A stretch of DNA of 64,000 bases. It comes from Candidatus Marinacidobacterales bacterium. GTDB lineage: Bacteria > Acidobacteriota > Vicinamibacteria > Marinacidobacterales > SMYC01. The stretch's first letter is position 1. Every line of letters starts with the position of its first letter. The stretch covers positions 5,376,001 to 5,440,000 of the forward strand of contig OZ250169.1 in NCBI GenBank assembly GCA_965237955.1, given 5' to 3'. The position numbers and the translations under genes were made by a program. The notes under the pieces were generated by a model. It did not search any database, was not told the origin of the DNA, and saw nothing but the letters and a program-made list of their open reading frames with translations. Below are positions 1-64,000 of the stretch, in pieces.

Positions 1-2343
1 TTCCTCCAGGGCAAAGGTGCCTACGTCGCGAATCTCGATCTGCCCGGGATGGTTTATCTCGCCATCAAACGGAGTCCCTACGGGCACGTGAAGATCAAGA
101 AGATCAACACCAAGAAAGCCAAAGCGCATCCGGGCGTGGTCGCGGTGTTCACTGGACAAGACCTCATCGATAGCGGCGTCGGCGCGCTGCCGTGCGGCTG
201 GAACGTACCGAACATCAAAGTGCCCGTCCGCCAAGCGCTGACCGTCGACAAAGCCCGGCACGTCGGTGATGGAATTGCCGTTGTCGCTGCCGAAGACCCC
301 TACACCGCGGCCGACGCGGTGGAGCTCATCGACGTTGCGTATGACCCGCTGCCGGCGGTCGTCGACGCACGCAAGACCACTGATCTCGGCGTGTCGCTGG
401 TGCATGACGACGTTCCCGAGAACACCAGCTTCGAGTGGTCGCTCGGCGACAAAGATGCGTGCGACAAAGCGTTTTCGGAAGCCGACCATATTGTCGACCT
501 CGAGCTCACGAACCAAAGACTCATCGCGAACGCGATGGAGCCACGCGCTTGCGTGGCTCAGTGGAACAGCGCGACGGAAGAGATGACGGTGTGGACGACG
601 AGCCAGAACCCGCAGCCGATCCGGCTTCTTCTGAGCGCGTTCACGCTCCTCATTCCCGAGAACCGGCTGCGCGTGATCTCTCCCGACGTGGGCGGTGGCT
701 TCGGCAGCAAGATTCCCCACTACCCCGAGGAGATCATTACTCCCTGGGTCGCGCGGGCGCTCAACCGGCCGACCAAGTGGGTGGCGACGCGCTCGGAGTC
801 CGCGGTGACGGACTCTCAAGGCCGCGACCATGTGACCGTCGCGAGAATGGCTCTCAAGAAAGACGGCGAGATCTCCGGGGTGCACGTGTCGACGTGGGCG
901 AACATGGGCGCATACCTTTCGACGTTCGGGCCACTCATCCCGACCGCGTTCTACATCACGTTGTTTGCGGGCCTCTACAAAATGAAGGGCGTATGGGGCG
1001 AAGTGTTCGGAACCCTCACGAACACGGCACCGGTGGACGCGTATCGCGGAGCGGGTCGACCCGAAGCCGCTTACGTGATCGAGCGCCTCGTGGACGTGGC
1101 GGCTCACGAGCTCGGCATGGATCCGGTGGAGCTTCGCCGCAAGAACTTCATCGGCAAGAACGAGTTCCCCTATCAGACGCCGGTGGCGTTCCAATACGAC
1201 AGCGGCGATTACGACGCGGTGTTCGACAAGGCTACAAAGCTAGCGAACTACTCGAAGATGCGCGCCGAGCAGGACGATGCGCGGAGCGCTGGTCGCCTCG
1301 TCGGGATCGGGGTGAGCGGTTGCATCGAGGCGAGTGGTCCTGCGCCCTCTGCGGTTGCAGGCGCGCTCGGCGCCGCCGTGGGGTTTTGGGAGAGCGGCGT
1401 CGTTCGCGTCCATCCCACCGGGAAGGTAACGGTGCTTACGGGTTCCCACTCTCATGGTCAGGGCCATGAGACGACGTTCGCCCAGATCGTTGCGGACGAG
1501 CTCGGCGTCGAGATGGGCGACATCGAGGTCGTCCATGGCGATACCGGCAGAATTCCGTTCGGGATGGGCACCTATGGAAGTCGCAGCGCGGCTGTGGGAG
1601 GTAGCGCACTGGTCAAGAGCGCCCAGAAAGTTCGCACGAAGCTCAAGAAGATTGCGGCCCACCAGTTGGAAGCGGCGGTCGAGGACATGGTTTACGACCA
1701 GGCCGAGGGCAAAATCTACGTGAAAGGCTCGCCCCACAAAGCGAAACCGTTTGCCGAGCTTGCGTTCGCGGCCTACACCGCGCATGACCTTCCGCAAGGC
1801 CTCGAGCCCGGCCTCGAGGAGACCTCGTTTTACGATCCATCCAACTTCACGTTCCCGAACAGCGCGCATATCGCTCAAGCGGAGATCGATCCGGAAACGG
1901 GCGAGGTCGAGCTCCAGCGCTACATCGCCGTCGACGACGTCGGCAACGTCATCAACCCGATGCTCGTGGAAGCGCAGATCCAGGGCGGCATAGCTCAAGG
2001 GGCAGGTCAGGCGCTGTGGGAACAGGGCGTCTACGACGAGAGCGGCCAGCTCCTGACCGGTTCGCTCATGGAGTACGCGCTGCCACGGGCCCATGCCTTT
2101 CCGAACTTCGAGATCGGGCGCGTCGAGACACCGTCGCCTCACAATCCGCTCGGCGTCAAAGGCGCAGGGGAGATGGGCACCATCGCGAGCACGGTGTGCT
2201 TCGCCAACGCGGTGATGGACGCGCTCGCACCACTCGGCATTCGCCACCTCGACATGCCGTTGACGCCGAACAAGATTTGGAACGCGCTTCAGCGCGTCGG
2301 CGAACGCAAGACGGCCAAGGTCGAGTACTTTGGGGGAGATTGA
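1..2343 (+). CDS. coxL: Molybdopterin-binding large subunit, CO dehydrogenase/xanthine dehydrogenase family (form II CoxL-like); 5' end lies outside the window
   Basis: Frame open from base 1 (FLQGKGAYVANLDLPGM...). Motifs GGGFGSK, AYRGAGRPEA (form II signature, not form I AYRCSFR), HGQGHET, GTYGSRS, GVKGAGE. Confidence 0.9.
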   Translation, partial: FLQGKGAYVANLDLPGMVYLAIKRSPYGHVKIKKINTKKAKAHPGVVAVFTGQDLIDSGVGALPCGWNVPNIKVPVRQALTVDKARHVGDGIAVVAAEDPYTAADAVELIDVAYDPLPAVVDARKTTDLGVSLVHDDVPENTSFEWSLGDKDACDKAFSEADHIVDLELTNQRLIANAMEPRACVAQWNSATEEMTVWTTSQNPQPIRLLLSAFTLLIPENRLRVISPDVGGGFGSKIPHYPEEIITPWVARALNRPTKWVATRSESAVTDSQGRDHVTVARMALKKDGEISGVHVSTWANMGAYLSTFGPLIPTAFYITLFAGLYKMKGVWGEVFGTLTNTAPVDAYRGAGRPEAAYVIERLVDVAAHELGMDPVELRRKNFIGKNEFPYQTPVAFQYDSGDYDAVFDKATKLANYSKMRAEQDDARSAGRLVGIGVSGCIEASGPAPSAVAGALGAAVGFWESGVVRVHPTGKVTVLTGSHSHGQGHETTFAQIVADELGVEMGDIEVVHGDTGRIPFGMGTYGSRSAAVGGSALVKSAQKVRTKLKKIAAHQLEAAVEDMVYDQAEGKIYVKGSPHKAKPFAELAFAAYTAHDLPQGLEPGLEETSFYDPSNFTFPNSAHIAQAEIDPETGEVELQRYIAVDDVGNVINPMLVEAQIQGGIAQGAGQALWEQGVYDESGQLLTGSLMEYALPRAHAFPNFEIGRVETPSPHNPLGVKGAGEMGTIASTVCFANAVMDALAPLGIRHLDMPLTPNKIWNALQRVGERKTAKVEYFGGD

Positions 2344-2346
2344 GCC

Positions 2347-3219
2347 ATGTACCCAGCGAGCTTTGATTACTACCGGCCGAAGAACTTGAAGGAAGCCATT
2401 GCGCTTCTGCGAAAGAACAAAGATGCGAAGCTTCTCGCGGGCGGGCACAGCTTGCTCCCGGCGATGAAGCTCCGGGTGAGCTCGCCGAGCGCTGTCATCG
2501 ACATCGGGCGCATCAAAGGCCTCGATGGCATCAAGGCGTCGAAATCGAGCGTCAGAATCGGTGGCTTGACGACGCACGCCGCCGTCGAGAGCTCGAAGGA
2601 CGTGCGGAAAGTTTGCCCGGTGCTGGTTGAAGCGGCGGGGCACATCGGCGATCTGCAAGTCCGGAATCGCGGCACCATCGGCGGAAGCCTCGCCCACGCC
2701 GATCCGGCCGCAGACTACCCGACGGTCATGCTCGCGCTCGGGGCCGATATCACCGCAACGGGCGCTCGGGGCAAGCGCAAGATCGCCGCGGACAAGTTCT
2801 TCGTGGACCTATTCACGACAGGTTTGAAGGCGGGCGAGGTGCTCACGGAAGTCAGCGTGCCGGCGATGAAGGCGGGACAAGGTGCCTGCTACTTGAAGCA
2901 CGCGCATCCGGCGTCGAGCTACGCCGTCGTCGGCGTGGCGGCATTCGTGTCCTTGAAGAACGGCGTCGCGAAGGGTGTTCGACTCGCCATCGGCGGTGTG
3001 ACAACGACGCCGATTCTCGTGAGCAGTGTCGACGCTGCGCTGTCGGGGCAGTCCCCATCGGCGGAGGCGATCGCGGACGCGTGCCAATCGGTCCCGGAAG
3101 CTTTGGAGTATCCTCTGGGTGACATCTATGCGTCGGGCGAGTACCGCACCCATCTAGCGACCGTGCTCTCCCGCCGGGCATTGACGGAAGCCTTCAAGAG
3201 AGCCAAGAAGCAGAAGTAA
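2347..3219 (+). CDS. coxM: FAD-binding medium subunit (CoxM/CutM family)
   Basis: MYPASFDYYRP start, LAGGHSLLPAMKLR, QVRNRGTIGGSLAHADPAAD; GGGAG RBS upstream. Confidence 0.92.
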   Translation: MYPASFDYYRPKNLKEAIALLRKNKDAKLLAGGHSLLPAMKLRVSSPSAVIDIGRIKGLDGIKASKSSVRIGGLTTHAAVESSKDVRKVCPVLVEAAGHIGDLQVRNRGTIGGSLAHADPAADYPTVMLALGADITATGARGKRKIAADKFFVDLFTTGLKAGEVLTEVSVPAMKAGQGACYLKHAHPASSYAVVGVAAFVSLKNGVAKGVRLAIGGVTTTPILVSSVDAALSGQSPSAEAIADACQSVPEALEYPLGDIYASGEYRTHLATVLSRRALTEAFKRAKKQK

Positions 3220-3224
3220 CCCGT

Positions 3225-4112
3225 TTGAAAATAAAATCCATCGAGGAGCTTCAAGCCCAACTGCGGGACAAGCTCTACATCGCCGATCGCGGCCTAGCAA
3301 CAGCGATCTACCTTGCGCTCAAGCTCGAGCGGCCTCTCTTCTTGGAAGGCGAGGCGGGTGTCGGGAAGACCGAGATCGCCAAAGTGCTCACGGAGCTACT
3401 CGACACCGAGCTCATTCGGCTTCAGTGCTACGAAGGGCTCGACGTCAACCAGGCGGTGTACGAATGGAACTATACGCGCCAGATGATGCATATCCGGCTT
3501 GCCGAAAGCCGAGGCGAGAAGCTCGAAGAAAAAGATCTCTTCGGGTCCGAGTTTTTGTTGAAGCGGCCTCTTCTCAATGCCATCGATGCATCCGCGAAAA
3601 AGGCCCCCGTCCTCCTCATCGACGAAGTCGATCGCAGCGACGAAGAGTTCGAGGCATATCTGCTCGAGCTCCTCTCCGACTTCCAGGTGACGATTCCCGA
3701 GATCGGGACGTTCGAGGCCAAGCGCCGTCCGGTTGTCATCGTTACGTCGAACCGCACCCGTGAAGTGCACGACGCGCTCAAGAGACGCTGCCTGTATTTT
3801 TGGATCGACTACCCGACCTTCCAAAAGGAGCTCGAAATCGTCCGCGCGAAGCTGCCCGAAGCGTCCGAGCGCTTGTCGAGCCAGGTCACGCTGTTCGTCC
3901 AGGAGCTTCGCCGGATGGAGCTCTACAAAGTCCCGGGCGTGGCCGAGACGCTCGATTGGGTCAACGCTCTCCTCGCCTTCGACAAAGTAGCCCTCGACGA
4001 GAGCGTTGTGGAAGACACGTTGGGCGCGCTCCTGAAGTATCGCGACGACGTGGACAAAGTGAGGGGGGACCAGACTCAGGCCATTCTGGGCCGCGTGCAG
4101 GCCGCGGGTTAG
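3225..4112 (+). CDS. coxD: MoxR-type AAA+ ATPase (CoxD-like)
   Basis: Walker A GEAGVGKT, RLQCYEGLD, Walker B LLIDEVD, TSNRTREVHDALKRRC; TTG start. Confidence 0.9.
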   Translation: MKIKSIEELQAQLRDKLYIADRGLATAIYLALKLERPLFLEGEAGVGKTEIAKVLTELLDTELIRLQCYEGLDVNQAVYEWNYTRQMMHIRLAESRGEKLEEKDLFGSEFLLKRPLLNAIDASAKKAPVLLIDEVDRSDEEFEAYLLELLSDFQVTIPEIGTFEAKRRPVVIVTSNRTREVHDALKRRCLYFWIDYPTFQKELEIVRAKLPEASERLSSQVTLFVQELRRMELYKVPGVAETLDWVNALLAFDKVALDESVVEDTLGALLKYRDDVDKVRGDQTQAILGRVQAAG

Positions 4113-4114
4113 TC

Positions 4115-5305
4115 GTGCCAGCTCAGCCAGTTCAGAATGCCAAGAACCCCCATCATCTCCTCAGAAATCTCGTCTTGTTCGGACGCGTGCTCAGAGAGCT
4201 CGGGCTCGACGTCAACCCGGGTCGCATGATCGATCTCGTGCAAGCGCTCTCGCACGTCGACGTTGGGATTCGATCCGACTTCTATCACGCGGCTCGTTCG
4301 CTACTCGTTCATCGCCGCGACGACATTCCGCTCTTCGACGAAGCGTTCGACATGTTCTGGCAAAAGCCTCGCGGCGAGTGGAAGCTTCTCGAGATCCAGG
4401 GCCGCCGCATCCAACGAGCGCGCGCGAAACCGCTCGTCGTGCCTCCCAATGTACGGCCGGAGACGTTTCAAGAACCGCTTCCCCCCCTTCCCGATGCCGC
4501 CGAGACACGGCAGGTCATCGAGCTCACGAAAACCTACAGCGCGCGGGAGGCTCTGAGGAAGCGCGACTTTTCCGATCTGAGTGACGACGAGCTCGAAGAA
4601 GTACGACAGCTGATAGCCGGGCTCGTATGGAAGCTGGGCGAGCGCATCTCCCGGCGCCATCGCGTGGGGCGTGGGGACCGCCTCGATTTGCGGCGTACTC
4701 TTCGACAGAGTTTGCGCTACGGCGGTGAGGTGCTGACGTTCGCTCGCCGTGAGCCGCGGCGAAAACCGCGCCCCCTCGTCGTCATTGCCGATATCAGCGG
4801 CTCGATGGAGCGCTACACGCGGCTCCTGCTCCACTTCATTTACAGCTTGACGCAAGGGTTGAAACAGCGCGTGGAAGCGTTTGCGTTCGGAACACGGCTC
4901 ACGCGGTTGAGCCGGCACATGCGCCAGCGCGACGTCGAGCGGGCGCTCTCCGGCGTCTCGCACGCGGTCACCGACTGGTCGGGCGGCACGCGTATCGGCG
5001 AGAGTCTCGAGACCTTCAACTACGACTGGGCACGACGGGTCCTCGGTGGTGGCGCCGTCGTCCTCCTTATTAGTGATGGCTGGGACCGCGGGGATGCCGA
5101 GCTTCTTTCCAAGGAAGTCGACCGGCTGCGGCGGAGCTGCCATCGTTTGATTTGGCTCAACCCGCTTCTGGGCTCTCCCGAGTACGAGCCTTTGACTCGC
5201 GGTATGGTGGCGGCACTTCCTTATGTAGACGACTTCCTATCGGTGCATAATATGGAGAGCCTTGAGGAGCTTGCCCGGCATCTAGAAAGGCTTGAACGCC
5301 GATGA
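4115..5305 (+). CDS. coxE: VWA-domain protein (CoxE-like)
   Basis: MIDAS motif DISGSM, WSGGTRIG, ISDGWD, WLNPL. Start placed at the in-frame GTG 4115 just after the coxD stop. Confidence 0.88.
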   Translation: MPAQPVQNAKNPHHLLRNLVLFGRVLRELGLDVNPGRMIDLVQALSHVDVGIRSDFYHAARSLLVHRRDDIPLFDEAFDMFWQKPRGEWKLLEIQGRRIQRARAKPLVVPPNVRPETFQEPLPPLPDAAETRQVIELTKTYSAREALRKRDFSDLSDDELEEVRQLIAGLVWKLGERISRRHRVGRGDRLDLRRTLRQSLRYGGEVLTFARREPRRKPRPLVVIADISGSMERYTRLLLHFIYSLTQGLKQRVEAFAFGTRLTRLSRHMRQRDVERALSGVSHAVTDWSGGTRIGESLETFNYDWARRVLGGGAVVLLISDGWDRGDAELLSKEVDRLRRSCHRLIWLNPLLGSPEYEPLTRGMVAALPYVDDFLSVHNMESLEELARHLERLERR

Positions 5306-6312
5306 GTATTCGAGACATTGCCGCCGACGTCGACCGCTGGCGCGACGAGGGCGAAGACGTTGCTTTGGCGACGGTCGTCCGGACTTGGGGCTCCGGGCCA
5401 CGCGGTCCCGGCGCCAAAATGGCGATGACCAAGGACGCGCGTATCGCGGGCTCGGTCAGCGGGGGCTGTGTGGAATCTGCCGTCGTCGAGGAGGGGCGCG
5501 AGGTTCTCGAGACCGGCAAGCCAAAGCTTCTCCGATTCGGCGTGAGCGATGAGACCGCGTGGGACGTCGGGCTTTCGTGCGGCGGGACGATCGAAATCTT
5601 CGTCGAAGCCCTGACCGACGCGACCTACGAGCCGCTCAGGAGCGCGTTCGAGGAAGAGCGCGCGATTGCGAAGGCCACGGTCATCAAGGGCGAGCCCCTG
5701 GGGCAGACGGTCGTCGTCGACGATGGCACATCTGATGAGAGCGCGATTGCCGAAGCCGCACGAAAGGCTCTCGACAACGGGCGCTCCGAGCACGTTTCGA
5801 TAAACGAGCTCGAGCTCGAAGTGTTCGTCGATGTCGAGCTGCCGCCGCCGGTGCTGGTCATGGTGGGCGGGGTGCATGTCGCGGTCGCGTTGACGTCGAT
5901 AGCGGACGCGCTCGGCTATCGAACCGTCATCGTCGACCCGCGTGGTGTTTTCGGAAGCGAAGAGCGGTTTCCTCACGCGGGCGAGCTCATCCGCGAATGG
6001 CCGGACAAGGCGCTGAAGAAGCTGACCATCAACCGATCGACCGCCATTGCCACGCTTACCCACGATCCGAAGCTGGATGACCCGGCACTGGAAGTCGCTC
6101 TCCCGAGCCAAGCATTCTACGTTGGCGCCCTCGGCAGCAAGCGAACTCACGAGAAGCGCCGGCGCCGTCTTCTGGAGCGAGGAGTCACCGAAGAAGAGCT
6201 CGCGCGCGTGCACGCGCCCATCGGGTTATCCATTGGCTCGCGTTCTCCCGAAGAAATCGCGCTGTCGGTGATGGCGCAAATCGTTGCCACCCGCAACGGA
6301 GTGGCTCCCTAA
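5302..6312 (+). CDS. xdhC: XdhC/CoxF/CoxI family Moco-insertion accessory protein
   Basis: ATVVRTWGSGPR, GSVSGGCVE, GLSCGG, THDPKLDD, YVGALGS, PEEIALS; ATGA overlap with coxE. Confidence 0.9.
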   Translation: MSIRDIAADVDRWRDEGEDVALATVVRTWGSGPRGPGAKMAMTKDARIAGSVSGGCVESAVVEEGREVLETGKPKLLRFGVSDETAWDVGLSCGGTIEIFVEALTDATYEPLRSAFEEERAIAKATVIKGEPLGQTVVVDDGTSDESAIAEAARKALDNGRSEHVSINELELEVFVDVELPPPVLVMVGGVHVAVALTSIADALGYRTVIVDPRGVFGSEERFPHAGELIREWPDKALKKLTINRSTAIATLTHDPKLDDPALEVALPSQAFYVGALGSKRTHEKRRRRLLERGVTEEELARVHAPIGLSIGSRSPEEIALSVMAQIVATRNGVAP

Positions 6313-6313
6313 A

Positions 6314-7336
6314 ATGATGAAACGATTGTTCCTGCTGACGCTCTTCGCCTCGTCTTCCGCGCTTGCCGAAGAGCCCAATCAGCGCACTTTCGAGTTCACT
6401 TACATCGCGGAGCTCGACGTTCCCGAGGGCTCGGGGCGCGTGCAGATGTGGTTGCCGTATCCCAAGAGCGACGACTACCAAGACGTGCGGCTTCTCAGTA
6501 TCAAGTCACCGGTGCCGACGAAGCTCTATCAGGAGTACAGCTATCGGAACTCGATGTTGTTTCTCTCGATGCCTCCGGATAAGCTCGAGGGGCTCGACAA
6601 GCTCGACAAGCTCCGGGTCGAGATGTCGTTCCGGGTGATCCGGCGGGAGCACGCAGAACGCGATTTCGTGGCGCTCGAAGATCCGGACGGCTGGATCGAG
6701 TCGAGCGCGTCGAGATGGCTACGCCCCGACCGCCTCGTACCGCTCGACGATTTCATTCGCGACCAAGCCGAAGAGGTGACAGAAGGGAAGACCACCGTCG
6801 TCGAAAAAGCGAAGGCGATTTTCGACTACACCGTCGACAACTTGGAGTACGACAAGAGCGGCACGGGGTGGGGCCAAGGCGACATCTACTATGCGTGCGA
6901 CAAAAAGCGTGGCAACTGTACCGACTTCCATGCCGTGTTCATCGGGTTCGCGCGCGCCGTGGGGATTCCGGCGAAGTTTCAGATCGGGTTTCCCATCCCG
7001 ACGGCCTCGACAGCCTCGACAGCCTCGACAGATCGACGCGAAGCGGAGATCGCCGGCTATCACTGTTGGGCCGAATTCTATGTTCCCGGCTTCGGCTGGG
7101 TTCCGGTCGACACCTCACAAGCCCATCTGAACCCGGACAAGCGCGACTACTTCTTCGGTGCGCATGACGCGAACCGCATCGAGTTCACGGTTGGCCGAGA
7201 CATTACGCTCAACCCCAAGCAGTCCGTTCAGCCTCTGAACTACTTCATCTATCCCTACGCCGAGATCGACGGAAAGCCGGCCGGTGACGTTCGACGACAG
7301 TTCTTCTACAAGGACCTCGACCTCGTGGCGGAGTGA
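6314..7336 (+). CDS. Secreted transglutaminase-like (Cys-His-Asp) domain protein
   Basis: Signal peptide MMKRLFLLTLFASSSALA; GNCTDFH, HCWAEFY, GWVPVD motifs. Confidence 0.85.
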   Translation: MMKRLFLLTLFASSSALAEEPNQRTFEFTYIAELDVPEGSGRVQMWLPYPKSDDYQDVRLLSIKSPVPTKLYQEYSYRNSMLFLSMPPDKLEGLDKLDKLRVEMSFRVIRREHAERDFVALEDPDGWIESSASRWLRPDRLVPLDDFIRDQAEEVTEGKTTVVEKAKAIFDYTVDNLEYDKSGTGWGQGDIYYACDKKRGNCTDFHAVFIGFARAVGIPAKFQIGFPIPTASTASTASTDRREAEIAGYHCWAEFYVPGFGWVPVDTSQAHLNPDKRDYFFGAHDANRIEFTVGRDITLNPKQSVQPLNYFIYPYAEIDGKPAGDVRRQFFYKDLDLVAE

Positions 7337-8567
7337 AGCGCTCCTCACCGCGCTTCTCGTTACCGGCTCCACGCTGGTCTACTTCTATCGCCCTCAGATA
7401 GCGGATGAGCGGCGTTTCATTCTTACGCTGGCGGCAGCCGGGTTTTTCTTCGCTCCGATATCGAACCGGCCGCTCAGCCTGCTAATCTGGTTCCCGGCGG
7501 TCGCGCTTACGGCGTGGGGCGGGCGATTCGCCGCGATTGGCGATGGGGATCTCTGGCTCTGGCTCGCGTGCTCGATCGTAGGTGCCACCTGCGCGGTCCG
7601 TGCCGGCGGGCGCGCGGCAACGTACTACTTGCCGGTCGCGGGTAACGAAGCCGGCGTCACGATGAGGCGCACTATCCGGTTCGACTTGCAGATTTCGTTT
7701 CTTCTGTTCGCGGTCGTTTTCATCGGGGACGGATTCGAGACTATCTACCCTTTCGTCCGCGCCGTCGTCCTTCTGTTGTCAGCCGTGTGGTTTCTGCGGT
7801 ATCTGCTGTTGCAAGCCAAGTACCTCCGAGTTTCCGTGAAGCGGCTCGGGATGACCGGACTCGTACCGGCCCAGCGATGGCCGCTTCTGATCGTGGTGCT
7901 GGTCATGGGAGCGACTTGCGTTCCCGACCGATGGCTGCCCGGCGGTGATGACGGCCCGGTGTTGATGACATCGATGCTGGTTTTGATCCTCGCCGGTCTG
8001 ATCTTCGCCATGGCTCTGGTTCGATTGGGATGGCCGAGGCCGTTGATGCGTAAGACGAGCTTTCTGGCGGGAATGGGACTCGCTGTCGCGCTCGCCGCGG
8101 TCGTCGTCGAGCTGGTCGCGTGGGGCCCGGCCCGGTTCACGGCGTTTACCACGCTTTGTATGTTCGTGCTCCTTGTGGTGCCGTTCGCCCACACCACGAC
8201 GAAGCTATTCGACCCGTATCCACACGCGTCGGACCTCATCGGGCCACCGGTGCTATCGGTGATGGTCGCCCCTCTCACGGCGATGAACGGCTGGCGGTGG
8301 GAGCTGACGTCGACGGGCTTTTTGTTCGCATTCGCGGTGGTGATGCTCATCTACCATTTTGTCGTGGCCACTCGAGAGGGCTTCGGCGGACGTGTCTATC
8401 TGGCGGCCTCGCTCGCCGCGCTCGCGATTCTGTTTTTCTCGAACGGCACCGCATGGGCGGAGAGCGGAGCCGCGTGGAAGGTTTTCCTCATCGCGCTCGG
8501 CTTCTTGCTCTACGCCGTGGACGTGCGAGATCGTGCCGCGAATGTGGCGAAGCTCGCGCGAGCGTGA
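7333..8567 (+). CDS. Polytopic membrane protein of unknown function; likely 1-bp lesion at the start
   Basis: About 400 aa with many hydrophobic segments. GTG at 7333 overlaps the upstream TGA but is one base out of frame with the long ORF (gtgaa[a]gcgctc would give MKALLT). Confidence 0.6.
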
Positions 8568-9286
8568 AAAAAATCCAGCCAGACAGAGAAGACATGACCA
8601 ACAAACACCCTGGTCTTCTCATCCTCCGGTTCGACAACGTCTCCAAGCATTACCGTCAGCCGAGCGGCGATGTTCTGAAGGCGCTCGACGACGTGTCGTT
8701 CGAGATCAGCGCGGGAAAGAAGCTCGCAATCACGGGACGTAGCGGTAGCGGTAAATCGACGCTCTTGCACCTCGCTGCCGGCATCGACGTGCCGAGCGCA
8801 GGCGTGGTCTCGTTGCTCGGGCGCGACCTCGGTGGCCTCAGTGATCGAGAGCGCACTCTCGTCCGCCGTGACGACATCGGTTTGGTCTTTCAGTTCTTCT
8901 ATCTGCTGCCGCACCTCACCGTCTGGGAAAACGTCGCGCTTCCGGGATGGATCGCATCGGATAAATCCTTCGAAATGCGGACGCGAGAGCTTCTCGAGCG
9001 CGTCGGGCTCGCGGAACAAGCGACGCAGGCGGCGTCGAAGTTGAGCGGTGGAGAGATGCAGCGGGTCGCGATTTGTCGCGCGCTGTTGCGGAAGCCACGA
9101 CTGCTGCTTGCGGACGAGCCCACCGGAAACCTGGACGACGAGAACTCGGAGCTCGTGATGGACCTGCTCATGAAGCTCGTCGATGAGGAGGGCGGCGCGT
9201 TGCTCTACGTCACCCACAGCGATGAGCAAGCAGCGCAAGCGGATGAACGCCTCAGCCTCCATAGCGGAAAGCTCGAGCGGACGTGA
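8564..9286 (+). CDS. ABC transporter ATP-binding protein (LolD/AttE-like)
   Basis: GRSGSGKS, LSGGEMQRVAI, LLADEPTGNLD, VTH; start GTG 8564 or ATG 8594. Confidence 0.9.
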   Translation: MKKIQPDREDMTNKHPGLLILRFDNVSKHYRQPSGDVLKALDDVSFEISAGKKLAITGRSGSGKSTLLHLAAGIDVPSAGVVSLLGRDLGGLSDRERTLVRRDDIGLVFQFFYLLPHLTVWENVALPGWIASDKSFEMRTRELLERVGLAEQATQAASKLSGGEMQRVAICRALLRKPRLLLADEPTGNLDDENSELVMDLLMKLVDEEGGALLYVTHSDEQAAQADERLSLHSGKLERT

Positions 9287-11799
9287 CCCGGTATTTCTTT
9301 CGTGCGCTGAGGGCACAGCTCACAGGCGGTTTTAGCCTTTTTGCGCTGAGCCTGTTCGGTGTGGCTCTCGGCGTGGCGTCCGTGGTCTCGATCCAAATCA
9401 TCAACCTCAACGCGCTGGGTGCGTTCCGCGGCAGCATGCACGCGGTAAGCGGCGATGCCGACCTGAGCCTGTTGGGAAAGATGCCGGTGCTTCCCGAGAG
9501 CGTGTACCCCGAAGTCCTGGCGACGCCCGGCGTCGCAGCCGCGTGGCCGCTCTACCGGATCGACGTCAGGCTCATGGATGACGAGCCGATATTCCTTCAG
9601 GTCATTGGCGTCGACTTCTTCACCCCTATCGACATCCCGTGGGAAGGCGAAGCGGTCGATCTGTCGGACGCGCTAGCTCGAGTGGGATGGGTCGCGGTGA
9701 CGCCAACGCTTGCGCGCGAGCGTGGCTGGGAAGTGGGAGATCGTTTCGAGGTCAGCATCGGTACCCGCAAAGCCGAGCGCGTCATCGGAGCGCTCTCGGA
9801 TTTCCAAAAGGCGACACCGGCCGCGAGCCCGCGTCTCGCGGTGATGGATATCGCCCAGGCACAATCCCTGCTGGGCTCTCGCGGGGAGTTCCATCAGATC
9901 GACGTCAAGCTTCGAGCCGACGTAGATCGTCACCTCGTCGTTGCCGCGTTGGAGCGGAAGCTGGGGTCGAAGGCATTGGTCCTGACACCGGAGCAGCGTG
10001 AGCAGCAGGCGGCGGATCTACTGAGCGCGTTCCGGCTCAACTTGACGGCGTTGAGCCTCATCAGCTTGTTCGTCGGGGGCTTTCTCGTTTACAGCAGCAC
10101 CCAGGCAGCGCTCGTGCGGAGGCGTACCGAGTTTGGGCTGTTGCGATCGCTCGGCGCCACGCACCGGCAAGTCTTCGGTCTCCTTGTAGGTGACGTCGCG
10201 CTTCTCGGCTTCACCGGCGTCGCGGTGGGCATGCCCCTTGGGTATCTGGTCGCGCGTGCGAACATCGATCGCGTCAGTGCGACAGTGTCGAACCTGTACC
10301 TGCTCGAAGAGATTCACCAACTCGTCGTGCCGCCGTGGTTTTTCATCCTCGGCGCCGCCGTTGGACTCTTGGGTGCCGGGCTCGGCGCTCTCATGCCGGC
10401 ACTCGAGCTCGGTCGTCGCGACACGCGATCGCTTCTCGCTGCGTTCTCGCTCCACGAGCGTGTGGGCGAGAATGCACCGCGACTTTTCGTCGCCGGCGTC
10501 GTGTGCGTGCTTGCGGTGGTCGCTGTCTACCTCATCGCGGGCGACAGGTGGCGTCCCGCGGGTTTTCTCCAAGCGTTCCTTTTGATCGTGAGTATCCCGT
10601 TACTGGCGCCGCTCCTCGTTCAGATGGCGACCGCACACGTACGCGTCGAGTCTTTCGGTTTCATCTATGGCGTCAAGGGACTCGGAAAACAGCTCCAGAC
10701 GACTCCAGTCGCGGTCGCCGCGCTCGCAATCGCGGTGAGCATGGTCACAGGCGTCACCACGATGGTATCGAGCTTTCGCGAGACCCTCGATATCTGGATC
10801 GACAGCACCGTCCGCGCCGATATCTATGTCTCGACTCCGTCGGGACGCCGATCGGGATCGAACGCGGCCATCGATGACGACGTTCTCGAGAGGCTGAGGC
10901 GCGAGGCGGCGGTCACGCATGTGGACCGGATGCGTCAGTTTTTTGCGCATACCAACGGGCGACGGTTCTCTCTCGCAGGCGTCGATTCGAGCGTGCCTCG
11001 TGACCGCGCCCGGTTCGCGCTTCTAGAAGGCGAGGGCGAGATGAATGAGCTTCCCCGGAGCTCGGTTCTGGTCGGTGAGCCGCTTGCACGTAAAGAGGGC
11101 TTGCACGTGGGCGACGATCTCGTCGTGGACGGACCCGAAGGTCCGGTGCGGCTTCCCATCGCCGGTATCTACTACGACTACAGTGGCGAGCTCGGTTCGG
11201 CGTTCATGCATCTGGACACGATGGCGGAGCACTTCGGAGAGGGACCGGTCAACAACATCGCCTTATACATCACACCCGAATCGGATGCGGAGAGAGTCGT
11301 CGACGAGCTCAAGAGTCATTTCGCCGGCACCCCGATCAACTTTCGCAGCAACCGCGGCTTGCGAGAGCGAGCGATGCGGGTCTTCGACCAGACGTTCGCG
11401 ATTACCCGCCTGCTGCGCTACATGAGCCTTCTCATCGCAGTCTGCGGGGTGGCACTGACGCTCATCGTGCTCGCGCGAGAGCGCTCGGCAGCGCTGGCGC
11501 TTTATCGAGCGCTCGGGGCGTCGCGGCTCCAGATTTTTCGCGTCTACCTCGGCAAAGGTCTCGGCATGGGCATTTTCGGCATCGCGCTCGGCTCCATCGC
11601 CGGCGTCGCGTTCTCGTTCATTCTCATTTTCGTCGTCAACCGGGCCTTTTTCGGTTGGACGATTGCCGTTCATTGGCCGGTCGGATTGCTGGCGTGGCAA
11701 AGTGGCCTCGTTTTGATGGCCTCTGCGGCCGCGAGTTTGTATCCCGCGATGGTTGCCAGCAGGACGCCGGCGACGGAGCTACGACGGGAGGACTTGTAG
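9283..11799 (+). CDS. ABC transporter permease, duplicated MacB/FtsX type (AttF/G-like)
   Basis: GVALGVA TM1, AFRLNLTALS, twice-repeated R..E...LR(S/A)LGA, VNRAFFGWT; GTGA overlap with the ATPase. Confidence 0.88.
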   Translation: MTRYFFRALRAQLTGGFSLFALSLFGVALGVASVVSIQIINLNALGAFRGSMHAVSGDADLSLLGKMPVLPESVYPEVLATPGVAAAWPLYRIDVRLMDDEPIFLQVIGVDFFTPIDIPWEGEAVDLSDALARVGWVAVTPTLARERGWEVGDRFEVSIGTRKAERVIGALSDFQKATPAASPRLAVMDIAQAQSLLGSRGEFHQIDVKLRADVDRHLVVAALERKLGSKALVLTPEQREQQAADLLSAFRLNLTALSLISLFVGGFLVYSSTQAALVRRRTEFGLLRSLGATHRQVFGLLVGDVALLGFTGVAVGMPLGYLVARANIDRVSATVSNLYLLEEIHQLVVPPWFFILGAAVGLLGAGLGALMPALELGRRDTRSLLAAFSLHERVGENAPRLFVAGVVCVLAVVAVYLIAGDRWRPAGFLQAFLLIVSIPLLAPLLVQMATAHVRVESFGFIYGVKGLGKQLQTTPVAVAALAIAVSMVTGVTTMVSSFRETLDIWIDSTVRADIYVSTPSGRRSGSNAAIDDDVLERLRREAAVTHVDRMRQFFAHTNGRRFSLAGVDSSVPRDRARFALLEGEGEMNELPRSSVLVGEPLARKEGLHVGDDLVVDGPEGPVRLPIAGIYYDYSGELGSAFMHLDTMAEHFGEGPVNNIALYITPESDAERVVDELKSHFAGTPINFRSNRGLRERAMRVFDQTFAITRLLRYMSLLIAVCGVALTLIVLARERSAALALYRALGASRLQIFRVYLGKGLGMGIFGIALGSIAGVAFSFILIFVVNRAFFGWTIAVHWPVGLLAWQSGLVLMASAAASLYPAMVASRTPATELRREDL

Positions 11800-11800
11800 C

Positions 11801-12901
11801 GTGGTGCGAGTTGCTTTGTTCCTGTTCCTGACGATCGCGGCGACCGAGTGGAAAGTCGCTGTTCCGGATTATCAATGGGCGTTTCCTCGAGACCACTGGG
11901 CCCATGACGGCTACCGCACCGAGTGGTGGTATTTCACTGGCCAGCTCGAAGCAGAGGACGCGAGCCGGCGCTTCGGTTATCAGTTTACGTTCTTTCGCAT
12001 CGGCGTTTTGGACGAGCGTCCCGAGCTCGACTCCGACTGGACGTCGACGAGCGTCATCATGGGCCATGCCGCGATGACCGATCTCGCGTCGGGCGAGCAC
12101 GTGTTTGCCGAAGTGTTCTATCGGGAGACGCCGCTCCTCGCCCAGTTCAGTTCGTTCAGCGCGTACCCGGAGCCGCGCATCGGATGGTCGCGTGGTCCGG
12201 CCGGCACTGGCGATCTATGGACGCTCGATTGGAACGGGAATGGCTTCGACGTCTCCGCTCGCGACGTGCAGCAAGGGATGGGTTTTCGACTCGAGACCAC
12301 GGCCACGAAGCCTCTCGTGTTCCAAGGCCCCGATGGCTTCAGCCGCAAAGGCGACGAGTCGGGTGCCGCGAGTCAGTACTACAGCTTGACGCGTCTTTCG
12401 ACGAGCGGGGAGGTCGAGCTCGGCGGTGAGCGTTTTCGGGTTACCGGCGAGAGCTGGATGGACAAGGAGTTCAGCTCGTCGCACCTTGCCGAGAATCAAA
12501 TCGGATGGGATTGGTTCAGCCTCCAGCTCGACGACGGCCTGGATCTGATGCTCTATCGCATGCGGGAGGCTGACGGCACCGTTGACTATGCGAGCGGCAC
12601 TCTCATCGATGCCGAGGGTGTAGCCGTGTACCTGACGATGCATGATTTCGACGTCGACGTTTTGGAGCATTGGACGAGCCCGGAGACGGGCGCGCGTTAT
12701 CCATCGCGTTGGCGGATTCGACTACACGAGGCGGAGCTCGAGCTCGAGGTTCGCGGCCTTGCGGCCGACCAGGAGAACCGAAGTCGTCTGCCAGGTGGCG
12801 TGTACTATTGGGAGGGCGCGGTGGAAGTGTCTGGCGGAGCAGGGGGCCGCGGTTTCGTCGAGCTCGCCGGCTACGGCGAGGGCAACCGACCGCCGGTTTG
12901 A
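11801..12901 (+). CDS. AttH/CrtC-like lipocalin-fold secreted protein
   Basis: FPRDHWAHDGYRTEWWYFTG, WMDKEFSS, GWDWFSLQL, YWEGAV, GFVELAGY. Confidence 0.88.
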   Translation: MVRVALFLFLTIAATEWKVAVPDYQWAFPRDHWAHDGYRTEWWYFTGQLEAEDASRRFGYQFTFFRIGVLDERPELDSDWTSTSVIMGHAAMTDLASGEHVFAEVFYRETPLLAQFSSFSAYPEPRIGWSRGPAGTGDLWTLDWNGNGFDVSARDVQQGMGFRLETTATKPLVFQGPDGFSRKGDESGAASQYYSLTRLSTSGEVELGGERFRVTGESWMDKEFSSSHLAENQIGWDWFSLQLDDGLDLMLYRMREADGTVDYASGTLIDAEGVAVYLTMHDFDVDVLEHWTSPETGARYPSRWRIRLHEAELELEVRGLAADQENRSRLPGGVYYWEGAVEVSGGAGGRGFVELAGYGEGNRPPV

Positions 12902-12980
12902 GGGATGCTGAGTTAGACAGGGAAAAGGATGCGGTGGTAGACTCGCGCCACAATTTTCTGAAGCTTACCTAGGAGGGGAA

Positions 12981-13760
12981 ATGGATGGAATTGAAGCAAT
13001 CTTCCGATGGATGCACATCTTCGTCGGCATTCTATGGATCGGACACCTCTACTACTTCAACTTTGTCAACGGGCAAATGGTCGCGAAACTCGATGCCGCT
13101 GCCAAAAAACAAGTCGTTCCCGAGCTCATGCCGAGAGCGCTCTACTGGTTCCGCTGGGGCGCAGCGTGGACCTGGATCACCGGCGTTTTACTCCTCATCA
13201 TGGTCTACTACGCCTACGTCCCCGAGATGCTGTCCCCCGATGGCTGGTCAGTCAACGTCATCATCATGGTTGCCGTGACGTTTCTAGGCGTTTTCGTCTA
13301 CGACGCCCTCTGGAACAGCGGACTCAAATCCAACTTGCGCGCCGCCGTCATCGTCACCTTCGCCCTGCTGGCAGTGGTGGTAGCGGGGTTCGTCTACTAC
13401 GGCCACTTCCACTACCGCGCCGTCCTGATTCACACCGGTGCTTTGTTCGGAAGCGCGATGGCGTTCAACGTCTGGTTCCGCATCTGGCCCGCCCAAAAGC
13501 GGATCATCCGGGCTATCAAAAACGGTGAGAAGCCGGACGCCGCAGATCCTGCACTCGCCGGCCTACGGTCCAAACACAACACCTACATGTCGCTCCCACT
13601 CTTCTGGGCCATGATCGGATATCACACGACGTATTTCTCCGGTGGAAACCTTGGGCTCACGTCGAGCACGTACTGGATCGGCTGGCTGGTGATGATCGCC
13701 CTCAGCTGGCACATCATCTGGCACTGCTACAAAAAGGCCGGCGAAGTGCAAGGCTTCTAA
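12981..13760 (+). CDS. puuD: PuuD-like (urate hydroxylase N-terminal) membrane protein without a cytochrome c domain
   Basis: RWMHIFVGILWIGHLYYFN, WFRWGAAWTW, FNVWFRIWPAQKR, RSKHNTYMSLP; strong AGGAGG RBS; no CXXCH. Confidence 0.8.
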   Translation: MDGIEAIFRWMHIFVGILWIGHLYYFNFVNGQMVAKLDAAAKKQVVPELMPRALYWFRWGAAWTWITGVLLLIMVYYAYVPEMLSPDGWSVNVIIMVAVTFLGVFVYDALWNSGLKSNLRAAVIVTFALLAVVVAGFVYYGHFHYRAVLIHTGALFGSAMAFNVWFRIWPAQKRIIRAIKNGEKPDAADPALAGLRSKHNTYMSLPLFWAMIGYHTTYFSGGNLGLTSSTYWIGWLVMIALSWHIIWHCYKKAGEVQGF

Positions 13761-14666
13761 GAAAAAACAAACGCAAAGCCGCGAAGGCGCAAAGACGCAA
13801 AGGAAGAGGGAGTCGGCGCCGAAGCCGCCCACTTTGTGCCTTCGCGACTCTGGGCCTTTGCGTCGAGATCTTTTTTCGTCGCAGCGGCGGGCGGTGAGGG
13901 GTCGACGCCCGTCACGCGAGCTTCGACACTTCCGCAAACGCCGAGTTGCGTTCAGCGCCTGTTTCAGCTCATCGTCGGTCAAGTCGCCGGCACCGTGCAT
14001 CCAGTTCAGGATTCGATCGCGCCTAACGCGAACCGACTTTGGCTGCTCGCACGGGTCGAGCTCGCGTGGGTTCGGGATCATCGCGGCGAGCGTTGCGGCT
14101 TCCGCTGCATCCAGCCATGTGGCTGACTTCCCGAACACATCTCGCGCGGCCGCCTCGGCGCCGTAGACACCGTCGCCCCACTCGATGACGTTCAGGTAGA
14201 TCTCGAGAATCCGGCTCTTCGAGAGCGCCTTCTCGAGACGGTACGTGAGGATGGCTTCTTTGAGCTTGCGCGCATAGGTGCGTTCGGTCGAGAGGTAGAG
14301 GTTTTTCGACAGCTGCTGAGTAATCGTGCTCGCGCCCCGGACGGTCCGACCTTCTTTCCAGTTCCGTTTGAACGCTTCTCTCATTTCGCGGGTGTCGAAG
14401 CCGTCGTGACTGTAGAAAGCGACGTCCTCTCCCATGAGAACGGCTTCGACGAGTCGTGGTGAGATATCCGCGAGCGGAGCCCAAAGTTGAGTGCGCTCCC
14501 CACCACGCGCCGCCATGAGCGCGGTTTCGGAGGGATTCTCCCGAACGAGGTAGTCGACGTCCGGCAGAGTGAGAAGGAGATAGGTGACAAAACCGCCGCC
14601 GAGCAGGACGGGCGCCGCCACGATGAGCGCAATCCACAACACTCTTGGTCGCAAGCGCATCGCCAT
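13563..14666 (-). CDS. mtgA: Monofunctional peptidoglycan transglycosylase; homology ends near 13930 and the ORF reads on through the repeat
   Basis: GT51 motifs EDVAFYSHDGFD, GASTITQQLSKNL, RKLKE, KSRILEIYLNVIEWG; N-terminal TM. Confidence 0.85.
   Translation of the reverse strand: MAMRLRPRVLWIALIVAAPVLLGGGFVTYLLLTLPDVDYLVRENPSETALMAARGGERTQLWAPLADISPRLVEAVLMGEDVAFYSHDGFDTREMREAFKRNWKEGRTVRGASTITQQLSKNLYLSTERTYARKLKEAILTYRLEKALSKSRILEIYLNVIEWGDGVYGAEAAARDVFGKSATWLDAAEAATLAAMIPNPRELDPCEQPKSVRVRRDRILNWMHGAGDLTDDELKQALNATRRLRKCRSSRDGRRPLTARRCDEKRSRRKGPESRRHKVGGFGADSLFLCVFAPSRLCVCFFLEALHFAGLFVAVPDDVPAEGDHHQPADPVRARREPKVSTGEIRRVISDHGPEEWERHVGVVFGP
13771..13863. repeat. Inverted repeat built from 8-mer units (NCGCAAAG-like x4 per arm)
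   Basis: Left arm ACGCAAAG-CCGCGAAG-GCGCAAAG-ACGCAAAG (13771-13802). The reverse complement of the right arm (13832-13863) reads ACGCAAAG-GCCCAGAG-TCGCGAAG-GCACAAAG. Confidence 0.75.
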
Positions 14667-14805
14667 GGCTTGCTTCCACTTTAGTTCGCACGAGGCGCCG
14701 GCTCAACTTTCCTTACCGTTTGGTAAGCCCCACGCGCCAACAAAACTACTTCGCTTCCGCGTCTGAGTACTACAATAGTAAGAAGGCACACAATTTAGAG
14801 GGGAT

Positions 14806-15954
14806 ATGGATTTCGAATACAGCGACGAGCAGGTAGAGCTGCGGCGGGCCGTCCGTGAGTTTGCGGACAAGGAGATCGTGCCCTACGCCTCCGAGTGGGA
14901 CGACAAGGAAGAGTTTCCAGCCGAGGTCGTCAAGCAGCTGGGAGAGCTCGGTTTTCTTGGCGTGATTTTCCCCGAGAAATATGGGGGCGGTGGCATGAGC
15001 TATATCGACTACGCGATCGTCATCGAAGAGCTCGCGCGAGCCGATGCCTCCGTCGGGATTACCGTAGCGGCGCACACGTCCCTGTGCGCGAACCACATCT
15101 ACGAGCAGGGCACCGATGCGCAGCGGGAGAAGTTTCTGAAACCGCTCGCGACTGGCGAGTGGCTCGGTGGATGGAGCCTCACCGAGCCGGGCGCCGGGAG
15201 CGACGCGGGCGGCACGCAGACGACGGCCGAGCTCGACACTGATAACGACGAGTGGGTGATCAATGGCAGCAAGACGTTCACCACGAACGGCTCGAAGTGC
15301 GACGTGGCCGTCGCGATGGCCGTCACCGACAAAGGCAAAGACAAGCGACGCATTTCCGCGTTCATCATTCCCAAAGGAACCCCGGGGTTTCGCCCGGGCA
15401 AGAAAGAGCGCAAGCTCGGTCATCGAGCTTCGGATACGTCGGAGATGATCTTCGAGAACTGTCGTGTTCCGAGCTGTCACCTGTTGGGCGAGCGGGGCGA
15501 AGGTTTCGTGGCTTCGCTGAAAGTTCTCGATGGTGGGCGCATCAGCATTGCTGCGATGTCCGTCGGTATCGCCCAAGCGGCGTTCGACTGCGCCCGAGAC
15601 TACGCGCACGAGCGCAAGCAATTCGGACGCGCCATCGGATCGTTCCAAGCGATTCGTTTCAAGCTCTCGGACATGGCGACTGAGATTGACGCCGCTCGCC
15701 TGCTGTTGCATCGCGCGGCCTTTCTCAAAGACAAGGGCGAGCGCGTGACGAAAGAGTCCGCGATGGCCAAGCTCTACGCGAGCGAAGTCTCGGTTCGTTC
15801 GGCGGAAGAAGCGGTGCAGATCCTCGGGGGCTATGGCTACACGCGCGACTATCCCGCCGAGCGCTACTATCGCGACGCGAAGCTCATGACGATAGGCGAA
15901 GGCACCTCTGAAGTGCAGCGTATGGTCATCGCTCGCCAGTTGCTCTCCGTCTAA
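14806..15954 (+). CDS. Acyl-CoA dehydrogenase (short/branched-chain type)
   Basis: [48 protein letters not shown]. Confidence 0.93.
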
Positions 15955-15975
15955 GAGCGCCTGTATGCTCTGGGC

Positions 15976-16860
15976 TTGGATCTCCAAAACCTCGTAGAGC
16001 GTCTCAGGAAGGGAGAACCGCGTGCGATCGCGCGCGCTCTCACCCTTGTCGAAAATGCCGAGAACGATAGCTCCGAAGCGCGGGAGCTTTTATCGCTAGT
16101 ATTCGCGGACGAACGCTCCGCCAAGATCGTCGGCCTCACCGGCCCTCCCGGTGTGGGGAAGAGCACCCTCGTCGATGTCCTTGCCAAGCTCGCTCGAGAG
16201 CACGGTCGCGAAGTGGCTGTGCTTGCCGTTGATCCAACGAGCCCGTTCACCGGCGGCGCGCTTTTGGGGGATCGCGCGCGCATGGACTCGGGCACGGCCG
16301 ATCCCAAAGTCTTCATTCGCAGCATGGCCACGCGCGGGCACGTTGGTGGGTTGAGCGCCGCCGTCTTCGAGGCACTCGTCCTGCTCGAAGCCGCAGGAAA
16401 GAACTTCATTTTCGTCGAGACCGTCGGGGCGGGCCAGGACGAAGTCGAGGTCGCGGCCGCGGTCGACGTCACTGTGGTCGTGCTCGCCCCCGGCCTCGGA
16501 GATCAAATTCAGGCGAGCAAGGCCGGCCTCATGGAAATCGCCGACATCCTCGTCGTCAACAAAGCGGATCGCGATGGCGCCGATCTCGTCGCCGAAGAGA
16601 CACGCGCTCACACCGATGGAAAACCGGTCTTCAAGACTGTGGCGCGCGACGGAACGGGGGTCGACGCGCTATTCGCGGAGATCGAGCGAACGAGAGGCGA
16701 GCGGCAGCTCATGGAGGCCTGGCTTCTCAACTGCCTTCAGAGAGTCGTTCGAGAAAGGATTCCCGCCGATGCCTGGACCGACGCGGTCGAGCGTTTGAAA
16801 GCGCGGCAGGTGACGCCGTACGACGCGGCTGCCGAGCTGTTGGAGAGCCTGAGATCATGA
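15976..16860 (+). CDS. meaB: Methylmalonyl-CoA mutase-associated GTPase MeaB
   Basis: GPPGVGKST, AVDPTSPFTGGALLGDR, FIRSMATRG, ETVGAGQ, NKAD. Confidence 0.92.
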   Translation: MDLQNLVERLRKGEPRAIARALTLVENAENDSSEARELLSLVFADERSAKIVGLTGPPGVGKSTLVDVLAKLAREHGREVAVLAVDPTSPFTGGALLGDRARMDSGTADPKVFIRSMATRGHVGGLSAAVFEALVLLEAAGKNFIFVETVGAGQDEVEVAAAVDVTVVVLAPGLGDQIQASKAGLMEIADILVVNKADRDGADLVAEETRAHTDGKPVFKTVARDGTGVDALFAEIERTRGERQLMEAWLLNCLQRVVRERIPADAWTDAVERLKARQVTPYDAAAELLESLRS

Positions 16861-17249
16861 AGATCCATCACGTCGGTATTGCGGTCAAGAGTCTCGATGA
16901 GGCGGCTGGACGTTTCGGCGGGCTACTCGGACTCGAAAAGGGCGAGCGCTACGATCTCCCCGAGCTCGGAGTGTGCGCCCTGTTCATGCCCGTCGGAGAC
17001 AGTAACCTCGAGTTTTTGGAGCCTCTTGGCGAGACGTCGACGGTGGGGAAGTTCATCGACAAAAAGGGCGAGGGCATCCACCATATCTGCTTCGAAGTCG
17101 ACGACATCGACTCGGCCCTGGAAGAGTTCCGAAGTCAGGGCGCCCGCCTCATCGACGAAAAACCCCGTCCCGGCGCGGGTGGCCACCTCGTGGCGTTTGT
17201 CCACCCGAAAGACACCCATGGGGTGCTGGTCGAGCTGAAGCAGCGTTAA
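16857..17249 (+). CDS. mce: Methylmalonyl-CoA epimerase
   Basis: IHHVGIAV, GEGIHHICFEV, AFVHPKDTHGVLVEL; coupled to meaB. Confidence 0.9.
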   Translation: MKIHHVGIAVKSLDEAAGRFGGLLGLEKGERYDLPELGVCALFMPVGDSNLEFLEPLGETSTVGKFIDKKGEGIHHICFEVDDIDSALEEFRSQGARLIDEKPRPGAGGHLVAFVHPKDTHGVLVELKQR

Positions 17250-17273
17250 TTCGTTTGCGCGTAGGAGATAGAA

Positions 17274-18137
17274 ATGGCAGAAGCGAAAATCGGCATCATC
17301 GGAGGAAGCGGCTTGTACGACATGGCTGGGCTAGAAGATGTAGAGCAAGTGGCTCTCGAAACACCGTTCGGGGATCCCTCCGGGAAATACGTTGTCGGAA
17401 AGCTCGCCGGCAAGCCTGTCGCCTTTCTCGCTCGTCACGGGGAAGGACATAAGTTGCTCCCTAGCGAGCTCAACTTCCGCGCTAATATCTTCGGGTTCAA
17501 GCTTCTCGGCGTCGAGCACATCCTCTCGGCGAGCGCGGTGGGCTCGCTGAAAGAAGATATCCACCCGCTCGATGTCCTCATTCCGGACCAGTTCATCGAT
17601 CGCACGCGCGGGCGTATCTCGACGTTCTTCGGAAACGGTATTGCGGTTCACGTCGAGTTCTCCAAGCCGTTTTGCGCGCGGCTGTCGAAACTCATGGTCG
17701 ACGCGGGGAGGAAAATCGACGTGCGCATTCATGAGGGCGGCACCTACGTGTGTATGGAAGGCCCGCAGTTTTCGACGCTCGCCGAATCGGAGCTCTACCG
17801 CTCGTGGGGTGCTCACGTGATCGGGATGACGAACCTTCAGGAGGCCAAGCTCGCGCGCGAGGCCGAGATGAGCTACGCGACGCTCGCGCTCGTGACCGAC
17901 TACGACTGCTGGCACGTCAGCCACGAGTCCGTCACCGTCGCGCAGATTATCGAAAACCTTCAAAAGAACGCCGAGACCGCGCGCCAGATCATCGTGGAGA
18001 CGGTAACCAACCTGGATCTGGACCGACCATCGCCACATGCCAACGCCCTGAAATCCGCGATCATCACCCAACCGGACTACATCGCAGAAAACATAAAGCG
18101 GGACTTAGCCCCGCTGATTGGCAAGTATCTGAAGTAG
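17274..18137 (+). CDS. mtnP: S-methyl-5'-thioadenosine phosphorylase
   Basis: [35 protein letters not shown]. Confidence 0.93.
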
Positions 18138-18214
18138 CGCATTGTCGTTCCAAATAACTTTAGCTGATGGCCGACGGCTGGCGGCCGATGGCCGAATCGC
18201 TCGCAGGAGACCAA

Positions 18215-19123
18215 ATGTCGATTCTTGTGGTGGGGTCCGTCGCGTTCGACGACCTCAAAACACCTACTGAGGAAGCCAAAGGCGTCGTCGGAGGTGCTGC
18301 AACCTACTTCGCGCTCTCCGCGTCCCACTTCACCGAAGTGAACATCGTCGCTGTCGTCGGGAACGACTTCACCGAGCGGGAGAAGTCGATCTTCGACGGC
18401 CGCTCCATCGACCTCGCTGGGCTCGAGACGGCCGAGGGCAAGACGTTCCGCTGGGGCGGCGAGTATAGCAAGGACCTCACCGAGCGGACGACCCTGTTCA
18501 CAGAGCTCGGGGTGTTCGAGAGCTTTCAGCCGGTGATTCCGGACCACTACAAGAAATCGAACCTCGTCTTTCTCGCCAACATCCATCCCGACCTGCAAGT
18601 CGACGTGATGCAGCAGGTGCAAAACCCCGGCCTCATCGGCGCCGACACCATGAACTATTGGATTGAGCGGACATCGAACGAGCTCGCCCGCATGCTCGAG
18701 GGCATCGACGTTCTCGTGATCAATGATGAAGAGGCGCGTCAGTTAGCCGGTATCCACAACCTCGTGAAGGCGGCTGCCAAAATCCGGGACATGGGCCCGA
18801 AAACGCTCGTGATCAAACGAGGCGAGTACGGCGTGCTTTGTTTTCGCGAGGGAGAGCGCTTCGCCACGGTGTCCTATCCTCTCGAGACGGTCATCGACCC
18901 AACGGGCGCCGGGGACAGCTTTGCCGGAGGTTTCATGGGATATCTGGCGACCCAGGACGACGTAACTGACCAAGTTGTGCGCCGCGCCATCATCTTCGGG
19001 AGCGTGCTCGGCTCGTTCTGCGTCGAGGACCTGGGGACACGGCGTCTCGAGCAGCTGCGCCGCGATGAAGTTCACGAGCGCTACCAGGCGTTCAAGGATC
19101 TGACGGACTTCGCCTCTTTGTAA
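18215..19123 (+). CDS. PfkB-family sugar/nucleoside kinase
   Basis: VGSVAFD start after an AGGAG RBS; DPTGAGDSFAGGF signature. Confidence 0.9.
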   Translation: MSILVVGSVAFDDLKTPTEEAKGVVGGAATYFALSASHFTEVNIVAVVGNDFTEREKSIFDGRSIDLAGLETAEGKTFRWGGEYSKDLTERTTLFTELGVFESFQPVIPDHYKKSNLVFLANIHPDLQVDVMQQVQNPGLIGADTMNYWIERTSNELARMLEGIDVLVINDEEARQLAGIHNLVKAAAKIRDMGPKTLVIKRGEYGVLCFREGERFATVSYPLETVIDPTGAGDSFAGGFMGYLATQDDVTDQVVRRAIIFGSVLGSFCVEDLGTRRLEQLRRDEVHERYQAFKDLTDFASL

Positions 19124-19189
19124 CTCCTTCGGTTTATATGTTTTGACGCCCATCGACCGGCGTGCTATTTTCGGTGAAATGTAGAGTGG

Positions 19190-19264
19190 TGGTGGGCGAT
19201 GCAGGATTTGAACCTGCGACTTCTACCGTGTGAAGGTAGCACTCTCCCACTGAGTTAATCGCCC
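19190..19264 (-). tRNA. tRNA-Val(CAC)
   Basis: GGGCGATTAACTCAGTGGGAGAGTG CTACC TTCACAC GGTAG AAGTC GCAGG TTCAAAT CCTGC ATCGCCC ACCA: full cloverleaf, anticodon CAC, encoded CCA. Confidence 0.97.
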
Positions 19265-19283
19265 GAAGCGGGTGAAGCCTCAG

Positions 19284-19312
19284 AGTTTACCGAGCCTGAG
19301 GTTATCGGTCAA
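19284..19312 (-). promoter_or_regulatory. sigma70-type promoter for tRNA-Val
   Basis: TTGACC-N17-TAAACT ending 19 nt upstream of the tRNA 5' end. Confidence 0.7.
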
Positions 19313-19353
19313 GAGTTCGACGTCGATGCCGGAGCTTCCCTGATCAGTGACCA

Positions 19354-20579
19354 ATGACGCGCGGAGGCCCGCCTGAGCCTTCGAAAACTCTGGGTCCTCC
19401 TCCTCAACGCGTTTCTCGACATGCTCGGCTACGCGATGGTGTTCCCGTTGCTGCCGATCTACGCGGTTCGCATGGACGCGGACGCGACGGTCATCGGTCT
19501 CATCGTGGCGTCGTTCTCGGTGGCGCAGGTGGCGGCAGCGCCGCTCTGGGGGAGTTTCGGATCGGTTCGGACGCCGGCCGGCGCTTCTCGTGAGCCTCGT
19601 GGGCTCGGCGGTGGCGTTCACGATTTTCGCCTTCGCCGACACGATTGGGTTGCTCTTCTTGTCTCGGATCGTCCAGGGAGCCGCTGGCGGAACGACCGCC
19701 GTGATGCAGGCTTACGTGGGCGACTCGGTCGCTCCCGAGGAGCGCGCGAAAGCGCTCGGATGGCTCTCCGCCGCCACGAGCACCGGCGTCATGATCGGTC
19801 CCGCGGTGGGCTCGGCCATGTGGGTCTTCTGCTCCGAGGTGCCCGGACTTCTGGCCGCGAGCCTTTGTCTCCTGAACCTCGTGTTCGCGTGGCACTTGCT
19901 ACCCGAATCGCGTCGCGAGGAGATGGGCGACAAGAAAGCCAAGAGATCGATCCGCAGCATGTTCTGGGAAACCGTACGCCACCCCGGGCGGGAGATGTCG
20001 GAGCTGATTTGGATCTACGCGGTCGCGATGACCGCGTTCAGCTCGATGACGGCCATCCTTGCGATCTTCCTGATGGCTCGGTTCGCGATCGACGAGTCGA
20101 ACATTGGCTACATCTTTCCGCTCATGGGCGCCGTGTCGATCGTCATGCGGGCCGGTGTCTTGGGGAAGCTCGTGAGCCGGTTCGGGGAAGTGAAGTTGAT
20201 GCGCATGGGTGTGGTGCTGATGGCGCTAGGCCTTCTGGCGTTTCCCGTGCCGACGAACCTCGCGGTGTTTCTTGTGGTGATGCTGCTGATGCCGATCGGG
20301 ACAGCTCTACTGTTTCCCGCGACGAGTGCGCTCCTCAGTTAACGATGCGATCCGAAACAGCTCGGCCAAGTCAGGGGCGTTCAACAAGCCTTCGGTGGTA
20401 TCGCGAGGATCCTCGGACCCATCTGGGCGGGCGCGTCGTTCGAACGATACGGCGCGGGCGTTCCGTTTCAAGTGGCGGGCGCCGTCGTGTTCTTCGTCGC
20501 GCTCCTCACGACGCGCGTCCGACCCCAGCCGGAGCGCGCGAAGTTGGTCGAATCCTGCCCACGAGTCGATAGCCTTTGA
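19354..20579 (+). pseudogene. TetA/DHA1-like MFS transporter, disrupted
   Basis: LDMLGYAMVFPLLP...APLWG, frameshift near 19555, then SDRFGRRP motif A. In-frame TAA at 20340 is followed by GQVRGVQQAFGGIARILGP. Confidence 0.85.
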
Positions 20580-20635
20580 GCCTTGATGTTGACGACCAAG
20601 TTCCATCGTTTCCTGACGAGCCGTCACCCGCAACA

Positions 20636-20930
20636 TCATCGGGCCGGCTTCAACACCTGCTCGACGTCGACCAGAAGAACGCCCAGCTTCTTCGCTTCTT
20701 TCGTCAGCTCTGTGGTGAAGCCGGCACGTGAAAAGATTGCAAGGTCGACCTTGCGCGCGGGCCGTTTCAAATCCGCCTGAACGGCAGTCGTTTTGGCGGT
20801 CAACTTACCGAGTACGTCAAGGCCAGCCGGTTTCACCGTCCATTCGCATTCACCCAACAAGAGAGCACCCTCGTCGGCCGGGGCGACGACATCGACTTCG
20901 TTCTCGTGACGCCACCAGCTCCCAATAGGG
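20636..20930 (-). pseudogene. C-terminal DUF234-like (PD-D/ExK) fragment of an AAA-ATPase/DUF234 protein
   Basis: IGSWW..EVDVVA...LLGECEW...FSRAGF; 5' part absent, next to the ISAzo13 end. Confidence 0.7.
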
Positions 20931-20960
20931 GTAGCGGCTCCATCTGTGCGTAAATTTACT

Positions 20961-22894
20961 CTAAGGGCCGGCGACAAAATAAGTTCCCGTTTTCAAGACG
21001 GTCGGATGGTGTAGTTCCATTTGGGTAGAGTCTGGTCCTTTGTAACGGAAAGCGCCTGCATCCGCTCGTCAGTGATTTTGACGCCCTTCGGATAACGACG
21101 CCGGATAAGGTGTGCGCGTACTCGCAAACCGGAAGAGGTGGTGGTCGTGCGGATGTATTTGAGGATGGTTTCGTAGCTGTCGAGAGGCCTGCCCGCCCAG
21201 TTCTTGCTGATCTCGCTGAACAGACGGTGCTCCACTGGATTCCACTTGGATGTACCGGACGGATAGTGGGCTATGGTGATAGCGATGTCGTGGCGATTGC
21301 AAATCCGCGTTTGAAGCCCGTGCTTCCAACCCCGACACCGATAGCCATTGCTGCCCCCGGCGTCTGCCAATATCGCGAGGTCACGGGCTGCAGGATAGCG
21401 TCGCCGTCCTTCCGTTCGCCACCACTTCTCGATGGCATTCACGGCGAAGTCCGGGGTGTTGTACGAGGTACCAATGAACACTGTCCCGCGGTTCGCGAGC
21501 AGATCGTAGGCGCCGTAGGGGATTGCGATGCCGTTCGATTCGGAACGGAAGTCATGGTCTTTGACGAGAGTCGGCTCGCGGTTCCAGGCCTGCCCGCCGT
21601 TTTTGAATAATCCCACCAGCTCCCGTTTCTTCGTGTCTACGCTGATGATGGGATGACCAGCTGCGGCAAAACGCTCGCGCAGTTCGGCGATACACGCGAA
21701 TTGGGTATCGCGATCTTCGGACGTGGCACCGCACAGCTTCTTGTGGTTCACCCGCAACGAGAAGCCGAGCTGTTTGAGCAGTCGACCGACGGTTTTGCTG
21801 CTGACGTTCACACTGAGGCTTCTTAGCTCGCAAGCAATCTTGTCGGTGGTCCGCCGCGTCCATTTCACTCCCGTCATCGGATCGCCCGCGGTGTCGTGCT
21901 TCATGAGTTCTTCGATCTTGGCGATGACTTCTGGCGTTTTTTTTGCACGGCGCGCCGTCCGCCACCCTTTCGCCGAACTCCGTCGAGCTCAACATCTCTC
22001 ATTAGCAATTCCCTACGACCTCTGGCTACCGTGCTCGGATCCATCCCGAGCAGTTCGGCAATCTGTTGGTCGCCACCGTGACCGAGCTTCATGGCCTCGA
22101 CTCCCGCGTAGAGACGGCGCTGCTTTTCATCGAGCAGGCTGTAGAAAAGAACGATCGCAGCCTTCAACTCCACGGGGAGCACGCGGACTCCCCCGACCCA
22201 GCCCAACGTGGAAGGTGACGCCTCATGTACCTGGCGGGCCGAGAGCTGTTGCTTGCGCGTGCTCACATCGGTGGCCAGATACAGATATCGGCCGAACACC
22301 TGCTCGCGCGCCAATCTTTTCTCTCGGACCAGTTTCAACAGAGGAGCCTTGACGTCAACCTGCACCACGTCCTCGAGCTCGTCGACGTAGTAGCCTGCCT
22401 CACAGGCCGCGACCAACGCTTTTACCGTCGCAAGCAACGTCCCGTACTTCGAGAACCACACTGAGCGCAACGACCAAAGACCTTTTCGATCGAACTGGGC
22501 GATCTCGTCCAACGTGTAGTAGCTACCACGGTGGGAGTAGCTTGTCCGATACGCCAACTCATTGAGCTTTCGGAAGACGGTCGAGTCCACATCGGTACCC
22601 AACACTGCCTTCAAATCATCGAGGGTAGCTATTTTGTGCTTCCTCAACAGGCGGTCGAGATCTTCAGACTGATAGCTCGTAGGTCTCATAACAGGAGAAG
22701 TGCTCCTTGATAGGCGTAATCCTCCCTAAAATGAGGACCGTTTGTCAAACACGCGCTGGTTGCTGAAGATCTACAAATGTTCCGTTTCTAGGGAGCTTGC
22801 CAGGCTCTCGTGATGCCAGACGACATCGCGATCACGACCTGAAACAGGAAGAGTGTGCTCAAAACTAGACAGTTATTTTGTCGGCGGCCCTTAG
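20961..22894 (-). mobile_element. ISAzo13-family insertion sequence
   Basis: Terminal IRs CTAAGGGCCGGCGACAAAATAAGT (20961) and revcomp CTAAGGGCCGCCGACAAAATAACT (22894). Confidence 0.88.
20993..22689 (-). CDS. ISAzo13 transposase in two ORFs joined by a -1 shift at an A8 run (~21940)
   Basis: ORF1 ends RRKGGGRRAVQKK. The -1 frame continues KKTPEVIAKIEELMKHDTAGDP...ISVDTKKRE...DAGGSN...SKWNPVEHRLFS. Confidence 0.85.
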
Positions 22895-22931
22895 GCATGC
22901 GAGCAACGTGCGTGCTTCTTGATGGCCGCGG

Positions 22932-22958
22932 GTGGGCCAGGCCGGGTGGACAAACACA
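22932..22958 (+). mobile_element. Orphan IS21-family terminal repeat
   Basis: GTGGGCCAGGCCGGGTGGACAAACACA matches the IS21 end at 63691-63717 with one mismatch. Confidence 0.65.
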
Positions 22959-23133
22959 CGCGATACCCGCCCCACCTCTCGCCGGTAACTCGCCTCCGGG
23001 GGACCGTACCTTCATGAATTTTTAAAAAATGTCGACCTCTATTTGTGTGCGTCGGAAATCTGGGACGCGGCGGCGATGAAGGGCACGGCATTCGGGACAT
23101 CTTGATGGCCCACGATCAAGCCTCCGTTAAGCC

Positions 23134-23245
23134 GCCCAACGCCCCGGTATCGAACGCGAGGCCCTCGAGCAGCGCGAACCCGCGATACAGAAGCTCCGCG
23201 ACTTTTGGGGCGTGCTCCTCGGTTCGTGCGGTCCATCGCTTATGA
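23134..23245 (-). other. Degenerate integron attC site (candidate)
   Basis: Minus strand: TCATAAG...CGAACCGAGG...CCTCG(C)GTTCG...GTTGGGC, then a GGAGG RBS and a GTG. R'' is imperfect. Confidence 0.4.
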
Positions 23246-23778
23246 TGCCGGGAGGGAAGGAGTCACCTTTGTCTGAGCGGATTCCCTATCATCCGGTGAT
23301 CCTGGACGGCTGGCTGGTCCTCTACTCGACCGAAGGCGAGGGCCTGCAGGCTCGGTGGACGTTTACCGGTATGGAAGAGAACTGGCTGCCGCTCCTCGAC
23401 GAGATGGACACGCGGACCGACAGGGCTGCCCAGTGGTGGCACCAATTCCACGCGGCGGACTTTCCTGCCGAGGGAATCCAGGTCTCCGTGAAGGAAGTGC
23501 GAGAGCACCTCGCAGCCCTCCACGCTGCGTGCGCCCCTCACTTGGCGAAGAAAAAGCCTCTTCAGAGTCAGTACGAGAGCCTCGTCGAGCTCTGCGATCG
23601 GACGAGCGGGAGGATCCGCATCGAGCGCTACGTTGATCCGTACAAGGGCGCCCCGTCCATCGCACCGGGTTTGCGCTTCCGTTGCGAGGGCAGCGGCAGC
23701 CTCAAGCTCTTGCGCCACGATTTCGACTGGCCACCGCCCATGACACCGGAAGAAGTGCGATCTCTCTCCCGATACTGA
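23242..23778 (+). CDS. Hypothetical protein
   Basis: Open frame with protein-like composition and GC-rich third positions; no motif recognised; start uncertain. Confidence 0.5.
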   Translation: MMPGGKESPLSERIPYHPVILDGWLVLYSTEGEGLQARWTFTGMEENWLPLLDEMDTRTDRAAQWWHQFHAADFPAEGIQVSVKEVREHLAALHAACAPHLAKKKPLQSQYESLVELCDRTSGRIRIERYVDPYKGAPSIAPGLRFRCEGSGSLKLLRHDFDWPPPMTPEEVRSLSRY

Positions 23779-23784
23779 TGGGGA

Positions 23785-24006
23785 ATGTTGATCGCCACTT
23801 TCCTCTCCCTCGCATTGCCACCTGTGGTGGTGAAACATTTCGGGCCGATCGGCGGCATTGTGGCCGCCGTCGCGGCGATCGTTGTCTGGTTCTCAATCTA
23901 CCCGCCCAGCATCGCGGGACAAACCCACGGACTGCTTGCAATGGCTGTGTTCCTCGGCAATGCCGCCACCATCCTGGTGTGTCTCTTGTTCATCGTGCAG
24001 CCGTAG
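23785..24006 (+). CDS. Small hydrophobic (about 3 TM) protein or gene fragment
   Basis: 73 aa, almost entirely hydrophobic helices. Confidence 0.4.
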   Translation: MLIATFLSLALPPVVVKHFGPIGGIVAAVAAIVVWFSIYPPSIAGQTHGLLAMAVFLGNAATILVCLLFIVQP

Positions 24007-24049
24007 GGCCGGCTGTGCCGGCCCCGCTCTCTTGACCCCCAGCGTTGCT

Positions 24050-24268
24050 GGGGAGCATAAAAATCCGGGGGCAGACGGACGGTATCGAGTCTAGAATCTC
24101 ACGAGAGGTCCTTGATCCACGCTTCGATTGGGGAGTTTTTGGGCTGACCAGCAGTTCTTCTACGGTGCTTCGCGCGGGCTGACCTGTCAGTAATCCGTTG
24201 TTGGCAGCCAGCTTCTAGCCGCTGCGGTCTGGGAGCAAGAAGTTTGCCCCCACATTTTTATGCTCGCC
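24050..24268. mobile_element. MITE-like element (~219 bp)
   Basis: Imperfect 27-bp terminal IRs GGGGAGCATAAAAATCCGGGGGCAGAC / revcomp GGCGAGCATAAAAATGTGGGGGCAAAC; non-coding interior. Confidence 0.6.
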
Positions 24269-24313
24269 TACTGGCAGGCGTTCTTCCATGCTCATGAGTG
24301 ACCTTGCCACGGC

Positions 24314-24428
24314 GTATAACCGACCACTGGAGCAGACGGCCCGGCGGGCCGCTGCTTGGCCAGAACGAAAAAAGCTAGAATGCTTCGGACTCACGTCGTC
24401 GGGCCGCAGCTCAGCGGCGACGTTATAC
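24314..24428 (-). other. Integron attC site
   Basis: Minus strand: GTATAAC gtcgcc GCTGAGCTGCGGCCC ... GGGCCGTCTGCTCCAGT ggtcg GTTATAC; R''/R' boxes and a paired L region with bulges. Confidence 0.8.
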
Positions 24429-24491
24429 CGGACACGTCTGGCAGTCTTGCTTAGACGCCTTATATCGATAGCGCATCGTGCCATGGCTTTC

Positions 24492-25936
24492 GGAGATGCC
24501 CCTGAGATAGTTGAAGGTTAGGAGTGGCGGCTCCTAAGGCCGGGTTCGATAGAATCCGGCTGTGAAGGAAAAAGAAAGGAGCCACCACGATGGTCAAATT
24601 ACCAAATCATCGATGCGAAGAACAGGAAGAAGCTTCGAGAGATACTGAGCTCGAAGGGGCAAGCTCTGTTGCCGTTCTTGGATGCGATTGAGCGAACCGA
24701 GATAGCGATCGACGAAGTGATCGACGTTGCTGGCCGAGCGACGATCGAAGCGGTCTTGGATCTGTCAGCCCAAAGTGTGGCTGGGGAGAAACACCCGGGG
24801 AAGAAGGGTAGCGATGTTCGCTGGCACGGCCGGCAGGGTGGCGTAGTAAGCCTTGCGGAGCGGAAGTTGAGAGTGAGCCGGCCACGTCTGCGGCGTAAGG
24901 GAAAGGCAGAGGGAGGGGAGGTTGCGATTCCTGCCTACGAAGCGGTGAACAACTCGTCTCGGCTGAGCCAACGCATCTGGGAAATCCTGATGCTGGGTGT
25001 GTCGACGCGCAAGTACGCGTCGGTTCTTCCCGAGATGGCGGAGACGGTAGGGGTTAGCAAGAGCGAGGTGAGCCGTGAGTTCGTGGAAGCAAGCGCGGAG
25101 CAGTTGCAGGGGCTGATGGAGCGTCCGCTGGACGAGCTGGAGATCGCGGTCGTGTACCTGGACGGGATTCGCTTCGGCGAGCACCACGCGCTGGCGGCAA
25201 TCGGCGTAGATACAGAGGGATACAAGCATGTTCTGGGGCTTCGGGATGGAGCATCGGAGAACCAGATAGTGTGCAAGGCGCTGCTGGAGGACCTGGTCGA
25301 ACGAGGCCTGAGCCCAGAGCGGTGTCGGCTGTTCGTGATCGATGGCTCCAAGGCGCTACGGGTCGCCGTCGACGCTGTGTTCGGTACCCACAACAAGGTC
25401 CAGCGTTGCAGGAAGCACAAGGAGCGCAATGTGCTCGGTTATCTGCCGCAGGAGCTGAAGCCGCAAGTGCAAGCGAGCCTGCGTTCGGCCTGGCAGCTCC
25501 CAGCAAAGAAGGGCAAAGCGCGGTTGGAGCAACAGGCGAAGTGGCTCGAGGACGACTACCCCTCGGCGGCGGAGAGCATCCGGGAGGGGCTCGACGAGAT
25601 GTTCACCATCAACGAGCTCGACCTCCCCGCATCTCTGAAACGCTGCCTTGGATCGACGAACATCATCGAGTCGTGCTTCAGCGGTGCGCGAGGTCGTACC
25701 CGTCGCGTCACCCGCTGGCGCAATGGCAAGATGGTTCTGAGATGGGCCGCTTCGGCTCTGCTCGCCACGGAGAAAAATTTCCGTCGTATCATTGGATACC
25801 AATCGCTACCGATCCTCGAAGCGAAGTTAGCGGAGGTCACTGAGAATCAAGCGCTCGACAAGCACGCCAAAGTCGGGTAAACCATGTGTCAGGAGCCGCC
25901 ACCACCTCGAACCTTCAACTATGGTGGGGCACCTCC
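24492..25936 (+). mobile_element. IS256-family element (type 1), full length
   Basis: ~44-bp imperfect IRs (GGAGATGCCCCTGAGATAGTTGAAGGTT... / ...AACCTTCAACTATGGTGGGGCACCTCC); no TSD visible. Confidence 0.88.
24669..25880 (+). CDS. IS256 (mutator) transposase
   Basis: GVSTR, YLDG, VIDG, QRC..HK.RN, STNIIES. The natural ATG at 24590 appears one base out of frame. Confidence 0.9.
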   Translation: MPFLDAIERTEIAIDEVIDVAGRATIEAVLDLSAQSVAGEKHPGKKGSDVRWHGRQGGVVSLAERKLRVSRPRLRRKGKAEGGEVAIPAYEAVNNSSRLSQRIWEILMLGVSTRKYASVLPEMAETVGVSKSEVSREFVEASAEQLQGLMERPLDELEIAVVYLDGIRFGEHHALAAIGVDTEGYKHVLGLRDGASENQIVCKALLEDLVERGLSPERCRLFVIDGSKALRVAVDAVFGTHNKVQRCRKHKERNVLGYLPQELKPQVQASLRSAWQLPAKKGKARLEQQAKWLEDDYPSAAESIREGLDEMFTINELDLPASLKRCLGSTNIIESCFSGARGRTRRVTRWRNGKMVLRWAASALLATEKNFRRIIGYQSLPILEAKLAEVTENQALDKHAKVG

Positions 25937-26233
25937 CCTGCGGGCATCGCGCTCATGCAGATCAAGACTGCAACCAGCGAGGAGCCTAAGTGTAGAGAAG
26001 AGATTTCGCAAGGAGGTATCATTGGATACCAATCGCTACCGATCCTCGAAGCGAAGTTAGCGGAGGTCACTGAGAATCAAGCGCTCGACAAGCACGCCAA
26101 AGTCGGGTAAACCATGTGTCAGGAGCCGCCACCACCTCGAACCTTCAACTATGGTGGGGCACCTCCCCTGCGGGCATCGCGCTCATGCAGATCAAGACTG
26201 CAACCAGCGAGGAGCCTAAGTGTAGAGAAGAGA
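25786..26233 (+). repeat. 218-bp direct duplication spanning the IS256 right end and its flank
   Basis: 25786-26003 is repeated at 26016-26233, separated by 12 bp (TTTCGCAAGGAG). Confidence 0.9.
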
Positions 26234-26307
26234 CAATGTGGACTCACGCGTCTCCGACCCGACAATTCCCCATTGCGCCTCTACAATGTTTTGGAACTCC
26301 CGGCCTG

Positions 26308-26431
26308 CTAGTCCACTGGATCTTTGATTACTATACAAAGTTAGGCTTTTCGCCAGCCCATAAGATTCATGCACTTAGAATGGTTTCGGCAAGCTCTGCT
26401 TTATCTAGTTTGTTCTGATACAGGGGACTAG
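26308..26431. mobile_element. 124-bp MITE with IS630-type ends
   Basis: Ends CTAGTCCACTGGATCTTTGATTACT and revcomp CTAGTCCCCTGTATCAGAACAAACTAGA resemble the two ends of the IS630 at 47618-48806. Confidence 0.8.
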
Positions 26432-26571
26432 GGTTTCATCACTTAATTGTAAGCCAGATGATCTGGCGTCGGTCGGAGCCTGGGTAACGAGTGACCCGCA
26501 CTGACCAGCCAGGATGGGGCGGAACAGTCCTCGCTTTCGTCCGACATAGATGACAATGGCAAGGCAGAGCT

Positions 26572-26649
26572 GTATAACTTCAGCTGGAGCCGACGGCCGG
26601 CACGTACGGTCTTCAACGAAGCCGCCCGCAGCTCAGCAGCTCGTTATTT
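26572..26649 (-). other. Integron attC site
   Basis: Minus strand: AAATAAC gagct GCTGAGCTGCGGGC ... GGCCGTCGGCTCCAGC tgaa GTTATAC, 37 nt after the stop of the upstream gene. Confidence 0.8.
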
Positions 26650-26686
26650 GGATGCTGTCCCTGTCAGGTGCGGTCAGGCGAGCGAA

Positions 26687-27184
26687 TTATTTCCGCTGGG
26701 TCGGCAAAGTCAGGCGATCGCCGACGGGTAGCTGGGACCATTCAGAACGACGCAGGCTGCGACGCTCGAGCTCTTCGTAGTCACTGGCGAGTAGCTCTTC
26801 GGGATCCCGATCAAAGGTGTTGCGGTGTCCTCGACCCCGGCGGAAGGCCCGAACGGTGCGGACGGGGCAAAAGATCAGGCCGAGGCTCATGAAGATGATG
26901 CGGTCGATCCAGTACAGAACATACCAGCCGCAGCCTCCGCTACTCAGCTCCCAGGCGGCAATCTCCAGCTCTCCTCGCCAATCCGTTTCGTACCCGCTGA
27001 GGACATGGTGAATGTCGTGAAGCATCAGCGACTTTTTGAAGCCGTAGATGGGAAGCACGGGGACGAGATGCCCCCACAAGTGCACTTTGATCCAGTTGCC
27101 CCGATAGAGCTCGTTGCGAGGTGTATCCGGCTTCACGAACCCACGCTCGACTAAATACGCCCGCAAAGCTTCTTCTGTCGTCAT
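26687..27184 (-). CDS. Gene-cassette ORF; HDxxH...GE motif protein (Coq4-like metal-binding motif)
   Basis: LHDIHHVLSGYETDWRGELEIAAWEL; short leader containing AGGAG; followed by attC. Confidence 0.7.
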   Translation of the reverse strand: MTTEEALRAYLVERGFVKPDTPRNELYRGNWIKVHLWGHLVPVLPIYGFKKSLMLHDIHHVLSGYETDWRGELEIAAWELSSGGCGWYVLYWIDRIIFMSLGLIFCPVRTVRAFRRGRGHRNTFDRDPEELLASDYEELERRSLRRSEWSQLPVGDRLTLPTQRK

Positions 27185-27220
27185 CGATCCGTCGTCCACT
27201 CCTGCCAAATGGCTAGCTAT

Positions 27221-27615
27221 CTATCGCTGCCCCTTTGCTGATTCGATCTGTTCTTCTTGCAGCCCTTGTGAATGAGCTGCGAAGATGATTCGACCATCGC
27301 GATCGATGAGGAATGTACGCGGGATCGAGCTGATCCCGTGGGGCTTTGCGACGATCCCGTCCCAATTTCCTTCCCCAAACAGGACACAGAAGTTGTACTC
27401 GCCCTCGTCGAGATAGCTCAGAACTTCGGGAATCTTCCCCTCGATGTTGGTCCCGAAGAGCTGACGCTCCCTCACCACCCGTCTGGGCTCATCGACGTGG
27501 GACGAGCGGGCCGGGCCGCGGGTGACTTCTGCTTCCGTGATCACACGGACCCTGGTGCCGACGCGGCGACGGCCGGCACGACGACGAGTAGCACACTTGT
27601 CGTGAACCGAAACAC
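27221..27615 (-). pseudogene. TlpA/thioredoxin-like protein remnant
   Basis: Signal-like start MFRFTTSVLLVVVPAVAA, then a stop; C-terminal GISSIPRTFLIDRDGRI; CXXC region missing. Confidence 0.6.
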
Positions 27616-27908
27616 TCTAAACTCCAGTTTGTGGGGGTCACTGTCATTGTAACAGGGAGTCGTCGCGAGCGCGGACGTAGCTACTAGGACCCGATCCGCC
27701 CTCTCGGAAGCTCCCTCTCACTTCCCGGCATCCACCGGTTATAGAGAGGGTCTTTGCCCTGCGGCCGCCGCCGAGAGGTTCCCCGCTTTGGACCGACGCT
27801 CCTTCCACACGTGCCACCACCCGTACGTCGACCGGTTGGACCATCGTCTTTACAGGCTGCGACCATTGCCACCTTACAGGGGTAGCAAGGAGCTCGATCA
27901 CTCGCCGG

Positions 27909-29974
27909 TTAGGGCTGATCGGTCGTGGCCGTGCCCGGTCCACCGTCGCGGTAGCGCTCGAACCAGGCGAGGATGTTCGCTACCTTCGCGATGAGCTGGC
28001 TCGGCCGCGCGACGATGTTGTGGGATGCTCCAGGGATGCGCACGAGGGCGGTGTCGACCCGGCGCAGCAGCAGCGCGTGGAAGAACTGCTCCGACTCCGA
28101 CAACGGTGTGCGCAAGTCCGCGTCGCCCGTCAGAAGAAGCGTCGGTGTCTCCACATTGCCCACCAGGGAGATGGGCGAGAACTTCATGTAGGTCTCGGGG
28201 TTCTCCCAGGGTGAGCCGGGGAAGCGATAGTTGTGGTAGCCGTAGTAGTTGTCCGCGACCAGAACCTTGCTGTACCAGTTGATGACCGGTTTGGCCGCTA
28301 CCGCGGCGGTGAAGCGGTTCGTCTTGCCCACGATCCAAGCCGTGAGGATTCCGCCCGCGCTCCCACCCGTGACGAACAGGTTGCGCTCGTCGATATATCC
28401 CTTGACGATCACCGCGTCGACACCCGAAATCACGTCGTCGTAATCCTCGCCCGGATAGTTGTGGTAGAGAAGATCGCCAAACTCTCCGCCGTAACTCGTG
28501 CTTCCGCGCGGGTTGGTGTACAGGACGACATAGCCCGCGCTGGCGTAGAGCTGTATCTCCGCGGAGAAACGATCGCCGTAGTTCGAGATGGGGCCGCCGT
28601 GGATCTCGAGAATCAGCGGGTACTTCTTCTGCGGCTCGAAGTCGGGCGGCTTGACGATCCAGCCTTGTATCTTCCGTCCGTCGAAGGATGAGTCGAACCA
28701 GATTTCTTCTACCGCCCCGACTGTCTTGTGCTCCAGCAGGTCGTCAGCGCGGTGAGCTGCTCGATGCGCGAACCACTGAGCGTTCCCAGCGCGACGTCGC
28801 CGGGCCGCTCCGGCCGCGTGAGCGTGAAAGTAAAAGCACCGTCGTCCGCCACAGAGAACGAGCCGCCACCGTACGGACGACCGTAAGAGGTACCGCCGAG
28901 ATCGTTTGCAAGAACTCGCACTTCACCATCCCGCGTGACGTGGGCGAGCTTCGTGTTGCCTTCGCTGTCGTACTTGAAGAACAGTCCGCGGCCGTCGCTC
29001 GACCAGGCCGGATTGGAAGCGCTTCTGTCGAGCGATTCGGTGAGACGACGTTTATTCGAGCCGTCGATGTTCATGATGTAGAGCTCGGTCACCTGATAGG
29101 TTCGGATCTTGTCGTCGTAGCTGAGGTAAGCGACGGTGTTCCCGTCCGGCGAGACCACCGGGCTGTGGTCGTGGCCGTTTCTGTCGGTCAGCGCCTGAAT
29201 CTCTCCGCTGTCGAGCGAGACCGCATAGATCTCCTAGTTTTTGAACTCGTACTCCCAGTCCTCGTTCCGGTTCGCCGAGAAGACGAGCGTCTTGCTGTCC
29301 GGTGTCCACGAGGGAGCGTTGCGATGGTGGAACTCGCCCGTCGTGACTTGCCTTGCTGTGCCTCCAGAGACGGGGATAACAAAGAAGTGATTGAATCCAT
29401 GGGGAAGATACCCGCTACCGTCCGCTCGGTTGCGGACTCGCTCGATGAGCTTGGGCGGATCGGCCCACTCGGCTCCCTTTGGTTTTGCCGGAAGCTTGGC
29501 GAGAGAAGGCTCCGGCTCGGGCACGAGCATGGAAAAGGCAATGTGCTTACCGTCCGGAGACCAGGTGATTTGCCAGGGCGATTCGAGCACCTGCGTCAAA
29601 ACCGCCGTTTGGCCCGTGTCCATCCAGCGCAGGAAAATCTGGGTCTTGCCTTCTTCTTGGGACAGGTAGGCGAGCATGGAGCCGTCGGGTGACCAGCGCG
29701 GTGAAGACTCACGACCGGAGCTAGTCGTCAGCTTGCGATGGTTGCTGCTGTCGGCGTCTACAATCCATAGCTCGTTTCGTCGACGGTCCTCCATGATATC
29801 CATCGAGTTGCGCTCGTAGACGACACGCTTTCCGTCGGGCGAGATTTGCGGATCCGAGGCAAACTCTAGCTGAAAAACGTCCATCATCTCGAAGTGGTTG
29901 GACTGTGCCAGGGCCACAGCCGTCCAAGCCAGAAACGCCGGCAGAAACGCAGACAACACGGATTTCGATTTCAT
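27909..29974 (-). pseudogene. S9-family (prolyl oligo/acylaminoacyl) peptidase, disrupted
   Basis: Signal peptide, PD40 repeats (ISPDG, WSPDG), IHGGP, GGSAGG nucleophile, D and H. In-frame TAG at 29234 and a frameshift near 28745. Confidence 0.9.
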
Positions 29975-30095
29975 CGCCAACCCCCAGGATTACGTATGGC
30001 GCGATTGTATACCCCCCCAAGACTCAAGACACGTACCACCCTTTTGTTTCGACGGGCGTTCCGCCAGTGTCTCACCCTCCACCAACTCCATCGCG

Positions 30096-30508
30096 GGTGC
30101 TTCCGCCATCAACTGTTGCTACGCTGCCAGAGGCATTTCCGGGTTCGTGGCGGCTGGCGGCCTGTGCGAGTTGGCGAACACCAGCGCGTCGCTTCACGAC
30201 AATAATGGCATCAGCGTCGACGCGAAGATTTCCCTGAATGTCAGCCGCCGTGTGGTAAGTCCAGCCTGCATCGCCGGAGTTCGGATCTCGCGCCCGAACC
30301 TCAGAGTTCCGTGCGGCCGGATGAAATTGTAATAGCAACGCAGCAACTCCAGGTGCTCTTCGAGCCTCTCCTTTGAGCGAGCGTGGCAGAGCGTTTTCCT
30401 CGCGAGATATGGTTTGCCGAATGGTCAGATTCAGGCGCTTGATGAACGAGGTGTTCAATGTCGAGGAGTGTTAGGGCCTGACCGCCAACAGTTCATCGCG
30501 GAAGCACC
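30096..30508 (-). mobile_element. Internally deleted IS1-like element (413 bp)
   Basis: IRs GGTGCTTCCGCCATCAACTGTTG / revcomp GGTGCTTCCGCGATGAACTGTTG; transposase C-terminus NTSFIKRLNLTIR...YYNFIRPH...TPAMQAGL. Confidence 0.75.
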
Positions 30509-30569
30509 GCCGGACTAATAATGATGAGCCACAACTTACAACTCAGCCGATCTGGTCACGGGACGGATC

Positions 30570-30807
30570 GTGTGCCGGTCTCTCACTCATGTGATGGCCG
30601 TCGAGGTGAGCTTCGGTCCACCGTTCGAGGTTTCGGCCCCAAAGCCGCTCGTCGAGGACACGTTCTGGAACGCCGCGGGTGGCACGTACTACGACGTCAT
30701 GCCTGACGGAAAGCTCGTCATGCTGGAGGCCGAAGGCGCGCGAGGGGGCTTACGTGAACGTCGTTGTCAATTGGTTCGAAGAGCTCGAAGCGCGCGTGCC
30801 GCGATGA
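30570..30807 (+). pseudogene. C-terminal fragment of a Ser/Thr kinase-beta-propeller protein
   Basis: MAVEV...PKPL...YYDVMPDG..LVM, then frameshifted VNVVVNWFEELEARVPR. Confidence 0.6.
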
Positions 30808-31401
30808 TCACACCGCAGCCCAGCGCTCGCGGATCCAGGCAGGACGATGCGCGATCGTGTTGCCTTTCGACAGCCGGTCGCGCAGGTAGCCGACGATGAA
30901 CTCGTCGAGCTGCTCCTCGGTGTCCTGGTCGAGCTCATGGAACCGTAGCCCCATTCCGCGCTGATCCACGCTTCGCCCGGCGGTCCACACGACGTCGACC
31001 GGTGTTTCGAAAAGGTGCTCGTAACTTCCGCCTAGATTCGGCATGTAGAGCGTCAGCGGATCTTCTGGCTCGAGTGCTACGTCGGAGCTCACGTACAGGC
31101 CCCCGCAGCTCATGTTCACCGAGCGCGCTGGAGCGTACGTGTCCCCGTGGCAGAAGAACACGTTCAACTCGGTAGGAATGCGCAACCGAGAACGGTTCTG
31201 GAGACGTGTCACGATCTCCTTGCGATCGAATCGATCGCCGCTCGGCACCTTGTTCGAAGCGCGAGAGATCAGGAGGTTATCGTAAAACCCCTTCAGCTCA
31301 TTCCAACGTTGTTCCGACTGAACAGGCAAGCTGCCCCAAGATTCGATCTTCGCTTGGTTCAGCTCGCAGAATTCTTGGACTAGATCGAGCTCGCTTCTCA
31401 T
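30808..31401 (-). CDS. PilZ-domain protein
   Basis: RSRLRIP (RxxxR), NMSCGGLYV ([D/N]xSxxG), VVW...GMGLRF; AAGGA RBS before ATG 31401. Confidence 0.8.
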   Translation of the reverse strand: MRSELDLVQEFCELNQAKIESWGSLPVQSEQRWNELKGFYDNLLISRASNKVPSGDRFDRKEIVTRLQNRSRLRIPTELNVFFCHGDTYAPARSVNMSCGGLYVSSDVALEPEDPLTLYMPNLGGSYEHLFETPVDVVWTAGRSVDQRGMGLRFHELDQDTEEQLDEFIVGYLRDRLSKGNTIAHRPAWIRERWAAV

Positions 31402-31499
31402 AGTCCTTAGATGGTCGCGCACGGCGAGAAAATGTGCGGTGATACAAGCTGTGGGCTTACGCCTATCGGTGGTTGGGGTCGGTTCCCCGCGGCGAGGGG

Positions 31500-31650
31500 T
31501 TAAAGCAACGCTGCCGCGGCTACGAACAGAAGCGTAGAAATCGATGCAACTACCAGAGCATAGGGGAGTTGCGTGTTCACATGGTCGATGTGGTCGGACC
31601 CTGCCGCGAGCGAAGCGACGAGGGTGGTGTCGGAGATCGGAACGCCGTTC
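31500..31650 (-). pseudogene. C-terminal fragment of an NhaC-family antiporter
   Basis: PISDTTLVASLAAGSDHIDHVNTQLPYA. Confidence 0.75.
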
Positions 31651-31933
31651 TCGCCGTCCTTCACGAGAACCACACCGCCGCCTCTTTCCGGGCTGCCGTG
31701 TGTCCAGGTTCCCGTGAGTGACTCCAACGAAGCCGCTGCCAGGATGCGAGTATGAACAGTAGCGCTGCCATTGGGTTCGATCTATTCCGGTTCAGCTTGT
31801 CTTTGGTCCTGACATAGTCGATGGTCCCCGTCAGGCTCCAATTCCATGATGCCGTATGGCGCGGAGAAACGCACTTGCAGATCTCGGAAGTTCGCGATTT
31901 ATCTTCTGCGATGCAACTCTCTGTCCAGACGTT

Positions 31934-34204
31934 TCAGTGAAGTGAACAGCGTTCCACCGGTTCGGTACCTGTTCGAAAGGCTTCTCTCTGCGGTTTCGGG
32001 CAGTTCGGTCCCGCTCGCTGGTTGGTCGAGGGGTCGATGTCTACGAAGGTGATGCCTTCTGGCGCCACGAAACGCTCTTTCTCCTTCCCCGACACTGCTG
32101 CTTTCATGAAGCGAGTCCAAATGGGGAGTGCGGCCTGCGAGCCGGTGAGGCCGAGCACGCGGTTGTCGTCGTAGCCGACCCAAACGGCGGCGAGGACGTC
32201 CGGTGTGTAGCCCACGAACCAGGCATCGCGGGTATCGTTGGTGGTGCCGGTTTTGCCGGCGGCTTGGGCGGTGAAACCTCGAGCTCGGATCTCCTTGGCG
32301 GTGCCGAAGCTCAAAACGCTACGCATCATGTCGGTGACGAGGTAGGCGCTTTCGGGTGAGGCGACCGGTCTCGATACCACCGGACGCTCGCCGATGGTCC
32401 CACCCGACGCGTCTTGAAGTGTCGTGTAAAACCGCGGCTCGACCCGCTTGCCGCCATTCGCCAGCACCGCGTACGCTGTTGCCAGCTCGAGCGGGGTGAC
32501 TTCAAAAGCGCCGAGAACTAGCGATGGGTAAGGTGAGAGCTCGCTCGACATTCCCATCGCGTTCCAGATGTCGACGACGTTGTCGAAGCCGACGTCTTGG
32601 CCGATGCGAGCCGTGGCGACGTTCAAGGACAGCGCGAGCGCGCGCCGGTAGCTGACGCGACCTTCGAAGCGGCGGCTGTAGTTCTGAGGGGTCCACGGCT
32701 TTCCGGCCTGGCGGAACGTCGTCGGCTCGTCGACCACCATCGTCGCGGGGGTTACGTTCGCCCGTTTCTCGAAGGCGGCGAGGTAGACGAACGGCTTGAA
32801 TGCGCTCCCGGGTTGGCGGTGCGCGTCGACGGCTCGATTGAACTGGCTGGCTCCGTAGCTCTTGGCGCCGACCAGGGCCAAGACGTCGCCGGTTTGCGGT
32901 GACAAAGCGACGAGCGCGGCTTGAGGAAGCTCGACGCCGTCCGAAATCTTGCCACGGATCTCCTCTAAACCTTCGACGACCGCTTGTTGGGCGCGATTTT
33001 GAAGATAATGGTCCATGGTCGAGTGCACTACGAGATCGCGCGTTTGCAGGTTGCGTGCGTCGTACTCTTCGAGAAGCTCACGAGTCAGCGCATCGACAAA
33101 ATAGGGCGCTTCGCCTCGGTCTATGGCGCCGTGGACGAGTCCGAGCGGTCGACTCGAAGCGTAGGTAGCGCTCGCTTCATCGAGAAAGCCCGCATCCACC
33201 ATCTGCCGGATCACGACGTTCCGGCGCTCGCGGGTTTGCTCGGGATAACGGAACGGAGAGCTCGCGTTGGGCGCGCGGATGATCGCAGCGAGGACCGCGC
33301 CCTCGGCGACGGTGACGTTGCCGACGTTCTTGCCGAAGAAGATCTGTGCTGCCTGTTCGACGCCGTTGATGCCGAACGAGCCGCGCTGACCGAGGTAGAC
33401 GTCGTTGAGGTAGAGCTCGAGAATCTCGTCCTTGCTCGCACGGCTTTCCCACAAAACCGCGAGGTAGGCCTCGAGAATTTTCCGTCGCCACGTACGCTCC
33501 GGGGTCAGGAAGTAGTTCTTTACGAGCTGCTGGGTGAGTGTGCTCGCGCCCTGGCGTAGCTCGCCGCTCAAGAGATCGGTCGCCAAGGCGCGTGCGATGC
33601 CGATCGGATCGAGTCCTGTGTGCGAGTAAAAGCGTCTGTCTTCCGTCGCGAGGATAGCGTTTTGCACGTGGGGCGGCACCTCGTGGAGGGGTACCCACCG
33701 CTGTTTGGAGCGGTTGGCGCCAAACAACGTCGTCACTGGCACGCGGCCGAACAGGATCCTCTCGAGGCTCACGTCGGAGCGCGACTCGCGTAGCGCCGAG
33801 ACCCACATCCCTTCGAACTCGACCACGACAGGAATCCGAAACTCACCGCGGCGGCGCACGTGCACACCGCCCTTGGCGACGGCAAACGTGGCGGGCTCGT
33901 CCTCGAGTGTTGCCCGCTGCCGGTAGCCGAGATCGTTCAGGAGGCTTATCAGCTCATCCCGAGAAAGGCGTTGTCCGCGCCGAAGCTCGAACGGCTTGGC
34001 GTAAACCGAGGCGGGACGTTCGGTGGACTCGCCTTGAAGCCGGGCGTCGACGAGCGCGGTGAACCGGAGTGTGTGGTAGATGAAGATCGCGGCGACGGCA
34101 AACAGGAACACCGACACAAGACTGAGAAGCCCGACGGCGATCTTGAGCCGACGGGGAGAGTATTTGCGGGGCTTTTTCTTGCGCCTGCTTTTCTTCTTAG
34201 CCAA
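31934..34204 (-). CDS. mrcB: Class A penicillin-binding protein (PBP1B-like)
   Basis: Basic N-terminus plus TM, UB2H-like region, EDRRFY, GASTLTQQLVKN, SAFK (SxxK), SLN, KTGT. Confidence 0.9.
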   Translation of the reverse strand: MAKKKSRRKKKPRKYSPRRLKIAVGLLSLVSVFLFAVAAIFIYHTLRFTALVDARLQGESTERPASVYAKPFELRRGQRLSRDELISLLNDLGYRQRATLEDEPATFAVAKGGVHVRRRGEFRIPVVVEFEGMWVSALRESRSDVSLERILFGRVPVTTLFGANRSKQRWVPLHEVPPHVQNAILATEDRRFYSHTGLDPIGIARALATDLLSGELRQGASTLTQQLVKNYFLTPERTWRRKILEAYLAVLWESRASKDEILELYLNDVYLGQRGSFGINGVEQAAQIFFGKNVGNVTVAEGAVLAAIIRAPNASSPFRYPEQTRERRNVVIRQMVDAGFLDEASATYASSRPLGLVHGAIDRGEAPYFVDALTRELLEEYDARNLQTRDLVVHSTMDHYLQNRAQQAVVEGLEEIRGKISDGVELPQAALVALSPQTGDVLALVGAKSYGASQFNRAVDAHRQPGSAFKPFVYLAAFEKRANVTPATMVVDEPTTFRQAGKPWTPQNYSRRFEGRVSYRRALALSLNVATARIGQDVGFDNVVDIWNAMGMSSELSPYPSLVLGAFEVTPLELATAYAVLANGGKRVEPRFYTTLQDASGGTIGERPVVSRPVASPESAYLVTDMMRSVLSFGTAKEIRARGFTAQAAGKTGTTNDTRDAWFVGYTPDVLAAVWVGYDDNRVLGLTGSQAALPIWTRFMKAAVSGKEKERFVAPEGITFVDIDPSTNQRAGPNCPKPQREAFRTGTEPVERCSLH

Positions 34205-34210
34205 AGCTCG

Positions 34211-35635
34211 TCAGAATTTGTAGACCTTCATCATGTTGGTGGCGCCGGGAAGCGTCGTGTGCCCGCACACGGTGACCACGACGTCGCCGTCCCCGACGAA
34301 GCCCCTTCGCTTCAAGAACTTCATCGCGAATTCCAACATCGCATCGGTGGTGTCGAAGTGCTCGGCGTGCATCGGGGTTACGCCCCAACGCATGGCGAGG
34401 CGACGGAAGACGCGATCGGAGGGCGTGAAGCCAAGGATGTGACTCTTGGGACGCGAATGGCTGACCAGGCGTACCGTGGAGCCCGATTCGGTGAAGGCGA
34501 CGATGTAGCGTGCGTCGAGCTCTTCGGCCGCCTGTCGCGCGGCGAGTGCAATGGCACGTGCGACGTCCGAGCTATGGAGGAGAGGAAAGTCAGCCGAGCG
34601 TCGGCGCATCGGGCTGTTGCCGATGTGGTTCTCGGTGTGCGCGGCGATGCGGGCCATGGTTTCCACGGCCTCCACCGGGTAGCTACCGCTTGCGGTCTCG
34701 GCGGACAGCATCAGTGCGTCGGTGCCATCGAGGATGGCGTTGGCGATGTCCGAAGCTTCGGCGCGCGTGGGGACGGGTTCATGAACCATCGATTCGAGCA
34801 TTTGCGTTGCGATGATGACGGGGCTCCCGCGCTGGTTTGCTTCCCGGATGATCTCTTTTTGAATCGTCGGTACCGTCTCAGGTGGGAGCTCGACGCCGAG
34901 ATCGCCCCGGGCGACCATGACACCGTCCGCCACTGCCAAAATCTCGCTCAAGTTCTCGACGGCTTTGGGGCGCTCGATTTTCGCGATGATGTGAAGGTCT
35001 TCCTGTCCGTTGTCTTTGAGGTGTTTGCGGAGATCCTCGATGTCTTGCTTGCGTTGCACGAACGACATCGCCATGAAGTCGACGTCCATCTCGATCCCGG
35101 TCAAGGCGTCGTGTCGATCTTTGTCGGTCAGGCTCGGCGTTGATATGAAGACACCGGGAAGATTGATCCCTTTGTTGGACTTCAACGTGGCGCCGTTGAC
35201 GACCTGGGTGATGACGTCTTCGTCGGTCACTTTCTCGACCAAAAGCTCGATGCGCCCGTCGTCGAGCACGATCCGATCGCCCTTCCCGACATCGTGGGGA
35301 AGCTGCTTGTAAGTCGTGGACACACGCTCGGCATCTCCTGGCACGTCGTTGATCGTCACCACGAACTTGGCGCCCGCCTCGAGCTTGACCCCGCCGCTTT
35401 GAGTAACTTTGCCGGTGCGAATCTTGGGGCCCGAAAGATCCTGAAGGCAAGCAACGGCCCGATCGAGTCGATTCGAGATTTCACGAACGTTCTGAATGTT
35501 CTCGCGATGCTCTTCGTGCGTTCCGTGTGAGAAGTTCAGCCGGGCGACGTCGATGCCGGCTTCGATGAGCTTCTCGATCATGCCGTCGCCGGAGGTTGCC
35601 GGTCCGAGCGTGGCTACGATTTTGGTCTTGCGCAT
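34211..35635 (-). CDS. pyk: Pyruvate kinase
   Basis: MRKTKIVATLGP, RLNFSHG, IAKIE, MVARGDLG, ATQMLESM, PTRAE. Confidence 0.96.
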   Translation of the reverse strand: MRKTKIVATLGPATSGDGMIEKLIEAGIDVARLNFSHGTHEEHRENIQNVREISNRLDRAVACLQDLSGPKIRTGKVTQSGGVKLEAGAKFVVTINDVPGDAERVSTTYKQLPHDVGKGDRIVLDDGRIELLVEKVTDEDVITQVVNGATLKSNKGINLPGVFISTPSLTDKDRHDALTGIEMDVDFMAMSFVQRKQDIEDLRKHLKDNGQEDLHIIAKIERPKAVENLSEILAVADGVMVARGDLGVELPPETVPTIQKEIIREANQRGSPVIIATQMLESMVHEPVPTRAEASDIANAILDGTDALMLSAETASGSYPVEAVETMARIAAHTENHIGNSPMRRRSADFPLLHSSDVARAIALAARQAAEELDARYIVAFTESGSTVRLVSHSRPKSHILGFTPSDRVFRRLAMRWGVTPMHAEHFDTTDAMLEFAMKFLKRRGFVGDGDVVVTVCGHTTLPGATNMMKVYKF

Positions 35636-35637
35636 GA

Positions 35638-36366
35638 TTAACCGAGCGGTGCTTTCGATTCTGTGGGTGTCGCCGGAGCGTGATCGAAGAAACGATACTT
35701 GAGTATCGTCGAGATGATCTTCCATCCGGCGAGAACGGTTCCTTTGACCGTTCCTGTGATTTTGGACTTGCCGATACGACGGTGATAGCTGACCGGGACT
35801 TCCGTTGCGCGCACGCCGGCTCGGGCCGCCTTCGCTTGCATCTCCGCGGTCCAACCGTAGTCGCGATCTCTCATGGAGAGCGCCATCAATGTTTGGTAGC
35901 GAATGGCACGAAAAGGCCCCATGTCGGTGAAATGATAGTCATACAGAAGGCGGATCATCCACGTGGCGAGCCAATTGCCCCAACGTGCCTGCGGGGCGAG
36001 GGCGCCCGGCTCGCGCGAGCCGAGTACTCGAGAGCCGATGACGAAATCGGCTTCGTCGTCGAGGATGGGTTTCACGAGCTCACGCATCTCGGACGGTCGA
36101 TCGCTGTAGTCGCCGTCGACGAAGACGACGATATCCGGCGGACTCTGTGCGAGAGCAGCGATCCCGGTGAGGCACGCCTGACCGTAACCGGCACGTGGCT
36201 CGCGGAGCACACTTGCGCCCGCTTCGCGAGCGACGTCGGCTGTCCGGTCACGGCTGCCGTTGTCGACGACGAAGACTTCGGCAATGAGATCGGCAGGGAT
36301 CTCCGCGAGCACCTTGGGAAGCGACTTCTCTTCGTCCAAGGCTGGAATGATGACTACGATGCGCAT
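35638..36366 (-). CDS. Glycosyltransferase family 2 (DPM1-like)
   Basis: IIPALDEE, VVDNGSRD, GYGQA, DGD, TDMGPFR. Confidence 0.9.
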   Translation of the reverse strand: MRIVVIIPALDEEKSLPKVLAEIPADLIAEVFVVDNGSRDRTADVAREAGASVLREPRAGYGQACLTGIAALAQSPPDIVVFVDGDYSDRPSEMRELVKPILDDEADFVIGSRVLGSREPGALAPQARWGNWLATWMIRLLYDYHFTDMGPFRAIRYQTLMALSMRDRDYGWTAEMQAKAARAGVRATEVPVSYHRRIGKSKITGTVKGTVLAGWKIISTILKYRFFDHAPATPTESKAPLG

Positions 36367-36408
36367 CAGACATCTCAGTATAGCCGAAATCGGTGATAGG
36401 CTTTGCGC

Positions 36409-36889
36409 ATGAGAGTTTTCTTCGCGGTTGTGAGCCTTTTCACAGCGGTTTTCGCGCACGGGGCGACGTTCGACCAGCGAGGACGACATCAGACACATCA
36501 TGCGGCAGGATTTCACGATGACGAGCTCCGATGGCGGGTTGGTGGCTATCGGCGAGGGAAAACCTCATCCGCGTTACTACGGTACGTTTCCCAGAAAGAT
36601 CGCCCGCTACGTTCTGGACTGCGGTGTGGTCAGCCTTCCGCATGCGATCCGCTCGATGACAAGCTTGCCCGCCACGGTGTTCGGGATCGCCGAGTGTGGT
36701 CAGCTCCGTCCGGGCGCGTGGGCGGACATCGTTGTGTTCGACCTCGAAGAGTTCCAAGACCGAGCCACTTACCAGGATCACCAACTTGCCGAGGGCGTTA
36801 CCCACGTGCTCGTCAATGGGAAGCTCAGCTGGGGGAAGCTCAGCGGGGCGGGTGTCCTCGCAGGACGAGTTTTACGCCCCGAAGAGTGA
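36409..36889 (+). pseudogene. N-acyl-D-amino-acid deacylase (D-aminoacylase), internally deleted
   Basis: Signal peptide MRVFFAVVSLFTAVFAHGATFD joined out of frame to the C-terminus SSDG...HPRYYGTFPR...ADIVVFD...VLVNG. Confidence 0.8.
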
Positions 36890-36949
36890 GCGTTAGTATT
36901 ATTGGTTCTCCTGTCGTTTCGGGGGATCTGATTTGTGTTGGAGGGCATG

Positions 36950-37261
36950 GCCTATGGACGCTGCCGCGATTGTGGAAAACGCCGGAAACTCCGGGCGAGA
37001 GAGGCGTTTAGGGAAAGGTTGTGAGCACGTACAAACGTGGAGCGGCGTTTTCCACAATCGCTTGGAAAACGCTTCGCGTTTCCCACGAGCGCCCACAGGC
37101 CCCTCCTGATATATATACAAGAAAGATTAATTCATATGGAATAAGGAAGGGGGGGCTCGATTAGTGGAGGCTATGGAAAACGCCCTTCCAGGCTTCGAAG
37201 AGAACTCAGTCGTGAGCAAGGTCTGAACGACCAGAACCGTGGGGGCGTTTCCCACAGCCTC
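36950..37261 (+). other. Structured non-coding leader of the ISL3 (two related stem-loop modules)
   Basis: Perfect 18-bp stem GCGATTGTGGAAAACGCC/GGCGTTTTCCACAATCGC, a TTCG hairpin and a closing stem; second module at 37167-37261. Confidence 0.55.
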
Positions 37262-37386
37262 GTCTCCCGCTGAGGGGCAGTGGCATTTGGTGAGGCCCGT
37301 GGGTTGAGAGGGTAAGCCATGTGTAGATGCGCATCGGCGAGAACGCTAGAATCTTTTTTCCCGAAAGAGAAAAGAGCGTTCCCGCG

Positions 37387-38607
37387 ATGCGCGTTACTAC
37401 GTTAGTCAACAAGCTCATCGGATTGCAAGGCCTGTGGGTCCGAGGTTTCCACTTCCAGGCGGACAAAGCCAGAGTGGTGGTGGATGTAGTACCACGGAGG
37501 AGGAAGCCTCTGTGCGGGATTTGCGGACGAAAGGTCCGCAAGAACAAAGATCGCTACAATCGCTACTGGCGGCACTTGGACCTGTTCGGAGTCCGGACCT
37601 ATCTTCGCTACTCGATCCGACGAGTGGTATGTCGGCGGTGTGGAGTGGTCAGAGAAAAGGTGCCTTGGGCCGACAAGGGAAGCCGCTTTACCAAAAGCTT
37701 CGAACAAGAGGTAGCGTGGCTGGCACAGAGGACGGACGTCAGCGCCGTAGCGAACTATTTCCGAGTGACGTGGCGTTCGGTGCGACGGATCATCCAGCGA
37801 GTGGTTGCCGAGCAGCGGGATGAGCGGCGCGAGCTCGATGGATTGCGGGTGATTGGGATGGACGAGATCAGCTACCGCAAACGCCACAAGTACTTAACAG
37901 TGGTAATAGACCATCTCAGCGGCCGGGTCGTCTGGGCGGGAAAGGAGCGCAAGGCCAAGACGCTGCTGCGGTTTTTCCGCAAGCTCGGACCACAAAGAGC
38001 CGCGGAGCTCGAAGCGGTCAGCATGGACATGTGGGAGCCGTACATAACTGTCGTCGGCAAAAAGGCTCCTCAGGCACGGGTGATCTTTGACCGCTTCCAC
38101 ATCGTCAAGCATCTGAACGAGGCCGTGGATAAGACCCGGCGCGAGCTGGTGCGCGAGCTCAAAGGGACTGCCCGGCGCAACCTCAAGAACACCAAGTTTC
38201 CCCTTCTCAAGGCCAAACACAACCGCAGCGCGAAAGACAAACGGGTGCTCCGCGAGCAGGTGCGAGCTAATCGTCGCCTCTACCGCGCCATGCTTCTGCG
38301 CGACGACTTCATGGACCTCTACACCTACAAAACCGAGACATGGGCCAAGAAGTTTCTCCGAGGATGGCTGCGGCGCGCTATGAGCTCGAGGATAGAGCCC
38401 GTCAAACGCGCGGCGAAGATGATCCGCAGCCACTTCGATGGCGTCATCGCGTGGGTCACGTGGAGACTCAGCAACGGCCGACTCGAAGGAATGAACAACA
38501 AAATCAGGCTGCTGAGCCACCGCAGCTTTGGACTCCACTCTGCCGAAGCTCTCATCAGTCTCGTCTACCTAAACTGTGGCGGTCTCACCCTCGAGAGGAT
38601 CCACTGA
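37387..38607 (+). CDS. ISL3 transposase
   Basis: Zn finger CGIC/CRRC, IGMDEISY, SMDMW, DRFH, EGMNNKIR. Confidence 0.95.
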   Translation: MRVTTLVNKLIGLQGLWVRGFHFQADKARVVVDVVPRRRKPLCGICGRKVRKNKDRYNRYWRHLDLFGVRTYLRYSIRRVVCRRCGVVREKVPWADKGSRFTKSFEQEVAWLAQRTDVSAVANYFRVTWRSVRRIIQRVVAEQRDERRELDGLRVIGMDEISYRKRHKYLTVVIDHLSGRVVWAGKERKAKTLLRFFRKLGPQRAAELEAVSMDMWEPYITVVGKKAPQARVIFDRFHIVKHLNEAVDKTRRELVRELKGTARRNLKNTKFPLLKAKHNRSAKDKRVLREQVRANRRLYRAMLLRDDFMDLYTYKTETWAKKFLRGWLRRAMSSRIEPVKRAAKMIRSHFDGVIAWVTWRLSNGRLEGMNNKIRLLSHRSFGLHSAEALISLVYLNCGGLTLERIH

Positions 38608-38631
38608 AATGGCAGGAGAGGCGTATTATTA

Positions 38632-40017
38632 ATGATGTCCAAAAAGCTGCTCCCAGGAATCGCTGACAACGTCCTCGCGACGATCGGCAACACACCTCTC
38701 ATCAAGCTCAATAACGTCACCCGCGGTATCGCCGCCACCGTGCTGGCCAAAGTGGAGTTTTTCAACCCGGGCGGCTCGGTGAAAGACCGCATCGGGATCG
38801 CCATCATCGAAGATGCCGAGAAGCAAGGGCTTCTCAAACCCGGCGGCACCATCGTCGAAGCGACGTCGGGGAACACAGGGATGGGGCTGGCGCTCGCGGC
38901 CTCCGTGAAAGGCTACAAGGCCATCTTCGTCATGCCCGACAAGATGAGCGACGAGAAGATCCGGACGCTCGAAGCACTCGGAGCGAAAGTCGTCGTGTGT
39001 CCGACCGCCGTCGAGCCCGAAGATCCGCGAAGCTATTACAAGGTCTCCCGCAAGATCGCCGACGAGACTCCGAATTGTCTCTACGCCAACCAATACCACA
39101 ACCAGGTCAACCCTCAGGCGCACTACGACACCACCGGTCCCGAGCTATGGGAGCAGACCGGCGGGAAGATCGACGCTCTCGTCGTCGGGATGGGGACGGG
39201 CGGTACGATCTCGGGAACCGGCAAGTACTTGAAAGAGAAAAACCCCGATATCCAGATCATTGGCGCCGATCCCGTGGGCTCGCTTTTCTACGAATATTTC
39301 AAGACCGGGAACTTGGGCGCCGCCCACTCCTACAAAGTGGAAGGCGTCGGTGAAGACTTTCTACCGTCGACCATGCATTTCGATTACGTCGACGACGTCT
39401 ACCAGGTAGGCGACAAGGAATCGTTCCTCGCCGCCCGCCGTCTGGGGCGCGAGGAAGGGCTTTTTGTAGGAGGCTCGTGCGGGACGGCGGCCGCAGCGGC
39501 ACTGCGGTACGCCAAAACGCTTCCGGCCGGGAAAGTCGTCGTCGTGCTGCTGCCGGACTCCGGCTCGCGCTACTTGTCGAAATTCTTCAACGACGATTGG
39601 ATGCGACAGAACCGGTTCATGGAAACGGACCTGGGGGAGAGCACCGTGTCCGACCTTCTTGCCTCGAAGCGTATCCAGAACGTCTTCACCGTTTCGTCCC
39701 AAGAGAGCATGGCCAAGGTGGTGCGCACGATGAAAGAGCACAGCATCTCGCAGCTTCCCGTCATGGACGACGGCAAGCTCACCGGGATGATTACCGAGTT
39801 CGCTCTTCTCGAGCACATGGTGCACGGGAGCGCCGGCGCCGACGACCCGATCGAAGCGCTCGTGAGCAAAGAGCACATGGAAGTGGTCTCGCCACGCAAC
39901 TCCCTCGAAGCCCTGGCCGAGGTCTTCAACCGCGGCCATATCGCCGTGGTCCTGGACGAAGAGTCCGTGAGCGGTATCGTCACCAAGATCGATCTCATCA
40001 GCTTCCTCGCCGAATAG
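38632..40017 (+). CDS. cbs: Cystathionine beta-synthase with C-terminal CBS pair
   Basis: NPGGSVKDRIG (PLP Lys), TSGNTG, GMGTGGT, PDSGSRYLSK, CBS domains (ISQLPV, GIVTKIDL). Confidence 0.9.
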   Translation: MMSKKLLPGIADNVLATIGNTPLIKLNNVTRGIAATVLAKVEFFNPGGSVKDRIGIAIIEDAEKQGLLKPGGTIVEATSGNTGMGLALAASVKGYKAIFVMPDKMSDEKIRTLEALGAKVVVCPTAVEPEDPRSYYKVSRKIADETPNCLYANQYHNQVNPQAHYDTTGPELWEQTGGKIDALVVGMGTGGTISGTGKYLKEKNPDIQIIGADPVGSLFYEYFKTGNLGAAHSYKVEGVGEDFLPSTMHFDYVDDVYQVGDKESFLAARRLGREEGLFVGGSCGTAAAAALRYAKTLPAGKVVVVLLPDSGSRYLSKFFNDDWMRQNRFMETDLGESTVSDLLASKRIQNVFTVSSQESMAKVVRTMKEHSISQLPVMDDGKLTGMITEFALLEHMVHGSAGADDPIEALVSKEHMEVVSPRNSLEALAEVFNRGHIAVVLDEESVSGIVTKIDLISFLAE

Positions 40018-40018
40018 C

Positions 40019-41170
40019 GTGGCCAGAGCGATCGCGTTCCTGACAGCGGGCCTTTTGGCCGGCTGCGCGTCGAAAGCCGAACGCGACCGAACGCTTCCAC
40101 CCTCTCTGTCGTTCGTCGCCGACTTTTCTGTTGCTTCCGGCATCCGATTCGACACGCTAGGCGACGAACCGTTTGGTGGTATTTCCGGTGTCGCTTACGA
40201 TGCCTCATCGGGAAACTGGATCGCTCTCGCCGATGCCCGGAGCAGCTCGCGTTTCTATGAGCTGTCTGTGGTGTACGACGGTAGCGCGCTCCACGTGCAG
40301 CCCATCGGGTTGACGCGTTTGCACGACGGCGAAGGGGAAGCGTTTCCCGAAAACGTGCTCGATCCCGAAGGCGTTGCTGAGACACCGTGGGGCACGCTAC
40401 TGATCTCGACGGAAGCGGACTCTCGGCGCGAGCCGGTCGTGCAGGCCAAGCTTCTCGAGTTCGACGTGAGCGGGCGATTGTTGCGGCGGTTCGAGTTGCC
40501 GGAAAAATTCGTCGTCAGAGGGTGGCCACCTGACAAAGGCGTCCGCCACAATCTCGGTTTCGAGAGCTTGACGGTGTCGCCAGGCGGCACCAGGTTGTTT
40601 GTCGGTGGCGAAGAATCTCTTCTGCAAGACGGGTCGGAAGCAACGTTCGATCACGGCGCGCTTTGCCGCATTGTCGAGTACCGCGTTGGAGACGGGGAGA
40701 TCGCACCGATTGCGGAGTACGCCTATCCGCTCGGGCCGGTGGCGCGGCCAGCGAAGCTTAACGACGTGGACCTGAACGTGGGACTCGTCGAGCTCGTCGC
40801 GCTTACGGAGTCCAAGCTCCTGGCGCTCGAGCGTGATTTCATTCGTGAGCGTTTCGGCGCGCGACGCGGGATGAACCGAGTCCGCATCTTCTTTGTCGAT
40901 CTCGCCGGGGCCACGGATGTATCCGGCGTCGCGAGCCTAAGAAACGGCGGCGCGTTTCAGCCGGTAGGAAAAGAGCTCTTGCTAGACTTCGATGATATCG
41001 TTCCGAAGCTGTCGTCGGAGTTTCGCCGCCTGGACAACTTCGAGGCGATGGGGCTCGGTCCGGTCCTGCCGGACGGAGGTCGAAGTCTCCTCGTGGTAAG
41101 CGACGACAACTTCAGCGATAGCCAACGCTCGGCGTTTTTTCTGTTCAGCTTAAAGGCGGTGGAAAAGTGA
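40019..41170 (+). CDS. Esterase-like activity of phytase family lipoprotein
   Basis: Lipobox LLAGC; GGISG, DPEGV, NLGFESL, DNFEAM, VSDDNF. Confidence 0.85.
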   Translation: MARAIAFLTAGLLAGCASKAERDRTLPPSLSFVADFSVASGIRFDTLGDEPFGGISGVAYDASSGNWIALADARSSSRFYELSVVYDGSALHVQPIGLTRLHDGEGEAFPENVLDPEGVAETPWGTLLISTEADSRREPVVQAKLLEFDVSGRLLRRFELPEKFVVRGWPPDKGVRHNLGFESLTVSPGGTRLFVGGEESLLQDGSEATFDHGALCRIVEYRVGDGEIAPIAEYAYPLGPVARPAKLNDVDLNVGLVELVALTESKLLALERDFIRERFGARRGMNRVRIFFVDLAGATDVSGVASLRNGGAFQPVGKELLLDFDDIVPKLSSEFRRLDNFEAMGLGPVLPDGGRSLLVVSDDNFSDSQRSAFFLFSLKAVEK

Positions 41171-41174
41171 CACG

Positions 41175-41882
41175 CTACCTACTCACTCTCCTGATGGTCA
41201 GCTCGTCCGCGTGGGCGCAATCCCCGGACCCGTTTACGAGCGGGAATCTGCGGCGGCGTTCGTAGATGGCGAGTACGCTGAGCGACGCGAACAACACGAG
41301 CCCAGGAGCGACGATCGGGCGCGGCACTGCCGGAGGAAGCGACGCTAACCGCGCCGCCGGGCGGTAGCTGTCCAGCGAGACGATGCCTTGGACGCCTTCC
41401 GGGTTGTGGCAGTGAACGCAGTGCGCGTCGAGGACCGCTTTCGCGGTTGGCCACTCCGATTCCGGCGCGCCGGCGTCGATCCAGTCGACGAGCGTCTTGT
41501 GCGCTTCCGGCGACTCCAGATATTCGCCCATCGTGCCGCCGGTAATCTTCTCCTCGAGTACGGGCAGCACTTCCGCGGCGCGTGCGGCGTCCGAATAGTT
41601 GTCGAGCGGCAGGAATTCGAACGACGCGTCGGAGTGGTGGCACGTCGTGCAGCGATCTTCGAACACGCTTTCGACTCGCGGCCAGTCGCGCTCCGGCGCG
41701 CCATCGTTCACCCACCGCAGAATCGTTTCTCTTTCCTCCGCGGTCTCGAGGAACTCTTCCATCTTGCCTCCGTCGATGACGGCGGCAAGACGAGGCGGAC
41801 GGCCGTAATCTGGTTTGGCGAGGAGTGCTAGAAGGAGGAAACCGGCCGCCGCGAGTGCGACAAGCCCGAGGAGCGGTTTCAT
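41175..41882 (-). CDS. Membrane-anchored diheme c-type cytochrome made of two tandem repeats
   Basis: CTTCH and CVHCH; N-terminal hydrophobic segment; C-terminal VPRP-TM-RRRR; ATGA overlap with the upstream oxidase. Confidence 0.75.
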   Translation of the reverse strand: MKPLLGLVALAAAGFLLLALLAKPDYGRPPRLAAVIDGGKMEEFLETAEERETILRWVNDGAPERDWPRVESVFEDRCTTCHHSDASFEFLPLDNYSDAARAAEVLPVLEEKITGGTMGEYLESPEAHKTLVDWIDAGAPESEWPTAKAVLDAHCVHCHNPEGVQGIVSLDSYRPAARLASLPPAVPRPIVAPGLVLFASLSVLAIYERRRRFPLVNGSGDCAHADELTIRRVSR

Positions 41883-42961
41883 CCGTTCTTCATCTGTCCC
41901 CAAAAATTGGTGTGGCCTTCCATGACGCGGTGCATCTCGGTCCGGCTCGGCTCGAGCGACCACTCGCCGCGCTCATGGGTGCTCCCGAGAGCGATGCCGT
42001 CACGGCGCGGGATCATGTACAGCCCGCCGCCGACCATCATGTAGTCGATCTCGGGCTGCGGGAGCAGAAACGTGAGCTGACCTTTGATAGGCGTTAGGGT
42101 CTCGTCACCGAAGAGATCCCGCGCGCCAAGGCCGCTGCAGTTCATGATGACGGACTCGTCGAGTGAGAGTACGTCGACGACGCTCGCGAACGATCGGAGA
42201 ACGACGTCACCGCCGGCGATCCGATAGTCCCGCAGCAAGGCTCTCAGATACGTGGGCGGCTCGATGACCATCGTCCAGCTTCGGCGGACATAAGGCCACG
42301 GAAACGGGTGCTCGCCTGCGGCTAGATCTTGGCCCTCGGGAAAGAGGTCGGCGATGAGACTGCGCGTCGTCGATTCCGGGGGCTGCTCCGATACGCTGTA
42401 GCGAGGTCGCCAGCGAACGCCGTACTCGAGACCGACGTAGTTCTGATAATAGCGGTTCGCGAAACGCGCCGCCTTCACGAACTGCTCGTCGTACGCTTCC
42501 GTCCGCTCGCCCGGGTCCACCGTCGAGCCCGGGCTCCACCACGCCGCGGACATGTTCGAGGTCGTATCGGGCGGGATGTCCTTAGAATAAATGGTCACGT
42601 CCTTGCCCAGCTTTTGGAGGAGTCGCCCGGTAGAGAGACCCATGACACCGCAACCTATTATCGCGAATCGTTCTTCTCCGGTCGTGAGCGCTTTCTCGAC
42701 TGCCAGATGCGACGAGCCCCACGAAAGCGACATGCCGCCGCCACCGTGACCGTAGTTGTGAACGACGGTTTTGTTGCCGAACGTCTCCACTTCGACCCTA
42801 AAGCCCGACGGGCGGAAGGGGCGTAGTCCTACCGTGGTGCGGATGACGCGCTCGCTAGAGACGTTGACTCGGGCGAGGCCCGGGCCCGCACTCCGGCAAC
42901 CTGCTCCGAGTGCCAAGAGGCCGGCGGCTTGCAGCCATTCACGTCGATCCATGGCGGTCAT
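41879..42961 (-). CDS. D-amino-acid oxidase family flavoprotein, circularly permuted, Tat lipoprotein
   Basis: DRREWL...LGAGC signal; GLRPFR and VVHNYGHGGGG.SLSWG precede the IGCGVMG Rossmann motif; NCSGLGAR, PIKGQ. Confidence 0.85.
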   Translation of the reverse strand: MTAMDRREWLQAAGLLALGAGCRSAGPGLARVNVSSERVIRTTVGLRPFRPSGFRVEVETFGNKTVVHNYGHGGGGMSLSWGSSHLAVEKALTTGEERFAIIGCGVMGLSTGRLLQKLGKDVTIYSKDIPPDTTSNMSAAWWSPGSTVDPGERTEAYDEQFVKAARFANRYYQNYVGLEYGVRWRPRYSVSEQPPESTTRSLIADLFPEGQDLAAGEHPFPWPYVRRSWTMVIEPPTYLRALLRDYRIAGGDVVLRSFASVVDVLSLDESVIMNCSGLGARDLFGDETLTPIKGQLTFLLPQPEIDYMMVGGGLYMIPRRDGIALGSTHERGEWSLEPSRTEMHRVMEGHTNFWGQMKNG

Positions 42962-43737
42962 TCTATCAACAAGCCGTTCAGCTCGTCGTAGCTCAAGACG
43001 ATTTCCGTCGCCCCGAGGGCGTAAGGCGCGACTTCGTAGGCGTTGTAGTAGAACGTGAGCGCGTCTTCACCGATGGCGAAGTTGTCGGTCAGTGCGAACA
43101 CACCGTTCTCGAAGAACGCGAAACCGGCGTCGGTCAAGCTCATGCCGTCTTCGATGCTGCGCACTTCTCGAAACAGCGCCTGGGCGAGCGGCAAGAGCTT
43201 TGCCTCGTAGTCATCGACCAGCACATCCGACAACGGAATGCTCTCTCCGGTCCGTGGGTCTAGGTTCGAGAAAGTCACCGTCGCCATCCCATGAGCGCAG
43301 CCGGTAAACGAATGCTCGGAAAGGCTCATGCTCAGAATCTCCGACGTGTTGTGGAGAACGAACGCCTTCCGCTCCAGAAACCACGCATGCTCGTAGCTGG
43401 GCTGGTCTTCTTTGAGGCGGCGATACTCGTCGATGAACGCTTGCATCAACGCTTCCACGCTCGGGTAGGATTCCTCGTCTCCGTAGTTGGCGGTGAGGGA
43501 GGAGAACACCGCCTCGGTCACCGCGGTCACGGCGTACCCTTCGGGTGCATCGACGAGAACGGGATAATCGAGGCGGACGTAAGTGCAACCGTCGGCGCCG
43601 GCGAGACAGTTGTCGAACGTCTGCTCTTTGGTGAGCATTTTGAACTCGAGTCGGTCCATCACTTGCGGTGGAGCTTTTCCTTTGTCGGAAGCTTCGCAGC
43701 TCACCAGCACGAGTGCCAGCGAGAACCATATCCTCAT
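42958..43737 (-). CDS. DUF3298/DUF4163 (RsiV/PdaC-like) lipoprotein
   Basis: Lipobox LVSC; F.G.AHG motif; FYYNAYEVAPYALG. Confidence 0.8.
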   Translation of the reverse strand: MRIWFSLALVLVSCEASDKGKAPPQVMDRLEFKMLTKEQTFDNCLAGADGCTYVRLDYPVLVDAPEGYAVTAVTEAVFSSLTANYGDEESYPSVEALMQAFIDEYRRLKEDQPSYEHAWFLERKAFVLHNTSEILSMSLSEHSFTGCAHGMATVTFSNLDPRTGESIPLSDVLVDDYEAKLLPLAQALFREVRSIEDGMSLTDAGFAFFENGVFALTDNFAIGEDALTFYYNAYEVAPYALGATEIVLSYDELNGLLIE

Positions 43738-44268
43738 AGACCCGTTAGTATACGGTCAAAGGACGAGCGTAAACACCACGAGTAGGACGAACAGTGTCCC
43801 GTAGGCAGCTCTTGCGCAGACGTCCGTCCGTCGTGCGTCTTCATGGCGTCCGTGTTTGGTGATGCGGCTCGTGTAGATTGCTTCGGCGAGCGAAATTGAA
43901 AACGAGAATCATCGCGCCTACACTCGTCGAAACGAGTGTCTAGACGAATGCGATAATCCGGACGGCGGTTCTATGGGCCATGTGTGCGTTCCGAGCCGCG
44001 CAGCATGGCACAAAAACGAGCAACTCCGCCAGGCGAGGCACACGCGCTACGGAGACATGTTCACCAGGACGATTCTCCGCGATGCGCAGGGGCGTCATGC
44101 CGGGCAGGAAGACCGGTCGACTCGACGTCCACGAATGACCGAGCGTGCGTATGAGGCTAGTAGAACACCGCGTCCTCACCTCGCGCGGCGATGAGGTTGT
44201 CGACGTGCTCCACCAGGGCATCGCGTCGTTTCAGGATACTGCCTATTTCGACTGGAGTCAGGTAGTTA

Positions 44269-44478
44269 TTGGCGTTCTACTTGCTGACCGCGCGGGACGT
44301 CGTCTCGGGCGCCTCGCCCGAAGAAGTTCTTCTGAGAGCGATGAAAGCCGAGCCGGTCCGTCCTTCGCGGTACGTGAGTGGGATTCCCGAGCAGCTGGAC
44401 TTGCTCGTACTTCGGTGTCTGGCACGGAATCCGGACGACCGGCCTCGGACGATGTCCGATGTTGCGTCGGTACCATGA
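44269..44478 (+). pseudogene. Ser/Thr kinase C-lobe fragment
   Basis: FYLLT...PVRPSR...IPEQLDLLVLRCLARNPDDRP. Confidence 0.65.
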
Positions 44479-44488
44479 ATCCCGCGCA

Positions 44489-44824
44489 TTAATTGTCGGT
44501 CTTCGGGAGCTCGGGGAGCTCCGCGGGTGGCTCCGGCTTCTCGGCTGGCGTGCTCGGCGGCATGATCACCCAGAGCGCGAGGTAGATCAGGATCCCCCAA
44601 CCGCCGAGGAACGCTGCAATGACGAACGCGATGCGGAGCGCGGTGACGGAAACACCGAACTGACGGGCGAGTCCCGCGCACACGCCCGAGAACATCTTGT
44701 CGTCGAGGTCGCGGTGCCACTCGCCGGCGCCGGGACGCGGGCCTAGCATGCTTCCGCAGTGACGGCACTTGACGGCGGCCTCTTTGATGTCTTCCGCGCA
44801 ATAGGGGCAAGTTTTCGTGCTCAT
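44489..44824 (-). CDS. Zinc-ribbon plus PspC-domain protein
   Basis: CPYCAEDI..AAVKCRHCG; DKMFSGVCAGLA...RIAFV...YLALWVIMP. Confidence 0.85.
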   Translation of the reverse strand: MSTKTCPYCAEDIKEAAVKCRHCGSMLGPRPGAGEWHRDLDDKMFSGVCAGLARQFGVSVTALRIAFVIAAFLGGWGILIYLALWVIMPPSTPAEKPEPPAELPELPKTDN

Positions 44825-44886
44825 GTAGTCCTTTCTCTGAGTTGAACGCCCCAGCTCGCCAGCAGGGGAAGCGATCCATACGCCAC

Positions 44887-45654
44887 CGCTTCGGCGAGCA
44901 CCACGCGCTGGCGGCAATCGGCGTAGATACAGAGGGATACAAGCATGTTCTGGGGCTTCGGGATGGAGCATCGGAGAACCAGATAGTGTGCAAGGCGCTG
45001 CTGGAGGACCTGGTCGAACGAGGCCTGAGCCCAGAGCGGTATCGGCTGTTCGTGATCGATGGCTCCAAGGCGCTACGGGTCGCCGTCGACGCTGTGTTCG
45101 GTACCCACAACAAGGTCCAGCGTTGCAGGAAGCACAAGGAGCGCAATGTGCTCGGTTATCTGCCGCAGGAGCTGAAGCCGCAAGTGCAAGCGAGCCTGCG
45201 TTCGGCCTGGCAGCTCCCAGCAAAGAAGGGCAAAGCGCGGTTGGAGCAACAGGCGAAGTGGCTCGAGGACGACTACCCCTCGGCGGCGGAGAGCATCCGG
45301 GAGGGGCTCGACGAGATGTTCACCATCAACGAGCTCGACCTCCCCGCATCTCTGAAACGCTGCCTTGGATCGACGAACATCATCGAGTCGTGCTTCAGCG
45401 GTGCGCGAGGTCGTACCCGTCGCGTCACCCGCTGGCGCAATGGCAAGATGGTTCTGAGATGGGCCGCTTCGGCTCTGCTCGCCACGGAGAAAAATTTCCG
45501 TCGTATCATTGGATACCAATCGCTACCGATCCTCGAAGCGAAGTTAGCGGAGGTCACTGAGAATCAAGCGCTCGACAAGCACGCCAAAGTCGGGTAAACC
45601 ATGTGTCAGGAGCCGCCACCACCTCGAACCTTCAACTATGGTGGGGGCACCTCC
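44887..45654 (+). mobile_element. 5'-truncated copy of IS256 type 1
   Basis: Near-identical to 25170-25936 (one C/Y codon difference seen); only the right IR is present. Confidence 0.9.
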
Positions 45655-46648
45655 CGTTCAACGCGACGCCTCGGATCATCGCTTCATCTTCGAACGTTCC
45701 GTCCGTGCGATTGACCCATAGCTGGTTCGGGTTGCCGTCATTGGCCACGTAGATGTCGGGCCACTCGTCGGCCGTGAAATCGGCCGCAACGACACCGAGC
45801 CCGCTTCCCCCTGCCTGGATTCCCGATTCTGACGTGACGTCGGTGAACGTTCCATCACCGTCGTTGTGATAGAGCGTGTCTAAGGACGGTGGAAATTCTT
45901 GTGGCCCGCAGTAATCGGGCACGTCGTCGAGGCCCTGACACGGATGATCCGGAGCGAACTCTATGTAGTGAGCGACAAACAGATCCAGAAACCCGTCGCG
46001 GTCGTAGTCCAGAAAACTAGCCGATACACTCCAGTGATTCCCGGCGAAGCCAACGTCTGCCGTCGACTCGCGGAACGTGCCATCACCGTTATTGAGATAG
46101 AACGTATCCAAGCCGTAGTTCGTGAAATAGACGTCAGCATCACCGTCGTTGTCAATGTCTCCGATCGCGATTCCCTGTCCGAAGCCGGGATCTCCCAATC
46201 CGCTTTCCCGAGTCACTTCGTGGAACGCTCCGGCGTCGCTCTGACGGAACAGCCGGTTATGGGCAGGCATGTCTTGCTCACCCGGCGGCGGTTGTCGTGT
46301 CTGAAGCAGGTCGAGGTCACCATCGAGGTCATAGTCGAAGAGCGCAACGCCGCCTCCGGTGATCTCGGGCAGAGAAAAGTTCCCGTCGGGCCAAGCCGCG
46401 GGGCTCGAGTACTCGATTCGCTCCGTGATTTCGATGAGAAACGACCGATTGATCGGATCTCCCTCGGCCGCCGTGGGCCGGTTTATCGACGAGGTCGCAG
46501 CAACTACGTGATCCTCTTCGGTTGGAGTCGTGGTGACGGCGACGGCAGGCTCGGGCTCCAAGTCCGCGGATTTTTCGCCACTCTCGCGGTTCGTGCACGC
46601 GGGCGAGACCGTAACTAGAAACAAAAAGCACAGCGCGACGAGAACCAT
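45655..46648 (-). pseudogene. CRTAC1/FG-GAP (VCBS) repeat protein, 3'-truncated by IS256
   Basis: Repeated DYDLDGDLD, DIDNDGDAD, DYDRDGFLD, NNGDGTF; the frame runs into the IS right end. Confidence 0.85.
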
Positions 46649-46788
46649 CAAGGTACGTTTCCAAAAGTGAACGCGCGTGTCAATACTTTTCCTTCGGTGC
46701 GGCGGTGGGCGTCGGTTAGCCTTACAATCCAAGCTTTTCCGCCAAGTCGCTCCCTCTTAGGAGCTTATGTAGGCACCCCAACACACGC

Positions 46789-46805
46789 TGTCAGCTTTCC
46801 TTACA
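46789..46805 (+). promoter_or_regulatory. Candidate enhancer site (TGT-N11-ACA) for a sigma54 activator
   Basis: TGTCAGCTTTCCTTACA about 100 bp upstream of the sigma54 promoter; a second TGT-N10-ACA at 46768. Confidence 0.6.
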
Positions 46806-46902
46806 GAGCGGATTCAAATCGCCAGCACGTGCCCGTGGAAATCGCCGCTAACGAACTCTAATTAAACAACTTCGTTTCGCATGCTATCGACGCACTTCTG
46901 TT

Positions 46903-46918
46903 TGGCATGTTGATTGCA
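46903..46918 (+). promoter_or_regulatory. sigma54 (-24/-12) promoter
   Basis: TGGCATGTTGATTGCA = GG-N10-GC, 45 nt before the ATG. Confidence 0.8.
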
Positions 46919-46962
46919 AAGCAGAATGTCGTGTTTCTTATCCAAGCGTCAGGAGAACCAAG

Positions 46963-47604
46963 ATGACCAGTCCGTGGAAGACAATCCTTATCGGTGGGTT
47001 CGCACTCGCGATTAGTTCAGCCGCTGCCGCCACTCCGTGGCTCGAAATCGGAGACGCCGGAAGCCTGCCTGGAACAGCGCAGATAACAATCGGCGGCGGT
47101 CCGCTCACCATCATTTCGGGGAACATCTTTTCGTCGTCGGACGAGGACATGTATTTGATCAATATCTCCAACCCCGCAGCGTTTTCAGCAACCACGGTGG
47201 GCACCGGAGGTACCGCGTTCGACACGCAGCTGTTCCTGTTCGACTCGACAGGATTGGGCGTGTACACGAACGATGATGCCGTAGGGCTTCGGTCGACGCT
47301 GCCAGCAGCGCACGCGCTCGGCCCGGCACTCCCCGGCCAATACTATCTTGCGATTTCGACCTTCGACAACGACCCCGTCAGCGGAGCGGGCCTCATTTTT
47401 CCCAACACGTTCCCGGGCGTCTTCGGTCCGACCGGCCCAGGTGGAGCCGCGCCAATCACGGGGTGGGCGGGGGCAGGTAGTACCGGAACCTACAATATCC
47501 ACCTAACGGGGGCAAACTTTGGCGTGCCGGTGCCCGGCACCGTTTTGCTCGTCGCCACGGGACTGCTGGGCGTCGGCACGCTGCGACGCCGGCGTCGCAG
47601 CTAA
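46963..47604 (+). CDS. PEP-CTERM-type exosortase substrate (PPC/DVUA0089-like domain)
   Basis: Signal peptide; FDTQLFLFD..G..NDD; C-terminal VPVPGT + TM + RRRRRS; AGGAG RBS. Confidence 0.85.
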   Translation: MTSPWKTILIGGFALAISSAAAATPWLEIGDAGSLPGTAQITIGGGPLTIISGNIFSSSDEDMYLINISNPAAFSATTVGTGGTAFDTQLFLFDSTGLGVYTNDDAVGLRSTLPAAHALGPALPGQYYLAISTFDNDPVSGAGLIFPNTFPGVFGPTGPGGAAPITGWAGAGSTGTYNIHLTGANFGVPVPGTVLLVATGLLGVGTLRRRRRS

Positions 47605-47617
47605 AGCTGACTTCAAC

Positions 47618-48806
47618 CTAGTCCCCTGGATCTTTAATTACTGTCCAAATTCGATTTGCCATGTGTATCGAGCGTTCGCTGGGCGAACCGAGCGATGGTT
47701 TCGAGGATTTGGTCGGCGGATTTCGTCCACTTGAACGGCTTTGGGTTCTCGTTGTGAGCATCGAGATAGTCTTGTATCGCAACGCGGAGCTGAGGCACGC
47801 TCGTGTGCGAGCCTCGTCGCAAGGCGTGTTCGGTGAGCAAGCCAAAGAAGCGCTCAGCGAAGTTGAGCCAAGAGGCGTGTGTCGGTGTGAAGTGAAAGTG
47901 GAAGCGAGGTCGCTTGGAAAGCCAGCGTTTGATCGCCGGTGTCTTGTGCGTGGCGAGATTGTCGAGCACGACGTGGATGTCCAACTCGCTGGGAACGGCT
48001 GCTTCGATCTCAGCGAGGAACTTCTTGAACTCTAGCGCTCGATGTCGCGCGTAGCACTTTCCGAAGACTTCACCTGTTGCGGCGTCGAGTGCGGCAAACA
48101 GGTCAGTCGTTCCATGCCGAATGTAGTCGTGGGTTTGTCGCTCGGGCTGGCCCAAGCTCATGGGCAGGACAGGTTGAGCACGCTCGAGCGCTTGAATCTG
48201 CGATTTCTCGTCGACACACAGGACGACCGCGTTATCCGGTGGGTTCATATACAGGCCAACAACGTCGCGTACTTTTTCGACCAGTTGTGGGTCTTGCGAG
48301 AGACGAAACGATTCCGAGCGGTGCGGTTGAAGCCCGAACGTTCGCCAAATACGTCCAATCGTCGAATGACTCAGCCCAAGATGCTTGGCCATCGAGCGCG
48401 TACTCCAATGGGTTCTCCCCTTTGGAGTCGTCTCCAGCGTCTTGGTCACGACTTCCTCGATCTGGTCATCGCCGATTTTGCGAGCCGCTCCCGGCCGAGG
48501 TTCGTCGTACAACCCTTCCATTCGTTGTTCTACAAAGCGTCTTCGCCACTTGCCCACCGTGCTCCTCATGGTGTGCATCTTCCTAGCAACTTCCATATTC
48601 GTCAGACCCGCCGCGCAATCCAGCACGATCTTCGCTCGGAAGGCTTGGTGCGGCGAACTACGGCTGCGTCGCGCCAGTCGCGTCAGCGCTTCGCTTTCTT
48701 GAGACGCCAGCTTCAATTCGCCTTTTCGCCGGCCCTTGTGTTTCATGCATTTAGCAGATCACAGAAGGGCCAGTGTTGTCTAGCTTTTTCTGTTCCATGG
48801 GACTAG
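47618..48806 (-). mobile_element. IS630-family insertion sequence
   Basis: CTAGTCCC...GGGACTAG ends (TA target). Confidence 0.92.
47634..48746 (-). CDS. IS630 transposase
   Basis: [46 protein letters not shown]. Confidence 0.95.
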
Positions 48807-48911
48807 ACTGAAACGCCATCGGGAGGGCGCTCCACGGCGCGCCCTCCCGTTCGCGCGTCTGGGTCGTCTTCACGAAGATTGCCACCCAATCGGCACACTC
48901 GAGTCGCAAGC

Positions 48912-49010
48912 TCAGTGTGTCATCGCGTAGATCGCGATGTTCACGCCGACCGGATAGGCTTTGAGCGAAAATCGATAGAAGTACTCGTCTTCCTCCGCCT
49001 CTCTTTCCCA
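48912..49010 (-). pseudogene. C-terminal fragment of a DUF4159-type protein
   Basis: WEREAEEDEYFYRFSLKAYPVGVNIAIYAMTH*, cut by the adjacent IS. Confidence 0.65.
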
Positions 49011-49013
49011 GCC

Positions 49014-50504
49014 GTGCTACTCGCACGATCATTGTGGAGTACGGAGAGCGAACGTTCGACACATCTGTGAATGCAGGGCTTCCATGAGCGAACGGCTGGT
49101 CATCTGACTTACTGCCTGCCATGCTTGGGGATGACGAGACCCCACCGAGTTCGCCGGACCTACGACCATCGGCTGCGTGATGCCATCGCCGCGACTGGTA
49201 ATGCGGATCTGTTCCGGGATGTTGCCATCCCGCGCTCGACGCGGCGCACCTGGGCGCGCGGCGATGTTCGTCCCGTAGTCGCTTCGGTCGATGTTGAGCT
49301 GGAGGTCTACGAGCTACTGGAGCAGGTCGATAAACTGCGCCAGCGCGCCAGCCGCCAGGCGGCAGTCATCGGATTGCTCATGCAGCTTTTGAAACTCCGC
49401 GGCGGCAAACTCGACGGCGATCGCGTTCCCGAAGGCGTAAGCAAATCTGCTGTTCTCCGTGCGATCGGGTCGGCGACTGGCCTCCTACCGTTGGGGACCG
49501 CGCTGACGATCGTCGGCATCTCGTCGGCGCGGTATCACTCGTGGAGGCGCAAGGAGGAGGGCTGCGGGCTCGACGATCAACCGAGCTGTCCGAAGTCCTT
49601 TCCCAGCCAGCTCACACGCGACGAAATCTCCACGATGCGGGATTTCGTCGAGTCCGACGCTTATCGCCACATCGCGGTTCGGAATCTGACGCTTTACGCG
49701 CAGCGCCTAGGCAAGCTCTTCGCGTCGACAAGCACCTGGTACAAGATGATCCGCGAGCGCGGCTGGAGGCGCCCCCGAAGGCGGGTGCATCCCGCAAAGC
49801 CCAAAGAAGGACTCCGAGCAAAGCGCCCAAACGAGTATTGGCAGATCGACGCGACCGTGATCCGGCTGACGACCGGAGTCCGCATCTACCTCCAAGCGGT
49901 CATCGACAATTTCAGCCGAAGGATTCTCGCTTGGCGGGTGAGCGACAAGCTGAGCTCGGCAACGACGCGCGAGCTGCTCATCGAGGCCTCGGGGGACCTC
50001 CCTCGCGCCGCAGCGAACGCCAACGTGCTCGTCGTCACTGACGGCGGTTCGGAAAACTTTGGCGAGGTAGACCAGCTTCTCGAGGATTCAAGTTCTCTGA
50101 GTCGTGTGCTCGCCCAAGTCGACATAGTTTGCTCGAACTCTTTGATCGAAGCGTTTTGGCGACAATTGAAGCACGCGTGGCTTTTCCTGAACACCCTCGA
50201 CAGTACGGTGGCCGTGCGGCGTCTCGTCGCCTTCTACGTCGATGATCACAATGAAAAGATCCCGCGCGCCGTTCTCGGCGGTCGTACACCAGACGAGGTG
50301 TACTTCGGCCGTGAGGAGAATCTGCTGGAGCGGCTCTCTGAGCACCGCAAGAGGGCGCAGCGGGTCAGGAGCGCCGCGAATCGAGCAGCGAGTTGCTATC
50401 GCTGCGAACCGTCACGCGCAGGCCCGGCTGCGCGGAACGTCGCCAGAACACGAGCTCGTCGAAAACCTGCTCGGATATTTGCATAATGTCTGTGTGAGCA
50501 GCAC
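49014..50504 (+). mobile_element. IS with rve integrase core (IS3/IS481-like)
   Basis: Imperfect IRs GTGCTACTCGCACGATCATT / revcomp GTGCTGCTCACACAGACATT; no TSD seen. Confidence 0.7.
49131..50486 (+). CDS. DDE integrase-core transposase
   Basis: PNEYWQIDAT, VIDNFSRRILAW, TDGGSEN, NSLIEAFWRQLK, TPDEVY. Confidence 0.88.
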   Translation: MTRPHRVRRTYDHRLRDAIAATGNADLFRDVAIPRSTRRTWARGDVRPVVASVDVELEVYELLEQVDKLRQRASRQAAVIGLLMQLLKLRGGKLDGDRVPEGVSKSAVLRAIGSATGLLPLGTALTIVGISSARYHSWRRKEEGCGLDDQPSCPKSFPSQLTRDEISTMRDFVESDAYRHIAVRNLTLYAQRLGKLFASTSTWYKMIRERGWRRPRRRVHPAKPKEGLRAKRPNEYWQIDATVIRLTTGVRIYLQAVIDNFSRRILAWRVSDKLSSATTRELLIEASGDLPRAAANANVLVVTDGGSENFGEVDQLLEDSSSLSRVLAQVDIVCSNSLIEAFWRQLKHAWLFLNTLDSTVAVRRLVAFYVDDHNEKIPRAVLGGRTPDEVYFGREENLLERLSEHRKRAQRVRSAANRAASCYRCEPSRAGPAARNVARTRARRKPARIFA

Positions 50505-50680
50505 TGGTGCAAGTTCTCCCTTTGAACGACGTTCACGGCGTTCCAGCAAACATCAAGGGCCTCGGGAATCGCCTCTCAGGCCATGGACACATCAAGTCGA
50601 GTGCGACGTACTTGGGAAACGCGAAAGGAAATTCCTATCGCGAGCCGGCATCAAGCCACCCCTATTGGGGTAGCTGTTGG

Positions 50681-52051
50681 CTATCCTAGTTTGGATGAAA
50701 CCAAGCGTTTTGCAAATTCTTTTGCCTTTTCAGGAATCTGTAGTATTACCGCCGATTCCTTTAACGGTTTGGTGGCATCCATTCCTATCCGCGTTGCTAT
50801 GCCTTCATCCGATGCCGAGGGGTCCAACAGGACTCCCATGGCCCCCTCGACCTTCACCAGGTCCTTATCGGCCTGAAAACGGGTGGAAATTGCCCACAGG
50901 ACCTCTGTTTCATTGAAAACATCGACGTCTTCGTCAACCACCACCACCAGTTTTAGGCAATGATCGACGCCCAGGGCGGTTAAGATGGCCTGTTTGGCCT
51001 GACCCGCAGCCGTCTTCTGCATGGATATATAGGCATGAAACAAACCGCATCCGGAAATGGGCACATGCACTTTCTTAAGCCCCGGAATCGTCCGGGAAAG
51101 GGATTGAAACAGGTCCGCTTCCCTCGGAATAGCCAGAAGGGAACAGTGCTCGGCGGACAAACCCGCAGAGATACTCTGATAAATCGGGTTCTCTCGGTGA
51201 TACAGGGTTTGCGCTTCAAAAACATGCTGGGTGCTTCTAAATGAAGAATAATTGGTGAATTCGCCAAACGGACCCTCAGGCTCTCGAATCCCCGCCAATA
51301 TTTCCCCCTCCAAAACGATCTCCGCATATGCCGGTATGTTAAGGGGCACACTTATTCCTTTTACCACCTCAAAGGGCTCGCCCAGCAGCGCGCCGACGAC
51401 TTCGTATTTGCCTACGGTACTGGGAATCACGCCGATGGAGGCCAAAGAAATTAAAGGATGAACCCCCAGCACACACGCAATGGGGAAGTTTTCACCCTTT
51501 TCCTCCGCCCTTCGTTGAAAATCCCATAACCGTTTGCGCGAGTGCAGGCTTATGCCAAAGCGGTTGCCGCCTTTAAACATCAACCGGTGATACCCCAGGC
51601 TGCTCAGTCCGGTGTCCGGATCGGCGGAAACGATAAGGCCGGCGGTAATGTAGGGGGCCGGATCCGCCTGAAAATGAGTAAGTATCGGTAAAACGGAGGT
51701 GTCAATCTGATCGCGCTCATAAATCCTATAATGGGTCGGCGACTCTTTTATCACGTTTTCCCGGTAATAATTACTTTTGCGGTTGGAATACGTGGCAATA
51801 AGATTTTGTTCATCAGTATCAAACGCAAGCGCCATTCGGGCTCTTGAGCCGAGCAAATTAGCGAGAACAGGAATGGCGGCACCTTTGATATTTTCAAAAA
51901 CGACAATCGGAGATTTACCCCGGTTTTCTAGTTCCGTTAGAATAGCAGTGGCCTCATAGGCAGGATCCACTTCTTCGGTGATATGCATGACTTGATCCGG
52001 GCTTTTGGTTTCCGCTTGATGGATATATGACCGCCAGTCCTGCTTGCTCAT
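50681..52051 (-). CDS. ubiD: UbiD-family prFMN-dependent decarboxylase
   Basis: GYHRL, EIVLEG, EGPFGEFTNY, VVVVDEDVD, VLWAISTR, LDPS, DAT; visibly AT-richer than the host genes. Confidence 0.9.
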   Translation of the reverse strand: MSKQDWRSYIHQAETKSPDQVMHITEEVDPAYEATAILTELENRGKSPIVVFENIKGAAIPVLANLLGSRARMALAFDTDEQNLIATYSNRKSNYYRENVIKESPTHYRIYERDQIDTSVLPILTHFQADPAPYITAGLIVSADPDTGLSSLGYHRLMFKGGNRFGISLHSRKRLWDFQRRAEEKGENFPIACVLGVHPLISLASIGVIPSTVGKYEVVGALLGEPFEVVKGISVPLNIPAYAEIVLEGEILAGIREPEGPFGEFTNYSSFRSTQHVFEAQTLYHRENPIYQSISAGLSAEHCSLLAIPREADLFQSLSRTIPGLKKVHVPISGCGLFHAYISMQKTAAGQAKQAILTALGVDHCLKLVVVVDEDVDVFNETEVLWAISTRFQADKDLVKVEGAMGVLLDPSASDEGIATRIGMDATKPLKESAVILQIPEKAKEFAKRLVSSKLG

Positions 52052-52636
52052 AACGGCTCCCTTTTCAACTGAAGTTGTTTGTCTTCGATATCCTGAACGC
52101 CGCCTTTCACTGCAATGGGCATAGGAATTTCAAACGGCCCTCCCAATGTAGAGCTGGGTGAGTGGACCGTCCAGGGAGCCTGATGTGGTGGTCCACCCGG
52201 CTGCTTCCGGTCTGATCCGGGGGCCGATCAGCGATCGCGAGCCGATCGCGCTTCGCCAGTTCAAGCGCTTCGCAGTATTCGGAATCCTCATCGAGCCAGC
52301 GGTAATGGCTGCTCCGTTCGTGTACCTCCACTGAATAGCCCACCCGAAGATGGGTGAACAGACTATTTCCGAAGGATCGTGTCTTTTGACTTCTGGAAAA
52401 AGGTTGAGATCGGCTAACTTGCCGCCCATATCGGCACTTGGGTTTCTGATGCGGATGGCTAGCCCCTTGAGTCCATGGCTGAATAAAGTATCCGCATATC
52501 ATACGTTAGTACCGAAGGTCAATCCATAAGTAGCTGGACAGCTGGAGGGCGCACGTCACGATCGTGTCAACGCCGGCCGAAAACTGCGCATTCATGGCGG
52601 ATGAAAATTGCACACCCGAGCCATGGGTGGCGAACC

Positions 52637-53464
52637 CTATGACGCCGTCGCCTCCGTGTATTTCCTATGAGATTTAGCCGGCGGGTGAGGTTCGTCCGAA
52701 CCCGCCGGATGGAGCGCTCGCCACAGTTCGGAGTGCTCTCTCATGCGGTAACTGTTTCCTCGGATGTTGACGAGGTGGCAGTGGTGCAGAATGCGGTCGA
52801 TGAGAGCGGCGGCCATGACTTCGTCGCCAAGGATCTCGCCCCATTCCTCGAAACTTTTGTTAGAGGTGAGCACGGTCGAAGCGCGCTCGTATCGCCTACT
52901 TATGAGCTGGAAAAAAAGCACCGCGCCGGTCTGGGTGACGGGTAGGTATCCGATTTCATCGACAACAAGCAGTGACGGATAACTGAGAACCGCGAGTCGA
53001 CGAGTGAGGCGGCCCGCGTCACGAGCCTCTTCGAGGGAGGTGATGAGCTCAGCCAGGGTGCCGTAATAGACGCGCCGTCCATTCTGGGCAGCGGCGATGG
53101 CAAGATGAGTTTTGCCCACACCAGTAGGTCCCAATAAGACGACGTTCTCCTTACGTTCAACGAACCCGAGCTCGTGAAGGTTCTCAATCTGCTCGCGTTT
53201 GATCGATGGCTGGAACGAAAAATCGAACTCATCGATTGTTTTGACCGCGGGGAGTCGTGAGGAGCGCATCGCCGCTTGGAGACGACGGTTGTTTCTCAAC
53301 GTGATCTGCGCTCCAAGAAGGTTCTCGATGGCCTCCGCCGTTGTGACCGCACCGCCATCGGCATCAGATAGTACGCGGTCGACAGCTTTGAGCGCGCCAG
53401 GCATCTTTAGGTCGGCCAGCATCGTACGGATCTGCTCACGTCGCGATATTGTGCTCGCCTTCAT
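52637..53464 (-). CDS. istB: IstB ATPase
   Basis: FDFSFQP, GPTGVGKTHLA, VVDEIGY, TSN, LIDRILHH, GNSYR. Confidence 0.92.
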   Translation of the reverse strand: MKASTISRREQIRTMLADLKMPGALKAVDRVLSDADGGAVTTAEAIENLLGAQITLRNNRRLQAAMRSSRLPAVKTIDEFDFSFQPSIKREQIENLHELGFVERKENVVLLGPTGVGKTHLAIAAAQNGRRVYYGTLAELITSLEEARDAGRLTRRLAVLSYPSLLVVDEIGYLPVTQTGAVLFFQLISRRYERASTVLTSNKSFEEWGEILGDEVMAAALIDRILHHCHLVNIRGNSYRMREHSELWRALHPAGSDEPHPPAKSHRKYTEATAS

Positions 53465-53605
53465 TGTCCACCTCCAACGAGCCGCGTGTAGACTTCGAGG
53501 GGACGATGCTCGACATCCATCGAAGGCAGTGTGGTTAAGCAGGCTTTTGGAGTTCTTCTCGCGGGTTGGTTTGGCAGTACAAGAGAGCGATATGGCCGCT
53601 CAACG

Positions 53606-54972
53606 GGATGTGTCCCGAGGTCCGTGGAAAAAGAACGGCGCCCTCCACTCCGTCATCAGAGTATCATATCAGGCGGCAACCTCCGTGTGTTCGAGAACCT
53701 CGCTCAGACGTTGGTAGCCGTCGATGCGTCGTAGTTGAATCTGGCCAGAGGCGATAAGCCCAAACAGCAAAGCGACCGCGGACTCCTCGCTGGAGAACGA
53801 CGCTTGGGTTTTCGTCCGGCGTCGAAACTCGCGGTTGAGATTCTCCAGAGCATTGGTCGTTCGAATCGATTTCCACATGGCACGAGGGAATTCGTAGAAG
53901 GTCAGCAGCTGATTACCGGCCTCCTCTAGGCTTCGGACGACGGCTGGTGCGAGAGGCGTCCACTTGGCGACGAGCTCGTCATAGGCTTTGCGAGCATCGA
54001 TCCCGTTCTTGGCGTAGACGATCCGGTTGTAGTCACGCCGGAGCTCACGGCGTGCGTGCGCCGGGCAATGTTCGAGCAAGTTGGCGCGCTTGTGCTCGGT
54101 ACATCGCTGCAACCGGCACCCCGGCCACTTCTCCAGCGCTTTCGTCAGCCCCTTGTGGCCGTCGCTGATCACTAGCTTGGGAGCCCGGAGTCCTCGAGCC
54201 TGGAGTCCCTCCAGCACGGAGCCCCAATGCGTCGAGGCTTCGCTCACCGCCAGACGCAATGACAACAGACGTTTCTGCCCGTCTGGCGCGACCCCGAGCG
54301 CGACCAGTACGGGTACGCTGATCACACGTTTCGCCATCCGCACTTTCAGGTGGAAGCCGTCCAGGTAAACGATCGCGTAGACCTCCTCGCTGAGAGCACG
54401 GTTCTGCCATTCCTCGAAGCGCTCCTTCAGCCGGCTAACCACGCGAGACACCGCGCTCTTCGATAGGTGCTCCTCACCGAGCAGTGGTTTCAGCGCTTTG
54501 CGGATCCGGCGGCTATTCGCGCCCGACAAGTACGTCCCCAAGATCGCCTCGTCGACCTCACGAGTCCGGCGCGCGTACCGGGGCAACAGCTCGCTCCTGA
54601 ACTCTGTCGTCTCTCCCGTTTCCTCGTCTCGCACGCGGGCTCGTGGCACCCGGAGCTCGCGAGTTCCCACCGACGTCGTCACGCGACGGGTTTCGGCTCC
54701 GTTGCGATATCCACGGCGGTCTTCCGCACGCTCGTAGCTACCACACCCCAGCGCTTGGTTGACTTCTTCCTCGAGCACGACCTCGATTGCCTCCAGTACC
54801 CGCTTACGCAGCCGAAGTTGGACGAACTCCCGGTACTCGCTTACAGACTCCTTCGATATGGTGGTAGGCTTCTTCATGGCGTAATCCTCCTCCTCGCCTT
54901 TCCAGGCGCGGTTTCGTTTTGTTTAACCGGAGGTTACGCCATTCTTATTTCCACGGGAAGCGGGACGGATCC
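53606..54972 (-). mobile_element. IS256-family element (type 2), copy A
   Basis: IRs GGATCCGTCCCG.../...CGGGACACATCC; 8-bp TSD GCTCAACG (53598-53605, 54973-54980). Confidence 0.95.
53669..54877 (-). CDS. IS256 transposase
   Basis: GYRNG, VPRAR, YLDG, ISDG, QRC..HK, RTTNALENLN. Confidence 0.95.
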   Translation of the reverse strand: MKKPTTISKESVSEYREFVQLRLRKRVLEAIEVVLEEEVNQALGCGSYERAEDRRGYRNGAETRRVTTSVGTRELRVPRARVRDEETGETTEFRSELLPRYARRTREVDEAILGTYLSGANSRRIRKALKPLLGEEHLSKSAVSRVVSRLKERFEEWQNRALSEEVYAIVYLDGFHLKVRMAKRVISVPVLVALGVAPDGQKRLLSLRLAVSEASTHWGSVLEGLQARGLRAPKLVISDGHKGLTKALEKWPGCRLQRCTEHKRANLLEHCPAHARRELRRDYNRIVYAKNGIDARKAYDELVAKWTPLAPAVVRSLEEAGNQLLTFYEFPRAMWKSIRTTNALENLNREFRRRTKTQASFSSEESAVALLFGLIASGQIQLRRIDGYQRLSEVLEHTEVAA

Positions 54973-55624
54973 GCTCAACGAGCGGTCTCAGAGTGGCCCT
55001 TTCATCGCGCGCGAATCGTTCTATCGGTCGTTCCTTGGTTGTGCGATGGAGTCGGACGTTGGCGACGTCACTCAGCCAACGCTCGAGCTGAGCATCGAGG
55101 TCGTCATCGTTGATAAAGTGGCGACCGTAGAAGAAGCTTCCTCTCACATAGCGGATTGGCCTTTCCACTTTGCCCTTGGTCTTCGCCCGATACGGGCGAC
55201 ACGCTCTTGTTCGAAACTCCCAGTGGTGGGCGAAGCGGACGAACTCTGGGTTCTCAACGAGAGGGCCACCTTCCCGGCGGTGATCCTCGACGATGACCGA
55301 ACACATCTGGTCAAAAAGGAGCTCTTTGGGAACTCCTCCCAAAAATGCTTCTTGATTCCCTGCTCCAAATACTCTCGTAGTAACACTCGTTTCTCCCTTC
55401 CGTACATCGGCGCCTCCACTCCGGAAACGCCATTCTGATTGAAGGCGCGCCGTCATGTCTGGCACTCCAGACACACGACAACGGCCTCCTTTTACGGATG
55501 GCCGAGTGTGCAATTTACGCCCGCCGCTAACACGATCGTGAGGCAGTTCGAATATCGCGGAGTGGAGTGGTTTACAAGCTTGTTCCTACGGCTATAGAGC
55601 TATAGTAGTCGGAGGAGGTGTGCA

Positions 55625-56686
55625 ATGAGAGTGAAATATAAGATTGGCAGAATCCTGTCCGCTCTGACATTGCTATGGGGCACGCTTCTAGCGGCGGCCT
55701 GCTCTAACGGCCTTGCTCCCCCTGATGCCACCATCAGATGGAGGGCGCAGTCTGGATTACCCGCCGGCAGTTGGAACTATCAAGACCAGTTCGTGAAGTT
55801 CGCCGAGTTGGTGAATGAGCGGAGCAATGGGCGCCTTGAAATCGAGATTTTCCCCCCCGGTACCATCGTTGATGCCTACGAGCAGTTCAATGCGGTACAA
55901 AAGAAAGCAATCGAAATGGGAATGGGCGTGGGGGGGTATAACGTCAAGCAGGTTCCGGAAGCTTACATCGAACAGGGACTCTTTGGTGTTTTCTCGACGC
56001 TTGAGGACTTTGTGGACTTCTATATCTACTACAAGGACGGGGCTGCCTACGAGCTTATCGACGCCGCTTACAGAGAAAGGGGCTGCCATCTCCTGAAGTC
56101 GCTGGGACCCTCCCCTCTCGTTGTCATTTCCAGAGAACCTCTGAAGACGGTACAGGAATTGAAGGGACTGAAGATCAGGGGCAGCGCGACGGCCCCTGAT
56201 TTGATCACCAACCTGGGTGCTGTTCCGGTGACTTTGGCACCGGCGGAATTGTACATGGCACTGCAAACGGGAACCGTCGATGCAGTGATCATGCCCAATT
56301 ATTCGATCGGCACCTATAATTTTTGGGACGTTGCCAAAGGCCTTATGGGTCCTCCTATTGGTCAGGCAGCCGGAGATATGTACGTCAATCTGGAGGTCTA
56401 TAACAGCCTTCCGGATGACTTGAAAGGGATCTTAGAAGAGGCGGCAGAGGAAGCCATGTTCTATTATGTAGAGACCATTTCCGCAAAGATGGACGAAATA
56501 CTGGAAATCGCGGAAAGGGAGCACGGCGTCACCATCGTCACTTTACCGGATGAAGAGTATGCGAAGATCCTCGAAGCGGCAGCTCCTATTTTGGACCAGA
56601 CAGCTGCCCGAAGCCCAAGATCTGAAAAAATTATCCAGCTGATGAAAGAGTATCTGGCAGAGAAGGGAACAAGAGGGACGGACTAA
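55625..56686 (+). CDS. dctP: TRAP transporter substrate-binding lipoprotein
   Basis: Lipobox AAAC; SNGRLEIEIFP, LKGLKIR, ELYMALQTGTVDA; GGAGG RBS. Confidence 0.9.
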   Translation: MRVKYKIGRILSALTLLWGTLLAAACSNGLAPPDATIRWRAQSGLPAGSWNYQDQFVKFAELVNERSNGRLEIEIFPPGTIVDAYEQFNAVQKKAIEMGMGVGGYNVKQVPEAYIEQGLFGVFSTLEDFVDFYIYYKDGAAYELIDAAYRERGCHLLKSLGPSPLVVISREPLKTVQELKGLKIRGSATAPDLITNLGAVPVTLAPAELYMALQTGTVDAVIMPNYSIGTYNFWDVAKGLMGPPIGQAAGDMYVNLEVYNSLPDDLKGILEEAAEEAMFYYVETISAKMDEILEIAEREHGVTIVTLPDEEYAKILEAAAPILDQTAARSPRSEKIIQLMKEYLAEKGTRGTD

Positions 56687-56755
56687 GGGACTTTCCCCCT
56701 TTGTTCGATTTGGAGATCGGCAATCAATAACTCTTCTCCTCTTTTCCCCACCTAC

Positions 56756-57298
56756 CTGAGGCGTGTCCTTCAAGCGATAGACGCCGCCAGTGAATGGACC
56801 GGTAAGATCAGCGCCTTCCTGATTCCAGGCATGATGTTCATCATGACCTACGAGGTGGTGGCCCGGTATATCCTGAAAAGCCCTACCATTTGGGCGATGG
56901 AGAGCACCCAATACCTTTTTTTGGCCACCACGGCTCTGGGAGGTGCCTATGTCTTGCGCCATGGTGGACATGTCAACGTACCTATCTTGTATGACCGTTT
57001 GAGCACTCGAACCCAAGCGATCGTCGATGTGGTGACCTCACTCTTCTTTTTCTTTTTCATTGTCGCTTTGTTTCGAGCCTCCTGGCTGACCACGGTGGAG
57101 GCGGTGGTCTATCGGGAACATTCACCCACCTACTGGGAGCCCCCCATTTATCCGGTCTATATCGTCATGACCGCCGGTATTTTACTCATCATTCTTCAGG
57201 GTGTAGCCAAATTTGTCCGGAACCTCGCCACAGCGATCACGGGGAAAGTGGAAACTCCAAGCGGGATTGCGAGCGCTCGACAGGATGAGCCGCAATGA
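56756..57298 (+). CDS. dctQ: TRAP transporter small permease (start uncertain)
   Basis: YEVVARY...PTIWAME, GGAY....GHVNV, four TMs; no clear ATG before the first TM. Confidence 0.85.
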   Translation: MRRVLQAIDAASEWTGKISAFLIPGMMFIMTYEVVARYILKSPTIWAMESTQYLFLATTALGGAYVLRHGGHVNVPILYDRLSTRTQAIVDVVTSLFFFFFIVALFRASWLTTVEAVVYREHSPTYWEPPIYPVYIVMTAGILLIILQGVAKFVRNLATAITGKVETPSGIASARQDEPQ

Positions 57299-58608
57299 GT
57301 ATTGGACTGGTCACCGCGATTCTTTTCATTCTTCTGGCCTTACTGCTCCTGTCGGGTCTGCCTCTTGCCTTTGGGTTGGGTGCCACCGCGGTGATACTGG
57401 CTTTATGGAGGATGGGTCCTGAAGCTCTCTTTCTTCTGACCACCACGGCCTTTTCCTCCTGGACCCTTTATATCCTGGTGGCCCTGCCCCTTTTTGTTTT
57501 GATGGCCAACTTTCTTTCACGCTCAGGGATCGCCGATGACCTGTATGAAATGATGTACCACTGGATGGGATCATTGAGGGGAGGATTGGCGATGGGTACG
57601 GTGATTATCTGTGCGCTTTTCGCGGCCATGTCAGGGGTGAGTGCCGCCGGAACGGTCACCATGGGCCTGGTCGCCCTGCCCTCCATGCTGAGGAAAAACT
57701 ATCACAAGGACATCGCCGTGGGCGCAATCTCTGCCGGAGGTTCCTTGGGAATCCTGATCCCTCCCAGCATCATCATGATCGTGTTTGCCAGCCTCACAGG
57801 TGCCTCGGTAGGGAAATTGTTCATAGGAGGGGTCATTCCGGGTCTCGTCATCGCTGCTCTTTTTGTCACCTACATTGGAATCAGGACTCTGATCCAACCT
57901 CATCTCGGCCCCTCGATTCCAGAAGAGGAGAAGATCTCCTGGGGCCGGAAGTTCAGGCTCATCCGGGCGGTGATTCTCCCGGTAGCTCTCGTCTTGCTGG
58001 TGCTGGGATCCATCTACACGGGAATCACCACCCCCACGGAAGCCTCGGCAATCGGAGCCTTCGGAGCTCTGATCTGCACCATCGTCAAGAGGCGCTTTTC
58101 CTGGGCGCTGTTTCAGGAAGCAACACTGGAGGCATTCAAACTCTCCGTCATGGTGGGTTGGATCGTGTTAGGCGCAAAAGCCTTCTCCCATATTTATGCG
58201 GCAACGGGAGCCGGCAAGTTCATTCTTGGCATGATCTCAGGACATGAACTGAGACCATGGCTGATTCTTCTAGCCATGCAGCTGATTCTCTTTATCCTGG
58301 GAATGTTTATCGACCCCATTGGGATCATGATGATCACTCTCCCGGTATTTCTGCCACTGAGTGAAGAATTAGGATTCGATCTCATTTGGTTCGGTGTCCT
58401 CTTTACCATCAATATGGAACTGGCCTATATCTCCCCTCCTTTTGGATTGAACCTCTTCTACATGAAGGGTGTGGTTCCCAACAGTATCGGCATGGGAGAC
58501 ATCTATAGATCCGTCCTGCCTTTTATTGCCCTGGAGGTCCTGGGCCTGGTCCTGGTCATCCTGTTTCCCCAGCTGGTGCTCTGGTTACCGAATGCTATGA
58601 TGAGGTAG
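57295..58608 (+). CDS. dctM: TRAP transporter large permease
   Basis: LVALPLFVLM, FAAMSGVS, LGILIPPS, TPTEA, ISPPFGLNLF. Confidence 0.93.
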   Translation: MSIGLVTAILFILLALLLLSGLPLAFGLGATAVILALWRMGPEALFLLTTTAFSSWTLYILVALPLFVLMANFLSRSGIADDLYEMMYHWMGSLRGGLAMGTVIICALFAAMSGVSAAGTVTMGLVALPSMLRKNYHKDIAVGAISAGGSLGILIPPSIIMIVFASLTGASVGKLFIGGVIPGLVIAALFVTYIGIRTLIQPHLGPSIPEEEKISWGRKFRLIRAVILPVALVLLVLGSIYTGITTPTEASAIGAFGALICTIVKRRFSWALFQEATLEAFKLSVMVGWIVLGAKAFSHIYAATGAGKFILGMISGHELRPWLILLAMQLILFILGMFIDPIGIMMITLPVFLPLSEELGFDLIWFGVLFTINMELAYISPPFGLNLFYMKGVVPNSIGMGDIYRSVLPFIALEVLGLVLVILFPQLVLWLPNAMMR

Positions 58609-58611
58609 AAG

Positions 58612-58677
58612 AAATCCAAAATTCAAAACTCAAAATCCGAAACAAGTTCAAAATCCAAAAACTCAAAATTCGAAACC
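58612..58677 (+). repeat. Degenerate ~7-mer tandem repeat (AAA[A/T]TC[C/A/G]-like)
   Basis: AAATCCAAAATTCAAAACTCAAAATCCGAAACAAGTTCAAAATCCAAAAACTCAAAATTCGAAAC immediately after the dctM stop. Confidence 0.7.
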
Positions 58678-59835
58678 TGGAACCCCACTCGCTAAGCCCG
58701 CCCTAGTGGTCGCTGGATGCAGCTGTTTCTTTCCCGCCGCGAGCTGCCGAGCGCACATCGCTCTCGATCAATTCCCAGATCTGATCGATATAGTTCAGGA
58801 ACTCTGGGGTGCGTTTGACGGAAAGTTGGCGGGGTCGCTCGAAGGGGATGGAGATACTGGCTTTTACGCGGCCGGGGCGAGAACCAAAGACGATGACCTG
58901 ATCGGAGAGAAAAACGGATTCATCAATCTGGTGAGTAATGAAAAGCACCGTTTTACTCGTCCTTTGCCAGATGCTCAACAGTTCGCTTTGCATGATCTCC
59001 CGGGTCTGTGCAACCAGAGAGGCAAAGGGCTCGTCCATGAGCAACAGATCAGGATCAATCAAGAGAGCCCGGGCCAGGTTCACCCGCTGCTGCATGCCGC
59101 CGGATAGTTCATTCGGATAATGATCCTCAAACCCACTCAGGCCCACAATCTCAAGAACCTCATTGGCTTGTGCCAGGGCTGTGTTCGCTAGTCTGAATTG
59201 GCCCAGGCACTTGTCAATAATGTTGTGTCCGCGGGCATCATTCTGCCTCGAATCGGGTCTCGAACATGGCGTTGAATTGGTCGAGCGCGCCCTTGACGGT
59301 TGCGGTGACTCGGTGCCATTTGCCGGATTCGAGGGAGGTGACGACAATGCCGAGTTTAAGTTTCGCGGTCTCCTCGGAATGGAAGTATCCACCGCTGTTA
59401 CGACGCAGAATCTCGAGTTGTTTGTTGATGGCTTCGACGGCGTTGGTCGTTGACAGAGAACGTCGTACGCCGTCGGGGTATTTGAGAAAGGCGATGTAGT
59501 GCGGTTGTTTCTTTCGTAGCTCCTTGACGAAGGAGGGGGAGGATTTTTCGAAGCGGTCACAAAGCTCTTCGAATTGAGAAGCGGCGACTTCGGCGCTCCA
59601 AGCGGTTTTGATGGAGCGGAACCTCTTGGTGAACTCAGAGGCGTCCTGCTTGCTGAGATGAGTTTTGGCGTTCCGGAGCATGTGAACGGTACACAGCTGG
59701 ATATCGGAGTTGGGAAACATTCCCTTGGTGACGCCGAGCAAACCCGAGAAGTCGTCGTGGATGACGATCATGACGCGTCTGAGGCCCCGTTCAACGAGAG
59801 AGCGAAGGACAGTTTTCCAACCCTCGAGGTTTTCT

Positions 59836-61202
59836 GGATCCGTCCCGCTTCCCGTGGAAATAAGAATGGCGTAACCTCCGGTTAAACAAAACGAAACCGC
59901 GCCTGGAAAGGCGAGGAGGAGGATTACGCCATGAAGAAGCCTACCACCATATCGAAGGAGTCTGTAAGCGAGTACCGGGAGTTCGTCCAACTTCGGCTGC
60001 GTAAGCGGGTACTGGAGGCAATCGAGGTCGTGCTCGAGGAAGAAGTCAACCAAGCGCTGGGGTGTGGTAGCTACGAGCGTGCGGAAGACCGCCGTGGATA
60101 TCGCAACGGAGCCGAAACCCGTCGCGTGACGACGTCGGTGGGAACTCGCGAGCTCCGGGTGCCACGAGCCCGCGTGCGAGACGAGGAAACGGGAGAAACG
60201 ACAGAGTTCAGGAGCGAGCTGTTGCCCCGGTACGCGCGCCGGACTCGTGAGGTCGACGAGGCGATCTTGGGGACGTACTTGTCGGGCGCGAATAGCCGCC
60301 GGATCCGCAAAGCGCTGAAACCACTGCTCGGTGAGGAGCACCTATCGAAGAGCGCGGTGTCTCGCGTGGTTAGCCGGCTGAAGGAGCGCTTCGAGGAATG
60401 GCAGAACCGTGCTCTCAGCGAGGAGGTCTACGCGATCGTTTACCTGGACGGCTTCCACCTGAAAGTGCGGATGGCGAAACGTGTGATCAGCGTACCCGTA
60501 CTGGTCGCGCTCGGGGTCGCGCCAGACGGGCAGAAACGTCTGTTGTCATTGCGTCTGGCGGTGAGCGAAGCCTCGACGCATTGGGGCTCCGTGCTGGAGG
60601 GACTCCAGGCTCGAGGACTCCGGGCTCCCAAGCTAGTGATCAGCGACGGCCACAAGGGGCTGACGAAGGCGCTCGAGAAGTGGCCGGGGTGCCGGTTGCA
60701 GCGATGTACCGAGCACAAGCGCGCCAACTTGCTCGAACATTGCCCGGCGCACGCACGCCGTGAGCTCCGGCGTGACTACAACCGGATCGTCTACGCCAAG
60801 AACGGGATCGATGCTCGCAAAGCCTATGACGAGCTCGTCGCCAAGTGGACGCCTCTCGCACCAGCCGTCGTCCGAAGCCTAGAGGAGGCCGGTAATCAGC
60901 TGCTGACCTTCTACGAATTCCCTCGTGCCATGTGGAAATCGATTCGAACGACCAATGCTCTGGAGAATCTCAACCGCGAGTTTCGACGCCGGACGAAAAC
61001 CCAAGCGTCGTTCTCCAGCGAGGAGTCCGCGGTCGCTTTGCTGTTTGGGCTTATCGCCTCTGGCCAGATTCAACTACGACGCATCGACGGCTACCAACGT
61101 CTGAGCGAGGTTCTCGAACACACGGAGGTTGCCGCCTGATATGATACTCTGATGACGGAGTGGAGGGCGCCGTTCTTTTTCCACGGACCTCGGGACACAT
61201 CC
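59836..61202 (+). mobile_element. IS256-family element (type 2), copy B
   Basis: Same 1367-bp element as 53606-54972, inverted; flanks GGTTTTCT/TGTTTTCT (7 of 8 match). Confidence 0.95.
59931..61139 (+). CDS. IS256 transposase
   Basis: Protein identical to the product of 53669-54877. Confidence 0.95.
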   Translation: MKKPTTISKESVSEYREFVQLRLRKRVLEAIEVVLEEEVNQALGCGSYERAEDRRGYRNGAETRRVTTSVGTRELRVPRARVRDEETGETTEFRSELLPRYARRTREVDEAILGTYLSGANSRRIRKALKPLLGEEHLSKSAVSRVVSRLKERFEEWQNRALSEEVYAIVYLDGFHLKVRMAKRVISVPVLVALGVAPDGQKRLLSLRLAVSEASTHWGSVLEGLQARGLRAPKLVISDGHKGLTKALEKWPGCRLQRCTEHKRANLLEHCPAHARRELRRDYNRIVYAKNGIDARKAYDELVAKWTPLAPAVVRSLEEAGNQLLTFYEFPRAMWKSIRTTNALENLNREFRRRTKTQASFSSEESAVALLFGLIASGQIQLRRIDGYQRLSEVLEHTEVAA

Positions 61203-62336
61203 TGTTTTCTCGTTGGTGTTTTATGAAACAGCCCAGGACTTTCTTTCTGCCGTCGCGGTGCAGGCCGGTAACGAGGTAGATACAAGCAGGCCGAAGACGC
61301 TCGTCTTCTTTGATTTCGACATACTTACCATCGAAGAAGATGGCGAGCATGTCGGGGTCGATGGGTCGTGAGTTGACGAGCTCGAGCTCCTCGATGAAGC
61401 CCGAGGCGACGGTGTCAAGCTCATCGGGGGAGGCGTTGACGCCCATCTTTCTGAGCGCTGTTTTCGCGGCGTTTACAGAGCGAGAGGAGCAAAGCACTCC
61501 GAAGAGAAGGGACTGGACCTCGTCGGAGTATCCGCGCTCGTAGGCCGGAGGGAGTGAGTTCGGTCGAAACTGACCACTGCGCGTTCTGGGCACGCGGGTG
61601 TCGACGGGGATGGAGCCGACATTCAACGAGCGGTCATAGCCTCCGTTACCTTTGTCGCCGGTGGCCTCGGCAAGGTAAGCGTGGCGCTCGGCTTGCCCCG
61701 CGGCGGAGAGCATCATTCCCAAGAGCTCTCGAACGCTGAAGTTCTCGAGGCCGGCGCTGAGTAGGCGGTCGATTTCGTTGTCGAGAGACTCGGAGAGCGA
61801 ATTTTGTGATACGTTGGTTTTGGGATCTGAAGGCATTGCTTGTTCCTTTCAAGTAAACGGGTCCTTGCCCCAGGGCGGCTACCCTGGGGCTTTTCATTTT
61901 CCTCGCGCTCGCGAGGCGCTTCACGCAGTGTATCTCCGTCGTCGTCACACACCGACGCATCGGAAACTTCCAATTCGCTAACGGGCAGGTTACGAGAGGC
62001 TCCCCGTAAGTTAACCAAAAAGGGGGGTGCTGAGGGTTGGGTCGCTTCGAGAAAACGCCTCCTGGGGCAAATGAGAGCGTCGGTTTCGAGCCCCGTCGCC
62101 AATTCCGAGATATCCAACGAAATCGGGCTCGCGTACCAATCCTCCTGAGCCGACGCCGTCCACCGTCGCCGAACGCACTTCGCGGCGCGCTCCGCTCTCG
62201 CTCCGGGTTGACTTTGGGCGGGACCGCTTCGCGGCCCCGCTCTTGCTAGGCGAGATCGTGGTCCCTTCGTGGTCGTCGCTCTCGCTGAAACGTCGTTCTC
62301 ATTATCAGAGCCGGACACAACATTCAGGTTACTCCC

Positions 62337-62791
62337 GTGGCGGGCGCCACGAGCGCTGTTATGGCCGCAGCCAGTCGATTTATGAACTCGAGCACTACTT
62401 GGATGTTCTGGTAAGGAAGCCTGGAGCGTTGGCGGGTTCCACGCCGCTCGCGCAATGGCGCGAGAAAGGTCGGTGGCCTGCGAGCTACGACGAGTTGTGG
62501 TCAAAGCTGAACCATCGTCACGGCAAGTTCGAAGGAACCCGCCAGATGGTGGAGCTCGTGCAGCTCGGCCGCGAGCATGGCTACGACAAGCTGCGTGAGG
62601 CGGTAATCCAAGCGCTCGAGCTTGGCTGTACGGATGCGCAAGCGATCCGTCACCTCGTCGAGTCATCGGGTCTTCGACGCGAGCAGGCGCAGACTCTTGG
62701 CGATGTGGAACTCGGAGAGCTCACGAAGTATGAATGTTCCTTGCCGGGTGTCAGCCACTACAACGCGCTGATCGCTGAGGTGAGCTCGTGA
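62337..62791 (+). pseudogene. istA: IstA C-terminal fragment
   Basis: RHERCYG...[14 protein letters not shown]...YNALI; the 5' part is replaced by IS256 type 3. Confidence 0.8.
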
Positions 62792-63567
62792 ACGCGAAGA
62801 GCATCGAACTCCAGAGTATCCGTCAACATTGCAAGACGCTTCGCATGCCGAGCGTGTCAACTCAGTTCCAGAAGATTGCCGAACAAGCGCAGCGCGACAA
62901 GCACAGCTATGTACGCTACCTCGACGTGCTACTCAGTGCCGAGGTCGAGGAACGCGAACACCGCGCGGTTCAAAGACGACTGAAGGAAGCGCAACTGCCG
63001 AGAGCGAAGACGCTCGAGGAGTTCGACTTCTCGCAATCGCCGAAGGTTTCCGCCCGTCGGATACGAGAGCTGGCCGAAGGCGACTACATAGACCAGGCAC
63101 GGCCGGTTCTGTTTCTCGGCGATGCCGGCACCGGCAAGACTCATCTGGCCACGGCATTGTGTGTAGCGGCGTGCCAGCAACGTCGCCGCGTTCGCTTCAC
63201 GACAGCCTCGAGACTCGTCAACGAACTTGTCGAAGCTAGGGAGGAGCACGAACTCTCGCGCGTGATCCGTCGCTACGCCCGCTACGAGCTGTTGTGTATC
63301 GACGAGCTCGGCTACGTCCCGCTTGCCGACGTCGGCGCCGAGCTTCTGTTCCAGGTGGTCTCGGAGCGATGTGAACGGGCGGCGATCGTGATCACGACAA
63401 ACCTGCCGTTCTCGGAGTGGACCCAGGTGTTCACGAATGTCCGCCTGTGCAAGGCACTGCTCGACCGAGTCACGAACCAGGCGCACATACTCGAAACCGG
63501 TACCGGTACCGAGTCCTATCGGTTCCGGCGCACCGTGAAGAGCGAGAAAAAGACCATAAAGGCATGA
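62788..63567 (+). CDS. istB: IstB ATPase
   Basis: [40 protein letters not shown]. Confidence 0.92.
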
Positions 63568-63844
63568 GTTCGTTGGGTTTCACTCGCCGCGGCCTTCACT
63601 TCGTTACGGCCGCGGAATAAGGAAAGGGGCTTTCTTACGGTTCGTCTTTATTAATCAACAACTTAGGGTGGGCCAAATTAGATGAGCAAAGTGGGCCAGA
63701 CCGGGTGGACAAACACACAGGGCCTCCGTGACGTCCCCGCCCTGACACTCCAGGCCGTACAGAACATTGTTTAACACTGTTCGCCAGGGAAGAAGTGACG
63801 CCTGCTGAAAGACAACCGCCCGGTCCGTGCCAGGTCCTTCGACT

Positions 63845-64000
63845 GGAGGTCGACTCTACCTTCAGATGGTGGAAGAAGCCATGAAAGAAGGCAATTTTTC
63901 GGTCGAGTACATCCTAAATCTCAGAATGACCCTGGAACACAACCCCTTGCTGGGCAATGTTCCCGATGTCATGGAGGGGATCAAGAAGTACGGGATTATC
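63845..64000 (+). CDS. Unidentified open frame running off the window end
   Basis: [28 protein letters not shown]...KKYGII with no stop before the edge. Confidence 0.35.

Follow-up and report, generated by a model that had tools for sequence, protein, structure and literature searches.

Gene organization of the locus

The window, the whole stretch of 64,000 nucleotides that was analyzed, contains three genes on the minus strand chained by two ATGA overlaps; the features described below lie on this strand unless noted. The first gene (42958-43737) encodes a lipoprotein of 259 residues, recognized by its open reading frame, by the Pfam domains DUF3298 (E=2e-16) and PdaC (formerly DUF4163; E=6e-7), and by an LVSC lipobox. 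It is followed by the gene for a circularly permuted FAD enzyme of the D-amino acid oxidase (DAAO) family (360 residues; 41879-42961), assigned from its reading frame, Pfam, and an AlphaFold model, and by the gene for a diheme cytochrome c (235 residues; 41175-41882) with two CxxCH motifs and a hydrophobic helix at both ends. All three reading frames and both overlaps of the original prediction were reproduced. One overlap connects the DUF3298 gene and the flavoenzyme gene (42958-42961). The other connects the flavoenzyme stop and the cytochrome start (41879-41882) and is kept in relatives, with an in-frame cytochrome start overlapping the enzyme stop by 4 bases in 12 of 14 loci. Because the aligned flavoenzyme homologs begin at MDRR, the true start is probably the second ATG at 42952; the upstream overlap may therefore be incidental, but the downstream one is conserved. 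A scan of the locus for promoters and terminators gave results at chance level. The only run recorded as RNA yielded two short contigs, showing neither expression nor co-transcription.

The exported character claimed for all three proteins agrees with sequence motifs, read without a predictor: a Tat/lipoprotein motif in the flavoenzyme, the lipobox of the DUF3298 protein, and the hydrophobic helices of the cytochrome. The twin-arginine signal of the flavoenzyme (DRREWL, RR at residues 6 and 7) extends up to a predicted lipidated Cys22 (42896-42952). RR and Cys each occur in 100 of 105 aligned rows, and the residue at -3 to Cys22 is a noncanonical Gly. The linker between anchor and domain measures 9 to 14 residues in the cytochrome-linked enzyme clade, compared to 12 to 53 residues in 73 other enzymes. 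A cell-surface location, as first suggested, is unsupported; the anatomy indicates the inner membrane, on its periplasmic side.

A circularly permuted flavoenzyme

The flavoenzyme matches the Pfam family DAO (E=2e-29), with the match split into two stretches. In PDB sequence searches, residues 97 to 349 correspond to residues ~2 to 262 of DAAO and D-aspartate oxidase (DASPO), and residues 36 to 90 correspond to the C-terminal residues ~272 to 328. This permutation, already named in the original prediction, is confirmed by fold alignment of the AlphaFold model (pLDDT 91), in which residues 95 to 356 superpose on residues 1 to 269 of DAAO with Z scores of 22 to 23. The canonical order with the Rossmann motif at the N terminus is absent; owing to the permutation, the FAD-binding GxGxxG motif (GCGVMG, residues 103 to 108; 42638-42655) is internal. 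The relocated segment (residues ~32 to 92; 42686-42868), which is C-terminal in canonical DAAO and matches Pfam positions 301 to 352, contains GLRPFR with Arg47 as well as YGHGGGG. The Gly of the FAD motif is invariant in 105 rows, Arg47 of the carboxylate-binding motif GxRPxR is present in all 105 rows, and the active-site Tyr315 is present in 93.

PF01593 (Amino_oxidase, FAO superfamily) is absent among the Pfam matches at E values up to 0.1, among which DAO is listed. The score with NCBIfam PRK00711 (DadA) is 21.9 bits, compared to a cut-off of 383. The ESM Atlas gives generic DAO clusters only. Other full-length DAO-family genes are present in the same genome.

The absence of the D-aspartate oxidase arginines from the flavoenzyme suggests that its substrates are neutral or bulky D-amino acids. 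The pair could instead be a cytochrome-linked dehydrogenase whose substrate is not a free D-amino acid; candidates are glycine, opines, N-alkyl or imino acids, and D-residues on short peptides. Such a specificity would fit the identity to characterized DAAO and DASPO enzymes of only ~23 to 26%, the linked clade's own set of active-site residues (Met137, Ser138, Trp141, Gly145, and Met309), the glycine, iminodiacetate, and sarcosine oxidases contained in the fold list, and the signature motifs GxRPxR and YGHGGxG, also found in some glycine oxidases (PMC9844085). It is nevertheless unlikely, with DAAO and DASPO clearly first both by sequence, where they make up all 17 PDB matches, and by fold (Z of 22 to 23 with an rmsd of 2.2 Å over ~250 residues, compared to ~18 for glycine oxidases) and a score of 50 bits with the ThiO model, whose cut-off is 251.

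A cytochrome built from Met-first heme units

The cytochrome contains two heme units, of which the first extends from Met41 to C78xxCH82 (41568-41795) and the second from Met118 to C155xxCH159 (41337-41564); the hydrophobic helices are located at residues 4 to 22 and 189 to 207. A Met lies 37 to 39 residues before CxxCH in 31 of 31 heme units, and no conserved Met follows it; the canonical order, with CxxCH near the domain start and the distal Met behind it, is not found. The canonical cytochrome c profile matches all 20 single-heme relatives in reversed halves. The Met-first unit resembles a class I-like cytochrome c that has undergone natural circular permutation, and by its sequence the tandem of such units makes the cytochrome permuted too, which is new here. 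Residues 69 to 142 match a canonical cytochrome c domain end to end, and Met118 of the diheme protein could serve heme 1 in the canonical order.

The Met-first unit also occurs singly in membrane proteins and as an insertion in three clusters of GMC flavoenzymes, which show no obvious signal peptide that would account for heme attachment there. It is without a curated model, and no solved relative was found in these searches: no Pfam or NCBIfam model reaches its cut-off on the cytochrome, and the PDB sequence search gives no cytochrome match below E=0.19. Fold searches with the cytochrome model (pLDDT 78, pTM 0.51) are dominated by the two terminal helices and return uninformative helical hairpins only, with no cytochrome matches. 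Longer, fused cytochrome forms were absent among 7998 candidates in a weak search that also missed the known GMC insertions.

Coupling of enzyme and cytochrome across genomes

A gene-neighborhood comparison, proposed as a check in the original prediction, shows that the permuted DAAO and the cytochrome co-occur and that every cytochrome copy with upstream DNA follows the enzyme. Among 41 related genomes, the enzyme family is present in 31 and the cytochrome in 8. The enzyme lies directly upstream in six of seven relatives with the cytochrome, the seventh cytochrome starting at a contig end. It does so likewise in 9 of 10 full-family loci from GTDB, including one Longimicrobiales genome (one locus retains only the 3' end of the enzyme, and the tenth lies at a contig end), and in 13 of 15 metagenome loci, several of which repeat genome loci and two of which have no upstream DNA. 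All eight locus-verified linked enzymes and the window's enzyme form one clade (SH-aLRT 99, quick tree), with 22 unlinked rows outside. Trp222 and Trp354 are specific to the clade. This tree comprises 34 rows, the window's enzyme and 33 hits, from 120 database enzymes; the frameshifted L042, L044, and L129 were left out, as were L093 and L108, which the motif filter missed.

None of 30 Longimicrobiales loci of the permuted enzyme family contains this cytochrome, and none of 20 other enzyme-family loci in the window's order has an adjacent cytochrome c. In Kozakia, a cytochrome c gene starts 5 bp after that of a distant permuted homolog; this cytochrome is of a different type, class I. A search of 401 genomes, aimed at Proteobacteria but with the phylum sampled not named, gave three weak matches, none of them with a CxxCH neighbor. 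Most of the linked loci belong to closely related members of one family, and part of the coupling is explained by common descent.

The flavoenzyme could also be an ordinary periplasmic oxidase producing H2O2, with a co-transcribed cytochrome that serves something else and a coupling that is inherited synteny. All of its closest characterized relatives are oxidases, a cytochrome neighbor is missing in most of the family, and one cytochrome-adjacent enzyme of another family showed both activities (PMC12224317). Both proteins are acidic, the enzyme having a median net charge of -9 and 14 of 16 cytochrome rows a core charge of -2 to -16, and their overall charges do not complement each other. This explanation appears rather improbable in view of the coupling itself: every cytochrome copy found with upstream DNA has the enzyme there, the 4-base overlap has survived a divergence of the cytochromes to 50 to 65% identity, and the pair is kept amid different flanking genes in the Longimicrobiales locus L044, although the cytochrome occurs in only 1 of 251 genomes of this order.

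Neighboring genes

The DUF3298 protein reaches 19.8 bits with the RsiV anti-sigma model NF052658, compared to a cut-off of 250. The lipoprotein had been proposed as a part of the module, and this holds insofar as its gene stands before the pair in 8 of the 10 loci whose upstream gene is complete. In L044 a YtcJ-type amidohydrolase takes its place, in L045 a gamma-glutamyltransferase, and all nine family genomes that have DUF3298 and lack the cytochrome carry it at a distance from the enzyme; the lipoprotein is a frequent but replaceable neighbor. The amidohydrolase of L044 was considered as a D-aminoacylase and rejected, since its best PDB matches are not D-aminoacylases.

The D-aminoacylase that had been noted nearby as secreted is only a C-terminal piece of 133 residues (36470-36880, plus strand), located in a convergent block behind cystathionine beta-synthase and phytase-like genes. 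The genome holds eight other matches, and the remnant adds little. Peptidoglycan as the source of D-amino acids, also suggested originally, is unsupported. A three-part envelope module, in which the DUF3298 lipoprotein would bind fragments of peptidoglycan, or a muralytic enzyme, and supply the pair with D-amino acids, with the D-aminoacylase as a further member, could draw on the frequent upstream position and on long D-aminoacylase homologs 3 to 5 kb downstream in L039 and L043. The replacements in L044 and L045, the distant DUF3298 genes, and the opposite-strand position of the remnant make it highly improbable.

Proposed function

The flavoenzyme and the cytochrome are interpreted, with slightly better than even confidence, as a putative periplasmic D-amino-acid:cytochrome c dehydrogenase. 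Since the enzyme gene overlaps the gene of a rare diheme cytochrome, electrons likely go to respiration and not to hydrogen peroxide. Electron transfer from flavoenzyme to cytochrome is partly supported, gaining real weight because the coupling is conserved across genera and in a second phylum, because the linked enzymes form one clade, because GMC flavoenzymes carry the same Met-first heme unit as an insertion, and because experimental precedent exists in another flavoenzyme family (PMC12224317).

The permuted enzyme, predicted to be Tat exported and lipid anchored, would oxidize a D-amino acid by hydride transfer to give an imino acid, which would hydrolyze to a 2-oxo acid and ammonia. FADH2 would then donate one electron to each of two His/Met hemes of the predicted membrane-anchored cytochrome, and these may feed the respiratory chain, for example through the genome's heme-copper oxidase. 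The permutation would free the N terminus of the flavoenzyme for the anchor, with a short tether in the linked clade. The DUF3298 lipoprotein would be co-transcribed and not required.

A wider reading, to which we give a little less than even credence, sees here the first dehydrogenase branch of the DAAO family, naturally permuted, membrane tethered, and wired to an undescribed permuted class of cytochrome c. The Met-first unit would be a mobile electron-acceptor module for flavoenzymes (in tandem here, inserted in GMC enzymes, and fused to membrane domains elsewhere), and marine Acidobacteriota would respire D-amino acids in the periplasm. Listings from the open-licence literature contain no account of bacterial DAAO permutation, of a DAAO coupled to a cytochrome, of Met-first cytochromes, or of GMC enzymes into which a heme c unit has been inserted. 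DAAO is the textbook flavin oxidase. If the proposal is true, a natural cytochrome-linked DAAO with unlinked close relatives would provide a second fold in which to test how flavoenzymes select O2 or another acceptor. It would also reveal a periplasmic route by which marine bacteria respire D-amino acids, and biosensors and biocatalysis would gain a DAAO that makes no peroxide.

Comparison with known systems

The window's enzyme shares the fold, the GxGxxG motif, the Arg-Pro motif, and the active-site Tyr with the reference structures of DAAO (pig and human, 1an9 and 2du8; Rhodotorula, 1c0i) and human DASPO (6rkf). It differs in carrying the last ~60 residues first, in its export and lipid-anchor signal, in a short loop where the mammalian DAAO has a lid, and in missing the extra DASPO arginines. 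Canonical DAAO and DASPO use O2, whereas a cytochrome is proposed as the acceptor here. The window's cytochrome has CxxCH, the following LxLxxY, the conserved Met, and the W-I-x-x-G-A helix in common with class I-like cytochromes c (PSCyt1/Cytochrome_CBB3) and c4, but its repeating unit places the Met and this helix before CxxCH. DadA uses FAD to oxidize D-amino acids for respiration, facing the cytoplasm and coupled to quinone. The proposed pair would share this respiratory link, and the window's enzyme scores only 22 bits against 383 with the DadA model.

The statement that no described system has this layout overlooks dehydrogenases composed of a Tat-exported flavoenzyme and an adjacent cytochrome (PMC12224317). 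NicA2/CycN, Pnao/CycN, and the pairs of Akram et al. 2025 (PMC12224317) resemble the present pair in a Tat-exported FAD enzyme that oxidizes a C-N bond and in a cytochrome c gene next to it in the operon; they too are scattered among cytochrome-less relatives, and one of their clades also has membrane-bound diheme partners of ~20 kDa. All nine newly tested Tat-plus-adjacent-cytochrome amine oxidoreductases of clades 2 and 3 reduced their cytochrome at 1e4 to 1e6 /M/s, and three whose diheme partners are membrane bound reacted slowly with O2, the diheme pairs reacting only modestly in solution (PMC12224317). Most Tat-only enzymes of that study were oxidases, and O2 reactivity could not be read from sequence (PMC12224317). 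The main text of that study contains no mention of "D-amino acid" (PMC12224317). The known enzymes are of the monoamine oxidase type (FAO) with class I or c4 cytochromes, whereas the window combines a permuted, predicted lipoprotein of the DAAO family (PF01266), outside the FAO superfamily, with a Met-first tandem bearing a helix at both ends. With the Tat RR motif (100 of 105 rows) and the adjacent cytochrome gene in common, the logic of the putative pair is, by analogy, that of the proven NicA2/CycN-type dehydrogenases in a different enzyme family.

Gene Trio and Flavoenzyme

As originally noted, the window contains three minus-strand open reading frames chained by ATGA at both junctions: the DUF3298/PdaC lipoprotein P0003 (42958-43737; DUF3298 E=2e-16, PdaC E=6e-7), the DAO-family flavoenzyme P0001 (41879-42961; DAO E=2e-29) and the cytochrome P0002 (41175-41882), which carries two CxxCH motifs and reaches the cut-off of no family model. 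Each gene has one copy in the genome, a single 8.1-Mb contig (tblastn). The N terminus of P0001 shows RR and a conserved Cys22, and its true start is likely 42952, since homologs begin at MDRR. The C-terminal tail of P0002 (41175-41260) is longer than those of its homologs and unlike them, and its stop lies 4 bases from that of a convergent phytase-like gene.

P0001 is circularly permuted relative to D-amino-acid oxidase (DAAO) and D-aspartate oxidase (DASPO). All 17 PDB sequence matches are one of these two enzymes, and they align as two swapped pieces, with residues 97-349 of P0001 matching target residues ~2-262 and residues 36-90 matching ~272-328. In the AlphaFold model (pLDDT 91), residues 95-356 align with DAAO 1-269 at a Z score of 22-23, with glycine oxidases lower at ~18. 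The relocated piece contains GLRPFR and YGHGGGG; motifs of this type are described as bacterial DAAO signatures common also to some glycine oxidases (PMC9844085). Arg47 is kept in 105 of 105 aligned rows and Tyr315 in 93, the rows being those left from 120 listed matches plus the query after exclusion of fragments and near-duplicates. In the PDB sequence alignment, the positions of the extra arginines of DASPO, which serve its acidic substrates, fall on Met309/Val310 and His329 of P0001, which argues against such substrates. The signatures shared with glycine oxidases would suit a substrate other than a free D-amino acid, a reading that the PDB matches and the Z scores make unlikely.

The permuted enzyme family is large (5935 matches among 7998 candidates) and occurs in 31 of 41 related genomes and 34 of 121 from Longimicrobiales. 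One locus, L121 (G006:C133:9396-12833), holds three paralogs in tandem, none with an adjacent cytochrome.

Conservation of the Enzyme-Cytochrome Pair

The genes of P0001 and P0002 form a real, conserved two-gene module. The P0002-type cytochrome is rare, with 40 database matches. Of 41 related genomes, 8 carry it, and each of these belongs to its own family. A search of the class (401 genomes) detected the complete protein in that family only; among 401 of the phylum, it occurs in its own genome only, with weaker single-unit matches in 18 others, and 1 of 251 Longimicrobiales genomes has this cytochrome type. The proposed neighborhood search bore out the pairing: the permuted enzyme lies directly upstream in 6 of 7 relatives with the cytochrome, the seventh locus starting at a contig end. 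A GTDB scan gave 15 loci, 5 of them weak matches to other cytochromes; enzyme sequence precedes the cytochrome in 9 of the 10 P0002-family loci, 7 of which are relatives already counted. The others are L044 (Longimicrobiales), L047 (Vicinamibacteria), where just the enzyme 3' end precedes a 5'-truncated cytochrome, and L048, on a possibly misbinned contig filed as Acidimicrobiaceae, with an enzyme 84% identical to P0001. In metagenomes, 15 of 17 loci belong to the P0002 family, several duplicating genome loci, with the enzyme upstream in 13 and no upstream DNA in 2.

An in-frame cytochrome start overlaps the enzyme stop by 4 bases at 12 of 14 loci, the exceptions being L048 (ATGA but frameshifted) and L045 (an 8-base gap). 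A quick tree (64 rows) places P0001 and all 8 locus-verified enzymes with the cytochrome gene directly downstream in one clade of 16 (SH-aLRT, 99), with 22 unlinked rows outside. This clade has a short anchor linker of 9-14 aa and specific residues including Met107, Trp222, and Trp354 (18/18 clade rows versus 0/87 others). For the more distant cytochromes P0166 and P0170, the length of the longest contig is identical to that recorded for the second-clade enzymes P0069 and P0075 (2/10 versus 0.08 expected), an indirect link that is no proof of adjacency. Single frameshifts, due to assembly error or decay, affect one trio gene at several loci: the enzyme in L042 and L044, the cytochrome in L048, and the DUF3298 gene in L040 and L046.

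DUF3298 Gene and D-Aminoacylase Remnant

The DUF3298 gene, originally counted as a module member, holds this place in part. Homologs occur in 14 of 18 family genomes. Of the 10 loci where the gene upstream of the pair is complete, 8 have DUF3298 in that position; it is replaced by a YtcJ-type amidohydrolase in L044 and by a gamma-glutamyltransferase in L045. In all 9 family genomes that carry DUF3298 and lack the cytochrome, its gene is at a different place from that of the enzyme. An obligate three-gene peptidoglycan module, to which the upstream position lends some color and the replacements run counter, is very improbable.

The D-aminoacylase-like remnant (36470-36880, plus strand; 133 aa, C-terminal piece), whose L039 homolog matches 1m7j (E=8e-67), had been thought to fit the D-amino-acid theme. 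An ISL3 transposase, a cystathionine beta-synthase and a phytase-like gene converging on the trio lie between, and the genome contains 8 other D-aminoacylase matches. Its proximity reflects family synteny more than the module. The transposase (37327-38607; with the remnant, 36470-38607) has a near-identical counterpart in L039. Insertion elements are also dense at 44842-54877 (two Mutator, IS630-type, rve integrase, and IstB). They surround a UbiD gene of lower GC content (50681-52051) as well as a PEP-CTERM gene (46963-47604).

Met-First Cytochrome Unit

The most distinctive part of the module is the heme-c unit of P0002, which is repeated within the protein, with an invariant Met (Met41 and Met118) ahead of each CxxCH motif. 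When 1.84 billion representatives were searched with a profile, there were 349 matches, and among the best 150 of these the unit recurs in other protein settings. A hand-picked set of 26 proteins contains 31 units; all 31 have a Met 37-39 residues ahead of CxxCH, and there is no conserved Met after it. By analogy with class I cytochrome c chemistry, this Met would be the sixth heme ligand. A canonical-order profile, built from 27 domains among the same matches (26 with Met after CxxCH), matches P0002 with its second half at 32-65, whole at 69-142 and with its first half at 146-175. This set was picked for likeness to P0002; the reversed halves seen in 20 of 20 single-heme relatives are independent of that choice. 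By its sequence, the cytochrome itself thus appears permuted.

P0002 has one hydrophobic helix at 4-22 and another at 189-207, with four arginines after the latter; by the positive-inside rule, this arrangement would place the hemes in the periplasm at the inner membrane. Motif scans of the genome gave a single match for heme-copper oxidase subunit I and a single match for a cytochrome maturation gene of the CcmF type.

The unit also occurs singly, both in small anchored proteins and in membrane proteins that bear an HxH motif downstream of it. Three clusters of GMC flavoenzymes (P0213, P0218, and P0224/P0315) carry it as an insertion spanning roughly residues 285-360. These insertions tie it to flavin chemistry. 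The GMC proteins, a possible undescribed flavocytochrome, have no obvious signal peptide, at odds with the inserted heme-c unit. The single-unit membrane proteins form a large family (L072:1228-1971; L074-L084; P0188, P0189, and P0196) that no Pfam or NCBIfam model matches over cut-off; many have further helices besides the HxH motif, possibly with a second heme.

Predicted Role and Comparison with Known Systems

Cytochrome coupling is a trait of some branches, not of the permuted family, as seen from other loci. On the Kozakia baliensis plasmid NZ_CP014677.1 (L108:5884-7544), a permuted enzyme 33% identical to P0001 has a class I monoheme cytochrome c 5 bp downstream, amid serine hydrolases, a second DAO-family enzyme, peptidases, and a TonB receptor; this cultured host would make the dehydrogenase idea testable. 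At 5 of 30 Longimicrobiales loci, in close kin (L163-L167; genomes G838, G829, G853, G856, and G802), a cytochrome c-beta-barrel fusion gene and a pentaheme gene follow 30-330 bp downstream. The Niveispirillum and Rhizobium loci have no neighboring cytochrome, and an adjacent one is found at 0 of 20 other permuted-enzyme loci of the own order.

A plain oxidase, in keeping with these cytochrome-free loci and at variance with the conserved pairing, is rather doubtful for P0001. A periplasmic D-amino-acid:cytochrome c dehydrogenase is the most likely role of the pair, a putative assignment favored somewhat above even. Both proteins are acidic overall.

In the amine-oxidase superfamily, Tat export plus an adjacent cytochrome c gene is reported to predict dehydrogenase activity (Akram et al. 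2025, PMC12224317). According to that study, the enzyme reduced its own cytochrome fast in 9 of 9 new pairs from clades 2-3, one enzyme being also O2-reactive; 3 enzymes of clade 1, whose diheme partners are membrane-bound, reacted slowly with O2 and modestly with the cytochrome, and most Tat-only enzymes were oxidases. The P0001-P0002 pair resembles the class described there by gene logic but stands outside it, with an enzyme of the DAO family and a cytochrome of another build.
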